51,018 nucleotides of DNA from Candidatus Rokuibacteriota bacterium (lineage in GTDB: Bacteria; Methylomirabilota; Methylomirabilia; Rokubacteriales; CSP1-6): positions 1-51,018 of the forward strand of contig JBOHPP010000038.1 of assembly GCA_050731755.1 (NCBI GenBank), in the 5' to 3' direction. Shown here one piece after another: positions 1 to 51,018 of this stretch. The stretch's first letter is position 1; the number at the start of each line of letters is the position of its first letter. Both the position numbers and the translations under genes were made by a program. The notes under the pieces are model-generated. The model searched no databases, was not told where the DNA came from, and saw nothing but the letters and a program-made list of their open reading frames with translations.

Positions 1-69
1 CTCAACGAGGTGATCCGGATCTCGGGCCCTTTCGACCGGCTCGTCGGGCCCCGGGCCGCCGGCCGCTAA
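1..69 (+). CDS. 3' end of an unidentified CDS (partial, runs off left edge)
   Basis: Frame 1 is open from base 1 to TAA at 67-69 (LNEVIRISGPFDRLVGPRAAGR*). Too short to name. Confidence 0.25.
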   Translation, partial: LNEVIRISGPFDRLVGPRAAGR

Positions 70-105
70 TCAGCCGCCTTTCGGGCGGCGGCTTTGCCGC
101 CGCAA

Positions 106-948
106 TCAGGTCCGGGGGGAGGTCTCGGAGGGGGCCGTCGAGGTCCCCTCCGACGAGGATGGGGGGCGAAGCCCCCCTTCGAGGGACTCGGCGCGCAAGC
201 CCAGGTAGCTGACGGCGAGCACCATCATCAGCGGGACGCCTGTGGCCGCCACGGTGGACACGCTCGCCAGGAGCGCCAGCGTCCCGCTCGACAGGCCGGC
301 GAAGGCGAGGCCGACCACCGGCAGTATCGGCGCGCCACAGCCCATCACGCTGCATGGCCCCGTCGAGAGCCCGACGACGCTGGCCACCGCGCCCACAGCG
401 CCGCCCCGGCCGGCGGCCCGGGCGTGGAAGCCGTCGGGCGGGCGCCGGCGCCGGGTGTGGACCCAGAGGGCGAAGTACCCGCCGATGAGCAGCGAGGTCA
501 CCACGATCCGGCCGAGATCGCGCACGTCGACGGCGTAGCCCCACTCCGTCCCGCCGAAGGGGCTATCGGCCGAGAACCAGAAGAGGGCGAGGTCGGACAG
601 CTTGGAGACCTTCTCGCCGATGGCGGTGTCGGAGGCGAGATAGTCGGGCAGCCGCTTGAGCCAGGGGTTGAACGTGAAGTAGTCCACCGGCTTGCGGAAG
701 AGCGAGAGCACGACGGGGGGCAGCAGCACGCTGAGCGCGGCGGTAGCCAGGGCCGCCCCCAGGAACACACCCGGGTGATGCCGGAGGGCGCGCCGGACCC
801 CTGTCAGCGAATCGCCCACCGCTCTCGTGATCGTGTGGCGCATATGCTCGGCCGGTGCCGGCTCGATGATGACGACAAAGCTCCGACGGCGCAAGCCCCG
901 AGGCCCGCGCCTTCGGAGCCGACCGGGGGCGGGCTTGACTTTCGGCAT
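106..948 (-). CDS. integral membrane protein, family not recognised
   Basis: 280-codon ORF (ATG 948; alternative ATG 843). Several hydrophobic helices (GVFLGAALATAALSVLLPPVV, IVVTSLLIGGYFALWV, ILPVVGLAFAGLSSGTLALLASV, GVPLMMVLAVSYLGL) and a GPCSVMGCG motif. The last ~25 codons run through GC-rich palindromes. Confidence 0.6.
   Translation of the reverse strand: MPKVKPAPGRLRRRGPRGLRRRSFVVIIEPAPAEHMRHTITRAVGDSLTGVRRALRHHPGVFLGAALATAALSVLLPPVVLSLFRKPVDYFTFNPWLKRLPDYLASDTAIGEKVSKLSDLALFWFSADSPFGGTEWGYAVDVRDLGRIVVTSLLIGGYFALWVHTRRRRPPDGFHARAAGRGGAVGAVASVVGLSTGPCSVMGCGAPILPVVGLAFAGLSSGTLALLASVSTVAATGVPLMMVLAVSYLGLRAESLEGGLRPPSSSEGTSTAPSETSPRT
125..177. repeat. GC-rich palindromic element (two adjacent hairpins), member of a 3-copy motif family
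   Basis: Hairpin 1: TCGGAGGGG (125-133) pairs with CCCCTCCGA (145-153). Hairpin 2: GGGGGGC (161-167)-GAA-GCCCCCC (171-177). Contains GGGCCGTCGAGGTCCCCTCCGAC (132-154), which recurs at 6746-6768 and 8266-8287. Confidence 0.5.
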
Positions 949-1010
949 GGCGCACGTTAAAGCCGAGCCACATCGATCAACTCCTCTACTCCCACCGGAA
1001 GGGGGCTCGT

Positions 1011-2372
1011 ATGGTTGCAGAGGTAAGTCGTCGAGAGTTTCTGAATCGACTGGGCGTGACGATCGGGACCGTCGGGGCCGCGGCCGGCTCCCTCGTGGCG
1101 CCGGCGCCCGCCCAGGCCCAGGTCAAGCCCAAGGGCACCATCCCCGACAAGCCCTACAAGACCGGGCACATGACGTTCTTCACGGGCCCGGCCGCGGTGC
1201 TCGGTGAGCAGTCCTACAAGGGGCACATCCTGGCCGCTGAGGAGATCAACGCCCAGGGCGGTCTGCTCGGCAAGCGAAAGATCGAGACGCTCAAGGCCGA
1301 CGAGGCGGCGGGCACCGACGCCAACGTCAAAGAGTTGCGCCGGATGAAGCTTTCGGAGAGCATCGACTGCTTCACCGGCGTCATCTCCAGCGGCAACACG
1401 CCGGCCCTGGGGCCGGTCGCCGAGGAGCTCAAGGTTCTCACGCTGTTCACGGACGGCTGCACGGACTTCCTGTTCGAGAAGGCCGTGCCCGACCCGCACT
1501 ACGTGTTCCGGGTAACGAACATCCAGTCGGCCGATGGCCTGATGGCAGCCATCGCAGCCTCGACCGCGTGGCCCAAGGTGACGAAGATCGCCCACATCCA
1601 CCCGGACTACTCGTACGGCCGCAACGCTTTCGACCACTTCAACATCGCCATGAAGAAGCTGTCGGGGAACATCGAGGTCGTCTCCGAGGCCTGGCCCAAG
1701 CTCGGCACCACCGAGTTCACCGCGCACATCAGCAAGACGATCTCGGCCAAGCCCGACCTGCTGTTCTGCTCGGTGTGGGGCGGCGACTACGTCGCCCTCT
1801 ACAAGCAGGCCCTGCGGTACGACATGTTCAAGAAGATGAAGGTGGCGACCACGCTGGCCTTCGGCGTGGCCCCCCACGCGCTCGGGAAGGATCACCCCAC
1901 GGACATCGTGGCCGGCGTGCACGCCAACTACCACTTCCTCTACCCGCCCGGCAACCGGTGGCCGCTGAACGCAGAGTTCGTGAAGAAGTTCCACGACAAG
2001 TTCAAGGAGTACCCGAACTTCGAGGCCGAGGGCGCCTACACCGCGCTCCACATGCTGCGCGTGGCCGTCGAGAAGGCCAACCAGCTCGTGGGCGGCTGGC
2101 CCGACGACCAGGCGATCATCGCCATGCTGGAAGGGCTCATGTGGCCGTCGCCGGCGGGCTACGTCTACATCCGTCCCGACAACCACCAGGGATACAAGGA
2201 CGCCGTCACCGGCTTCGCGATGAACTCCGCCGACTATCCGTTCCCGGTGCCCGACCCCAAGCGGATCATCACGGTGCCCATCCGCAACATCACCGCGCCG
2301 CCCGGCTGGCCGAAGGGCGAGCCGACGGCGACCTACAAATGGATCGAGGAGACCTGGCCGAGGGTCTCGTAA
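1011..2372 (+). CDS. ABC transporter substrate-binding protein, Leu/Ile/Val-binding (LivK/LivJ-like) family, Tat-type signal
   Basis: 453 aa. Twin-arginine-like leader SRREFLNRLGVTIGTVGAAAGSLVAPAPAQA. Length and layout of a type-1 periplasmic binding protein. It heads a livHMGF-type gene set. Confidence 0.88.
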   Translation: MVAEVSRREFLNRLGVTIGTVGAAAGSLVAPAPAQAQVKPKGTIPDKPYKTGHMTFFTGPAAVLGEQSYKGHILAAEEINAQGGLLGKRKIETLKADEAAGTDANVKELRRMKLSESIDCFTGVISSGNTPALGPVAEELKVLTLFTDGCTDFLFEKAVPDPHYVFRVTNIQSADGLMAAIAASTAWPKVTKIAHIHPDYSYGRNAFDHFNIAMKKLSGNIEVVSEAWPKLGTTEFTAHISKTISAKPDLLFCSVWGGDYVALYKQALRYDMFKKMKVATTLAFGVAPHALGKDHPTDIVAGVHANYHFLYPPGNRWPLNAEFVKKFHDKFKEYPNFEAEGAYTALHMLRVAVEKANQLVGGWPDDQAIIAMLEGLMWPSPAGYVYIRPDNHQGYKDAVTGFAMNSADYPFPVPDPKRIITVPIRNITAPPGWPKGEPTATYKWIEETWPRVS

Positions 2373-4681
2373 GGCGACTGCCGGCCGGGAGGGCGGGCGC
2401 CCGCCCGTCCTCCCGGCGGCTGCTTTCGTTCGTCGTCCTCACGCTGGCCTGCCTGGCGTGGCTGGCGCCCGCACGGGCCGGCCACGAGATGCCATTCTAT
2501 CCTTCGTACTACCCGCAGGAGATCACCGTCGAGACCATGACGCCGGCCGCCGCGGCCGCCGGCTTCGAGAAAGACACGGTCCACGCGTACCTCGGTCCGG
2601 ACCCCTACGCGGGCAAACCGCTGCCGGCCCGCGTGACCGCCTTCGAGTCGCTGGGATCCTACGTCCTGGTGACGCTCAATCGGACGGCGCCGTCGCTGCG
2701 CGACGTCGAGGCACGGTGCGCGGCGGCCCGCCGCATCGTGGGCGGGCTTGCCCCGGCCGGCTGGACGTTTCATCCCTACCCGGTGACGCCCTACCATCCC
2801 GATTACCTGCATCATGTCGATGTCGCGGACGCGGCGGTGCGTCGATTCCCGCGCGCCGCCGCACCGGGCCTGCCGTCAGGGCTCCGGGTCCGGGCTCGCG
2901 GCCGCCTCGCCCAGGCGTTCACCGGTGCGCCGGCGCCGGGTCCCGAACCGTCGTGGGATGCGCTGGTCGAAGAGGTCAGCGTGCGGGACCTCGTTGCTGG
3001 CGAGAGCGCGACGCTTCATGGCGGTCTGGCGGCGCCCTGGATCAAGGAGGGGTGGCTCCACGCCTGGCTCCTCCTGGCCGGGGGCCTCGCCGATCGCACG
3101 CAGCGGGCGCAGGCCGGGGAGACCTTCCAGCGGCTCACCGCCGGCGGCGCCGCGGGCACCGTCGAGCGGCTCAACCTGGAGCGTGCGCTGGTCGGGCATC
3201 TCACCGCGGGATGCGAGCGGGTGATCGCCGGCTACACGGTGCACCGCGAGATCGCCAACACGGAGTACTCAGCCGGCGTCGAGAACGTCGCGGCCGACGC
3301 CGCGACCGGCTTCAACTCCGCGATCTTCATCCGCACCGTGAAGCTGAAGGATTTTCCCTGGAACGGCTGGCTCACCCTCGGCGTGGCCGCGCCGGCCGCC
3401 GCCGCCTGGAACCCCGTCGCCGGCTTCACCGACGCCACGGGACGCCTCATGTGGGCGGCCCTCGGCGACGCGGCCTTAATCCCGGAGCCCTCGGGCGCCT
3501 CGTGGGTCGAAAATCGCGTCCGGCTCCAGACGACGGAGACCGTGCCACCCATGCCCGTCCGGGTGCCCCGGGACGCGCTCCGGCCCGAGCCCGGCACGGG
3601 GCTCTTCAAGGAGGCCGGAGACGGCAAAACAGCACGGGCGAAGCTGACCTACCGCGTCCTCACCTCGGCCTACCACGACGGCACCCTGATGACCGCCGCC
3701 GACGCGCTCTACGCGCTGGCCTTCGCGTTCAAGTGGGGCGCCGGCCAGGGGGCCGAACAGGAGGGGGAGGTGCGCCGCGCCACCACGCTCATGCGGCAGG
3801 CCCTCGTGGGCGTGAAGGTCGTGAGGACCGATACCGATGTGCTGCGCTTCGGCGAGGTGACGATGAAGTACGACGTCCCCGTCATCGACGTCTACCTCGA
3901 CCTGGCTCTGCGCGATCCGCTGCACCTCGCGGTCGTGAGCCCTCCGTGGAGTCCGGTGCCCTGGCACGCTGTCGCCCTCATGGAGGAGGCGGTCAGACGC
4001 GGCCTCGCCGCGTTCTCCGCGGAGGAGGCGCGACGGCGTGGCCTGCCGTGGCTCGACGTCGTTCGCGACGCGCGGCTGCGCGACAAGCTCCTGCCTCTCG
4101 TCGCGGAACTCGAGAACCAGGGCTACGTCCCGGAAGCGTTGCGAGCGTGGGTGACGCCGCGCCAGGCCCGCGAGCGGTGGGGGAAGCTCGGGCAGTTCGC
4201 GGCCGAGCGCCGCCACCTGCTCGTGACCAACGGCCCCTACATGCTGCACGCGTGGTCGGCGACCGGGGCGGTGCTCCGGGTCTTCCGCGACTTCACTTAT
4301 CCCCTCGGGGTCGGCTCGTTCAACCGGTATCCGCTGCCGCTCCGCGGCTTCATCAACCGGGCGACGGTCACTGCCGACCGGATCGAGGTCCTAGGGGAGG
4401 CTGAGCGGGTAGAGCGCTTCGCCCGCGAGCACCGCATCGTCGCTGAGCCGGTCGGCAGCCCCGGGGTCCAGAAGGAGAGGGGCGCGATCGCGATGTGCCG
4501 GTACGTCGTCGTGGGCGCCGACGGGGGGGTCGTGAAGGCCGGCGCCGTCCCGCCGAATGAGCAGGGGACCTTCGTCGTGAGCCGGCGGGGATGGCCGCCG
4601 GCCCCGCAGATGGTTCTGCTCGCCATCAGCGTCAACGGCAACGTCGTCGACCCGCATGCGCGGGCGGTGCCGCTTGACTGA
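2339..4681 (+). CDS. large secreted protein of unknown function (possibly distantly solute-binding-protein-like)
   Basis: Frame is open from 1568, but the first sensible start is ATG 2339, overlapping the upstream gene by 34 nt. No ATG/GTG/TTG lies between 2372 and the signal peptide. Leader is ...RRLLSFVVLTLACLAWLAPARA|GHEMPFYPSYYPQEI. About 780 aa with coherent GC3-rich coding. The motif FPWNGWLTLGV...AWNPVAGFTD is reminiscent of family-5 SBPs, but this is not secure. Confidence 0.65.
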   Translation: MDRGDLAEGLVRRLPAGRAGARPSSRRLLSFVVLTLACLAWLAPARAGHEMPFYPSYYPQEITVETMTPAAAAAGFEKDTVHAYLGPDPYAGKPLPARVTAFESLGSYVLVTLNRTAPSLRDVEARCAAARRIVGGLAPAGWTFHPYPVTPYHPDYLHHVDVADAAVRRFPRAAAPGLPSGLRVRARGRLAQAFTGAPAPGPEPSWDALVEEVSVRDLVAGESATLHGGLAAPWIKEGWLHAWLLLAGGLADRTQRAQAGETFQRLTAGGAAGTVERLNLERALVGHLTAGCERVIAGYTVHREIANTEYSAGVENVAADAATGFNSAIFIRTVKLKDFPWNGWLTLGVAAPAAAAWNPVAGFTDATGRLMWAALGDAALIPEPSGASWVENRVRLQTTETVPPMPVRVPRDALRPEPGTGLFKEAGDGKTARAKLTYRVLTSAYHDGTLMTAADALYALAFAFKWGAGQGAEQEGEVRRATTLMRQALVGVKVVRTDTDVLRFGEVTMKYDVPVIDVYLDLALRDPLHLAVVSPPWSPVPWHAVALMEEAVRRGLAAFSAEEARRRGLPWLDVVRDARLRDKLLPLVAELENQGYVPEALRAWVTPRQARERWGKLGQFAAERRHLLVTNGPYMLHAWSATGAVLRVFRDFTYPLGVGSFNRYPLPLRGFINRATVTADRIEVLGEAERVERFAREHRIVAEPVGSPGVQKERGAIAMCRYVVVGADGGVVKAGAVPPNEQGTFVVSRRGWPPAPQMVLLAISVNGNVVDPHARAVPLD

Positions 4682-4736
4682 GGCCCTCCTCGATGCGCTG
4701 GAAACGCGCCTATGCCGTGGGGCAAGGTAACGCCCC

Positions 4737-5612
4737 GTGGATACCTTCCTCACCCAGGTCCTCAACTCCCTCTTCTATGCGTCGATCCTCTTTCTGATCG
4801 CCTCGGGTCTGTCGCTTGTCTACGGCGTGATGCGGATCATCAACATGGCCCACGGCAACCTCTACGCCTTTGGCGCCTACGTGGCGGCGTGGGCCATCGG
4901 GCTCGTGGCCAGTCACCTCCACGTGAGCCTGCTGTTCATCCTGCTCGCGACCGGGGCAGCCGCAGCGGCCGTGGCCGGCGCGCTGCTGGAGCCCACGCTG
5001 CTCCGGCCGCTCTACCGCCGGGCCGAGGAGTACCAGCTCCTGATGACTTTCGGGCTGCTCCTGATCCTCGAGGACGTCATGCGGCTCCTCTGGGGGTCCC
5101 ATCCGCTCACGGCCAGCGCGCTGTCCGATGCGTTGGGCAGCGTGTCGATCGTGGGCGCGACCTACCCCGCCTACAACATCTTCGTCATCGTCGTCGGCGG
5201 GGTCGCTGCCGTCGCGCTCTGGGCATTCGTGTACCGCACCCGGTTCGGCGTGACGCTACGGGCGACGTCCCAGGACCGGCGGATGGCGGCGGCCCTCGGC
5301 ATCAACGTCGAGCGCGTCTACGTCCAGGCCTTCACGATCGGATGCCTGATGGCGGGGCTCGGGGGGGCCGTCGTCATGCCGTTGTCGGGAGCCGTCCTCG
5401 GCATGGGCGTGGACGCCCTGATCCTGGCCTTCGTGGTGGTGGTGATCGGCGGCCTGGGCAGCCTGGAAGGCGCCCTGGTGGGCGCCCTCATCGTGGGCTT
5501 CGTCCGGACCATCGGCATCATCTACTTCGCCGAGGTGGAGCTGGCCGTTCTCTACCTGATCGCTGCCCTCGTCCTCTTCGCCCGGCCGGCCGGGCTGTTC
5601 GGGCGGGCATGA
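4737..5612 (+). CDS. livH: branched-chain amino acid ABC transporter permease
   Basis: 291 aa, GTG start. Multi-pass membrane protein with typical LivH N-terminus (FLTQVLNSLFYASILFLIASGLSLVYGVMRIINMAHG). Its stop overlaps the next start (ATGA at 5609-5612). Confidence 0.9.
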   Translation: MDTFLTQVLNSLFYASILFLIASGLSLVYGVMRIINMAHGNLYAFGAYVAAWAIGLVASHLHVSLLFILLATGAAAAAVAGALLEPTLLRPLYRRAEEYQLLMTFGLLLILEDVMRLLWGSHPLTASALSDALGSVSIVGATYPAYNIFVIVVGGVAAVALWAFVYRTRFGVTLRATSQDRRMAAALGINVERVYVQAFTIGCLMAGLGGAVVMPLSGAVLGMGVDALILAFVVVVIGGLGSLEGALVGALIVGFVRTIGIIYFAEVELAVLYLIAALVLFARPAGLFGRA

Positions 5613-6613
5613 CCGCGGTGGTCCGCGCCTCGCTGGCGGGGGCGCCGGGCTGGCAGCTCGCGCTGGCGGCGGTGGCGGTCGTGGCCCTGGCCATCGTCCC
5701 CTTTGTGGCGCCTCCGTTCCAGACGATCCAGCTCTGCTACGGGCTCATCTTCGCCATCGCCGCCCTGGGCTTCAATCTCCTCCTGGGGTATACCGGGCTG
5801 CTGTCGTTCGGCCACTCCGCCTACTTCGGCATGGGCGCCTACACGGTGGCGATGCTCGTCAAGTACCTCGACATCAGGATCATGGAGGTCTTCGTCGTGG
5901 CCGGCGTGCTGGCCTCGGCCGCGGTGGCGGCCCTGTTCGGGCTGGTCTGCGTGCGCTACACGCGGATCTTCTTTGGCATCCTCACCCTGGCCCTGTCCCA
6001 GGTGCTGTGGAGCCTGGCCCTCAAGCTCTTCTGGGTCACCGGCGGCACCGACGGGTTGCGCGTGCCCACCCCCCGGCTGCTCGGCGGCCTCTTCGCCCCG
6101 GCCGCCGACAAGCTGGGGTTCCTCGAGTTCCGCTACTACTATTACGTGCTGGCCCTCTTCGTGGTCTGCGTGGGTGTGATGTGGGTCATCGTCCACTCGC
6201 CGTTCGGCAAGGCGCTGCAGGGCATCCGCGACAACGAGACGCGGGCAGAGTTTGTCGGTGTGCAGGTCCGCCGCTACCGGTGGGTCGCCTTCGTGATTTC
6301 GGGGGCCTTCACGGGGCTGGCGGGGGCGCTGTGGGTGCCGCTGAACGGCCTGACCACGCCCGACATCCTCTACTGGCCGTTCTCCGGGCGGATCGTCTTC
6401 TTCACCGTGCTGGGCGGTTTTCACACGTTCGCGGGTCCTATCGTCGGGGCCATCGCCTACAACTACCTCGAGACCTACGCTGTCGGCTTCACAATCTACT
6501 GGCAGCTCGTCCTGGGCATCGTTCTTGTCCTGCTCGTGCTCACCATGCCCACCGGCCTGGTGGGAGTGCTGGGTCAACTGGCGACGCGGGTCCGGCGGCT
6601 CAGGCCGGCATGA
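5609..6613 (+). CDS. livM: branched-chain amino acid ABC transporter permease
   Basis: ATG 5609 lies inside the long 4712-6613 track ORF. LivM-like signature LIFAIAALGFNLLLGYTGLLSFGHSAYFGMGAY. 334 aa, multi-pass. Confidence 0.9.
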   Translation: MTAVVRASLAGAPGWQLALAAVAVVALAIVPFVAPPFQTIQLCYGLIFAIAALGFNLLLGYTGLLSFGHSAYFGMGAYTVAMLVKYLDIRIMEVFVVAGVLASAAVAALFGLVCVRYTRIFFGILTLALSQVLWSLALKLFWVTGGTDGLRVPTPRLLGGLFAPAADKLGFLEFRYYYYVLALFVVCVGVMWVIVHSPFGKALQGIRDNETRAEFVGVQVRRYRWVAFVISGAFTGLAGALWVPLNGLTTPDILYWPFSGRIVFFTVLGGFHTFAGPIVGAIAYNYLETYAVGFTIYWQLVLGIVLVLLVLTMPTGLVGVLGQLATRVRRLRPA

Positions 6614-6708
6614 ACCATTCTGTGTCAACCCGAGTCAGTCGACGCCTCGCGGTTCGAGCGCCGGCTTTGCCGGCGCACGGTGGCCGCACCTCGCGCGAAT
6701 GGGGAGGT

Positions 6709-6768
6709 TTGGAGGGGGCGGCCGCTGCCCCCTCCAACTTCATCAGGGCCGTCGAGGCCCCCTCCGAC
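6709..6768. repeat. GC-rich palindromic element in the livM-livG spacer
   Basis: Perfect 11-bp stem TTGGAGGGGGC (6709-6719) / GCCCCCTCCAA (6727-6737) with a 7-nt loop. It is followed by GGGCCGTCGAGGCCCCCTCCGAC (6746-6768), which ends 2 nt before the livG ATG. Confidence 0.5.
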
Positions 6769-6770
6769 AT

Positions 6771-7526
6771 ATGAGCCTGCTCGTCACCCGCGGCCTCACC
6801 AAGGCGTTCGGCGCCAACGTCGCCGTCAACCACGTCGACTTTACCGTCCGCCCCGGCGAGATGCTGGGGCTCATCGGGTCCAATGGGGCCGGCAAGACCA
6901 CCCTGGTGAACCTGATCAGCGGGCTCCTGCGCGCCGACGCCGGCGCCATCCTCTTCGAGGACCGGGACGTGACGCGGCAATCGGTCAACGAGCGGATCCG
7001 CGCCGGGATCGCGCGGAGCTTCCAGATCGTCAACCTCTTCGACCACCTCACCGCCTTCGACAACGTCGCCCTCACCATCTTCTCGCGCGACGGCAAGACG
7101 CGGCGGCTTATGACGCTGGCCGGCCGCGACAGCGCCGTTGCCGACGAGGCCGTGGACGTGCTCCGCCAGTTCGGCCTCGAAGGCAAGGCGCGCGTGACGG
7201 CCGGTGGCCTCGCCCAGGGCGAGCGCAAGCTCCTCGACGTGGCGGTGGCCTACGCGCTCCGGCCCAAGCTGCTCTTCCTCGACGAGCCGACCAGCGGGGT
7301 CAGCACGCGCGAGAAGGCGCCCATCATGGACGTCGTGAGCGCCATCGTGCGCTCGGGGCGGATCACCGCCGTTGTGATCGAGCACGACATGGACGTGATC
7401 TTCACCTACTCGGACCGCATCGTGGCCATGCACCAGGGGACGATCCTGGCCGACGGCACGCCGGACGAGATCCGTCGTCATGCGGCGGTGACGGCGAACT
7501 TGCTGGGGGCCGAGGTCGGTCGGTGA
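6771..7526 (+). CDS. livG: branched-chain amino acid ABC transporter ATP-binding protein
   Basis: ATG 6771 (MSLLVTRGLTKAFGANVAVNHVDF). Walker A GSNGAGKTT, signature-region LAQGERKLLDVA, Walker B LLFLDEPTSG. Confidence 0.9.
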   Translation: MSLLVTRGLTKAFGANVAVNHVDFTVRPGEMLGLIGSNGAGKTTLVNLISGLLRADAGAILFEDRDVTRQSVNERIRAGIARSFQIVNLFDHLTAFDNVALTIFSRDGKTRRLMTLAGRDSAVADEAVDVLRQFGLEGKARVTAGGLAQGERKLLDVAVAYALRPKLLFLDEPTSGVSTREKAPIMDVVSAIVRSGRITAVVIEHDMDVIFTYSDRIVAMHQGTILADGTPDEIRRHAAVTANLLGAEVGR

Positions 7527-8248
7527 ACGCGCCGCTGTTCGAGCTGCAGAACATCAACACCCATCGCGGTCCCGCCCACGTGCTGCGGGCGGTGTCGCTG
7601 CGTGTGCACGAGGGTGAGGCCGTCTGCCTGGTCGGCCGCAACGGCGCCGGCAAGACCACCACGCTCGACAGCGCCATCGGGCTCCTGTCTGTGCGCGCGG
7701 GTCGCGTCACGTTCCGCGGACGCGACATCACCCGCCTGCCCGCTCACCAGCGGGCCAAGTTGGGGATCGGCTACGCGCCTGAGGACTGCGGCATCTTCCC
7801 CGACCTCACCGTGGCCGAAAATCTCCAGATCGGCCGCTGGCTCGCGCTCGACGGGCACCGGGCGGCCGGCGACTCCGGCACCGTCGACGGGCGGATCCTG
7901 GAGCTGTTCCCCGAGATCGCCGAGCTCACCGGACGGCGAGGGCTCAACCTCAGCGGTGGGCAGAGGAAGATGGTGGCGATCGGGCGCGCGATGGCCCTGG
8001 CCCCGTCGATCTTGCTGCTCGACGAGCCCTTCGAGGGGCTGGCCCCGGTGGTGGTGACCCGCTTCGTCGACGCCGCCAAGCGCATCAAGGCCATGGGCAT
8101 CTCGCTCCTCATCGCGGAGTCCAACGTCACGAACGCCGCGCGGGTCGCCGACCGGCTCTACGCCATCGATCGGGGGGAGATCATCTTCGAGGGCGCCCCT
8201 CACGAGGCGCTGGCGAACGCCGAGGTGATGCGAACGCTCCGGGGGTGA
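7523..8248 (+). CDS. livF: branched-chain amino acid ABC transporter ATP-binding protein
   Basis: GTG 7523 overlaps the livG stop (GTGA). Walker A GRNGAGKTT, signature LSGGQRKMVAIGRA, Walker B ILLLDEPFEGL. Confidence 0.9.
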   Translation: MNAPLFELQNINTHRGPAHVLRAVSLRVHEGEAVCLVGRNGAGKTTTLDSAIGLLSVRAGRVTFRGRDITRLPAHQRAKLGIGYAPEDCGIFPDLTVAENLQIGRWLALDGHRAAGDSGTVDGRILELFPEIAELTGRRGLNLSGGQRKMVAIGRAMALAPSILLLDEPFEGLAPVVVTRFVDAAKRIKAMGISLLIAESNVTNAARVADRLYAIDRGEIIFEGAPHEALANAEVMRTLRG

Positions 8249-8273
8249 CGGCCGGGCCTGCGACCGGGCCGTC
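8247..8273. terminator. candidate bidirectional stem-loop between convergent genes
   Basis: GACGGCC (8247-8253) pairs with GGCCGTC (8267-8273), with additional inner CGG/CCG pairs. No U-tract. It sits between the livF stop (8248) and the stop of the minus-strand gene (8292). Confidence 0.3.
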
Positions 8274-8291
8274 GAGACCTCTCCGAGTGAA

Positions 8292-8693
8292 CTAGCCGGC
8301 GTAGGCGGCCGAGGGACGGCGGAGAACGTAGTGGCTCACGACATCGTGCAACGGATCGACCTCGTCGAGCAGTCCTCCGTGGAGAAGCTCGCCGTTCTGG
8401 ACGTCGGCGACGGTGAACTGGCCGCCGGCGGCGAGGAAGACGATCTCGACGTTCTGCTCGTGAACCGTCCAGCGCAGCACGACGCCCCCCGTCGACGACG
8501 TCCGGACGGCGGGCGCCGGGACGATAGTGTCGAGGGCGTGGAAGCTGTTGACGAGGGCGATGGCCCGGAGTTGGGCCACCAGGGCCACGGCGCGACCGCC
8601 GTCGTCGCCGGACGCCACCGCGCGGTGGGCCAGCGCGAGGATCTCCTCGATGACCGCATGGTACGGGCAGTCGCGTCCCTTGGCCTTGGCCAT
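8292..8693 (-). CDS. hypothetical protein (133 aa)
   Basis: ATG 8693 (MAKAKGRDCPYHAVIEEILALAH...). Only this distal part of the 410-aa track ORF is credible. No family recognised. Confidence 0.5.
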   Translation of the reverse strand: MAKAKGRDCPYHAVIEEILALAHRAVASGDDGGRAVALVAQLRAIALVNSFHALDTIVPAPAVRTSSTGGVVLRWTVHEQNVEIVFLAAGGQFTVADVQNGELLHGGLLDEVDPLHDVVSHYVLRRPSAAYAG

Positions 8694-8825
8694 ATCGTGA
8701 CCTCTGCGGCGAGCGCTTGCACGCCCGATGCCAGCCCCGCCGCGACGTTGCCGCGCGGTTTTGCGCTCACGCGCCTGCCGATCGATCGAGTAAGCCGGGC
8801 GCCGCGTGCCGTCCTGGCCCATGAG

Positions 8826-8955
8826 TGTCAGCCATACGCGCCTAGAACAGGCCCCCCACGGTCCAAGCCGGCCTCGCGGACCCCGCTCCAGCGAAGCACG
8901 GCGCACCTCGAACAGCCCCCCCACGGTCCAAGCCGGCCTCGCGGCCCCCGCTCCA
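8826..8955 (+). repeat. about two tandem units of the 65-bp repeat family also found between nuoL and nuoM
   Basis: Unit 8891-8955 (GCGAAGCACGGCGCACCTCGAACAGCCCCCCCACGGTCCAAGCCGGCCTCGCGGCCCCCGCTCCA) differs from nuoL-M unit 2 at about 9 of 65 positions and has the same orientation. The preceding unit (8826-8890) is degenerate in its 5' third. Confidence 0.7.
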
Positions 8956-9012
8956 ACATCAACTTGAGCCGCCCGGGGGCTCGCCCGCACAATACGGCCG
9001 AACGGATTCGAG

Positions 9013-10968
9013 GTGGCCTGGATGAGGACTGAGACCGACGACATCATCTGGCGGCCGACTCCGGAGGTGGCCGAACGTTCCCGCATCGGCCGCTTCATGC
9101 GGGCCAACGGCGTAGGCTCGCTGCAGGAGCTCTGCCGCCGGTCGATCGAGGACATGGAGTGGTACTGGTCGGCGGTCGTGCGTGATCTCGGCATCCGGTG
9201 GTCGCGACCATATGCGCGGGTGCTGGACGCCGCGCGCGGCCCGGCCTGGCCTGCGTGGTTTCCCGGGGGCCGCCTGAACCTCGCCGACAACTGCGTCGAT
9301 CGGCACATCGACGCCGGCCGGGGCGAGCGGGCCGCGATCGTCTGGGAGGCCGACGACGGCCGGACGCGGACGCTGACGTACCGGGAGCTGGCGAGCGAGG
9401 TCGGCCGGCTGGCCAACGCCCTCACCCGACTCGGTGTGACGAAGGGGGACCGCGTGGGCGTGTTCCTGCCGATGTCACCCGAGGCGGCCATCGCCACGCT
9501 GGCCATCACGCGCCTGGGGGCCATCTACACACCCTGCTTCTCGGGGTTCGGCGCGCAGGCGGTGGCCTCACGGCTTTCCGACTCCGAGGCCAAGGTCCTC
9601 ATCACCGCCGATGGCTTTCACCGCCGCGGTCAGGTCGTACGGATGAAGGAAACGGCCGACGAGGCGGTCGCTGCCTGTTCCAGCATCGAGCACGTCCTGG
9701 TGTTCCGGCGTCTCGGGCGCGACGTCCCCTGGCGCGCCGGCCGGGACCTTTGGTGGGACGATGCGGTGGCGCCGGAGTCGGAGCGCTGCCCGGTGGTTCC
9801 GGTCGGTGCCGACCACCCTTGCATCATCGCCTACACGTCGGGCACGACGGGCCGGCCCAAGGGCGCCGTGCTCACGCACGGCGGCTTTCTCCTCAAGGCG
9901 CTGAACGACTTCGCCTACTGCCACGACGTCGGTGACGGCGATCGCCTCTTCTGGCTCACCGATCTCGGCTGGTTGATGGGGCCCATGCTGATCACGGCCG
10001 GTCTCGGCCACGGGGCCACCGCCGTTCTCTTCGAGGGTGTGCCCGATTTCCCGCGCCCCGACCGCCTTTGGGCTCTGGTGGAGCGCCACCGCATCACCGT
10101 CATGGGACTCTCCCCCACCGCCGTGCGCGCCCTCATGCCCCACGGACCCGAGCATCCGCGAGCGCACGATCTGTCCTCGCTCCGCATCCTCGGCTCCACC
10201 GGCGAACCCTGGAACCCCGAGCCCTACCGGTGGCTGTTCGAGCACGTGGGCGGCGGCCGCCTGCCCATCATCAACTACACGGGAGGAACCGAGATCTCCG
10301 GCGGCATCCTCGGCTGCTTCCCCATCGCTCCGCTCAAGCCGTGCTCCTTCGCCGGGCCCATTCCCGGCATGGCCGCCGACGTCTACGGCGACGACGGCCG
10401 CCCGGTGCGCGGTCAGGTCGGCGAGCTGGTCGTCACCCGGCCGTGGCCGGGAATGACGGCGGGCTTCTGGCGCGATGCCAAGCGCTACGAGGAGACGTAC
10501 TGGTCGCGCTGGCCCGGCGCGTGGGTGCACGGGGACTGGGCCCTCGTCGACGAGGATGGCTTCTGGTTCCTGCAGGGACGCTCCGACGACACCCTGAAGA
10601 TCGCGGGCAAGCGCCTGGGGCCCGCCGAGGTGGAGTCGATCCTCGTCGGCCATCCGGCGGTGGCCGAGGCCGGCGTCATCGGCGTGCCCCACGAGGTCAA
10701 AGGCGAAGCCGTGGTGTGCTTCGTGGTGCTGAAGCCCGATCAGACGCCGTCGGAGGCTCTGCGGGGCGCGCTCAGCGAGCGCGTGGCGCAGCAGATGGGC
10801 AAGGCCCTCAAGCCCGAGCGCGTGCTGTTCGCCCGCGACCTGCCCAAGACCCGCTCGGCGAAGATCATGCGCCGCGTGATCCGCGCCACGCACCTGGGGC
10901 GCGAGGCGGGAGACCTGTCCTCGCTGGAGAACCCCGACGCCGTCAAGGCCATCGCCGAGGCAACTTAG
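9013..10968 (+). CDS. AMP-forming acyl-CoA synthetase, acetyl-/propionyl-CoA synthetase-like
   Basis: 651 aa (GTG 9013 or ATG 9022). Adenylate-forming motifs YTSGTTGRPKG, GRSDDTLKIAGKRLGPAEVES and PKTRSAKIMRR. The N-terminal WFPGGRLNLADNCVDRH layout matches Acs-type enzymes. Confidence 0.85.
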   Translation: MAWMRTETDDIIWRPTPEVAERSRIGRFMRANGVGSLQELCRRSIEDMEWYWSAVVRDLGIRWSRPYARVLDAARGPAWPAWFPGGRLNLADNCVDRHIDAGRGERAAIVWEADDGRTRTLTYRELASEVGRLANALTRLGVTKGDRVGVFLPMSPEAAIATLAITRLGAIYTPCFSGFGAQAVASRLSDSEAKVLITADGFHRRGQVVRMKETADEAVAACSSIEHVLVFRRLGRDVPWRAGRDLWWDDAVAPESERCPVVPVGADHPCIIAYTSGTTGRPKGAVLTHGGFLLKALNDFAYCHDVGDGDRLFWLTDLGWLMGPMLITAGLGHGATAVLFEGVPDFPRPDRLWALVERHRITVMGLSPTAVRALMPHGPEHPRAHDLSSLRILGSTGEPWNPEPYRWLFEHVGGGRLPIINYTGGTEISGGILGCFPIAPLKPCSFAGPIPGMAADVYGDDGRPVRGQVGELVVTRPWPGMTAGFWRDAKRYEETYWSRWPGAWVHGDWALVDEDGFWFLQGRSDDTLKIAGKRLGPAEVESILVGHPAVAEAGVIGVPHEVKGEAVVCFVVLKPDQTPSEALRGALSERVAQQMGKALKPERVLFARDLPKTRSAKIMRRVIRATHLGREAGDLSSLENPDAVKAIAEAT

Positions 10969-11166
10969 GGCGCCTCGCCGTCTCGGCTAACTGGCCGGAA
11001 TCCTGGGACAGAACGCAAAGGCGGCCGGCGCCGGGCCTCGCGACACCCGTGCCCGATCGTGAGTCATTTGGACCACTGAACCCGCGCCGAGGGCGTCACG
11101 CCCATCCGACGTTGGATGATATTCTGAAATCCCGTGACTCCCATCGGACCCGTCGACGGAGGAAGG

Positions 11167-13509
11167 ATGTCGGCAAGGGGCCAGCCCGCACCCGGCGCCT
11201 CGCTCTCGTTCGGCGCCACCGTCACGATCTTCTTCAGCGATATCCGGGGCTTCACCGAGTACACCGACCAGTACGGCGACGAAACGGCGTATCGGATTCT
11301 GCAGCAGCACAACAGCCTCGTGCGCCGGCAGATCGAGCTGTTCGGCGGCCAGGTCGTCAAGACGCAGGGCGACAGTTTCATGGCGGCGTTTCGGACCGCC
11401 CGCGCGGCCATCCAGTGCGCCGTCGCCATCCAGCGAGCCCTGGCCTCCGGTGGCGCCGACGAACAGGGAACACGGATCGCCCTCGGCATCGGGATCAACA
11501 CCGGGGAGCCCATCCAGGAGGACGGAGACTTCTTCGGCGGCCCCGTGAATCTGGCCTCGCGCATCTGCTCTTCGGCGGGCCCGGGACAGATCCTGGTTTC
11601 AGAGACGACGCGGAACGTCTCGGGTCGGATCGAGCCCGTGGAGTTCGTGGACCGTGGCCCCCACGACCTCAAGGGATTTCAGGAGCCGCAGCGGCTGTAC
11701 GAGGTGCGCTGGACGTCGCCCGACTCGCGCGGTGGTCCGGCCAACCGGGACCTCCAGGATGAGCTGACCGGGCTGACCGAGCGCTGCTCCCAGCTCGGCG
11801 GCGAGCTCATCGAAATGAGCCGGGCGATGCAGTCGGAGACCGTGCTGCCGCCCGACACGCTGGGGCGGCAGCTTGCGGCGCTGCGCGGGGCCTTCGTCGA
11901 TCTGCGGGCTCGCATCATCCAGCGCGCCGGGCCCATCGGCGTGGCGGTGTCGCCGGCCGCCGCGGCCGCGGTGTCGCTGACCGATCTGGAGCCGGTGGTG
12001 AGATCAATCCTACAAACCGAGACCGACCGGACCACCGCCCCGCGCGCGCGGGCCGAGCCCGAAGACGACAAGACCCGACAGGCCGCGCTGGAGGCCGCCG
12101 TCCAGCGCGCGATCGGCGTGCTCAACCGCGCCCTGGCCATCGCTCATCACGACGAGGCGGCCTTCCAGCCGCTCCTCGAGTGCCAGGCCAAGGCCAGCGA
12201 GCTACGCCTCAAGCTCTCGCGGCTGGCCTCCACGAGCCGCGACTACCCCGCGCAGCGGGTTGACGAGTCGACGGTGCCCTTCGCTGACCTCCTGGCTCTG
12301 GTCGTGGGGCGGGAGGACGTCGACGACGACCGGTGGATGCAGCTGGAAGAGACCGTGGGGCGGGCGTTCGGTCGGCAACTGGCGATCGCGGCGACTCGCG
12401 GTCGACTCGTCGTCGAAGGGGTGGAGCGACGGCCGGCGCGCGCGCCGTCCCGGCCGGTCGACGTCGTCACCCCCGAGCCGCGTCCCGCTCCGGCAGCGCC
12501 GGCGCCGCCGCGTCCCCGGGCGCCGGAGCCGGAGGTGACCACGTCGGCGCCGCCCCGGTCCCCCGCCGCGGAGCCACAGGTGAGCGCCCCGTTTCGCGCG
12601 GCCGAGCCGGCAGTCCAGGTTCCCCAGCCCGACCCGCGGGCGGCTGCCGTGCCGTGGTGGGCTGCCGCGCACGCCGCCTGGGCCGCCTGGAAAGCGTCGG
12701 GAGTGGCGACAGCCCACGCGCTGCGGGCGGCGCTGGCCAGACATCCGCATCTGCTGAGCGTGCCCATCCGGCAGAGCACCAAGTACGACGAGGGTCTCCT
12801 CGCCGAGGGCTACTTCCTGCTCATCGAGCACGTCGAGAACCAGTCGCCGGCGTTCGTGCGGACAGCTCTCGACCAGGCGTTGCAGCAGACCGGTGGATCC
12901 GCCGACCCGGCGGCGCTGGCCCGCGCGCTGTACGACCTGTTGGCTACGAAGGGCAAGCTCCGGGAGACCTACCCGGACTTCCTGCGTGACGTCATGGTCG
13001 CCGCCATCCCCAATCCAGGCGTTTGGGTGGACGGCGCCCTCGTCGAGAACGACGCGTCGACGGTGGTGGCGACCCGGCCGAACGCCGCGATCGGCGAGAC
13101 GGCCGAGCGGACTCAGGAGCTCACGGATCCCAAGGACCGGTACGGCAAGCATCGCTTCGCTGTCGTAGCGGGGCCGCTGACGACGCGCTTCGTCTGTCTC
13201 AAGCGGGGCGACCTCAAGGAGGGGCGGGACATCGAGGTCACGGTCACCGAGGACGGCAAGCCCTCCGACTCCGCCCTGCTCCTCACCCTGCGCAGCGATC
13301 ATATGCTGCATACCGCTCCCAAGCGCCCGGGCGCCCAGGGAGCGCTGCTCGAAGGGCTGGGGCGCAGTTACAGTGGTCTGTGGGTCGCGCTCTTCAACTC
13401 CGAGCCGGAGGACGACAAGCGGTTCGAGGTGGTGCTGAGTCTCCGGCCCCAGGCAGCGGCCGCGCCCGTGGGGCGGACGATGTTCGGTGGGCCGGGCCGC
13501 GCCCGGTGA
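11167..13509 (+). CDS. class III adenylate cyclase domain fused to helical, Pro-rich and unassigned C-terminal modules
   Basis: ATG 11167 is preceded by GGAGGA; the track ORF starts at GTG 11134. Cyclase motifs FFSDIRGFT, VKTQGDSFMAAF, GINTGEP, GGPVNLASR. A Pro-rich linker is followed by a ~265-aa module homologous to the C-terminus of the next gene. Confidence 0.85.
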   Translation: MSARGQPAPGASLSFGATVTIFFSDIRGFTEYTDQYGDETAYRILQQHNSLVRRQIELFGGQVVKTQGDSFMAAFRTARAAIQCAVAIQRALASGGADEQGTRIALGIGINTGEPIQEDGDFFGGPVNLASRICSSAGPGQILVSETTRNVSGRIEPVEFVDRGPHDLKGFQEPQRLYEVRWTSPDSRGGPANRDLQDELTGLTERCSQLGGELIEMSRAMQSETVLPPDTLGRQLAALRGAFVDLRARIIQRAGPIGVAVSPAAAAAVSLTDLEPVVRSILQTETDRTTAPRARAEPEDDKTRQAALEAAVQRAIGVLNRALAIAHHDEAAFQPLLECQAKASELRLKLSRLASTSRDYPAQRVDESTVPFADLLALVVGREDVDDDRWMQLEETVGRAFGRQLAIAATRGRLVVEGVERRPARAPSRPVDVVTPEPRPAPAAPAPPRPRAPEPEVTTSAPPRSPAAEPQVSAPFRAAEPAVQVPQPDPRAAAVPWWAAAHAAWAAWKASGVATAHALRAALARHPHLLSVPIRQSTKYDEGLLAEGYFLLIEHVENQSPAFVRTALDQALQQTGGSADPAALARALYDLLATKGKLRETYPDFLRDVMVAAIPNPGVWVDGALVENDASTVVATRPNAAIGETAERTQELTDPKDRYGKHRFAVVAGPLTTRFVCLKRGDLKEGRDIEVTVTEDGKPSDSALLLTLRSDHMLHTAPKRPGAQGALLEGLGRSYSGLWVALFNSEPEDDKRFEVVLSLRPQAAAAPVGRTMFGGPGRAR

Positions 13510-15109
13510 GACCGTGAGCGGCAATCACACCGACTTCGCCCGCCGGCTGGCGGCGCTCGCCGAGCGACTGGCCCGCATAAGCACCGAGCTCGCGGCGGCG
13601 GGCCGCGGCCTCATCGAGCGGCGGCTGCTCCCTCCCGAGGGGCTGGTCGACGAGCTGGCGGGTATCCGCACCGACTTCGAAGATCTGAGAACGCGCGTGC
13701 TCGACGCGGCCGCCGCCCTGTCTCTCGGCCCAACGCCGCCGGTGACGACGGTACGCGAGCTCGAGGTGCTGCTCAGGGTCGTCACCGATACGGAGAGCCG
13801 GCGGGCGCGACGGCGCCAGGAGTCGGAGGTGCCACCGGCGCAGCGGTCGGCGTTCGAGGAGGCGCGGCCGCCGGCCGCCGAGGACGCCAAGCGCCAAGCC
13901 GAGCTGGAGGCTCGTCGCCGCGCGGAGGAGGAAGCGGCGCTGCGGCAGGCCGAGGAGGCCAAGCGCCACGCCGCGGAGGAGGCCCGCAAACGGGCGGCGG
14001 AAGCCGACGAGCGGGCCCAGCGCATGGAGCAAGAGCGCCGGGCAGCCGAGGAGGCCGCCCGCCGCCAGGCCGAGGAAGAGGCCCAGCGGAGGACGGTTGA
14101 GGAGGCCCGGCGTCGCGCGGAGGACGAGAATAAGCGCCGGGCCGAGGAAGAAGCCAAGCGCCAGGAGGAGGAGGAGCGCCGGCGACGCGAGCAAGAGGCC
14201 CGCCGCCGCGCTGAGGAGGAAGCTCGGCGGCCGGCCGCCGCCGAGGAGGCGCCGGCGCGAGCGGCCGAAGTCGAGGAGGCCGACCTCGGGCTGGAGACGG
14301 CCCAGTGGTGGATCTCGGCCAACGCCAGCTGGACCTCGATGAAGTCCCGGCAGGTGAGCTTCGCCGACTCCGTGCCCGACGTCCTCGTGAAGTACCCCTA
14401 CGTCTTCAGCGTGCCCATTCAGACCAGCGCCGACTACGAGGACGGTCTGTTGGCCTACGGCTACGCGGTCCTCCTCGACTACATGGAGCAGCGCTCCGCG
14501 GGATTCGTGTCCGAGGCCCTCAACCGCTTGCCCGCCCGCAAGGGGACATCGCTCGGCCGACGCCTGTACGACTACGTCGCCGAGCTGCTTCGGCCGGGGT
14601 TCGGGGATTTCATCCGGGCGGTGATGCTGGCGGCGTTGCCGCGGACGGCGCCTTGGGTGAACGGGGGGATCGAGGACAGCGAGCAGGCCACCACGGTGTT
14701 CGTGCGTCCGAGCGGCCGCCTCGGGGACACCACCCAGAAGGCCGAGCGCTTCACGCAGGAGCAGAGGCGATTCGCCGATCACGAGTTCACCGCCGCCGTC
14801 GCCCCCTTGACCGCGCGCTTCTTCCGCGTCGAGGCCACGGAGGTCAAGGACCCACGCACGGTCGAGGTGCGGCTGAGCGAGAATGGGTCACCCTCCGACC
14901 ACGCCTGGGTGGTGACGGCGTCGACGCGGGCCGCCCCCGCGCAGGCTCGGCGTCACGAGCGGCAGGGCACGACAGTGGCCGGGCTGGGCCGCGACTACAG
15001 CGCGGTGTGGATCGGGCTGTTCAACGCCGACACCGAGACGGAGCAGCGCTTCGATCTGACCATCGGGCTCAAGCGGCGGGCCGCGACGGCCGCCTTTAGG
15101 AAGAAGTAG
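13487..15109 (+). CDS. cyclase-less paralog of the preceding protein, with a long E/R/A/K-rich helix
   Basis: GTG 13487 overlaps the upstream stop at 13507-13509; GTG 13514 is an alternative start. The N-terminal helical module and the C-terminal ~260 aa align with the upstream protein (WWISANASW / WWAAAHAAW; SVPIQTSADYEDGLLAYGY / SVPIRQSTKYDEGLLAEGY). Confidence 0.8.
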   Translation: MGRAAPGETVSGNHTDFARRLAALAERLARISTELAAAGRGLIERRLLPPEGLVDELAGIRTDFEDLRTRVLDAAAALSLGPTPPVTTVRELEVLLRVVTDTESRRARRRQESEVPPAQRSAFEEARPPAAEDAKRQAELEARRRAEEEAALRQAEEAKRHAAEEARKRAAEADERAQRMEQERRAAEEAARRQAEEEAQRRTVEEARRRAEDENKRRAEEEAKRQEEEERRRREQEARRRAEEEARRPAAAEEAPARAAEVEEADLGLETAQWWISANASWTSMKSRQVSFADSVPDVLVKYPYVFSVPIQTSADYEDGLLAYGYAVLLDYMEQRSAGFVSEALNRLPARKGTSLGRRLYDYVAELLRPGFGDFIRAVMLAALPRTAPWVNGGIEDSEQATTVFVRPSGRLGDTTQKAERFTQEQRRFADHEFTAAVAPLTARFFRVEATEVKDPRTVEVRLSENGSPSDHAWVVTASTRAAPAQARRHERQGTTVAGLGRDYSAVWIGLFNADTETEQRFDLTIGLKRRAATAAFRKK

Positions 15110-15112
15110 CCG

Positions 15113-15484
15113 TCAGCTGGACTTGGGAACGGACGTCGGCGCGCCCGGGGCCGGGGTCGCCGCCGGGCTCGCCGGCTTGGCCTCGCGCTCGAAGGGGCTG
15201 CGCCGCAAGCCGAGCCGCTGGGCGATCTGGTTGATCGGCTGCACGGAGTCCATCAGCCGGCTCAGGGCCTGGGTGACTTCGTCACGATCGATGCGCAGGC
15301 GATCGTGCTCGCGACGCATCTCGTCGAGCTCCTTGCGCTGCCGCTCACATTCGCGTTGCAGCTCGGCGATCTTGGCCGCCTCGTCACCGTGCAGGAGTGG
15401 CGGCAGATGGGGCAGGAGCTTCAGGGTCTCCTGAACCCAGTGCGCCACCCTCTCGCGGATGTCGGCGGTCGGCGTCTCGTTCAT
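15113..15484 (-). CDS. small coiled-coil protein, unknown function
   Basis: 123 aa, ATG 15484. Heptad-like charged core ([30 protein letters not shown]) and a Pro/Ala-rich tail. Convergent with the paralog gene, with 3 nt between the stops. Confidence 0.55.
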
Positions 15485-15685
15485 GCGAGTGCTCTCTCGC
15501 GCCCGGCGCGGGATTTCAACCCTGCTAGCAGCCTAGCACGCGCGCGCGGACCAGCCGGCCGGAAATATCGGTCCGCCGACTCCGAGCGCGCCTCGCGCGC
15601 CGGGTCGTCCGCCAAGAATGGACGAGTGTTTGCGCTCGGCAGCACGCGGTGTCATGCTCGGGCCCGGCGTTCGAGGAGACCGCCG

Positions 15686-16030
15686 ATGACAAGTCGCCTG
15701 GCCGGCGAGCGATGTTCCGCGTGTCGCCCCGGCGCGCCGCCGGTGACGGAGGCGGAGATCCGCGAGTGGTCGCCGCAAGTGCCACGCTGGACGCTCGTCG
15801 AGCGCGACGGTGTCAGGCGGCTCGAGCGCATGTTCACCTTCGCCGACTTTGTCGCCGCCCTCGCTTTCACCAACCGCGTCGGGGCCGTCGCCGAGGCCGA
15901 GGGGCATCATCCGGCGATTCTGACCGAGTGGGGTCGGGTCACCGTGACGTGGTGGACGCATGCGATCCGCGGCCTGCACCGCAACGACTTCGTCATGGCG
16001 GCCAAGACGGATGCCCTGGCTGGGGGCTGA
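15686..16030 (+). CDS. phhB: pterin-4-alpha-carbinolamine dehydratase
   Basis: ATG 15686, 114 aa. PCD pattern ...[41 protein letters not shown]... Confidence 0.85.
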
Positions 16031-16085
16031 GCCGCGCGCGCGCCTCCTGCGTGCGGTTCCCCGGGAGCGCGCCGCCGCGCGAGCG

Positions 16086-16979
16086 ATGGCCGCCGGACGC
16101 GGCGCGGCGGCGGTCGAACTCGACCGGGCGACGCTGCTGCGCCTGCGCGGCCGCCGGTTCCGGCACGCGCCGGCGTGGCGCGTGCGCTCCGACCGGAGCG
16201 CGCTGGCGTTCGTCGAGGAGGTCGGCTTCTGCTCCACGTTCTACTCGTTCCCCGAAGGCGTGGCCTGCCTGTGGGAGGCGGTCACCGGCCGGGCCAACCC
16301 GCGCTGGCCGCGTCGCTCCCATCACGACGCCGGGGTCGGACTCACCTGGGACCTGAAGCACCGCCTGCCCGCCGCCCGGCGGGTGTACTACGGCAAGCTC
16401 CTCAAGGGCCGCCCGCTGCTCGTCGCGCTCGACCTCTTCCCCGCGTTCTACGCGCTGGTTCGCGGCCGGCAGCGGGCCCGGCATTACGTGGAGGAACACG
16501 CGAACGGGCACTTGAGCCACACCGCGCGGCGGATCATGGACGTCTTGATCAAGGAGCACCCGCTGTACACGCGTGACCTTCGCGCCAACACCTTCATGCT
16601 GGAGCCGGCCAGGACGCGCGAGTTCGAGCGGGCCATGGCCGAGCTGCAGCAAGGGTTGTGGGTGGTGAAAACCGAAGAGCGTTACGAGCCGACGTTCTCG
16701 TACCGGTGGGACCTGCTCGAGGCGTGGCTGCCCGAGGCTACCGCGGCGGGCCGGCGGCTCGGGCGCGAAGCTGCCATCGACCATGTGCTCGATCGGTACT
16801 TGCGCGGCGCCGTCTTCACGCAGACGCCGCTGCTCGCCCGCCTCTTCCGCCTCGGCCGCGACGAGGTGGAGGCGGCGGCGGGGCGGCTGGTCGGCGCCGG
16901 CACGCTCAGCGCCGACTGCGCCGTGCGCGGCTGGCCGGGCCGATGGCTGGTGCACCGAGCGCCGCTCGGCGCGGTCTGA
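16086..16979 (+). CDS. hypothetical protein, possibly winged-helix YcaQ/AlkZ-related
   Basis: ATG 16086, 297 aa, coherent coding. The C-terminal ...AAIDHVLDRYLRGAVFTQTPLLARLF... resembles the wHTH layout of YcaQ-family proteins. The assignment is weak. Confidence 0.5.
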   Translation: MAAGRGAAAVELDRATLLRLRGRRFRHAPAWRVRSDRSALAFVEEVGFCSTFYSFPEGVACLWEAVTGRANPRWPRRSHHDAGVGLTWDLKHRLPAARRVYYGKLLKGRPLLVALDLFPAFYALVRGRQRARHYVEEHANGHLSHTARRIMDVLIKEHPLYTRDLRANTFMLEPARTREFERAMAELQQGLWVVKTEERYEPTFSYRWDLLEAWLPEATAAGRRLGREAAIDHVLDRYLRGAVFTQTPLLARLFRLGRDEVEAAAGRLVGAGTLSADCAVRGWPGRWLVHRAPLGAV

Positions 16980-18310
16980 GCTACCGTCTCGTCCGCGCGT
17001 TCGCCCGGCTCCTGCTCGGCGTCTTCTATCGCCGGATCGAGGTCGTCCACGCCGCGCGTGTGCCGGCGGCCGGTCCCCTGATCCTCGCTGCGAACCACCA
17101 GAACGCGCTCGTGGACCCCATGCTGCTCATGGCCAGCCTCGACCGGCCGATGATCCCGCTGGCCAAAGCCCCGCTCTTCCGCCATCCGCTCATCGGGCCG
17201 TTTCTCCGCCTGCTCGGCGCCCTGCCGGTTCACCGGCGGCAGGATCCTGGATCGGACCCCGCCGAGAACGAGGCGATGTTCCGCGGCGCGACTCGAGCCC
17301 TGGCCGCCGGGGGCGCGATCCTGGTCTTCCCGGAGGGCGCCAGTGAACCCGAGCCGGTCCTGCGCCCGCTCCGAACCGGCACGGCACGCCTGCTCCTCGC
17401 TGCCGAGGCGGCAGGCGCGCCCGGTGTCGCGCTGGTGCCGGCGGCCGTCGTCTACCAGGAGCCGGGAGCGTTCCGAGCCGCCCGGGCGTTGGTGATGTTC
17501 GGCGAACCGATCGTCACCAGCGACGGCATCGCGCTCTACGCCACCGATCCGGTGGGCGCGGTGCGCCGCCTCACTGAGCGCCTGGCCGCGCGGCTGCGGG
17601 CGGTGATGGAAGACGCGGAAGATCGGCAGTCTCGGCGCTTTCTGGAAATGGTGACCGCGATGTGGGCCCAGGGTTCACCTGTCGCGCACGACCCGGCGGC
17701 TCGGGCGGCGTGGGTGAAGCAGGCGACGAGCGTCTACCGGCACCTGCGCGGGATGGCGCCCGAGCGTCTGGAGGCCTTGCGGCGGCGAGTCGAGCGGTAC
17801 ACCAAGGCCCTCGACTTGGCCGGGCTCGGGGAGGCTCGCGGTTCGCGGGAGGCGCGGATGGCCGCGGCCCGCTACGCCGTCCGCGAAGGGCTGGCGCTGA
17901 TTCTGGGGACGCCCCTGGCGCTGTTGGGGACCGTGCTTCACGTCGCGCCCTACCAGCTCACGCGCCTGGCCGTCCGGGCCCTCCGGCCCGAGCTGGATGA
18001 GGAAGCGACGTACAAGATGGCGGCAGCGACGGTGCTGTATCCGTCGTGCTGGGTCGGTGAGGGCTGGCTGGTGGCCACGCGGGGCGGACCGTGGTGGCTG
18101 GTGGCCTTCGTGCTCGCCCTCCTGCCTGCCGGCTTCTTTGCGCTGAGCTGGCGCGAGCGGGTCGAGCGCCTCAGGCGTGAGACGCGAGGCTTCCTGGCGT
18201 TCCTCCTCCGCCGCGATCTGGGCCAGCGCCTCGCAGCCCGGCGGCGCGTGATCCTCGACGCGATGACGGTGCTGGGGCGTTCGCTTCCGCCTGACGCGCC
18301 CGCTGGATGA
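16943..18310 (+). CDS. lysophospholipid (1-acyl-sn-glycerol-3-phosphate) acyltransferase family protein with C-terminal membrane domain
   Basis: ATG 16943 overlaps the upstream gene by 37 nt. HX4D motif NHQNALVDP, FPEGASEP motif, and hydrophobic helices near the C-terminus. Confidence 0.8.
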   Translation: MAGAPSAARRGLSYRLVRAFARLLLGVFYRRIEVVHAARVPAAGPLILAANHQNALVDPMLLMASLDRPMIPLAKAPLFRHPLIGPFLRLLGALPVHRRQDPGSDPAENEAMFRGATRALAAGGAILVFPEGASEPEPVLRPLRTGTARLLLAAEAAGAPGVALVPAAVVYQEPGAFRAARALVMFGEPIVTSDGIALYATDPVGAVRRLTERLAARLRAVMEDAEDRQSRRFLEMVTAMWAQGSPVAHDPAARAAWVKQATSVYRHLRGMAPERLEALRRRVERYTKALDLAGLGEARGSREARMAAARYAVREGLALILGTPLALLGTVLHVAPYQLTRLAVRALRPELDEEATYKMAAATVLYPSCWVGEGWLVATRGGPWWLVAFVLALLPAGFFALSWRERVERLRRETRGFLAFLLRRDLGQRLAARRRVILDAMTVLGRSLPPDAPAG

Positions 18311-18385
18311 TCGCGGGACCGGCGCCGTTGTAACAACGCCACACCCGGCATCTGCTGGCACGCAATCCGCATCCCGTTCCGGGGT

Positions 18386-19147
18386 ATGAAAACCGTGGTC
18401 GGCACTTTTACAGAACGTGCGGCGGCCGAACGCGCCATGCGGGCGATCGAGGCCGCCGGCATCCCGCGAGACAAAATCAGCCTTGTCTTTCCGGATGATC
18501 GCTCCTTGGCTGGAGTACCCACCACGGAGGCCGAGCCTCCAGGCATCGGGCGCGCCCTCGGCGGAGTCGTCGGTGGAGCGACCGGCGCCGCCACCGGTCT
18601 GCAGGCGGGTGCGCTCGTCAGCATGTTCGTGCCGGGCGTCGGTCCCGTGCTTGCACTGGGGCTGCTGGGAGCGGCCGTGCTGGGCGTGGCCGGCGTCGCC
18701 ATTGGCGAAGCCCTGGACACCACGCTCCGAGAGGGTCTGCCCAAGGACGAGCTGTACGTTTACGAGGATGCGCTCCGCCAGGGTCGCAGTCTCGTCGTGG
18801 CCCTAGCCGCTGACGAGACCGAGGCCGAGAACGTGCGTCGCGTGCTGGCCGAGGCGGGAGCCGAAAGCCTCGACGCCGCGCGCGAGCGCTGGTGGATCGG
18901 ACTGCGGGAGGCCGAGGCCGCCGCCTACACCGCCGCCGGAGGCGAGTTCGCGCGTGACGAGACAGACTACCGCTGCGGCTTCGAGGCGGCCCTGAGCCTG
19001 GGCCCGGAGGCGGGGCCTCACGGTGAGGCGCTCGGTCACCTGAGAGAGCGCTACCCCGAGACTTGCGAGCGCGAGGCCTTCCGGCGCGGCTACGAGCGAG
19101 CACGCTCCGGGGCGGAAGCCCGGGCTCGCTCGCCCCGCGCGGCTTGA
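18386..19147 (+). CDS. membrane protein with N-terminal general-stress-protein-17M-like domain and glycine-zipper segment
   Basis: 253 aa. N-terminus MKTVVGTFTERAAAERAMRAIEAAGIPRDKISLVFPD. Gly-rich hydrophobic stretch GGVVGGATGAATGLQAGALVSMFVPGVGPVLALGLLGAAVLGVAGVAIG. Confidence 0.7.
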   Translation: MKTVVGTFTERAAAERAMRAIEAAGIPRDKISLVFPDDRSLAGVPTTEAEPPGIGRALGGVVGGATGAATGLQAGALVSMFVPGVGPVLALGLLGAAVLGVAGVAIGEALDTTLREGLPKDELYVYEDALRQGRSLVVALAADETEAENVRRVLAEAGAESLDAARERWWIGLREAEAAAYTAAGGEFARDETDYRCGFEAALSLGPEAGPHGEALGHLRERYPETCEREAFRRGYERARSGAEARARSPRAA

Positions 19148-19177
19148 CACGCCACAAATCCCCTGAGGAGGAACGCC

Positions 19178-19477
19178 ATGGCACGGTGGCTGAATGATTT
19201 CGTGGATACGCTGCCCTTCGAACGGCGCCGGCCGCAGTCGACAGGTCTCGGCGCGGGGAGCCTGGGACTGCTCGCGCTAGGCCTGGGAGCCGGTCTCATG
19301 TATTTCTTCGACCCCGAGCTGGGGTACCGCCGCCGGGCGGCCTTCCGGACGGCACTCGGTGACCTCAGGCGACGGACCGGCGAGGCCCTGGACGACGCTT
19401 CGCGGGACGTAGCCCGGCGGGCCCGCGCTGTCGGCGTCGTGCGGTCGGCTACGCCTCCGGAAGCGCAATTACCCTGA
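19178..19477 (+). CDS. small membrane protein, unknown function
   Basis: 99 aa. Strong SD (GAGGAGGAACGCC-ATG). One TM helix (LGLLALGLGAGLMYFF) followed by the motif DPELGYRRRAAF. Confidence 0.6.
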   Translation: MARWLNDFVDTLPFERRRPQSTGLGAGSLGLLALGLGAGLMYFFDPELGYRRRAAFRTALGDLRRRTGEALDDASRDVARRARAVGVVRSATPPEAQLP

Positions 19478-20168
19478 ACGGCGGACGGTCCGGAAAGGCG
19501 CGCTGCAGCAGCGGGATGGCGACGTTGTAGACCGGAGCGTCGCCCCGCGTGCGCCCCTCGAGGCTGCCGTGGTGTGCATGTCCGTGCACCACGACAGTCA
19601 CGGGGTAGCGAGTCAACGGATCCTCCAGCCGGCTCGAGCCGAGGAACGGATAGATCTCCGGCGGCTCGCCCTTGACCGTGCCCTCGACGGGCGCGTAATG
19701 GAGGACCGCGACCTGGCGCGAGGTCCGCAGCTTGGCGAGGGCGGATTCCAGCCGGAGCGCTTCGTCGACCGCCGCGTGCACGAAGCTCTTGACCGCCTCC
19801 TCGCCCCACGGTTGGAGCGCCCGGGCGCCGAAGCCGCCGGCGAAGCCTTTCACGCCGGCGAACCCCACGCCCCGGATCTCCACGGCATCGCCGTCCAGCA
19901 CATGAACCCCGGCGTCGGCCAGCACCGATTTGACAACGTCCGGCCGGCCCGTCTCGTAGTCGTGATTGCCAAGGACGGCCACGATCGGAACCTTGATGCC
20001 GGTCAGCGCCCGAGCGAGCGCTCGGGCTTCGTCTTCGGTGCCGTGGTCGGTCAGGTCGCCGGCCAGGACCAGGACGTCGGCCACGTCGGGCACCGGGGCG
20101 AGGAGTTGGACCAACGTCTCCGGCGGCGTCCGCGGGCAGTGTAGGTCAGCGGTCGCTGCCAGCCGCAT
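19449..20168 (-). CDS. calcineurin-like metallophosphoesterase
   Basis: 239 aa. Motifs ADLHCP, LAGDLTDHG, LGNHDYE, VVVHGHAHHG. Confidence 0.85.
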   Translation of the reverse strand: MRLAATADLHCPRTPPETLVQLLAPVPDVADVLVLAGDLTDHGTEDEARALARALTGIKVPIVAVLGNHDYETGRPDVVKSVLADAGVHVLDGDAVEIRGVGFAGVKGFAGGFGARALQPWGEEAVKSFVHAAVDEALRLESALAKLRTSRQVAVLHYAPVEGTVKGEPPEIYPFLGSSRLEDPLTRYPVTVVVHGHAHHGSLEGRTRGDAPVYNVAIPLLQRAFPDRPPFRVIALPEA

Positions 20169-20991
20169 GGTCCTGACCGACCACGCCGGTCGCCGTGGGC
20201 GGCGGCCCCTCGATGGCCGCCGTCCACTCGGCGACTTCGTCTTCCGTCATCGAGGCCGGCCCTACGAGCCGCGCGTCGCGATAGCCCCAAGTGTCGACGT
20301 CGACGAGGTACTGGGCCCGGGAAAGCAGCGTGCCGCAGCACACGGGATCGGACGGAGCGTCCCGCCGGCTCTCCTCCCCCAGGCGCCGCGCAAGCGCCTC
20401 CATGACCCAGGACGGAATTCGGCCGCGCTCGGCCGGGTAGATGAAGCCGAAGAGCACGAGATGGCTGAAGAGGACGCGCCAGTGTCGGCCGAACCGCCGG
20501 AGCAGGCGCCGCCAGTCCAGCCGCTCGGCGTCGGCCCGAAGCAGATGGGCGACGTCGGCGCCGTCGTAGCGCTCCCGCTCCATGATGAAGCCCTTCGACC
20601 AGATCATCTCCTCGGGGGGACAAAGCTCGACGGACACCCCCAGCACCGTCGCCTCCACGGCGTGCGCGAACCACTCGTCGTCCACAGTGGCGCAGCCGTT
20701 GCCCGAGCTGAAGATGATGTCGATCACGTCGTCGCCCGAGAAGGCCTTGCCCAGCCAGTGGGCGAACGTCAGCTCCGTGCTGTAGCCGGCGGCCCCGAGC
20801 GCGCGCAGGGCCAGCGCGCTGTCCCGAGGGTGGACGAACACGTCGAGGTCCTTGGTGTCGCGGCAGACGCCGGTGTAGCGCTCGAGCGCGTAGGCGCCGC
20901 CAACCAGGAACGGCACCCCGGCTTTCTGGAGCGCCCGGAGGGCGGCCACATAGAAGCCGGTGGGGTCCTTCGCCGGTGCAGACGCGTTCAT
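20146..20991 (-). CDS. nucleotidyltransferase-fold protein (uncharacterised NTase family)
   Basis: 281 aa. Pol-beta-type signature VGGAYALERYTGVCRDTKDLDVFV (GG...DxD). Overlaps the start of the downstream phosphoesterase gene by 23 nt. Confidence 0.7.
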   Translation of the reverse strand: MNASAPAKDPTGFYVAALRALQKAGVPFLVGGAYALERYTGVCRDTKDLDVFVHPRDSALALRALGAAGYSTELTFAHWLGKAFSGDDVIDIIFSSGNGCATVDDEWFAHAVEATVLGVSVELCPPEEMIWSKGFIMERERYDGADVAHLLRADAERLDWRRLLRRFGRHWRVLFSHLVLFGFIYPAERGRIPSWVMEALARRLGEESRRDAPSDPVCCGTLLSRAQYLVDVDTWGYRDARLVGPASMTEDEVAEWTAAIEGPPPTATGVVGQDHAAGSDR

Positions 20992-21077
20992 GAACCAGAT
21001 GGGGCTGCAGGTTCTGTGCCGCTGAGGGCGTGAAACAACTCGGCGCGCGGCAGATCACTTGTGCCGCTGGCGGCAGG

Positions 21078-21419
21078 CTATCCGATTCGTCGCTCGCAGG
21101 CGACGGGGTCTGTCGCAAGGCGCGCGGCCTGCTGCTGCCGGGTTACGCGTATTCGTGGGAGCCGGCCGCGCGTGCAACGGTATACCGTGCTCTTGCTGAC
21201 TTTGAGCGGCGCCATGATCTCGGCCTGGCTGAGGCGGGCGGCCCGGTAAGTGAGGATGGCGTCGCTCAAACCAGCGTTGATGACACCGTTACGCTGGCTG
21301 CGCCAGTCCTTGATCGCGGCACGGACCCCGAAGACCCCCTCGCCCTCGAGCAGGCCGGCGAGCCAGGCGATCTCCGCTGGGCGGATCAGGGGTCGCTGCA
21401 ATCCCGCTGGTAGGAACAT
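21078..21419 (-). CDS. short ORF with one LAGLIDADG-like motif and a resolvase-type HTH (possible endonuclease remnant)
   Basis: ATG 21419, 113 aa. AEIAWLAGLLEGEGVFG is followed by LSQAEIMAPLKVSKSTVYRC. The upstream part of the 257-aa track ORF looks non-coding. Confidence 0.4.
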   Translation of the reverse strand: MFLPAGLQRPLIRPAEIAWLAGLLEGEGVFGVRAAIKDWRSQRNGVINAGLSDAILTYRAARLSQAEIMAPLKVSKSTVYRCTRGRLPRIRVTRQQQAARLATDPVACERRIG

Positions 21420-21526
21420 CGAGGGCACACGATCTTGCACTTCTGTTCCTCCATTTGCTCTCCGCACCGCTCGCAGAAGTGCAGCCACTCGATCCGGCCG
21501 CCACGGTCGATGGCGCGATCGTGCAT
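21386..21526 (-). CDS. 46-aa zinc-ribbon mini-protein (candidate)
   Basis: Not in the ORF track (<60 aa). Hand translation gives MHDRAIDRGGRIEWLHFCERCGEQMEEQKCKIVCPRCSYQRDCSDP*, with CxxC...CxxC spacing and GC3-rich codons. No good SD. Confidence 0.4.
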   Translation of the reverse strand: MHDRAIDRGGRIEWLHFCERCGEQMEEQKCKIVCPRCSYQRDCSDP

Positions 21527-21593
21527 CGACGTCAGACTCGCACCACCGGAGGTGGAAAGTCAACGAGCTGGCGATGCCGTAGACTAGAAGCCC

Positions 21594-22094
21594 ATGGCCA
21601 ACGCCCCCTGGGACGATCCCGAGCTGATCAGGCACGTGTTCGAGGCCACGCGTGTGGTGCGCCGCCCGCTGGCCGGCATCATCGCCGGCTACCACGTGCT
21701 GCCGTACATCGTGGTCGGCGGCGAGCGCGAGCACCCCGGCCGGTCGGTGGAGGTGCGGGGGCGCATCCGGGTCTCCCCCCGGCTGGTCATCGCGCCCGGA
21801 CGGGATGGGCCGACCTATGGCGAGCTGTTCGGTGAGCGAGACCTGATGCACCAGACCCTGGTGGCCCGTGTCTTCAGCTTCCGCTACGCGCCTCGCCTGG
21901 CCCTGGAAAGCGAAGAGCTCCAGATCCGGCGCCAGACCCGGGACCCCGAAGGGCAGCTCGAGCGCGTGCTGGAGGAGCTGACCCAGCGCGAGATCATCAA
22001 CACCGGCGTCATCGTCTCACCCGACGCCCGGTTTTACCCGGTCTCCATCGACCGTTTCATCCGCGAGATCCTGGACGAAGAGTTCCGCGACTGA
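21594..22094 (+). CDS. hypothetical protein (166 aa)
   Basis: ATG start, balanced composition, acidic C-terminus (IDRFIREILDEEFRD). No family recognised. Confidence 0.6.
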   Translation: MANAPWDDPELIRHVFEATRVVRRPLAGIIAGYHVLPYIVVGGEREHPGRSVEVRGRIRVSPRLVIAPGRDGPTYGELFGERDLMHQTLVARVFSFRYAPRLALESEELQIRRQTRDPEGQLERVLEELTQREIINTGVIVSPDARFYPVSIDRFIREILDEEFRD

Positions 22095-22123
22095 CTGGCT
22101 ACACCTGTATCTGGGAGGCTGAT

Positions 22124-22639
22124 CTACACCGTCAGGGCGCGGCGGACGACGGCCCGGATCTGATCCAGCGAGAACGGCTTGGAGACGAGGAAGTCCACGC
22201 CCCGGCTGTGAACCTCCTCGGCCGTGAAGCGGTCGCCCCAGCCGGTCACCAGAACGACGGGCGTCGCCGGACGGTTGGCCTTGACGTGGGCGGCGACATC
22301 CCAGCCGGTCAGCCCGCGCATCCCGAGGTCGGTCACGACCACGTCGAAGGCCTCGGCGTCGAAGCGCGCCACGGCTTCCCGCCCGTTGGCACACGTGGTG
22401 ACCAGGTACCCTTCGCGGCCGAGAGTGGTGGCGATGACGTCGCGGACGCCCGGCTCGTCGTCGATGACGAGCACCCTGGTGTCCGGGCGGGGCAGAGCCG
22501 CTGGCCGGGGCGCCGTCTCGGTACCGCCGGGCCCGGGCCCGACGAGGGTGCTGATCACACCGCCCGCTTCGCTCGTGGCGGCGGACAACATCTTGTCCCG
22601 TGCCTGTCGTCCGCCGCCGGCGCCGCGCCCGGTCGACAC
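22124..22639 (-). CDS. single-domain response regulator (CheY-like receiver)
   Basis: Receiver motifs VLVIDDEPGVRD, DVVVTDLGMRGLTG, VVLVTGWG, LVSKPF. The start is uncertain: GTG 22639 lies immediately after the upstream stop, and ATG 22591 is an alternative. Confidence 0.85.
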   Translation of the reverse strand: MSTGRGAGGGRQARDKMLSAATSEAGGVISTLVGPGPGGTETAPRPAALPRPDTRVLVIDDEPGVRDVIATTLGREGYLVTTCANGREAVARFDAEAFDVVVTDLGMRGLTGWDVAAHVKANRPATPVVLVTGWGDRFTAEEVHSRGVDFLVSKPFSLDQIRAVVRRALTV

Positions 22640-23416
22640 TCAACGTTCCTTCAAGACGGCCAGCACCTCGCCGGCCAGGCGCGCGATCTCGTTCACGCTG
22701 CGCTGAACGGTGTCGGACAGGGCTGACCGATCCGCCACCAGGCGGTCGGTCTCGGTCCCCAGCCGCGCGACCTCTCGCTGGAGATCTTCGAGCTCACGCT
22801 GCAGCCGGGCAACGTGATCGTCGGCGGCGCCGGCGCGTCGGCGCAGCTCGTCACACTCCTGGACCATGCCCGGGATGACCCGCGTCAGCATCTGCTGGCT
22901 GTCGCGGACCCACGCTTCCACGTTGCGCCAAGCCTGCGTGACGGTATCGGTGCTTTCCATAGCCGAGACCTCGTCGATCGGGGGTTGCGATGGTGGCGTG
23001 CTGCACTTCGCCTCGGACATCTTCCACGTCGGCACGATCACCACCGAATGGTGGCGGGTATCCTCCCAATAATCCACAGCGCGTCGCCGGTCCCGCTGGC
23101 GGCGATCGGGCTGATGCAACGCGCGCGCCTTTCGACGGTCCCCGCGCCGCCGGTCGAGCAGGACCTGGACCCGAGGGTCGTCGAGGAATTGCTCGCTGAC
23201 CTGGGTGAGCAGGTCGGCGGCGTGGCGGGCGACGACCACCAGGAAGCGGACCCGGGGCTCTCGCCCGCTCGGCTCGTGTTCCTGGGCGCGCTTGAGCGTT
23301 TGCAGCTTGTGCCGCCAGCACACGCCCGTCGTTTCGCGCGGATCGTCGTACGGTGGACGCTCCCCGATAAGCCCTGGCCGACCTTCGGAACGACAGGACG
23401 CGCAGATGACTCTCAC
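22640..23416 (-). CDS. Cys/His N-terminal motif + Arg-rich segment + coiled-coil protein, unknown function
   Basis: Preferred start is GTG 23416, preceded by GGAGG with a 6-nt spacer; the track uses TTG 23515. Sequence features: MRVICASCRSEGRPGLIGERPPYDDPRETTGVCWRHKL, then FLVVVARHAADLL...DRRRGDRRKA...DRRQRDRRR, then a C-terminal coiled coil. Abuts the response-regulator gene. Confidence 0.6.
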   Translation of the reverse strand: MRVICASCRSEGRPGLIGERPPYDDPRETTGVCWRHKLQTLKRAQEHEPSGREPRVRFLVVVARHAADLLTQVSEQFLDDPRVQVLLDRRRGDRRKARALHQPDRRQRDRRRAVDYWEDTRHHSVVIVPTWKMSEAKCSTPPSQPPIDEVSAMESTDTVTQAWRNVEAWVRDSQQMLTRVIPGMVQECDELRRRAGAADDHVARLQRELEDLQREVARLGTETDRLVADRSALSDTVQRSVNEIARLAGEVLAVLKER

Positions 23417-23714
23417 CGTGATCCTCCGGCTGACCCGCCTTACGGGGAGGCGGCCGAAAGGATAGGGTCTCTTCAGCGCCGCGTCAAGCGCGCGCGAACC
23501 ACCGGGGAGCTCCAACCACCACCACCACCACGAGCGCAGTACGTGGAGCGATCGAGAGGCTAACTGCCGATTTTCGTTCCGTCCGGCCGTCGGCGTGAAC
23601 CCGGCCCGGCCCTTGCTAGTTCACTGGCCGAGCAGTTTTCTCCACGGCGAGGTACTGGAGGTCTCCATCACGGCGGGGGCGGGCGGCGAGCGGACGCCAG
23701 ACGAGGGGCGCGGC

Positions 23715-23930
23715 ATGGATCGGGCTACCCAAGACCTGCTCTTGGAGCTTCAGGCGGGCCCCACCGATCTTGCGAAGCTCGTCGGCGCGGTGCTTCGACG
23801 AGACCGCCCCACGGTCGCCGTCGAGGCCGACGCTATGGCGCGGTGGAACCGGGACGCGGCGAGCCACTGGCAGCTGGTCAAGGCGTGGCTGACTGCGCGC
23901 GGTGTGCGCGTCACGGTGGTGAGCCGGTAA
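23715..23930 (+). CDS. hypothetical small protein (71 aa)
   Basis: ATG 23715 (MDRATQDLLLELQAGPTDLAKLV...). The upstream part of the track ORF is unconvincing. No family recognised. Confidence 0.3.
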   Translation: MDRATQDLLLELQAGPTDLAKLVGAVLRRDRPTVAVEADAMARWNRDAASHWQLVKAWLTARGVRVTVVSR

Positions 23931-23948
23931 GCCGGCAGGGTTCGTAGG

Positions 23949-23964
23949 GTTGGTGGAGCTGAGG
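23949..23964 (-). repeat. 16-bp copy of the tRNA-Ala 3' end (att-like direct repeat)
   Basis: GTTGGTGGAGCTGAGG at 23949-23964 is identical to 34146-34161. That site comprises the last 14 nt of tRNA-Ala including CCA, plus 2 flanking nt, in the same orientation. Confidence 0.45.
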
Positions 23965-24287
23965 ATGCCGACAGCCCTACCTCCTACCAGTCTCCAACAT
24001 CTTGGGCCGTCGGAAGAGCACGGACGCTCACCAAGCGAATCGGACGCGGTTTTGGTGAAGGACAACCCCTCTCCAGGCCTGTGGCATGCTCAGCCGACGG
24101 CTTCGCGTCCCTGTCACACGAATCTTCGGGTTCGCGGGGCAATCAGCCACGTCAGGTCCCTCTTTGACGCCGCTCTGGCCCAGAAGACTCAACGAGTGCC
24201 GAGGGTGGCTCGGCGCCCGACGCGGCTCCCGGGTCTCGTGGCGACCCTATGGGGACCGACCGTCGGGACGCAGCACGGCGGGGCCGG

Positions 24288-24767
24288 CTACTTGAGGGCG
24301 TCCACCCCCGCCTTGGCGATCTGGCCGTCCTGTTCCCCGGTCACACCCGACACGCCGACGGCTCCCACGATCCGGCCGTCGACGAGGATGGGGAGCCCGC
24401 CATCGAAGGGGGCTGCACCCTCAAGCTTCAGGATGCGGAGGCCGGCGCCGCCGCCCGCCACCACGTCCTGCCAGACCTTGCTAGGCCGCCGGTAGGCCAC
24501 GGCACTCCAGGCCTTCTGGCGGGCCACCTCGATGCTGCCGAACTGGGTGTCGTCCAGCCGCTGGAGCAGGACGATGTTGCCGCCTGAATCCAGGATGGCG
24601 ATCACCACGGGCCAATTGTTCTTCTTGGCCTCGGCCTCCGCCCCGGCCATCACCTTCTTCGCCTGCTCAAGGGTAATGGACGGCCCGTAGGCCGGCTGGG
24701 CCTCTGCCCACCCGATCACCCCGATCACCACCGCCGCGATGAAAAGACACGTCAACGACTGCTTCAT
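24288..24767 (-). CDS. GlcG/HbpS-like (DUF336) heme-binding family protein, secreted
   Basis: ATG 24767, 159 aa. Signal peptide MKQSLTCLFIAAVVIGVIGWAEA. Family pattern AILDSGGNIVLLQRLDD ... GGLPILVDGRIVGAVGVSGVTGEQDGQIAKAG. Confidence 0.85.
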   Translation of the reverse strand: MKQSLTCLFIAAVVIGVIGWAEAQPAYGPSITLEQAKKVMAGAEAEAKKNNWPVVIAILDSGGNIVLLQRLDDTQFGSIEVARQKAWSAVAYRRPSKVWQDVVAGGGAGLRILKLEGAAPFDGGLPILVDGRIVGAVGVSGVTGEQDGQIAKAGVDALK

Positions 24768-25094
24768 GGCAGGTTCCCCTTCTGGCAGGAATTCACGGTA
24801 ACGGTTTTGTAGCCCGCACGCCCCCTTGCAAGAGCCGTTGCGGAGGCGGGCTACGCGCACACAGACGCCCCCGCCGGTTTTCGTGACCGACGAGGGCATC
24901 GAACGGCTGTCCACGGACCCGAGCCAGGGGCATCGAAGCCTCCCCTGAAGGGTCGGAGGGTCAGGACGGTGGCCGGACTCTGTGCCGGCCCCCATCGTTT
25001 GTCAAGGGAGGTTCCTTGACCGCTCCTGACGCGCCGGGCTACTCTCCCGTCACCGTCCCGATCCTTCACCCGCCCGGCTGTCGGGAGGTCCCCG

Positions 25095-28000
25095 ATGAAG
25101 TGTCCCCGCTGCCAGCACGAGAGCCCGGCTGATGCCGCGTTCTGTCAGGAGTGCGGGGCTCGGCTTGAAACGGCTTGCCCGAGCTGTGGCGCGGCAAACC
25201 AGCTGGGCGCGAAGTTCTGCAAGAAGTGCGGCCAGCCGGTGGTGATGACGGCCCAGGCCGCTGGGGCGGCTTCAAAGTTCACCTCGCCGGACTCCTACAC
25301 CCCCAAACACCTCGCCGAGAAGATCCTCACGTCCAAGGCGGCTCTGGAAGGCGAGCGCAAGCAGGTAACAGTCCTGTTCGCCGATATGAAGGGCTCCATG
25401 GAGCTCCTGGCCGACCGCGACCCGGAGGAGGCCCGCAGGATCCTCGATCCAGTTCTCGAACGGATGATGGAGGCCGTCCACCGCTACGAAGGCACGGTGA
25501 ACCAGGTGATGGGCGACGGGATCATGGCGCTGTTCGGCGCTCCGCTCGCACACGAGGATCACGCGACACGGGCCTGCTACGCGGCGCTCCGCATGCAGCA
25601 GGCGGTCAAGCGCTACGCAGAGAGCGTTCGGCGCGCCGAAGGTGTCCCCCTTCAGATCCGTGTCGGCCTGAACTCCGGCGAGGTCGTAGTGCGCTCGATC
25701 CGGAGCGACCTCCACATGGATTACACCGCCGTCGGCCAGACCACCCACGTCGCCGCCCGCATGGAGCAGATGGCCCTGCCGGGGTCCATCTTGCTCTCTG
25801 CGGACACGCTGGCGCTCGCCGAGGGGTACGTCGAGGTCAAGCCTCTCGGCCCGCTGCCGGTCAAAGGGCTCGAGGCGCCGCTCGAGGTGTACGAGCTGAC
25901 CCGGGCGGCCACCGTGCGCTCGCGCTTCCAGGCCGCCGCCGCGCGCGGCCTCACCCGCTTCGTGGGCCGCGAGAGCGAGCTGGATCAGCTCCGTCAGGCG
26001 CTCGAGCGCGCCCGGGCCGGTCACGGGCAGGTGGTGGCAGTGGTGGGGGAGCCCGGCGTCGGCAAGTCCCGGCTCTACTGGGAGTTCGCTCACTCCCATC
26101 GCGCCCAGGGCTGGTTGATCCTCGAGTCCGGCTCCGTCTCCTACGGCAAGGCGACGAACTACCTGCCGATCATCGAGCTCCTCCGGGCGTATTTCTCAAT
26201 CGAGAGCGCGGACGACACCCGCAAGATCCGCGAGAAGGTCACGGGCAAGCTCCTGTCCCTGGACCGGCAGCTGGAGCCCAGCATCGCGCCGATCCTGTGG
26301 CTGCTCGACGTCCCGGTCGAAGACGAGGACTGGGAACGCCTGGATCCCCCCCAGCGCCGCCAGCGCATCCTCGATGGGGTCAAGCGCCTGCTCCTGCGCG
26401 AGAGCCAGGTGCAGCCGCTCATGGTCCTGTTCGAGGACCTGCACTGGATCGACGCCGAGACCCAGGCGCTCCTGGACAGCCTGATGGAAAGCCTGCCGAC
26501 GGCACGTCTCCTGCTGCTAACGAACTACAGGCCAGAGTATCAGCACGGCTGGGGGAGCAAGACCTACTACCGGCAGCTCCAGGTCGACCCCCTGCCGCCC
26601 GAGAGCGCCGCGACGTTGCTCGACGCCCTGCTGGGGGCGGACGCCACGCTCGCCCTGCTCAAGCGGCTGGTGATCGAGCGGACCGAGGGCAACCCGTTCT
26701 TCATCGAGGAGAGCATCCGGTCGCTGGTCGAGACAGGAGTCCTAGCGGGTGAACTGGGAGCGTATCGCCTGACCCGGGTCGTGCAGGGGCTGCAGGTCCC
26801 GGCCACGGCCCAGGCGATGCTGGCGGCGCGCATCGACCGGCTGGGCCCGGAGGACAAGCGACTGCTCCAAGCGGCCGCAGTCATCGGCACCGACGTCCCC
26901 TTCGAGCTGCTCCAGGCCGTGGCCGACGAGCCCGAGGACCGGCTGCGCCGGGGGCTGGCCCAGCTCCAGGCGACCGAGTTCCTCTACGAGACGCGGTTGT
27001 TCCCGGACCTCGAGTACATGTTCCGGCACGCCCTCACCCACGAGGTTGCGTACGGCAGCCTGCTCGCCGAGCGTCGGCGCGCCCTCCACGCCCGGATCGT
27101 CGAGGCGATCGAGGCGCTATACGGCGACCGCCTCGAGGAGCAAGTCGAGCGGCTCGCCCACCATGCCCTTCGAGGTGAGGTATGGGACAAGGCCACTGCC
27201 TATCTCCGGCAGGCTGGAGGGAAGGCCTTCGCTCGCTCGGCCAACCGGGAGGCGGTGGCGTGCTTCGAGCAGGCACTGGGAGCCGTTCAACGCCTTCCCC
27301 AAAGTCGTGAGACAACCGAACAGGCCATCGATCTCCGCCTCGCTCTTCGACCTGCACTCTTTCAGCTCGGGGAACTCGCACGGATGGGCGACGTGCTTCG
27401 CGAAGCTCAGATTCTCGCTGAGGCCGTGAGTGATCAAGCCCGACTGGGGCGGGTAACCGCCTTCCTGGCACACTCTTTCTGGCTGCGGGGGGAACATGCA
27501 CGGGCCGTCGAGGCCGGCCAGCGCGCCCTATCCATCGCCACAAGCCTCGGCGATTTCGCCCTTCAGGCCTCGGCGAATTACTACCTCGGTGAGGCCTACC
27601 ACGTCCTCGGCGACTATCGCCGTGCAGCAGAGTTTCTCCGGGACAACGTTGAGTCCTTTCAGGGTGATCTCATCCGTGAGCGCTTCGGCATGGCCGGCCC
27701 CCACTCAGTCATCTCGCGTGCGTGGTTGGTCATGTGCCTTGCCGAGCTTGGTGAGTTCGCCGAGGGGATGATCCGAGGAGAGGAAGGACTGCGGATTGCC
27801 GAGGCAGTCGATCAACCTTTTAGCCTTGCATTGGCGTCTTACGCGCTCGGCATTCTTTCGCTCCGCAAGGGGGACCTAGGCAGGGCGATCGCCGTGTTGG
27901 AACGCGGCCTCCCGCTCTGCAAGAGCGTCCCCTACTATTTCCCCTGGATCGCCTCCGAGTTGGGCTATGCCTATGCTCTATCGAAACGCGCTGCCGAGGC

Positions 28001-28454
28001 CCTGCCTATGCAGGAGCAGGCCGTGCAGCAGGCCGCCTCCATGGGGATCACGCAATGGCAATCGTGTTGGGTCGGCTGGTTGGGCGAGGCCTATCTGCTG
28101 GCCGGTCGCGTGAACGAGGCGGTCGAGCACGCCCAGGGCGCCCTCGATCTGTCTCGCGAGCGCAAGGAACAGGGGTATCAGGCCTATGCCCTCCGACTCC
28201 TCGGGGAGGTCCACTCCCGTCTGGATCCTCCTGATCTGCAGAACGCCGTAGATCATTTCCGGCACGCCATAATCTTGGCGGAGGAGCTGAGCATGCGCCC
28301 GCTGGTCGCCCACTGCCACCTGGGCCTCGGCAAGCTCTACCGTCGCACGGGCAAGCGGCATGAGGCCCTCACCACCGCCCTGATGATGTACCGCGAGATG
28401 GACATGCGCTTCTGGCTTGAGCAGGCAGAGGAGGAGGTGAAGCAGCTGGCGTAG
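25095..28454 (+). CDS. zinc-ribbon / class III cyclase-homology / AAA(STAND-like) ATPase / TPR multidomain signalling protein
   Basis: 1119 aa. Double zinc ribbon (CPRCQHE..CQECG..CPSCG..CKKCG). Cyclase motifs VTVLFADMKGSMEL, MGDGIMALFGAP, GLNSGEVVV. Walker A GEPGVGKSRL, Walker-B-like LMVLFEDLHWID. Long helical-repeat C-terminus. Confidence 0.9.
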   Translation: MKCPRCQHESPADAAFCQECGARLETACPSCGAANQLGAKFCKKCGQPVVMTAQAAGAASKFTSPDSYTPKHLAEKILTSKAALEGERKQVTVLFADMKGSMELLADRDPEEARRILDPVLERMMEAVHRYEGTVNQVMGDGIMALFGAPLAHEDHATRACYAALRMQQAVKRYAESVRRAEGVPLQIRVGLNSGEVVVRSIRSDLHMDYTAVGQTTHVAARMEQMALPGSILLSADTLALAEGYVEVKPLGPLPVKGLEAPLEVYELTRAATVRSRFQAAAARGLTRFVGRESELDQLRQALERARAGHGQVVAVVGEPGVGKSRLYWEFAHSHRAQGWLILESGSVSYGKATNYLPIIELLRAYFSIESADDTRKIREKVTGKLLSLDRQLEPSIAPILWLLDVPVEDEDWERLDPPQRRQRILDGVKRLLLRESQVQPLMVLFEDLHWIDAETQALLDSLMESLPTARLLLLTNYRPEYQHGWGSKTYYRQLQVDPLPPESAATLLDALLGADATLALLKRLVIERTEGNPFFIEESIRSLVETGVLAGELGAYRLTRVVQGLQVPATAQAMLAARIDRLGPEDKRLLQAAAVIGTDVPFELLQAVADEPEDRLRRGLAQLQATEFLYETRLFPDLEYMFRHALTHEVAYGSLLAERRRALHARIVEAIEALYGDRLEEQVERLAHHALRGEVWDKATAYLRQAGGKAFARSANREAVACFEQALGAVQRLPQSRETTEQAIDLRLALRPALFQLGELARMGDVLREAQILAEAVSDQARLGRVTAFLAHSFWLRGEHARAVEAGQRALSIATSLGDFALQASANYYLGEAYHVLGDYRRAAEFLRDNVESFQGDLIRERFGMAGPHSVISRAWLVMCLAELGEFAEGMIRGEEGLRIAEAVDQPFSLALASYALGILSLRKGDLGRAIAVLERGLPLCKSVPYYFPWIASELGYAYALSKRAAEALPMQEQAVQQAASMGITQWQSCWVGWLGEAYLLAGRVNEAVEHAQGALDLSRERKEQGYQAYALRLLGEVHSRLDPPDLQNAVDHFRHAIILAEELSMRPLVAHCHLGLGKLYRRTGKRHEALTTALMMYREMDMRFWLEQAEEEVKQLA

Positions 28455-29082
28455 GGCGGGGCCGGAGCGACTCCTGAGGCGGGAAGCCTAGAGGTGGGCG
28501 CCCGCCCAAGCGGACGAAGCTGGCGAACACGCTCTGCTGGGACGCGGTGCAAGAGTGTCCCGGTCAGAAACCTGATCGACGTTGCCGAAGCGGTCGTGCC
28601 CACACTGATATCAACGCGTGGGCCGAGCGGCCGCGCTTGGGCGGCCTCGAATACAGCATGAGAGCTCGCTCGCGACGAGGGCAGGAGTCAGAACTCGCGT
28701 CAGCCTTGGCCGACAGGGCGGACGACCGCTGGATCCGGCGGCGCTCAGGCGGCGCGCTGATGAGCCGAGCCGCGCTTTCGCACATGGTGCCAGCGACTTG
28801 GGACTTGTTTACTATGTTTGCGTAAGTAGAAGTAATGGAAGGACCCCAGGCGATCGCGGAACTTACTTCCCGGCTCGAAGTTGAGAATCTCAAGGGGATC
28901 AGCGAGAAGGCTTACTTAGAGGCCCCACACGTCCAAAGTGATTATGTGCACGAGATTTTGACCGAAGATTGTGCAGGCGAGAGCAGGGGAGGCGCACTCG
29001 CCAGGCCATCCTTCGAAACTCCTGAACGGCCGGGAGCCCGAATGAGCCCGGCGTGAGTACAATTTGAGCACGGCTACCCGCT

Positions 29083-30072
29083 TCACTGAATCACCTCCGT
29101 CGCCCTGAGGAGAACGGACGGCGGGATCATCAGCCCCAGTGCTTTGGCGGCCTTCAGGTTGATGAGCATATCGAACGTTGCGGGCCGCTCCACAGGCAGG
29201 TCGCCCGGCTTCACACCCTTCAGAATTCTGTCGACGAAGTAGGCGGCCCGCCTGTGCATGTCTGCGTAATTTGGCCCGAAGGACATCAACCCACCCGCCT
29301 CGACCATCTCCCGGTAGCCGTGCACCCCCGGGAGGCGCTGTTGGGCGGCAAAGGCCATGATGCGCACGCGGTGGTGCAGCAGCAGCCGATCCGTCAGTAC
29401 GAGGAGTGAGTCCGGCCGCTCCCTGACCATGACGGCAAAGGCGTTCTCGATCTCTTCTTCAGTCCGCACCCCCAGGGACAGCACTTTCATTCGGAGCACC
29501 CGGCCGGCGGCCTGCACCTGCTGCTCGGCGAGTGCCTGTACCGGGCTGCCCGCATTCCACAGCACGGCGACGTGCGAGACGTTGGGGACGACTTCCCTGA
29601 GGAGCTCCAACCGCTTCCCGTCCATTTCCGTTGAGATCGAGGTCACGCCGGTGATGTTCCCACCGGGCTGGCTGAGGGACGGGACGAGGCCCGTCCCGAC
29701 GGGATCGCCGACGGCGACCATGACGAGCGGGACCGACGTTGTCGCCTTCTTGAATGCCAGGGCGGCGGGTGTTCCGGCGGTCACGATCACGTCCACCTTC
29801 TGAGCGATCAGCTCGGCGATCAGGACAGGAAAGCGCTCATACTTTCCTTCCGCCCATCGATACTCGATCAGAACGTTTCGGCCCTCGACATACCCGAGGT
29901 CACGCAACCCCTCGCGGAACGACCCGACGAGATGGGCCTCGAGGGCCGCCGTGGAGTTCCCGAGGAACCCTACCCGGTGCAACTTCTCTGTCTGCTGGGC
30001 CTGGGCGGCGAGCGGCGCGGCGAGGAGGGCGAGGGCCAGGATGACAATGAGGGCGCGGAGTCGCAGCTTCAT
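29083..30072 (-). CDS. ABC transporter substrate-binding protein (ABC_sub_bind / DUF534-like), orphan
   Basis: ATG 30072 with a GGGGAGG SD. Signal peptide MKLRLRALIVILALALLAAPLAAQA. Family pattern VGFLGN ... IEYRWAEGKYERFPVLIAELIAQKVDVIVTAGTPAA ... VGDPVGTGLVPSLSQPGGNITG. No permease or ATPase gene is adjacent. Confidence 0.85.
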   Translation of the reverse strand: MKLRLRALIVILALALLAAPLAAQAQQTEKLHRVGFLGNSTAALEAHLVGSFREGLRDLGYVEGRNVLIEYRWAEGKYERFPVLIAELIAQKVDVIVTAGTPAALAFKKATTSVPLVMVAVGDPVGTGLVPSLSQPGGNITGVTSISTEMDGKRLELLREVVPNVSHVAVLWNAGSPVQALAEQQVQAAGRVLRMKVLSLGVRTEEEIENAFAVMVRERPDSLLVLTDRLLLHHRVRIMAFAAQQRLPGVHGYREMVEAGGLMSFGPNYADMHRRAAYFVDRILKGVKPGDLPVERPATFDMLINLKAAKALGLMIPPSVLLRATEVIQ

Positions 30073-30181
30073 GGGCGCCTCCCCAAGGAGCACGGTGGAC
30101 GGGGTGACGGTAGGACGGAGCGATGGATAGGGTCAAGCGAGTAATTGGAAGGCCTCGGCGCGCCCACGGCAGGTCCGAAGC

Positions 30182-32563
30182 GTGGAGGCAAGACCGAAAA
30201 TCGTTGCTGGGAGCGCCGAAGTCGGCGGGCGACGGAATCCAACCTCTGTCGAAGATCGGCGAGATCATCCGGGGTACCGTTGGCATGCGCGTAATCGGTC
30301 TGCGCCCAGACATACTCCGGTGCCGAAGCCAACATGCCCGCCCTCGACGAGCGCCTTCTCGGGAAACGCTCTAGCAGCGCATCGTCAGCGGCCGCTGCGC
30401 GAACTGCCGCAATCGAAACGCCGACAACCAGGCGACCAGGAGGCCGAGATCGGCAATCATCTTGGGCCTCCTGGTCCCTTCCGGGGAGGCAAGAAAGGGC
30501 TCGTTGCCCTCCTCTTCATCGCGATAGGCGGTGTCAGCCTTCAGACCATGGCCAGAATGTGGCGCCAAGGCCAGTCACTCGACCAGGCCCACGAGCGAGT
30601 CCGCTGGTCCCAGCAGATCGACCACGCCCTTGCCCTGCAGATGCATTTCACAGCCATGGCGTTGCTGCTCAACGACGAGACGACAGTCGAGAAGATTCTC
30701 CGTGAGAACAACCGGTTCAACGATACGCTCGCGCGAATCGAGGAGGCGGCCCCGCCCGACGAGCGCGCCCTGATCGCGCAGATTCGTGCCGCCCAGGAGG
30801 ACGCGATGATCGTCGTGGCAGACATCGCGAACCTCATCCGTGACGGCAAGCGGAATCAGGCCATGGAGGCGTTGCTCACCAGGGAAGAGCCGGTCTACCG
30901 AAAGATCGGAGCCCTCGTCGGCCAGGTGGTCGCCTCGGAGGAAGCGCGGATGGCGAGCCTGCGCGCCAACGTGGACGCGGCAAACCGTCAATCGCTGAGG
31001 CTCGCGGGCGCCTTCGCCGCGCTATCCATCCTGCTAGCGCTGGTTCTCGGGTTTGTGATTTCTTGGTCATTCATCCTGCCTGTTCAGGAGGCTAAGGAGT
31101 TCCTCGGTCGGGTCGCCACCGGCGACTTCGGAACGACCGTCAGCATTCCAAACCGCGATGAGTTCGGGGCCCTGGCCGCGCATATGAATCACATGAGCCG
31201 GGAACTCCAGCGCCTCGACCAGAAGCAGCGGGACTCGGCTGAAGAACTCCGGCGACTCAACGACCGTCTGGCCCAGGCGAGTCGGGCGAAGTCGGAGTTC
31301 CTGGCGAGCATGAGCCACGAGCTCCGGACGCCGATGAACGCCATCCTGGGATTCACGGAGATGATGCTGGACGGCCTCTATGGCGAGATCCCCGCCAAGC
31401 TCAAGGAGCCGCTCACCGACGTGCGCACGAACGGCACGCATCTCCTGCGGTTGATCAACGATGTCCTCGATCTTTCCAAGATTGAGGCCGGGCGCATGGA
31501 GCTGGCGCCGGCCGAATACGCCGTCCAGGACGTGTTAAACACGGTCCGTATATCCCTCCGCTCGCTGGCGTCGGAGAAAGGTCTGGAATTCATCACTGCG
31601 ACAGCGGCCGAGCTCCCGCTGGCCTACGGTGATAGCAAGCGAATTATCCAATGCCTTATGAATCTGGCCGGGAACGCACTGAAGTTCACCAAAGAGGGGC
31701 AGGTCGAGATCAGTGTGGCGCTCGAGGTGGGCGGGAAGATTGTCGCCTGGGAGCATACGATCGTCGGGGCCTGGCATGGGGCCGGCTTTGTGGATGACAA
31801 GGGGCGCACCGTGAGCGCCTTCATCGGCTCCAACCACGCCTATGGCATTCCAAACCAGGTGGTCCGGCCGATTCGGGGTGAGCACGGCATCCCCGGCGGC
31901 GCCTATCGCTCAGTGGGGCCCGGATACACCAACTTCGCCGTGGAGACGTTCCTCGACGAGCTGGCGCACCTCGCGAAGGTCGATCCCCTGCGGATGCGCC
32001 TGGCGATGCTCGGCGGCCAGCCACGGCTCACGAACGTGATGAGGTTAGCCGCGGCCCGGTCCGGCTGGGGCACACCGCTCCCGCCCAACGTGGGGCGGGG
32101 ACTCGCCGGCGTCAGGTTCGCGTTATTGAAGGTGCCTCCGACATGGCTGTCAGCGGTCGTGCAGGCTCGCGTCGATCGGCCAACCGGCGAGGTGGCTGTT
32201 GAGAAGATCACGTGCGCCGTGGACTGCGGCATCGTCGTGAACCCCGACGGGGTGCGAGCCCAGATCGAAGGGGGGCTGCTCTTCGGTCTCAGCACCGCGC
32301 TCAAGGAGTCCGGCACGGTCACGAACGGCGCGCTCGACCAGAGGAACTTCGAAGACTACCAGCTGCTCCGGATGGATGAGGTCCCGGAAATTGAGATCCA
32401 CATCGTGGACAGCACAGAGCCGCCGAGCGGCATCGGCGAGCCCCCCGTCACCGTCGTAGCGCCGGCGCTCAGCAACGCGATCTTTGCGGCGACAGGGGTC
32501 CGCGTCCGGAACCTCCCATTCCTCCCTGAGAGGGTTTTGCAGGCGCTGCGAGAGAAGTCATAG
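30182..32563 (+). CDS. chimeric ORF: truncated sensor histidine kinase (sensor-HAMP-HisKA-partial HATPase) fused in frame to the C-terminal third of a molybdopterin-binding aldehyde oxidase/xanthine dehydrogenase-family (IorB-like) subunit
   Basis: HK part: TM helix GLVALLFIAIGGVSL, HAMP (RVATGDFGTTVSIPNRDEFGALAAHMNHMSRELQ), H-box SHELRTPMNAILGF, N-box NLAGNALKFT. After ...EISVALEV (about nt 31725) there are no G1/G2 boxes. The sequence continues as ...YRSVGPGYTNFAVETFLDELA...CAVDCGIVVNPDG...GIGEPPVTVVAPALSNAIFAATGVRVRNLPF. The true start is unclear: ATG 30548 lies after the first TM helix. Confidence 0.6.
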   Translation: MEARPKIVAGSAEVGGRRNPTSVEDRRDHPGYRWHARNRSAPRHTPVPKPTCPPSTSAFSGNALAAHRQRPLRELPQSKRRQPGDQEAEIGNHLGPPGPFRGGKKGLVALLFIAIGGVSLQTMARMWRQGQSLDQAHERVRWSQQIDHALALQMHFTAMALLLNDETTVEKILRENNRFNDTLARIEEAAPPDERALIAQIRAAQEDAMIVVADIANLIRDGKRNQAMEALLTREEPVYRKIGALVGQVVASEEARMASLRANVDAANRQSLRLAGAFAALSILLALVLGFVISWSFILPVQEAKEFLGRVATGDFGTTVSIPNRDEFGALAAHMNHMSRELQRLDQKQRDSAEELRRLNDRLAQASRAKSEFLASMSHELRTPMNAILGFTEMMLDGLYGEIPAKLKEPLTDVRTNGTHLLRLINDVLDLSKIEAGRMELAPAEYAVQDVLNTVRISLRSLASEKGLEFITATAAELPLAYGDSKRIIQCLMNLAGNALKFTKEGQVEISVALEVGGKIVAWEHTIVGAWHGAGFVDDKGRTVSAFIGSNHAYGIPNQVVRPIRGEHGIPGGAYRSVGPGYTNFAVETFLDELAHLAKVDPLRMRLAMLGGQPRLTNVMRLAAARSGWGTPLPPNVGRGLAGVRFALLKVPPTWLSAVVQARVDRPTGEVAVEKITCAVDCGIVVNPDGVRAQIEGGLLFGLSTALKESGTVTNGALDQRNFEDYQLLRMDEVPEIEIHIVDSTEPPSGIGEPPVTVVAPALSNAIFAATGVRVRNLPFLPERVLQALREKS

Positions 32564-32764
32564 GCGGCCAGTGGGACGTGGCTCCCTTCGAGTCTCCGAA
32601 GGGCGATCGCTTATGGAGGAGATCGGGCGCGACCTCGAGTCGGTCGAGCGCGAGATCCGCAGCCATCCGAACCTCACCGAGCTGTGAGTAGGCGAGGGCG
32701 CCGGCCACCGGCTCGTATGCCTCGCGGCAGACGACGATCCTTGATCTCCTTTCTCTCCCCTCTT

Positions 32765-32905
32765 TTAGTTCCAGAGACCGGTCGAGAAGTAGCGCTCGCC
32801 CAGATCGTTGAACACGGTGACGAAGCGTCCCGCTCGCTCGCGCCGCGCGACACGTTCGACTCCCACCATGTACCGGCCCGACTCGCTGGAGGTCCCGGCA
32901 TGAGG
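32765..32905 (-). pseudogene. C-terminal fragment of a cysteine synthase / PLP-dependent beta-replacement enzyme
   Basis: ...GTSSESGRYMVGVERVARRERAGRFVTVFNDLGERYFSTGLWN* matches the conserved C-terminus of CysK/CysM-type enzymes (G-x-SSG ... D-x-GERY-x-ST). The ~260 aa that should precede it are absent. Confidence 0.5.
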
Positions 32906-32933
32906 TAAAGATAAGAGGCTGAGGAGGCTCGGG

Positions 32934-33032
32934 ATGTGCACTTGTGGCCACTCCGAGAAAGACCACGCGCCGTGCGGGAAATGCCTTGCCGAGGGATGCA
33001 AGTACGAAGTGTTCGAGAGGCAGAAGCCTTGA
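32934..33032 (+). CDS. 32-aa Cys/His-rich mini-protein (candidate)
   Basis: Not in the track. GAGGAGG lies 6 nt upstream of ATG 32934. Translation: MCTCGHSEKDHAPCGKCLAEGCKYEVFERQKP*. Confidence 0.3.
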   Translation: MCTCGHSEKDHAPCGKCLAEGCKYEVFERQKP

Positions 33033-33157
33033 CCGCCATCGACGCTGACCGCTTCTGGGCGGATTGAGGACCAAGTGAACCTCTGGCTAATTTAATTTAG
33101 AGAAGGCGGAGGCGGATATGAGGGCGTTGGCCGCGCCGGGTTGATGGGAGGGAGTCT

Positions 33158-33322
33158 ATGCCTCGGTACGAGTTCATCTGCGAGCGTTGCGAGAAGGGCT
33201 TCGAAGTGACGTTGACTCTCACGGAGCGAGCCAAGGCGAATGTCAAGTGCCCCAGCTGCGGAAGCGAGAAGGTCACCCCTCAGCTGACGGTCTTCACGCC
33301 CAAGACGTCGCGGAAGAGCTGA
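33158..33322 (+). CDS. FmdB-family zinc-ribbon protein (CxxC_CxxC_SSSS type)
   Basis: Not in the track (<60 aa). MPRYEFICERCEKGFEVTLTLTERAKANVKCPSCGSEKVTPQLTVFTPKTSRKS* has the classic N-terminal M-P-x-Y-E-F-x-C-x-x-C and second CPxCG pair. Confidence 0.7.
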   Translation: MPRYEFICERCEKGFEVTLTLTERAKANVKCPSCGSEKVTPQLTVFTPKTSRKS

Positions 33323-33381
33323 AAACAGAGGGGTAGGCGGAAGGAAGGGGTTGACCGCTCCCGAGCGGAGGAGGGACCGTG

Positions 33382-33690
33382 ATGGGCAAGTTCGTAGAGG
33401 TCTCCACGACCGATGAAAGGGCAGACCAACCGGCCAAATGCATCGAGGTGGGCGGGGAGAAGATCGCCTTGTTCAACGTCGGAGGAGTGTTTTACGCCTT
33501 GAGCGATACTTGCACGCATCGAGGTGGGCCTCTCTCGGAGGGCGAGGTGGAGGGGGCCGAGATGACTTGCCCATGGCACGGGACGAAATTCGACCTGAGG
33601 ACCGGAGCCGTCTCGTGGCCACCGGCGGGGACGGGGGTCAAGAGCTATCCGGTGAAGGTGACGGGGAGCGACATCGAGATCGAGCTGTGA
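33382..33690 (+). CDS. Rieske [2Fe-2S] domain protein (NirD / oxygenase ferredoxin-component-like)
   Basis: ATG 33382 after GGAGGAGGG; the track starts one codon earlier at GTG 33379. Rieske ligand boxes CTHRGGPL and CPWHGTKF. Confidence 0.85.
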   Translation: MGKFVEVSTTDERADQPAKCIEVGGEKIALFNVGGVFYALSDTCTHRGGPLSEGEVEGAEMTCPWHGTKFDLRTGAVSWPPAGTGVKSYPVKVTGSDIEIEL

Positions 33691-34145
33691 CGGGCTCTCG
33701 AACAGCTGGAACTGCTCCTCGGCAGGAGCCTCGGCCTGCCCCATGTCTCACATGATGAGGCGCCTGGGACGTACTTCCGTCGCGGCGGGGAAGGGGGCGG
33801 CTGTCGTGCCGACGCCTGACCGGCCCGCGTGACCGGCCTCATCGACTCATCACGTCTGTCACCGAGACTGTCACTCACCCCGCGCAACAAGACGCAACCG
33901 GCCGCCACGTGGCGTGACGTGGACTGCTTGGTGACGAGTGGGCAAGTCGTTGAGAATGCGGGCAACTCATGGCGGAGATGTAGTAGAGTTCTGAAAATCC
34001 TGGTGTCGGGGGTCCCGAGTCTCTGGTCAGCGGGAGCGATGGCATGCCCAGGCGGGGTAAAGAGCCTTCAACGGGCGCCACGGGCGCGAGGGGCGGGGAG
34101 CGCGAGCACCTCGTCGTCAGTGACGGTTGGGATAGTATCTCTTAA

Positions 34146-34223
<78 letters not shown>

Positions 34224-34286
34224 ACGCGTCGGTGAACGTTACAGGGCGGGGAAAAGGCTGTCAAGGAACCGTCGAACGTTTGGAAG

Positions 34287-34376
34287 TGGTACCGGGGGCG
34301 GGACTCGAACCCGCACGCCCTTGCGGGCACGGCGTTTTGAGCGCCGCGCGTATAGCCAAAATTCCGCCACCCCGGC
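34287..34376 (-). tRNA. tRNA-Leu (anticodon CAA), long variable arm, CCA encoded
   Basis: Minus-strand read: GCCGGGGTGGCGGAATTTTGGCTATACGCGCGGCGCTCAAAACGCCGTGCCCGCAAGGGCGTGCGGGTTCGAGTCCCGCCCCCGGTACCA. Anticodon stem CGGCG/CGCCG, loop CTCAAAA, 15-nt variable arm. Confidence 0.95.
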
Positions 34377-34397
34377 CCGTGTCGCTTCAGCAGGAAC

Positions 34398-35264
34398 TCA
34401 TGTTACCACTGGCCGACCAGGGCCGCGCCGTGGTAACGGATGTCGAGGCACGAGGAAGTCGGCCGCGATCGCGCGCTTCCGACGAAGACTCAATACTGCA
34501 GGATCATAGTAGATCCAGCGAAGCAACGCGAGTGACTCACGTTTGGCGTACTTCAGGCACCAAACGTCGTTGTGTGGCGGGCAGCGGCGCACGATGAGAC
34601 TGCCAGAGAGCCCCATCAGCCGCGAGACCGTCGCCCGCATCCACTCCAGGAATCGCGGACTGGCGGACACGATCGAGACAAACAAACGCGTATACACATA
34701 TTCGGGCTTCTTGAAGGTGTTGTATCGATCGACGTAGGTCACGATCGAACCGTCGCCGTCGATGCAGCCCCTCACGAAATCTCTGAACAAAATGTCGGGA
34801 ACGGCGATTGGGCCGAGCCTGAGGCTCTTCGCTGGCATGAGGCCGATTTCGAGCAGCCATCGGTAGAAGACTCGGTTGCCCCATTGCAGCCGGTAGCACG
34901 AACCATTCGGCGAGTTCGATGCGCGGGTGATCGTATTTTCCAAGCCGAGACAATCGCGCACCGACTCGAGCATGTCTTGATCCTTCGAAGTGACACACAG
35001 GTGCCGGCCATCTATAGATAGGCTGCCATCGGTTGCAATCAGCCCTACCACCCACGCGAGGCCGGCAGACCATGCCGCTGGTGCTCGAGGCCTGGTCAGG
35101 CGCGGTCCGCGTGGACGAGCCGGGATGCCTAATCGTCGTAGTCGCCGTAGTATCGTGATGGCGCCACAGCCGAGTTGGGCAGCAATCTCTTCGGCCGTCA
35201 GTCGCTCGTCCACATAGAGCCGCTTGAGAAGTTCAGGGTCGATCGGCACGTACCGGGGATGCAT
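34398..35264 (-). CDS. free-standing LAGLIDADG-family endonuclease-like protein with N-terminal HTH
   Basis: 288 aa. Two LAGLIDADG-type motifs (LAWVVGLIATDGSL; FVRGCIDGDGSI). N-terminal HTH LTAEEIAAQLGCGAITILRRLRRLGI. Visibly lower GC than its neighbours. Ends 21 nt upstream of tRNA-Leu on the same strand. Confidence 0.85.
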   Translation of the reverse strand: MHPRYVPIDPELLKRLYVDERLTAEEIAAQLGCGAITILRRLRRLGIPARPRGPRLTRPRAPAAWSAGLAWVVGLIATDGSLSIDGRHLCVTSKDQDMLESVRDCLGLENTITRASNSPNGSCYRLQWGNRVFYRWLLEIGLMPAKSLRLGPIAVPDILFRDFVRGCIDGDGSIVTYVDRYNTFKKPEYVYTRLFVSIVSASPRFLEWMRATVSRLMGLSGSLIVRRCPPHNDVWCLKYAKRESLALLRWIYYDPAVLSLRRKRAIAADFLVPRHPLPRRGPGRPVVT

Positions 35265-35368
35265 CCCTCAGCGTTGAGCCGCAGCCCACGGCCGTCAATG
35301 TCCAACCTTTGAGACAGTGACCTGGGACGCGTGATTGGAACCGCTACCCGGCGCTTTCGTTCACGCTC

Positions 35369-35377
35369 TGATAGAAT
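35369..35377 (+). promoter_or_regulatory. candidate extended -10 promoter element upstream of iorA
   Basis: TGATAGAAT (TG-n-TAGAAT) lies 21 nt upstream of the iorA ATG, with GAGGTG as a possible SD in between. No convincing -35. Confidence 0.2.
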
Positions 35378-35397
35378 CGGGCGCGAGGTGACGACCG

Positions 35398-37536
35398 ATG
35401 GGTGAGCGAACCTTCGCCGAGGACGTCAAGCAGCTCGGCTACGGCGCCGGGCAGACCCTGCAGGGCGAAGGCATCCTGGCCATCACCAAGGCGCTGCTGC
35501 AGTCGGGCGTCAGCTACGTGGGCGGCTACCCGGGGGCGCCGGTCTCGCACCTGCTCGACGTGATGGCCGACGCCTACGAGCCGCTGCTCAAGCCGCTCGG
35601 CATCTACTTCGAACAGTCGGCCAGCGAGGCGGCGGCCGCCGCGCTGCTGGGCGCCTCCATCAACTACCCGATGCGGGGCGCCGTCACCTGGACGTCGGTG
35701 GTCGGCACCAACGTCGCCTCGGACGCGCTGTCCCACGTGGCCTCGGCCGGCGTCGTGGGCGGCGCCGTCATCGTGATCGGCGAGGACTACGGCGAGGGCG
35801 CCTCCATCCTCCAGGAGCGCACGCACTCGGCGGCCCTCAAGTCGTCGATCCCCCTCATCGACCCGCGCAACAGCCTGCCCGCGTTCGCGCGCTTCGTGGA
35901 GGAGGGCTTTGGACTCTCGGAAGCTTGCCACGAGCCGGTGTTCTTCTCGATCCGGATCCGCGCCTGCCACATGCGCGGCAGCCTGGCCTGCCGCGACAAC
36001 GTCCGCCCGCGGATCAGCGTGCTCACGCCACTCAACGCCCCCGCCTTCAGCCTGGAGCGGATCAACCTGCCGCCGTTCACGTACCAGATGGAGGCCCAGA
36101 AGTTTGAGCAGCGCCTGCCCGCGGCACGCCACTACATCGCGACGCGCGGCCTCAACGAGCACCACCCGGGTCAGGAGCAGGACCTCGGCATCGTGCTGCA
36201 GGGCGGGCTATGGAACACCACGCTCCGGGGGCTGCACGCGCTGGGCCTGGCCGACCTCCACGGACGCACCGGGATCCCGCTGCTGGTGCTCAACGTGCTC
36301 CATCCCACGGTGCCGGAGGAGCTGATCGGTTTCCTCCGGGGCAAGCGGCAGGTCCTCGTTGTCGAAGAGGGCATGCCGAACTACATCGAGCAGGAGCTGA
36401 AAGCCGTGGCTCACGAGGCTCGCCTCAACGTGACGATCCACGGCAAGGACCTGCTCTCGACTCACGGCGAGTACGTGCCCCAGCTCGTCATCACCGGTCT
36501 CAAGAGGTTCCTGGCCCAGGCGGCGACGGCTTCGGCGCCGGTGGGCCTGCTGGAGGACCGATACCAGGCGCTCTTCGGCCATCAGGCCCGGCTCCGGACG
36601 CTGCTGCCCCGGCCCATCGCCAAGCGGCCGCCCACGTTCTGCACCGGTTGTCCGGAGCGTCCGGTGTTCAGCGCGATGAAGATCCTCCGCGCCACGGAGC
36701 CGGCGGTTGGCGACACCCACGTCGCCCACGACATCGGCTGCTCCACCTTCTCGACCCAGGCGCCCTTCAACGTCGGCAACTCGGTGTTGGGCTACGGCAT
36801 GGGGCTGGCCTCCTCGGCCGCCGTCGCGCCGAACTTCGCCAAGCGCGTGATCTCGGTGATGGGCGACGGCGGCTTCTGGCACAACGGGCTGGCCAGCGGG
36901 GTGGCCAACGCCGTCGCTAACAAACAGGACTCGGTCCTGGTCATCCTGGACAACTTCTACGCGGCGGCCACCGGGCAGCACCACATTCCGTCCACCGGGA
37001 CCAACGCCCGCCGCGAGCCGATTGCGATGACCATCCCCGAGGCGTTGCGCGGCGTGGGCGTGCGCTGGATCCGGACGGTGAACTCCTACCGGATCGCGGA
37101 GGTCATCGCCAGCCTGCGGGAGGCCCTCACCACCCGCTATCACGGGCTCAAGGTCATCATCGCCAAGGGCGAGTGCCAGCTCGAGCGCCAGCGCCGGCTC
37201 CGCCCGCTCCAGCGCCGACGGGCTCAGGCCGGCGCGCCGGTGGTGCAGCCTCGCTTCGGCGTCGACCCCGACGTCTGCACCGGCGACCACTCCTGCATGC
37301 GCCTGAATGGCTGTCCCTCGCTCACGCTCCGGGAAAACCCCGACCCGCTGCGCGACGATCCCATCGCCCACGTCGACCAGACCTGCGTGGGGTGCGGGGT
37401 CTGCGGCGAGGTGGCCCACGCCGCCGTGCTCTGTCCCTCCTTCTACGAAGTCCGGACCATCCACAACCCGACCTGGTGGCAACGCTGGGTCGGGCGGGTC
37501 CGTGTGGCCGTGATCGGGCGACTGGCGACCGCCTGA
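35398..37536 (+). CDS. iorA: indolepyruvate:ferredoxin oxidoreductase alpha subunit (TPP- and 4Fe-4S-binding)
   Basis: 712 aa. N-terminal LQGEGILAITKALLQSGVSYVGGYPGAP, TPP motif MGDGGFWHNG, Cys clusters CTGCPERP, CTGDHSCMRLNGCP, CVGCGVCGEVAHAAVLCP. Confidence 0.88.
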   Translation: MGERTFAEDVKQLGYGAGQTLQGEGILAITKALLQSGVSYVGGYPGAPVSHLLDVMADAYEPLLKPLGIYFEQSASEAAAAALLGASINYPMRGAVTWTSVVGTNVASDALSHVASAGVVGGAVIVIGEDYGEGASILQERTHSAALKSSIPLIDPRNSLPAFARFVEEGFGLSEACHEPVFFSIRIRACHMRGSLACRDNVRPRISVLTPLNAPAFSLERINLPPFTYQMEAQKFEQRLPAARHYIATRGLNEHHPGQEQDLGIVLQGGLWNTTLRGLHALGLADLHGRTGIPLLVLNVLHPTVPEELIGFLRGKRQVLVVEEGMPNYIEQELKAVAHEARLNVTIHGKDLLSTHGEYVPQLVITGLKRFLAQAATASAPVGLLEDRYQALFGHQARLRTLLPRPIAKRPPTFCTGCPERPVFSAMKILRATEPAVGDTHVAHDIGCSTFSTQAPFNVGNSVLGYGMGLASSAAVAPNFAKRVISVMGDGGFWHNGLASGVANAVANKQDSVLVILDNFYAAATGQHHIPSTGTNARREPIAMTIPEALRGVGVRWIRTVNSYRIAEVIASLREALTTRYHGLKVIIAKGECQLERQRRLRPLQRRRAQAGAPVVQPRFGVDPDVCTGDHSCMRLNGCPSLTLRENPDPLRDDPIAHVDQTCVGCGVCGEVAHAAVLCPSFYEVRTIHNPTWWQRWVGRVRVAVIGRLATA

Positions 37537-37545
37537 TCTCCGAAG

Positions 37546-39093
37546 GTGAGCGAACCTCGGCTGCTGTCACTGCTCATCCCCGCCGTCGGCGGGCAGGGCG
37601 GCGGCGTGCTCGCCGAGTGGATCGTGGAGGCGGCGCTGGCCGACGGCCTGGCCGCTCACGCCACCTCCATCCCGGGTGTGGCCCAGCGCACGGGCTCCAC
37701 CACGTATTACGTCGAGGTGTTCGCGGGAGATGACGGCGAGCCGCCCGCCTTCTCGCTCTACCCCATTCCCGGGGCCCTCGACGTGCTGCTCGCTCCCGAG
37801 TTCCTCGAGGTGGGCCGCGCCATCGAGAACGGAATACCATCACCGGCGCGCACGACGATCGTGGCCAGCACCCACCGGCTCTACTCCATTCACGAGAAGA
37901 TGGCCACAGGCCGCAGCCTGTACCCTCTCGAGGCGCTGGAGGCGGCCGCCCGGGCCACCTCCCGGGCGCTCATCGCGTTCGATGCCCTGACCGTCGCCCG
38001 CGAGCACGACAGCGAAGTCAACGCCGTGCTGCTCGGCGCGCTGGCCGGCAGCGGCGTCCTGCCCATCCGGCCGGAGTCGTACCGGGCGGCCATCGAGCAC
38101 AAGGGCGTGAGCGTGGAGGCAAACCTGCGTGGCTTCCAGGCCGGGGTCGACCGCGCGCGATCGCCGGTGACGCTGCCGCGCCCGGATCCCCCGCGCCCGC
38201 TGCGGGCGCCGGCGGCGTTCGCCGACGCGCTGGCCACGCTGCCCGAGGCGGTCCGGCCCGTCGCCGGGGAAGCGGTGGCGCGGCTGATCGACTACCAGGA
38301 TCGGAGCTACGCAGCCCGCTACCTCGGGCGGCTCGCGCCTTTCGTGGGGCGCGACCGGGATCCCGAGCTGGGACGGCTGGTGGCCAAGCACCTTGCCGTG
38401 TGGATGACGTACGAGGACGCCATTCGAGTCGCCGACCTCAAGACTCGGGCGAGTCGCTTCGCCCGGATCCGGGCCGATGCGCAGGCGCGCGACGCCCAGA
38501 TCGTCGTGACCGACTATCTCAAGCCCGACCTGGACGAAATCTACGGCATCCTGCCCGACCGGCTGGTGGCGCCGCTGGCCCGCTGGGCCGAGCGGCACTG
38601 GCCCCACGGGCGGCCGACGCCAGGGCAGCACGTGAAGACCACGACCGTGTGCGGATTCCTCCGGCTGTGGCTCCTGGCCAGGTGCCGCTGGCTGCGACCG
38701 TACTCCTATCGCGCGCGGAAGGAGCACGAGCGAATGGAGCGCTGGCTCGACGCTGTCCGGCGGGCTGCGGAATGGGACGGCGAGCTGGGCCGCGAGATGG
38801 CGCAAAGCGCCCAGCTCGTGAAGGGCTACGGCGAGGTTCGGCGGCGGATGACGGGCTTCTTCGACCACCTGCTGGCCAGCGTGTTGCGGGCGGCGGCTCT
38901 GGAGGCCGAGGCGGCCGGCGGGTTCGCGGTCTCCCGCGGCCTGGCCGCCACCTATCGCCAGCTCGTGCTCCAGGGCCCGGAGGCCGAGCCGCGCGCTCTC
39001 GCCCTGGCCGACGACGTGCTCAGCCGCCTGGCTCGCGGCGAGCGCGCGGCGGCGCTCGCCGCGCTCAAGGCGTCGACGAACGGGATCGGGTGA
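37546..39093 (+). CDS. iorB: indolepyruvate oxidoreductase beta subunit with long C-terminal extension
   Basis: GTG 37546. 2-oxoacid oxidoreductase gamma-type N-terminus (LLIPAVGGQGGGVLAEWIVEAAL) plus a ~300-aa helical C-terminal region. Together with iorA the length matches the fused ~1150-aa family. Confidence 0.8.
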   Translation: MSEPRLLSLLIPAVGGQGGGVLAEWIVEAALADGLAAHATSIPGVAQRTGSTTYYVEVFAGDDGEPPAFSLYPIPGALDVLLAPEFLEVGRAIENGIPSPARTTIVASTHRLYSIHEKMATGRSLYPLEALEAAARATSRALIAFDALTVAREHDSEVNAVLLGALAGSGVLPIRPESYRAAIEHKGVSVEANLRGFQAGVDRARSPVTLPRPDPPRPLRAPAAFADALATLPEAVRPVAGEAVARLIDYQDRSYAARYLGRLAPFVGRDRDPELGRLVAKHLAVWMTYEDAIRVADLKTRASRFARIRADAQARDAQIVVTDYLKPDLDEIYGILPDRLVAPLARWAERHWPHGRPTPGQHVKTTTVCGFLRLWLLARCRWLRPYSYRARKEHERMERWLDAVRRAAEWDGELGREMAQSAQLVKGYGEVRRRMTGFFDHLLASVLRAAALEAEAAGGFAVSRGLAATYRQLVLQGPEAEPRALALADDVLSRLARGERAAALAALKASTNGIG

Positions 39094-39141
39094 GGTTCAG
39101 CCCCAGGCGTTCCCGCGTCTGACCGGGATCGCGGCCGACGC

Positions 39142-39837
39142 TCAGACGGTGCGGCGCGCGAACGCGGTGAGGCGCTCGAAGTCTTCGGGCGAGAGGTTGA
39201 CGAAGCGGAAGGCCTGCCCTTCGGCGTCGGCGCGCACCAGGAGCGCCATGGCGCGCATCGGGCCCTGGCCGTCCGGCGGCGTGAAGGCGAGCTTGGCCAC
39301 CGCGCCGTCGGACAGTGACGCGCCGGAGCGGACGCGGATGCCGGACGGGCTGAGATCGAAGGCCCAGCCGTCCCACTCCCCGCCGTCATAGGTGGTGAGG
39401 CGCACCGGAAACGTCACCCGCACCCGCGTCGCCCGCCGTCGCTCCGGCGCCTGCGTCTCGGCGAGGCGCTGGCGGGACAGCGCGTGAGGCTCGACATGGG
39501 CCAGCACTTCCCCCAGCCGCTCGAACGCGATCGGCTTGCCCACGAAGTCGAAGGCGCCCCGGCGCAGGCACTCGCGGGCCTGGCTCTCCGTGGCCACGCC
39601 GGAAACGGCCACGATCGGCAAGCCAGACTCGCGCACGGGGCGAAGCTGAAGGAAGTCGAGGCCGGAAAGCCCGGGCAGGTTGATGTCCAGGATGACGGCG
39701 TCGGGACGGTCGGTGTCGAGCCGGCGCAACGCGGCCTCGGCGCTCCGCACGAGCACCGGCTCGTGCCCCATCTCGAGAAGGAAGTCGCGGAACACGCCGG
39801 CCACGTCGAGATCGTCTTCCACGACGAGGACCCGCAT
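39142..39837 (-). CDS. response regulator receiver fused to PilZ (c-di-GMP-binding) domain
   Basis: 231 aa. Receiver motifs RVLVVEDD, DAVILDINLPGLSG, IVAVSG, VGKP. PilZ motifs RRRATRVRV and DLSPSGIRV. Confidence 0.85.
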   Translation of the reverse strand: MRVLVVEDDLDVAGVFRDFLLEMGHEPVLVRSAEAALRRLDTDRPDAVILDINLPGLSGLDFLQLRPVRESGLPIVAVSGVATESQARECLRRGAFDFVGKPIAFERLGEVLAHVEPHALSRQRLAETQAPERRRATRVRVTFPVRLTTYDGGEWDGWAFDLSPSGIRVRSGASLSDGAVAKLAFTPPDGQGPMRAMALLVRADAEGQAFRFVNLSPEDFERLTAFARRTV

Positions 39838-39843
39838 GCGGTT

Positions 39844-40374
39844 CTAGGACCCGTCGGCGCGCGACCCCGGCGCCGCCGCCGGCCGCGGCCACAACTCACC
39901 GAAGAACGCGGCCCAGAAGGCGCGCGGCACCGGACGCCCGTAATCGCCGAGCAGGGTGCGGGACTCGAACCGGTGGGCCAACCGATAGCTGAAGCTGTAG
40001 AAGGCGCCGATGGACCGCGGGGTCAGCTCACCGTTGAACACGATGTCGAGGGCGAGGTGCATCAACCCGCCCAGCAGGTAGCCCCACAGGACCGGCGCGT
40101 CGGTCCACCACGTCAGCGCGGTCAGGATGGCGAAGAGCTCGTACGAGTGCAGCACCAGGACGGTCCGGCGCGCGCGGCCGGCGAGGTAGTAGCGGAGAAA
40201 GGCGCCGGGACGCAGATCGCGCTGCCGCTCGACCAGGACGTAGTCCAGGGCGTGGTCGACATCGATGAGGAAGCCGCCGAGGGCGACGCCGGCGGTGAGG
40301 GGCCACGAACCGGTGAGCGCGGCCGCCGTGCCGCAGGCGGCCACGGTCGTCAGGAGATGGCCGCCGGGGCTCAC
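39844..40374 (-). CDS. membrane-bound metal-dependent hydrolase-like protein (YdjM/DUF457-like)
   Basis: GTG 40374, 176 aa, 4-5 hydrophobic helices, His/Asp-containing FLIDVDHALDY and GGLMHLALD. The family call is tentative. Confidence 0.55.
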   Translation of the reverse strand: MSPGGHLLTTVAACGTAAALTGSWPLTAGVALGGFLIDVDHALDYVLVERQRDLRPGAFLRYYLAGRARRTVLVLHSYELFAILTALTWWTDAPVLWGYLLGGLMHLALDIVFNGELTPRSIGAFYSFSYRLAHRFESRTLLGDYGRPVPRAFWAAFFGELWPRPAAAPGSRADGS

Positions 40375-40420
40375 GTCTCCATCCTACCAGAGCCGCGCCC
40401 GGGAGCGGTCTGACCAGCCG

Positions 40421-40429
40421 TGCTATACT
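40421..40429 (+). promoter_or_regulatory. candidate extended -10 promoter element upstream of nuoA
   Basis: TGCTATACT lies 25 nt upstream of the nuoA GTG (SD AAGGAG at 40443-40448), in the divergent intergenic region. Confidence 0.25.
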
Positions 40430-40453
40430 CGCCTCTCGGGCCAAGGAGATAAT

Positions 40454-40807
40454 GTGTCCGAGTACTTGCCCGTCGCCATCTTTGCTGTCCTGATCGTCCT
40501 TTTCGGCGTGGTGTCCCTGGGCGTGGCCCGTCTGCTCCGGCCCTCTCGTCCCGACCCGGTGAAGCTCATGAACTACGAGTGCGGGGCCGAGCCGATCGGC
40601 CAGGCCTGGGTGCAGTTCCCCGTGGGGTTCTACCTGGTCGCTCTCGTCTTCATCCTGTTCGACACCCTCGCGGTGTTCCTATTCCCATGGGCGCTGGTGC
40701 TGCGGTCCAGCGGGCTCAGCGCATTCTGGGTGGTGGCAGCCTTCGTCGGCATCGTCGGGTTGGGTTGGCTCTACGCCTATCGGGAGGGCCTGCTGGAGTG
40801 GAAGTGA
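40454..40807 (+). CDS. nuoA: NADH-quinone oxidoreductase subunit A
   Basis: GTG 40454 after AAGGAG, 117 aa. NuoA pattern YECGAEPIG...[26 protein letters not shown]. Confidence 0.9.
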
Positions 40808-41433
40808 AGCCCCCTGTCCCCCAGATCCCGCCGCCGGTGTGGACCGAGATCAAGGACCTGCAGGAGTGGGAGAAGTACCGGCAGGAACGTCCGGACGGCG
40901 ACAAGACGTCCAACGCCCTGGCCGCCATCGCCGACGCCATCCACCACTTGCCCGGCGGCTGGATCATGGTCACGTCCACCGAGAAGATCTTCAACTGGGC
41001 GCGCAGCTCGTCGATCTGGCCCGTCACCTTCGGGCTGGCGTGCTGCGCGATCGAGGTGATGGCGACGTTCGCCTCGCGCTTCGACGTGGAGCGCTTCGGG
41101 ATGGTTCCCTGGGCGTCGCCGCGCCACTCCGACCTCATGATCGTCTCCGGGACGGTGACCATCAAGATGGCGCCGATGCTCAAGCGGATCTATGACCAGA
41201 TGCCCGACCCCAAGTGGGTCGTCTCCATGGGATCCTGCGCCAACTCCGGTGGCCCGTTCCGGCACGGCTACCACGTGGTCAAGGGTGTGGACCGCGTGGT
41301 CCCGGTCGATGTGTACGTCCCCGGCTGCCCGCCCACGCCCGACTCCCTGATGTACGGCCTGCTCAAGCTCCAGGAGCAGGTCGCCGAGTTTCAGAAGACC
41401 GGCCGGCGGCCTTCCTCTCCACAGGAAGGCTGA
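40804..41433 (+). CDS. nuoB: NADH-quinone oxidoreductase subunit B
   Basis: GTG 40804 overlaps the nuoA stop (GTGA). Motifs [38 protein letters not shown] (N2 cluster cysteines). Confidence 0.93.
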
Positions 41434-41439
41434 TCCGGC

Positions 41440-41892
41440 GTGACCCCGGCCGAGACCGCGGTGCGAGTGCGGGAGAGGTTTGGCGTCGAGCCCGCTGTCG
41501 ACGGCGCCGTGGTCACCGCGGTCGTCCCCGTCGAGCGGTGGCCGGAGGTCGCCGAGTTCGCCAAGCACGAGCTCCGCTGCCGGTACTTCAACTGGCTCAG
41601 CGCAGTGGACTGGAAGACGGACGGCCTCGAGGTGATCTGCCGCCTGGAGAACCTGGACGCCGGGCTGGTCCTGGTCATGAAGACCCGCCTGGGTTCCGGG
41701 CAGACACGCTGTCCCACGCTGACCGGCCTCTACCGGGGCGCCGACTGGATGGAGCGCGAGTGCTACGACATGTTCGGCGTGGTCTTCGAGAACCATCCCG
41801 ATCTGCGGCGGATCCTGCTGCCCCAGGACTGGGAGGGGCACCCGCTTCGGAAGGACTACGCCGTCGACACCCCTCACCCGCCGTACCGATGA
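41440..41892 (+). CDS. nuoC: NADH-quinone oxidoreductase subunit C
   Basis: 150 aa, GTG start. NuoC C-terminal pattern [40 protein letters not shown]. Confidence 0.9.
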
Positions 41893-41908
41893 GCGAAGGG
41901 AGAACACG

Positions 41909-42544
41909 ATGATCTACGAGCTGAGGACGTACACCCTGATGCCTGGCAAGCAGGCCGAGTACCTCAAGCAGTCCTCGGAGGTGGGTCGCAAGGTGCGCGG
42001 CGACAAGTACGGCAAGCTCGAGGGCTTCTGGACGACCGAGTTCGGCACGTTGAACCAGGTCGTGCACCTCTGGAGCTACGCGAGCCTGGACGAGCGTGAC
42101 CGCTTGCGCGGCGAACTGGCCAAGAACGAAGAGTGGACCAAGGGCTACCTCCCGCAGACGCGGGCGCTGCTGGTGGCCCAGGAGAACAAGATCCTGTCGG
42201 CTCAGGTTCCGCTCAAGCCGCCGGCCGGCGACGGCCATCTCTACGAGCTGCGCTGGTACCGAACCCAGGTGGGCAAGGCGCCGGAGTGGCTCGGTCACTT
42301 CAAGGCGGCGCTGCCCGTGCGCGAGAAGTATTCGCCCATCGTGGGACTCTGGCAGACGGAGATGGGGCAGCTCAACGAGGTCGTCCACCTCTGGGCCTAC
42401 CGGGACCTCAACGAGCGGGCCGGCGTTCGAGGCAAGACCAGCCAGGATCCGCAGTGGCAGGCCTTCCTCGGCAAAGGGTACCCGCTGCTGCTGGAGATGA
42501 AGTCGATCATCCTCAGCCCGGCGCCGCACTCCCCGATGAAGTGA
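41909..42544 (+). CDS. NIPSNAP family protein (two tandem NIPSNAP repeats)
   Basis: 211 aa, SD GAAGGGAG. Repeat signatures MIYELRTYTL...LNQVVHLWSYASLDERDRLR and HLYELRWYRT...LNEVVHLWAYRDLNERAGVR. Confidence 0.85.
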   Translation: MIYELRTYTLMPGKQAEYLKQSSEVGRKVRGDKYGKLEGFWTTEFGTLNQVVHLWSYASLDERDRLRGELAKNEEWTKGYLPQTRALLVAQENKILSAQVPLKPPAGDGHLYELRWYRTQVGKAPEWLGHFKAALPVREKYSPIVGLWQTEMGQLNEVVHLWAYRDLNERAGVRGKTSQDPQWQAFLGKGYPLLLEMKSIILSPAPHSPMK

Positions 42545-42549
42545 GGTCG

Positions 42550-43710
42550 ATGGACCCCGAGGCGCGGACGGTCGTCGAGGTCGGGTACGGAGGCAACGAG
42601 CGCCTCATCATGAACATGGGGCCGCAGCACCCGTCCGCCCACGGTGTCTTCCGCGCCATCCTCACCCTGGAGGGCGAGACCATCGCCGGTGTGGACGCCG
42701 TGATCGGCTATCTCCATCGCTGCCACGAGAAGCTGGGGGAGACCCTCACCTACGTGCAGTACCCGTCGATCGCCTCCAAGACCGACTACGTCGCGGCCAT
42801 GACGTCGGAGCTGGCTTACGTGGCCGCGGTGGAGAAAGTCGGCAAGATCGACGTGCCCCGGCGGGCCCAGTATCTGCGCGTGCTCGTCGCCGAACTGCAA
42901 CGGATCGCCTCGCACTGCCTGTGGCTCGGCACCTGGTGTCTGGACCTGGGGGGCGCCCTCGGTGGCGGTGCCACCGTCTTCCTCTACACCATGCGCGAGC
43001 GAGAGACGATCCTCGATCTGTTCGAGGCGCTCACCGGGGCCCGGCTCCTCTATGGCTTCCACCAGGTCGGCGGCGTCCGCTACGATCTGCCGGCCGGCTG
43101 GGTGGAACGCTGCCGGACGACTCTCGAGCTCGTCGATCGGCGCATCGACGAGTACGAGGCGATGCTCGACGACAACGCCTTCTTCCGGGTCCGCACGCAA
43201 GGCGTGGGGATGATCTCGCAGGAGCTGGCCCTGGAGGTCGGCCTGTCCGGGCCCCTCATCCGCGGCTCGGGTGTCGGCTACGACGTGCGTCGGGCCGAGC
43301 CGTACTCCGGCTACGAGGACTTCGACTTCAAGATCCCGGTCGAGACGGCCGGCGACTGTTACGCGCGCTACCGCGTGCGGATGCAGGAATTCCGCCAGTC
43401 GATGGCGATCGTGCGCCAGGTGTTGGACGGGCTGCCCGAGGGACCGATCGGCTCCCGGCCCGGCGTCAAGTCGGTGGGACAGGTGCGCATTGCCAAGGGC
43501 GAGGGCTACGCGCGGGTGGAAGGCGCGCGGGGCGAGGTGGGCTGCTACCTCATCAGCGACGGGAGCCCCAAGCCGTATCGGATGAAGTGGCGGGGCGCCT
43601 CGTTCTCGAACCTGGCGATCCTGCCTCACATCCTGACCGGCCACAAGGTGGCCGACGTCGTGGCCATCATGGGCTCGGTGGATCCGGTCTTCGGCGAGGT
43701 GGATCGGTGA
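42550..43710 (+). CDS. nuoD: NADH-quinone oxidoreductase subunit D
   Basis: ATG 42550. Motifs NMGPQHPSAHGVFR, GYLHRCHEKL, ...VDPVFGEVDR C-terminus. Confidence 0.95.
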   Translation: MDPEARTVVEVGYGGNERLIMNMGPQHPSAHGVFRAILTLEGETIAGVDAVIGYLHRCHEKLGETLTYVQYPSIASKTDYVAAMTSELAYVAAVEKVGKIDVPRRAQYLRVLVAELQRIASHCLWLGTWCLDLGGALGGGATVFLYTMRERETILDLFEALTGARLLYGFHQVGGVRYDLPAGWVERCRTTLELVDRRIDEYEAMLDDNAFFRVRTQGVGMISQELALEVGLSGPLIRGSGVGYDVRRAEPYSGYEDFDFKIPVETAGDCYARYRVRMQEFRQSMAIVRQVLDGLPEGPIGSRPGVKSVGQVRIAKGEGYARVEGARGEVGCYLISDGSPKPYRMKWRGASFSNLAILPHILTGHKVADVVAIMGSVDPVFGEVDR

Positions 43711-44693
43711 CGTTGGCCGGGAACCTCCTCGCCGCGTTCATCCTGCTCAACGCCATCATCGTCGTCGTGACCTACATCACACTGCTGGAGCGGAAGTTCG
43801 CGGCCCGGATGCAGTCACGCATCGGTCCTTATTATGTCGGCTGGCCCCACGGCTGGCTCCAACCGATCGCCGATGCCCTCAAGCTGATGCTCAAGGAAGA
43901 CGTGGTGCCGACGCCGGCCGATCGTTGGGTCTATAACCTTGCTCCGCTCGTCTTCCTGGTGCCCTGCCTGCTCATCTTCGCCACCATCCCCTTCGCCCCC
44001 GGCCTGGGGCTGGCCGATCTGAACATCGGCGTCCTCTTCTTCCTGGCCGTCTCGGCGCTGGAGATCGTGGGCCTCTTCATGGGCGGCTGGGGCTCCAACA
44101 ACAAGTACGCGCTGCTGAGCGCCATGCGGGCGGTGAACCAGATCATCTCCTACGATCTTCCTTTCATCTTCGCCGCCCTGGTTCCGGTGGTCCTGACCGG
44201 GTCCATGCAGATGTCGGCCATCGTCGCGGCCCAGCAGGGCCTCTTCGGGTGGTTCATCTTCTATCCTGTCATCGGCCAGCTGGCTTTTCTGGCCTTCGTC
44301 GTCGCCACGCTGGCCGCGGAGAACCGGGTCCCCTTCGACATCCTGGAGGCGGAATCGGAGTTGGTCGCCGGATTTCGCGTGGAGTACAGCGGGATGAAGT
44401 TCGCGCTGATCCAGCTCGGCGAGTACGCCCACATGCTGGGCACCTCGTTCCTGGGCGCGCTGTTGTTCCTGGGCGGCTGGCTGGGGCCGGGGGATGGGTG
44501 GCTCGGGCCGCTGTGGTTCCTGCTCAAAGCCGTCCTCGTGTTCCTCCTCGTGACCTGGGTGCGGTGGAGCTTCGTGCGCATCCGCGTGGACCAGATCCTG
44601 GGCATCTCGTGGAAGCTGCTGCTGCCGGCCACCGTGCTGTTGCTGATGGCGACTGGCTTCGTGGTGGCGCTGGGGCACGGCCATGGCCCGTAA
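43707..44693 (+). CDS. nuoH: NADH-quinone oxidoreductase subunit H
   Basis: GTG 43707 overlaps the nuoD stop. Motifs LLERKFAARMQSRIGP, PIADALKLMLKED, GWGSNNKYALLSAMRA, PFDILEAESELVAGF. Confidence 0.95.
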   Translation: MTLAGNLLAAFILLNAIIVVVTYITLLERKFAARMQSRIGPYYVGWPHGWLQPIADALKLMLKEDVVPTPADRWVYNLAPLVFLVPCLLIFATIPFAPGLGLADLNIGVLFFLAVSALEIVGLFMGGWGSNNKYALLSAMRAVNQIISYDLPFIFAALVPVVLTGSMQMSAIVAAQQGLFGWFIFYPVIGQLAFLAFVVATLAAENRVPFDILEAESELVAGFRVEYSGMKFALIQLGEYAHMLGTSFLGALLFLGGWLGPGDGWLGPLWFLLKAVLVFLLVTWVRWSFVRIRVDQILGISWKLLLPATVLLLMATGFVVALGHGHGP

Positions 44694-45249
44694 CGGTCAT
44701 CCCGGGTTCTGGCGCGAGCTCGGTCAGCTCACGCTGGCGGTGGGCCGGGCCATGGGCGTGACGCTCCGAAACCTCTTCCGCAAGCCGGTGACGGTCATGT
44801 ACCCCGACACGCTGCGGCCCTATCCCGACCGCTTCCGCGGCGTGCTGGCCCTGGTGTACGAGCCCGACACCGGGGAGGAGGCCTGCATCGGCTGCCGGCT
44901 GTGCGAGTACATCTGCCCGCCGCAGGTCATCAAGGTGGAGATGCTCAAGAGCGAGAAGCGCAACTACGCCAAGACCTTCACCCTAGAGCTCTACGCCTGC
45001 GAGTTCTGTGAGCTGTGCGTCCAGGTGTGCCCCACCGACGCCATCATCATGCTGAAAACCTTCGACCTGGCCACGGCCGACCGGCGAGAGATGCTGCTGG
45101 ACAAGGACCGCCTCCACGCGCTGGGCCGGCAGTTCTCGCCGTCGTGGGCCACCGGCAACCGGCTGCGCGACATGCAGGCCCCGCCCAAAGCGCCGCGGGC
45201 CGAGCCCAAGGCCGAGAGCGCCGAGGCCAAGGGAGAGAGCAAGGAGTGA
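44683..45249 (+). CDS. nuoI: NADH-quinone oxidoreductase subunit I (2x[4Fe-4S]) with Lys/Glu/Ala-rich C-terminal tail
   Basis: 188 aa. Ferredoxin motifs CIGCRLCEYICP and CEFCELCVQVCP. Confidence 0.9.
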   Translation: MARNGHPGFWRELGQLTLAVGRAMGVTLRNLFRKPVTVMYPDTLRPYPDRFRGVLALVYEPDTGEEACIGCRLCEYICPPQVIKVEMLKSEKRNYAKTFTLELYACEFCELCVQVCPTDAIIMLKTFDLATADRREMLLDKDRLHALGRQFSPSWATGNRLRDMQAPPKAPRAEPKAESAEAKGESKE

Positions 45250-45737
45250 CGGGCGAGGCGATAGCGTTCTGGCTGGTCGCCCTGGCCCTGGTGGCGTCCA
45301 GCCTCGGCGTCGTCGTCACCCGCAACCTCTTCCACGCCGTGCTCTACCTGGCCGCGGCCCTGGTCGCCACCGGGGTCGTGTTCCTGCTGCTGGGCTCGCC
45401 GTTCCTGTTCGCCGTCCAGCTCCTGCTCTACGCGGGCGGCGTCGTGACCGTGCTGGTCTTCGCCATCATGCTCACCGAGCGGCTGACCGGCGAGCGCATC
45501 ACCCAGACGAGCCGCTGGCTCATCAATGGCGCCATCGTGGCCGCCGCGGTGTTCGTGGGCGTGGTCGGCTTTCTCGCCACCGCTCAGCGCCCGGGGCCGT
45601 GGCCGGCGGAGGCCGACTGGACGGCTGACGTCGCGCGCGCCGTCACCGGGCCGTTCGCAGCGCCCTTCGAGCTGCTGGGCGTCCTGCTGGTCGCGGCCCT
45701 GTTGGGCGCCGTGTACTTCGCCCGGGCGGACGACTGA
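45246..45737 (+). CDS. nuoJ: NADH-quinone oxidoreductase subunit J
   Basis: GTG 45246 overlaps the nuoI stop. NuoJ pattern VVTRNLFHAVLYLAAALVATGVVFLLLGSPFLFAVQLLLYAGGVVTVLVFAIML. Confidence 0.9.
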   Translation: MTGEAIAFWLVALALVASSLGVVVTRNLFHAVLYLAAALVATGVVFLLLGSPFLFAVQLLLYAGGVVTVLVFAIMLTERLTGERITQTSRWLINGAIVAAAVFVGVVGFLATAQRPGPWPAEADWTADVARAVTGPFAAPFELLGVLLVAALLGAVYFARADD

Positions 45738-45768
45738 CGATCGGACCCAGCGTGCCTCGAACGCTCCA

Positions 45769-46068
45769 ATGACCCTTCACGCCTACCTTGTGCTGGCCGC
45801 TCTGGTCTTCGCCATCGGTCTGTTCGGCGTGCTCACGCGCCGTAACGCCATCGGTATCCTGCTCGGCATCGAGCTCATGCTGAACGCCGTGACCATCAAC
45901 CTGGTAGCCTTCGCCCGCTTCCACGCCGATCTCACCGGCGTGGTCTTCGCGCTCTTCATCATCTCCATCACGGTGGCTGAGGTCGGCGTGGGCCTGGCCA
46001 TTGTCATCGCCATCTTCCGCGTGCGCCGGACAATCGAAGCCGATCACCTGGACCTCCTCAGGGGGTAG
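45769..46068 (+). CDS. nuoK: NADH-quinone oxidoreductase subunit K
   Basis: ATG 45769, 99 aa. Motifs GVLTRRNAIGILLGIELMLNAV and VAEVGVGLAIV. Confidence 0.95.
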   Translation: MTLHAYLVLAALVFAIGLFGVLTRRNAIGILLGIELMLNAVTINLVAFARFHADLTGVVFALFIISITVAEVGVGLAIVIAIFRVRRTIEADHLDLLRG

Positions 46069-46071
46069 CTG

Positions 46072-47895
46072 ATGGCGGCCACCGACTCGGCGCTGTACGT
46101 CCTCCTTCTGCCCTTCGCGGCGTTCGTCATCCTGGCCGTGGTCCCGCCGCTCCGGCGGAGCGGGCGCCCAGCCGGCTGGCTCTCCATCATCGCCGTTACC
46201 CTGGCCTTCGCTCGGGCGGTAGTCCTGTGGACTGGCGGTGCCGCCGGCACCGCCACCTGGGCCTGGATCCCCGCCGACGGCGGCCCGATTGCCACGGTCG
46301 GCGTGATGCTGGACGGACTCTCGGCGGCCATGCTGGTGCTGGTCACCTTTGTCTCGCTGCTGGTGCAGGTCTACTCACTCGCCTACCTCGGGTCCGAGCC
46401 GGCGCCGGCCCTGGGCCGGTACTACACCTATCAGTCGCTCTTCGCCTTCTCCATGCTCGGTCTCGTGCTGGCGCCGAACTTTGTCCAGTTGTTCGTCTTC
46501 TGGGAGCTCGTCGGGCTGTGCTCGTACCTGCTCATCGGGTACTGGTACGCGCGGCCCTCGGCGGCGCGAGCGGCGGTCAAGGCGTTCTGGATCACCAAGC
46601 TGGGCGACGTGGGGTTCATCGTGGGGATCGTGCTGCTGTGGGGCGCCACCGGCACGTTCGAGTTCACCGCGCTCTTCCGGATGGCGCGGGAAGGGGCGAT
46701 TCCACTGGCGGGCCTGGGGATGACCATGGGCCTGGTCTACCTGGGCGCGGTGGGAAAGTCGGCGCAGGTCCCGCTGCACGTGTGGCTGCCCGACGCCATG
46801 GAGGGCCCCACGCCGGTCTCGGCCTTGATTCACGCCGCCACAATGGTGACGGCCGGCGTATTCATGGTGACGCGGGCCATGCCCCTCTTCGTGCTGGTGC
46901 CCGACGTGCTGAATGTCATCGGAACGGTGGGAGCCGTGACCGCGCTGCTGGCGGCGACGATGGCGTGCGTCGAGAGCGACATCAAGCGCGTGCTCGCCTA
47001 CTCCACGGTGTCCCAGCTCGGCTACATGATGGCCGCCGCCGGCGCGGAGGCGGCCGACGCCGGGTTCTTCCACTTGCTGACCCATGGCGTCTTCAAGGCG
47101 CTGCTCTTCCTCGCCGCCGGCGCCGTCATCCACGCGGTCGGCACCAACGACATCTTTCGCATGGGCGGGCTCTTTTCCGCGCTGCCCCAGACGGGCGCTG
47201 TCTTCATCGTGGGCACGCTGGCGCTGAGCGGGGTGTGGCCGCTGGCCGGCTTCTTCTCCAAGGAAGCCATCCTGGCCGGGGTCCTGGCCGGCCAGGCGAC
47301 GGGACTCTTCATGCTGCTGGCGCTCACCGCGTTCCTCACCGCCTTCTACATGTTCCGGGTCGTCTTCCTGGTCTTCTTCGGGCGCGCTCACGCCGCCGGC
47401 CATGCCCACGAGCCGCCGCCGCTCATGGCCGTCCCCATGTGGGTCCTGGCCGGGCTGACGATCGGCTTCGGCCTCCGGTTCACCGTCGCGGGCGCCGGTG
47501 AGCCTCACGCCCCCCCCTGGCTCGCAGGCCTCTCTCTTGGCCTGGCCCTGGCCGGCTTTCTTCTCGCTCTCGCCATGTACCAGCGCCGACTGTTGGATCC
47601 GGCGCGCCTCAGCGCCGTCTTTCCGCTCAACGTCCTCGACGTCATGGCCCGGCACCGCTTCGGGTTCGACGCGCTGTACGCGGGACTCTACCGGGGTTTC
47701 ATCCTCGGCTTCTCCCGGCTCATCGGCTGGATCGACCGCTACCTGGTTGACGGGTTGGTGAACCTCTCGAGCGCCTGGACGCTGCGCGGCGGTGACCTGC
47801 TCCGGCGGATCCAGAGCGGCCGGGCCCAGGATTACGTGTACGGCGTGGCCTTCGGCGTGCTGCTACTGTTCGTCTGGGCCCAGTGGTTCAGATGA
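46072..47895 (+). CDS. nuoL: NADH-quinone oxidoreductase subunit L
   Basis: 607 aa antiporter-like subunit. Motifs FWELVGLCSYLLIGYWY, KSAQVPLHVWLPDAMEGPTPVSALIHAATMVTAG, and a C-terminal lateral-helix region. Confidence 0.95.
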   Translation: MAATDSALYVLLLPFAAFVILAVVPPLRRSGRPAGWLSIIAVTLAFARAVVLWTGGAAGTATWAWIPADGGPIATVGVMLDGLSAAMLVLVTFVSLLVQVYSLAYLGSEPAPALGRYYTYQSLFAFSMLGLVLAPNFVQLFVFWELVGLCSYLLIGYWYARPSAARAAVKAFWITKLGDVGFIVGIVLLWGATGTFEFTALFRMAREGAIPLAGLGMTMGLVYLGAVGKSAQVPLHVWLPDAMEGPTPVSALIHAATMVTAGVFMVTRAMPLFVLVPDVLNVIGTVGAVTALLAATMACVESDIKRVLAYSTVSQLGYMMAAAGAEAADAGFFHLLTHGVFKALLFLAAGAVIHAVGTNDIFRMGGLFSALPQTGAVFIVGTLALSGVWPLAGFFSKEAILAGVLAGQATGLFMLLALTAFLTAFYMFRVVFLVFFGRAHAAGHAHEPPPLMAVPMWVLAGLTIGFGLRFTVAGAGEPHAPPWLAGLSLGLALAGFLLALAMYQRRLLDPARLSAVFPLNVLDVMARHRFGFDALYAGLYRGFILGFSRLIGWIDRYLVDGLVNLSSAWTLRGGDLLRRIQSGRAQDYVYGVAFGVLLLFVWAQWFR

Positions 47896-48086
47896 AGCAC
47901 GGCGCACCTCGGTCAGGCCACCCACGGTTCACGCCGGGCTCGCGGCCCCCACTCCAATGAAGCACGGCGCTCCTCAAACAGCCCACCCACGGTTCACGCC
48001 GGGCTCGCGGCCCCCGCTTCAATGAAGCACGGCGCACCTGGACCAGGCCACCCACGGTGCGAGCCGGGCTCGCGGCCCTCGCTCCA
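47892..48086 (+). repeat. three head-to-tail 65-bp repeat units filling the nuoL-nuoM spacer
   Basis: Units start at 47892, 47957 and 48022. The period is exactly 65 bp and pairwise differences are about 7-8 of 65. Each boundary reads CCAATGAAGCAC. Confidence 0.9.
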
Positions 48087-49616
48087 ATGACCGGCCTTCC
48101 GCTGCTGTCGCTGATCACGTGGGCGCCGTTCGTGGGCGCCCTCCTCATCATGTTCACGGCGCGCCACTCCCCGTTGGCCGTGCGGCTGATCGCCGCGGGG
48201 TCCACAGGGTGTTCCACGGTGCTGTCGCTCTGGACCTACGTGGCCTACGACCGGGAGGCGGCAGGCTTCCAGTTCTACGAAAAGCTGCCGCTCGTGCCGC
48301 CCCTGGGCATCGGGTACGAGCTCGGCGTGGACGGCGTGAGCCTCCTCATGGTCGTGCTGACCTCCATCATCATTCTCACCGGCGTCTTCGCGTCATGGAC
48401 GGTCACGGTGCGCAACCAGGAGTTCTACGCCCTCCTGCTGACGCTGGTCACCGGGGTGTATGGCGTGTTCGTCTCGCTTGACCTCTTCGTCTTCTTCCTC
48501 TTCTACGAGTTGGCCGTGCTTCCCATGTACCTGCTCATCGGGATCTGGGGGTCCTCGGGCGACGTCCGGCCGCGCGGGATCTTCGCCTGGGCCTACCGGG
48601 AGACGGGTGTCGGCACCAAGGAGTACGCGGCCATGAAGCTGACGCTCTACCTCCTCTTCGGCTCGGCGTTCATCCTGGTGGGGATCTTCGCGCTCTACGT
48701 GAGTGCGGGCACCGCGTCGTTCTCCTTTCTCGAGCTGGAGACGGTCAGCTTCGATCCCACCGTGCAGCGGTGGGTCTTCCTGGCCTTCTACGTGGGCTTC
48801 GGCATCCTGGCCGGCATCTGGCCGCTTCACACCTGGTCGCCCGACGGCCACGCCTCGGCGCCCACCGCCGTGTCCATGCTCCACGCGGGCGTGCTCATGA
48901 AGCTGGGCGCCTATGGCGTCGTGCGGTTGGGCATGGGGCTCCTGCCCGATGGAACCCGCGATCTGGCCTGGCTGATGGGCTCGGTGGCCTGCGTCAACAT
49001 CGTGTACGGGGCCCTGTCGGCCATGGCCCAGACCGACCTCAAATACGTCATCGCCTACTCGTCCGTCTCCCACATGGGGATCGTCATGTTGGGCGCGGCC
49101 ACCCTCACCGAGGCCGGCCTGAACGGCTCGGTGTTCCAGATGTTCGCCCACGGCATCATGACCGGCCTCTTCTTCGCCCTGGTCGGCCTCGTGTACGAGA
49201 AGGCCCACTCGCGGGAGATCATGCGCATGGGCGGCTTCGGGCGAGCGATGCCCGGCATCGCCACCGCGTTCACCGTCGGCGGTCTCTCGTCGCTCGGGCT
49301 GCCGGCCACGGCCGGTTTCGTGGCCGAACTGCTGACGTTCCTGGGCGCCTGGCGCTCGGCCCACCCATGGTGGCTCCTGCCGGCGGTGGCCGGCACGTTT
49401 CTCACCGCCATCTACGTGCTTCGGGTGACCAAACAGATCTTCTGGGGTCCGCCGTCCCCGCACTTCCACGATCTCGTCGATGCCCGGGGCCCCGAGTGGG
49501 TGGCCGTGGTGGTGCTGGTGGCCGTTCTGGTGCTCTTCGGCATGATACCGGCGCTCGCGGTGGCGCTCATCGACACGGCGACCGTGCCCCTGCTGGCCCG
49601 GATCGCGGCGCCGTGA
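48087..49616 (+). CDS. nuoM: NADH-quinone oxidoreductase subunit M
   Basis: Preferred start ATG 48087 (MTGLPLLSLITWAPFVGALL); the track start 48057 lies inside the repeat. Motifs FFLFYELAVLPMYLLIGIWG and HTWSPDGHASAPTAVSMLHAGVLMKLG. Confidence 0.9.
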   Translation: MTGLPLLSLITWAPFVGALLIMFTARHSPLAVRLIAAGSTGCSTVLSLWTYVAYDREAAGFQFYEKLPLVPPLGIGYELGVDGVSLLMVVLTSIIILTGVFASWTVTVRNQEFYALLLTLVTGVYGVFVSLDLFVFFLFYELAVLPMYLLIGIWGSSGDVRPRGIFAWAYRETGVGTKEYAAMKLTLYLLFGSAFILVGIFALYVSAGTASFSFLELETVSFDPTVQRWVFLAFYVGFGILAGIWPLHTWSPDGHASAPTAVSMLHAGVLMKLGAYGVVRLGMGLLPDGTRDLAWLMGSVACVNIVYGALSAMAQTDLKYVIAYSSVSHMGIVMLGAATLTEAGLNGSVFQMFAHGIMTGLFFALVGLVYEKAHSREIMRMGGFGRAMPGIATAFTVGGLSSLGLPATAGFVAELLTFLGAWRSAHPWWLLPAVAGTFLTAIYVLRVTKQIFWGPPSPHFHDLVDARGPEWVAVVVLVAVLVLFGMIPALAVALIDTATVPLLARIAAP

Positions 49617-51018
49617 CCCCATTCTTCCTCGAGCTCGGCGTGGGCCTCCTGGCCCTGGTGGTCTTCCTCGCCACCCTGGTCGGGCGCGGCGACGACCGAC
49701 GCTGGATCGGTTGGCTGAGTGCCGCCGGCGTCCTGCTGCTCACCGGCGCCGCGCTGGCCTTGCCGCCGACGCCGCCCGCGCTCGGCGGCATGTTCGTCCA
49801 AGATGGCCTGGCCCTCTTCGCCAAGCGCCTCTTTCTGGTTGCCACCTTCATCGGGCTGCTGGGTGGGCTGGCCCAGCCGGGGCAGGTGTTCGCCCGCCGG
49901 GCCGGCGAGTATCACCTGCTGATGCTGGCCTCGCTGCTGGGCATGCTCGTGCTGGCCTCGGCCCGCGACCTGGTGCTCCTGTTCGTCGCTTTCGAGCTGA
50001 TGTCGATCCCGCTCTACGTACTGTCGGGCTTCGCCAAGCGAGAAGGCACCTCGGTGGAGGCGGCCCTCAAGTTCTTCCTCGTCGGCAGCGTGTCCTCGGC
50101 GGTGATGGCCTATGGGCTATCGTTCGTCTACGGCGCGGCGCGCACGACGAGCCTGGCCGGGGTGGCCAGGGCGCTGGGCGCCGGCGATCCGCTGCTCGTC
50201 CTGGGCCTGCTCGCCGCTTTCGCCGGCTTTGCCTTCAAGATCGCCGCCGTGCCCTTCCACATGTGGGTGCCGGATACCTACGAGGCCGCGCCCACGCCTT
50301 TCGTGGCCTGGCTGTCGGTGGCGCCGAAGGCCGCCGGGTTCATCGCCCTGTTCCGGGTCTACTTCGAGGGCGTCGGGACGGAGGTGGAGCGATGGATCCC
50401 GATGGCGGCGGCGCTGGCCACGGTGACCATTGTCGCCGGCAACCTCATGGCGTTGCCCCAGCAAAACGCCAAGCGCCTGCTCGCCTACTCGGGCATCGCG
50501 CATATCGGCTACATGCTGGTGGGCTTCGCCGCCGCCTCGGTGGCGGGGACGGCGATGGTCCTCTTCTACCTGGTCGCTTACGTGTTCGGCAACATGGGGG
50601 CCTTCCTAGTGGTGGATGCGCTGGCGCGGGCCGAAGGCTCGGAGCACCTGAGCGCCTTCCGGGGCCTGGCTCAGCGCTCGCCCCTGCTGGCGCTGGCTAT
50701 GCTGTTGTTCCTGCTCTCGCTCGGTGGCATCCCCTTCGTCGCCGGCTTCTGGGCCAAGCTCTACGTGTTCTGGGCGGCGGCCGTGGCTGGGCTCTACTGG
50801 CTGGTGCTGGTGGGCGCGGTGCTGACCGTGGTCGCCCTCTTCTACTACCTGATCGTCGCCAAGCGCATGTACATCGAGCCGCCGGTCCGCACCGACCGGG
50901 TGCGGCTGCCCACGACGCTGGCCCTCGCGGTGCTCCTGTGCGTGCTGGGGGTCGTGATCCTGGGCGTCTATCCCAAGCCGGTCGTCATGGCGGCGCTGCG
51001 GGTCGCGGCGCCGCTGTT
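49613..51018 (+). CDS. nuoN: NADH-quinone oxidoreductase subunit N (partial, runs off right edge)
   Basis: Not in the track because there is no stop in the window. GTG 49613 overlaps the nuoM stop (GTGA). Hand translation: VTPFFLELGVGLLALVV...FELMSIPLYVLSGF...AAVPFHMWVPDTYEAAPTPFVAWLSVAPKAAGF...AYSGIAHIGYMLVG. Confidence 0.9.
   Translation, partial: MTPFFLELGVGLLALVVFLATLVGRGDDRRWIGWLSAAGVLLLTGAALALPPTPPALGGMFVQDGLALFAKRLFLVATFIGLLGGLAQPGQVFARRAGEYHLLMLASLLGMLVLASARDLVLLFVAFELMSIPLYVLSGFAKREGTSVEAALKFFLVGSVSSAVMAYGLSFVYGAARTTSLAGVARALGAGDPLLVLGLLAAFAGFAFKIAAVPFHMWVPDTYEAAPTPFVAWLSVAPKAAGFIALFRVYFEGVGTEVERWIPMAAALATVTIVAGNLMALPQQNAKRLLAYSGIAHIGYMLVGFAAASVAGTAMVLFYLVAYVFGNMGAFLVVDALARAEGSEHLSAFRGLAQRSPLLALAMLLFLLSLGGIPFVAGFWAKLYVFWAAAVAGLYWLVLVGAVLTVVALFYYLIVAKRMYIEPPVRTDRVRLPTTLALAVLLCVLGVVILGVYPKPVVMAALRVAAPL

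Follow-up and report, generated by a model that had tools for sequence, protein, structure and literature searches.

The 191-nt spacer between nuoL and nuoM on a Candidatus Rokuibacteriota contig (JBOHPP010000038.1; the whole 51,018-nt stretch that we analysed is called the window here) is probably a three-copy array of a dispersed, Rokubacteria-specific family of 65-nt direct repeats that is MIRU-like, mobile and expandable, and that is tolerated by its host through a stop/start relay. A unit is made up of ATGA and a 61-nt body, and has neither a conserved RNA fold nor a conserved peptide. The array and the two genes that flank it are laid out as follows:

46072..47895, plus strand: nuoL, 607 aa (Pfam Proton_antipo_M and Proton_antipo_N; ORF list)
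47893-47895, plus strand: TGA stop of nuoL, inside the first ATGA
47892..47956, plus strand: repeat unit 1, 65 nt, equal to ATGA plus a 61-nt body; mini-ORF 1 reads MKHGAPRSGHPRFTPGSRPPLQ and its TGA overlaps the next ATG
47957..48021, plus strand: repeat unit 2, 65 nt; mini-ORF 2 reads MKHGAPQTAHPRFTPGSRPPLQ
48022..48086, plus strand: repeat unit 3, 65 nt; mini-ORF 3 reads MKHGAPGPGHPRCEPGSRPSLQ and its TGA (48088-48090) overlaps the nuoM ATG
48087..49616, plus strand: nuoM, 509 aa; the ATG within the last ATGA is its start (Pfam; ORF list)

A preliminary description of this DNA had proposed three 65-nt tandem units filling the spacer and an ATGA chain leading from nuoL to nuoM through three 22-codon mini-ORFs, and both proposals were borne out, with the translations it gave. 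Tandem Repeats Finder (TRF) reported the array (47892-48090) with a period of 65, 3.1 copies, 87% matches, 0 indels and a score of 307, by far the strongest tandem repeat of the window. ATGA stands at all four boundaries of the spacer (47892, 47957, 48022 and 48087), and the three ORFs form a chain that links the nuoL stop to the nuoM start, each of the three TGAs overlapping the start that follows. Two details needed correction: the identity of 88-89% between units holds for two of the pairs (89% and 88%), while the third falls to 85%; and the boundaries, said to read CCA-ATGA throughout, are in fact CAG-ATGA, CCA-ATGA, TCA-ATGA and CCA-ATGA. The start of NuoM is the ATG at 48087, from which homologues align beginning with residue 1, and a longer nuoM ORF from GTG-48057, which enters unit 3, is probably an over-extension. 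As had been noted before, most other nuo junctions of the operon are short overlaps or gaps: nuoD/H, nuoI/J and nuoM/N are tight GTGA overlaps, nuoK/L has a 3-nt gap and nuoH/I an 11-nt overlap. A second copy locus noted earlier near 8.8 kb, lacking ATG/TGA boundaries, is likewise real; its boundaries are GCGA and ACAT, not ATGA, and it therefore carries no start/stop chain. This locus and two of the tight junctions recur below:

43707..43710, plus strand: nuoD/nuoH GTGA stop/start overlap, an empty site in the window, filled in the related locus L178 with a 61-nt unit body plus ATGA
49613..49616, plus strand: nuoM/nuoN GTGA stop/start overlap, an unoccupied junction of the type used by the repeat family
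8826..8955, plus strand: second array of the repeat family, about 2 units, intergenic, 57 nt upstream of an AMP-binding (acs-like) gene

We scanned one genome per species (185,579 species representatives) twice for the core motif of the unit; the matches came from Rokubacteria/Methylomirabilota MAGs, plus a few stray single matches. The first set, found by a core motif without ATGA in the pattern, comprised 86 loci, almost exclusively from Rokubacteria MAGs, in which nhmmer delimited 112 arrays with 164 units; a looser motif added 81 new loci, again almost all from Rokubacteria (111 units in 88 arrays). The family thus totals approximately 275 units in 200 arrays at more than 160 loci, almost only in Candidatus Rokubacteria/Methylomirabilota MAGs. 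Units occur solo or in tandem, in direct orientation, and arrays hold 1-7 of them, counts to be read with the caution that the genomes compared are MAGs throughout, where the copy number of repeats is prone to misassembly. The position of the arrays at genes is far from random: [AG]TGA directly follows 76/112 arrays of set 1 and 38/88 of set 2 (vs. 5.7% of random positions in the same loci); the array abuts the start of a gene-like downstream ORF in 63/112 and 41/88 cases (vs. 9.6% at random); and it opens with an NTGA in which a gene-like upstream ORF terminates in 40/112 and 23/88 cases (26-36% vs. 0.35% at random), gene-likeness being judged by a crude rule of ORF length and GC3 instead of a gene caller. 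Units are thus located at start codons and stop/start overlaps and point in the same direction as the genes. Because the family sits exactly on these sites, the mini-ORF chain is a family trait and not a set of peptide genes. In the literature that we searched, no paper described tandem or interspersed repeats of Rokubacteria or another ‘MIRU-like’ family of the same type, and within that literature a repeat family with such positions is new for the phylum.

The spacing of the units carries the same signature. Start-to-start distances are mostly 65 nt across the family, with a remainder modulo 3 of 2 in 62 units, 0 in 15 and 1 in 5. When a unit of set 1 has start codons on both sides (n=82), it ends in a TGA overlapping the next start in 55 cases, is fused in frame in 12 and breaks the frame in 4; in set 2 such a TGA closes 21/31 units flanked by two start codons. 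Of the translational-coupling relay suggested in the preliminary description, the stop/start architecture therefore holds family-wide, while the passage of ribosomes, that is, a termination-reinitiation relay across the mini-ORFs, is something we infer from the geometry of these sequences. The distance of the conserved core from the ATG is 25 nt in 55 units and 26 nt in 27, so that the core falls in two reading frames, and the main subfamilies reach 65 nt in two ways, as 25+40 (n=32) or 26+39 (n=21), with mixed forms rare (25+39, n=3; 26+40, n=2). Variants of other lengths keep a tolerated spacing in 23/28 cases (one-sided p=0.057), a marginal value obtained from copies that are non-independent within arrays and subfamilies. 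An open frame by itself is no more than expected by chance (frame 0 is stop-free in 68/76 units across the family and frame +2 in 72/76); it is the spacing, the ATGA at the boundaries and the placement at gene starts that go beyond chance. The 8.8-kb copies, which had raised the suspicion that most units might lack ATG/TGA boundaries and that the mini-ORFs were incidental, proved to be a minority type, and most copies across the genomes do have these boundaries; yet about half of the units have no start codon at one or both boundaries, including those with a ACGGAGCC-type 5′ end as well as the 8.8-kb copies, which means that the coupling geometry is not obligatory for persistence. We also counted Shine-Dalgarno motifs, since the original motif would be expected to stay ahead of the first mini-ORF: they precede the first ATGA in 12/65 cases vs. 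34/143 control starts and 13% of random positions, in genomes where use of the motif is weak (24% of control starts), and within the unit the motif is effectively absent (1/90).

Comparison of related genomes provided sites with and without the repeat. Of 80 related nuoL/nuoM junctions, the majority are tight, and roughly one in three is just an ATGA overlap; in this comparison, family arrays occupy the junction only in the window and at two further loci, L015 and L045. Relatives have plain ATGA where the window has ATGA-(unit-ATGA)x3, and a 4-nt ATGA overlap was the ancestral state. In a neighbour-joining tree of NuoM, the three occupied lineages are not sisters, and each has a sister lineage with the plain overlap, so that one ancestral insertion is not favoured; as the tree is of a single gene, repeated loss remains compatible with it.

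L178, which is 98.8-99.3% identical to positions 41875-50547 of the window, brings the comparison to the level of strains. At nuoL/nuoM it has 2 units where the window has 3, between flanks that are 99% identical, both counts being taken from assemblies, and the alleles of its units differ from those of the window in encoded amino acids. It also carries an additional solo unit at nuoD/nuoH, reading GTGA-61 nt-ATGA where the window has plain GTGA. Units thus appear to have been gained or lost, and copy number altered, between near-identical strains, as shown by the two assembled sequences. The filled nuoD/nuoH site is imperfect, with GTGA on the left, ATGA on the right and two extra synonymous changes in nuoH codons 2-3; at other loci, such as L113 and L128, GTGA stands on both sides. 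Simple target-site duplication as the sole mechanism fits neither the GTGA...ATGA of nuoD/nuoH nor the units with ACGGAGCC 5′ ends that nonetheless adjoin the ATG of a gene. We also rejected the possibility that the 5′ ends of units are copied from the first codons of the downstream gene, as the sequences differ beyond ATGA.

We therefore favour a course of events of the following kind. A copy of the element would have entered the ATGA overlap and regenerated NTGA on both sides, either because the target tetranucleotide was duplicated or because the element brought its own ATGA, and both the nuoL stop and the nuoM start would have survived. Subsequent growth by slippage or unequal recombination of ‘body + ATGA’ would mechanically yield a chain of ATGA junctions. 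With a period of 3n+2 and a GC-rich unit that is stop-free in the corresponding frame, a ribosome ending nuoL could then start anew on one 22-codon mini-ORF after another and at last on nuoM, and serial reinitiation of this kind would render the insertion nearly neutral for nuoM/nuoN expression. The mini-ORFs would be ribosome shuttles rather than products, and the repeat would be tolerated by the host because the stop/start overlaps are regenerated.

Other readings of the array were weighed against this one. A REP/BIME-like structured element, whose hairpins stabilise the upstream mRNA, attenuate transcription of the operon or serve a RAYT-type transposase, would suit an intergenic, GC-rich, dispersed sequence that often lies within operons and can form short local hairpins (e.g. 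CCGCG-loop-CGCGG near the 3′ end), and the preliminary description had listed a REP-like RNA element among its options. However, folding of the array (on both strands) and of five single units was no better than that of shuffled sequences (z −0.3 to +1.7), and RNAalifold on 121 units gave a consensus of −4.3 kcal/mol with 0 compensatory pairs. The AGCACGGCG/CGCCGGGCT helix, put forward earlier as able to pair, does so in only 51% of cells, equal to shuffled controls, and a CCTG-NNN-CAGG hairpin suspected by eye fell to shuffle level in explicit pair counts. Rfam gave no match in the array (and two chance-level matches, E ~0.8-0.9, both outside it), and ARAGORN found no tRNA or tmRNA. No palindrome or terminal inverted repeat occurs within the unit, whose ends are not complementary to each other, inverted matches being present only between different units, and the repeats are direct, with an orientation fixed relative to genes. 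The REP/BIME-like reading is thus largely refuted, and we rate it as improbable. More improbable still is that each unit encodes a functional 22-aa micropeptide or sensing leader peptide, another option raised before: an ATG start, an open frame, a TGA stop and the MKHGAP...HPR...PGSR common to the three window peptides speak for it, but the two frames of the core across the two main subfamilies mean that the peptides are not conserved (the window type reads MKHGAPRSGHPRF... and the commonest, 25-nt-offset type MSDARLSQATHGAR...). Moreover, frame +2 is just as open, alleles carry non-synonymous changes in a strain that is 99% identical, 66-nt variants join units in frame, and an ATG is missing from many units.

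We regard as unlikely, though the best placed of these alternatives, a cis-acting site of dispersed occurrence, such as the target of a regulator, a nucleoid protein or a recombinase, or a signal for translation or mRNA processing 5′ of starts, in which the nucleotide core is functional and the mini-ORFs are incidental. The core CCACCCACGG...GCCGGCCTCGCGG is far more strongly conserved, whatever the frame, than the boundaries or the 5′ portion, although this conservation is partly imposed by the way in which loci were found, since the core was the search pattern. The persistence of units without boundary start codons also suits such a site, and a location directly 5′ of start codons would fit a translation-initiation signal; on the other side, the unit has next to no Shine-Dalgarno motif, the flanking genes are functionally unrelated, and copy number, which spans 1 to 7 and is not even constant between near-identical strains, is more variable than is usual for a regulatory site. 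Finally, short-read MAG assemblies can mis-count tandem repeats, and the near-identical strain does have 2 units and not 3, but we give hardly any credence to the array as an artefact of assembly or the outcome of slippage at this one place, of no wider meaning: its units are 11-15% divergent and thus are not collapsed or duplicated reads, an independent assembly has an array with distinct unit alleles at the same junction, and dozens of MAGs have family arrays, at over 150 other loci in total.

A bolder version of the MIRU-like reading, which we hold only tentatively and think somewhat more likely to fail than to stand, is that of an active Rokubacteria mobile element that targets NTGA starts and stop/start overlaps without terminal inverted repeats, a hairpin or a recognisable transposase link, that is made ‘translationally transparent’ by its chained mini-ORFs, and whose copy number (2 or 3) tunes the NuoL:NuoM:NuoN ratio. 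If true, it would be a convergent, phylum-wide counterpart of the MIRUs and a natural system in which to measure multi-step reinitiation. More immediately, gene callers will mis-place starts beside units, as the nuoM ORF from GTG-48057 illustrates, spurious 22-aa ORF calls are to be expected from the units, and array copy number may be mis-assembled. The arrays also offer VNTR markers, ready for use, by which Rokubacteria strains can be told apart in metagenomes, and the window/L178 pair captures a recent gain or loss event that is usable for studying the insertion mechanism.

Several known systems share features with this family. REP, BIME and REPIN sequences of Enterobacteria and Pseudomonas are likewise abundant, GC-rich, short and extragenic, and often lie between operon genes; REPs, however, are imperfect palindromes that form stem-loops, occur as inverted pairs and are linked to RAYT transposases (established knowledge; PMC3184786), whereas the Rokubacteria units have no dyad symmetry or covariation, keep a fixed orientation and lie on start codons, REPs being found after stops. 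MITEs (e.g. Correia, ERIC, RUP) are similarly non-autonomous, short, dispersed and insertion-polymorphic between strains, but they have terminal inverted repeats and are usually single-copy insertions (PMC3184786), whereas the units described here lack such repeats, commonly form tandem arrays and are tied in position to start codons. Coupling uORFs and the leaders of synthetic ‘bicistronic design’, in which ribosomes reach the downstream start through a short ORF that closes with an ATGA overlap (PMC12548453), share the short ORF with an ATGA overlap ahead of a downstream start; they are single and locus-specific, whereas the Rokubacteria leader is repeated, variable in copy number and chained three times here and up to seven elsewhere.

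The closest counterpart is the MIRU. A passage of PMC12548453, citing Supply 1997, has MIRUs inserting at start codons with the MIRU ORF coupled at −4 spacing, and tetranucleotide direct repeats have been reported at filled MIRU sites (PMC3184786). Both families are short direct repeats (40-100 bp; here 65 nt), solo or in tandem, scattered over dozens of loci; both lie between cistrons, in the same orientation as the neighbouring genes; in both, the start and stop of the unit ORF overlap the stop and start of its neighbours at −4 spacing; both have tetranucleotide direct repeats at filled sites, with the second pair here (nuoD/H) imperfect by a G/A difference and 2 nearby changes; and both vary in copy number between strains. 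They differ in phylum and in sequence family, and whereas MIRUs have imperfect terminal and internal GC-rich inverted repeats according to Delihas, none were seen in the Rokubacteria units. The core motif had no match in Mycobacterium in the two scans of 185,579 species, and because the families are set apart by this motif scan and not by a consensus alignment, we say that the Rokubacteria element, by analogy, ‘works like’ a MIRU and not that it ‘is a’ MIRU. The MIRU strategy, a repeat placed on start codons and overlaps and rendered harmless by a rebuilt, coupled mini-ORF, would then be no mycobacterial peculiarity, but a strategy met again, in repeats of unrelated sequence, in a soil phylum that is uncultured.

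The spacer between nuoL and nuoM consists, as the preliminary description held, of three 65-nt tandem units (47892-48090), each a 61-nt body followed by ATGA, and this was upheld by inspection of the sequence, by TRF and by Pfam-confirmed flanking genes. TRF reported a single array (period 65, 3.1 copies, 87% matches, 0 indels, score 307), with no other tandem repeat across the 51-kb window scoring above 63, and pairwise comparison of the units gives identities of 89%, 88% and 85%. The flanking genes and the remaining nuo junctions, which are overlaps or a very short gap, as had also been stated, are as follows.

nuoL: 46072-47895, identified by Pfam
nuoM: 48087-49616, identified by Pfam
nuoD/H, nuoI/J and nuoM/N junctions: GTGA overlaps
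nuoK/L junction: 3-nt gap
nuoH/I junction: 11-nt overlap

Since NuoM homologues align from residue 1, the ATG at 48087 is the real nuoM start, and the ATGA tetranucleotides at 47892, 47957, 48022 and 48087 therefore define three 22-codon ORFs chained stop-over-start from nuoL to nuoM. The longest nuoM ORF begins at a GTG (48057) inside the third unit (48057-48086), a start that automatic annotation would probably choose, making NuoM 10 residues too long. The operon (40265-51016) belongs to the 11-subunit class, with nuoA, B, C, D, H, I, J, K, L, M and N but without nuoE/F/G, and a NIPSNAP-domain gene (41909-42544) interrupts it between nuoC and nuoD. The second repeat locus previously noted near 8.8 kb is also present, as about two units at 8826-8955 whose boundaries carry neither start nor stop codons. 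The window further holds a Glu/Ala/Arg-rich coding repeat (13856-14239; periods of 24 and 72 nt, the 72-nt family being present in 8 copies) within ORF 13487-15109, which had no match in a Pfam search.

We scanned one genome per species with the core motif CACGGTNNNNGCCGGNCTCGCGGNCCCC, from which the boundary was deliberately left out, and recovered 86 loci, all except two in Rokubacteria MAGs and about 40 of them in one MAG, AR19. A profile made from the units gave 164 units in 112 arrays (set 1: 76 solo units, 25 doublets, 9 triplets, one array of 4 and one of 7), with 3'-anchor to 3'-anchor periods of 65 (25 cases), 66 (22), 63 (4) and 64 nt (1). A looser motif added at least 81 loci, almost exclusively Rokubacteria among the matches listed, which comprise at least 111 units in at least 88 arrays (set 2). 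Among the matches listed from the species-representative collection, the core motif was absent from mycobacteria and other phyla, bar a few stray matches. The largest array seen (L142:5895-6342, 7 units, 63-nt period) has AAAGCC/AATCGCC boundaries and no internal start codons, and only its last unit adjoins an ATGA gene start. At five AR19 loci (L107, L122, L126, L127 and L147; for example L147:5185-5280) a further conserved module, roughly 70 nt long (TTGATCATAGGCTCGCCTCGGACGGCGGGGCCCCAGCCCCGCG...GCAATGCC), comes after the main unit and ends directly on the ATGA of a downstream ORF. In contrast to the main unit, this module has a strong 7-bp GC hairpin (GCGGGGC-CCCA-GCCCCGC), and it may represent a separate, 'terminal' type of unit.

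Our principal finding is that the ATGA boundary belongs to this whole repeat family, and not to nuoL/nuoM. The excess of both sets over random positions of the same loci places the elements at start codons and at overlaps of stop and start, oriented as the genes are.

Placement of arrays in the two sets and at random positions of the same loci, under identical scoring rules (gene-like ORF: at least 60 codons, GC3 at least 0.78)
[AG]TGA directly 3' of the array: set 1, 76/112; set 2, 38/88; random, 5.7%
Start codon directly 3' of the array opens a gene-like ORF: set 1, 63/112; set 2, 41/88; random, 9.6%
Array opens with NTGA, its TGA serving as stop codon for a gene-like ORF upstream: set 1, 40/112; set 2, 23/88; random, 0.35%

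Start codons stand at both boundaries in 82 units, of which 55 are open with their final TGA overlapping the next start, 12 continue in frame into that start, 9 terminate at most 12 nt upstream of it and 4 have a broken frame; spacing modulo 3 is 2 in 62, 0 in 15 and 1 in 5. Of 31 units in set 2, 21 are coupled, 8 are fused and 2 fall elsewhere. The 65-nt length is built differently in the two major subfamilies, one having 25 nt ahead of the core and 40 from the core on (n=32), the other 26 and 39 (n=21), and mixed forms are rare (64 nt, n=3; 66 nt, n=2). Because copies are inherited, none of these counts represents independent events, and the excess of tolerated spacings among non-65-nt variants is marginal (p=0.057). 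The open frame of the units is by itself not special, 72/76 being stop-free in frame +2 vs. 68/76 in frame 0.

The window derives from a Candidatus Rokubacteria (Rokuibacteriota/Methylomirabilota) genome, and its NuoM shares 87-89% identity with the best matches among GTDB species representatives. The nuoL/nuoM junction is tight in most of 80 related loci, about one third of which have a bare ATGA overlap. Besides the window, only two of these loci carry arrays of the family there: L015, where every unit likewise opens with ATGA, and L045, with ACAG at the inner boundary and ATGA on both outer flanks. In a neighbour-joining tree of NuoM the three array lineages are not sisters, and the partner of each is a lineage whose junction is free of arrays (a plain ATGA overlap in L002 and L001, a 4-nt gap in L003). 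This pattern suggests that arrays were gained more than once, or precisely lost more than once, at this one 4-nt overlap.

Presence and copy number also vary between near-identical strains. The 232-kb metagenome contig Ga0187892_10000063 (L178), 98.8-99.3% identical to window 41875-50547, has two nuoL-nuoM units vs. three in the window (L178 2458-2591, reverse strand, vs. window 47892-48086); the units differ by 5-12%, against 99% identity in the 1-kb flanks, so the array may evolve much faster than its surroundings, or exchange between units may reshuffle it. The two also differ at the nuoD/nuoH stop/start overlap, which is empty in the window (...GATCG-GTGA-CGTTGGCC) and filled by one unit in L178 (...GACCG-GTGA-[61-nt body]-ATGA-CCCTGGCC). 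The insertion regenerates a start for nuoH as well as the stop of nuoD; its right-hand repeat is ATGA, not GTGA, and two synonymous changes follow. GTGA flanks both sides in L113 and L128, and at further loci, whose 5' end is of the ACGGAGCC type, a start codon coincides with the 3' end alone. The same flank and unit (gtgacacgggagCGGTGCTGA...CTACA/ATGAGCGC) occur in two different species-level MAGs (L088:4323-4386 and L115:4858-4921); therefore some insertions are old and kept at orthologous sites, and others are strain-polymorphic.

We weighed what the units themselves might be. The core begins 25 nt (55 units) or 26 nt (27 units) after the ATG, so that its translation falls into two frames (window type, MKHGAPRSGHPRF...; commonest 25-nt-offset type, MSDARLSQATHGAR...), which speaks against a conserved peptide and the earlier micropeptide reading. 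The suggestion of a REP-like RNA element fared no better: the array and single units did not fold better than dinucleotide shuffles (z -0.3 to +1.7), RNAalifold on 121 distinct units gave -4.3 kcal/mol with 0 compensatory pairs, and the helix put forward earlier was level with shuffled controls, as was a second hairpin suspected by eye. Searches found no inverted repeats inside units, no Rfam match and no tRNA-like features. We class the family as neither REP, MITE nor peptide gene. The main rival reading takes the conserved core for a cis-acting site in its own right; we regard it as improbable.

We consider it likely that this is a family resembling the mycobacterial interspersed repetitive unit (MIRU), in which insertion would regenerate NTGA, slippage or unequal exchange of 'body + ATGA' would enlarge arrays, and termination-reinitiation would pass ribosomes through every mini-ORF to nuoM, insertion being tolerable because ribosomes would be so relayed; nearly all our doubt falls on the relay and the insertion mechanism, not on the classification. 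Our literature search for such repeats in Rokubacteria found no report. The MIRU is the closest precedent: PMC12548453, citing Supply 1997, has MIRUs insert at start codons with the MIRU ORF coupled at -4 spacing, and according to Delihas (PMC3184786) MIRUs are 40-100 bp units at 40-50 loci, whose filled sites show tetranucleotide direct repeats and whose ORFs overlap adjacent genes. The Rokubacteria family shares every architectural feature that could be compared; however, core-motif scans set it apart, mycobacteria being absent among the matches listed, and it therefore works like a MIRU while not being one by sequence.
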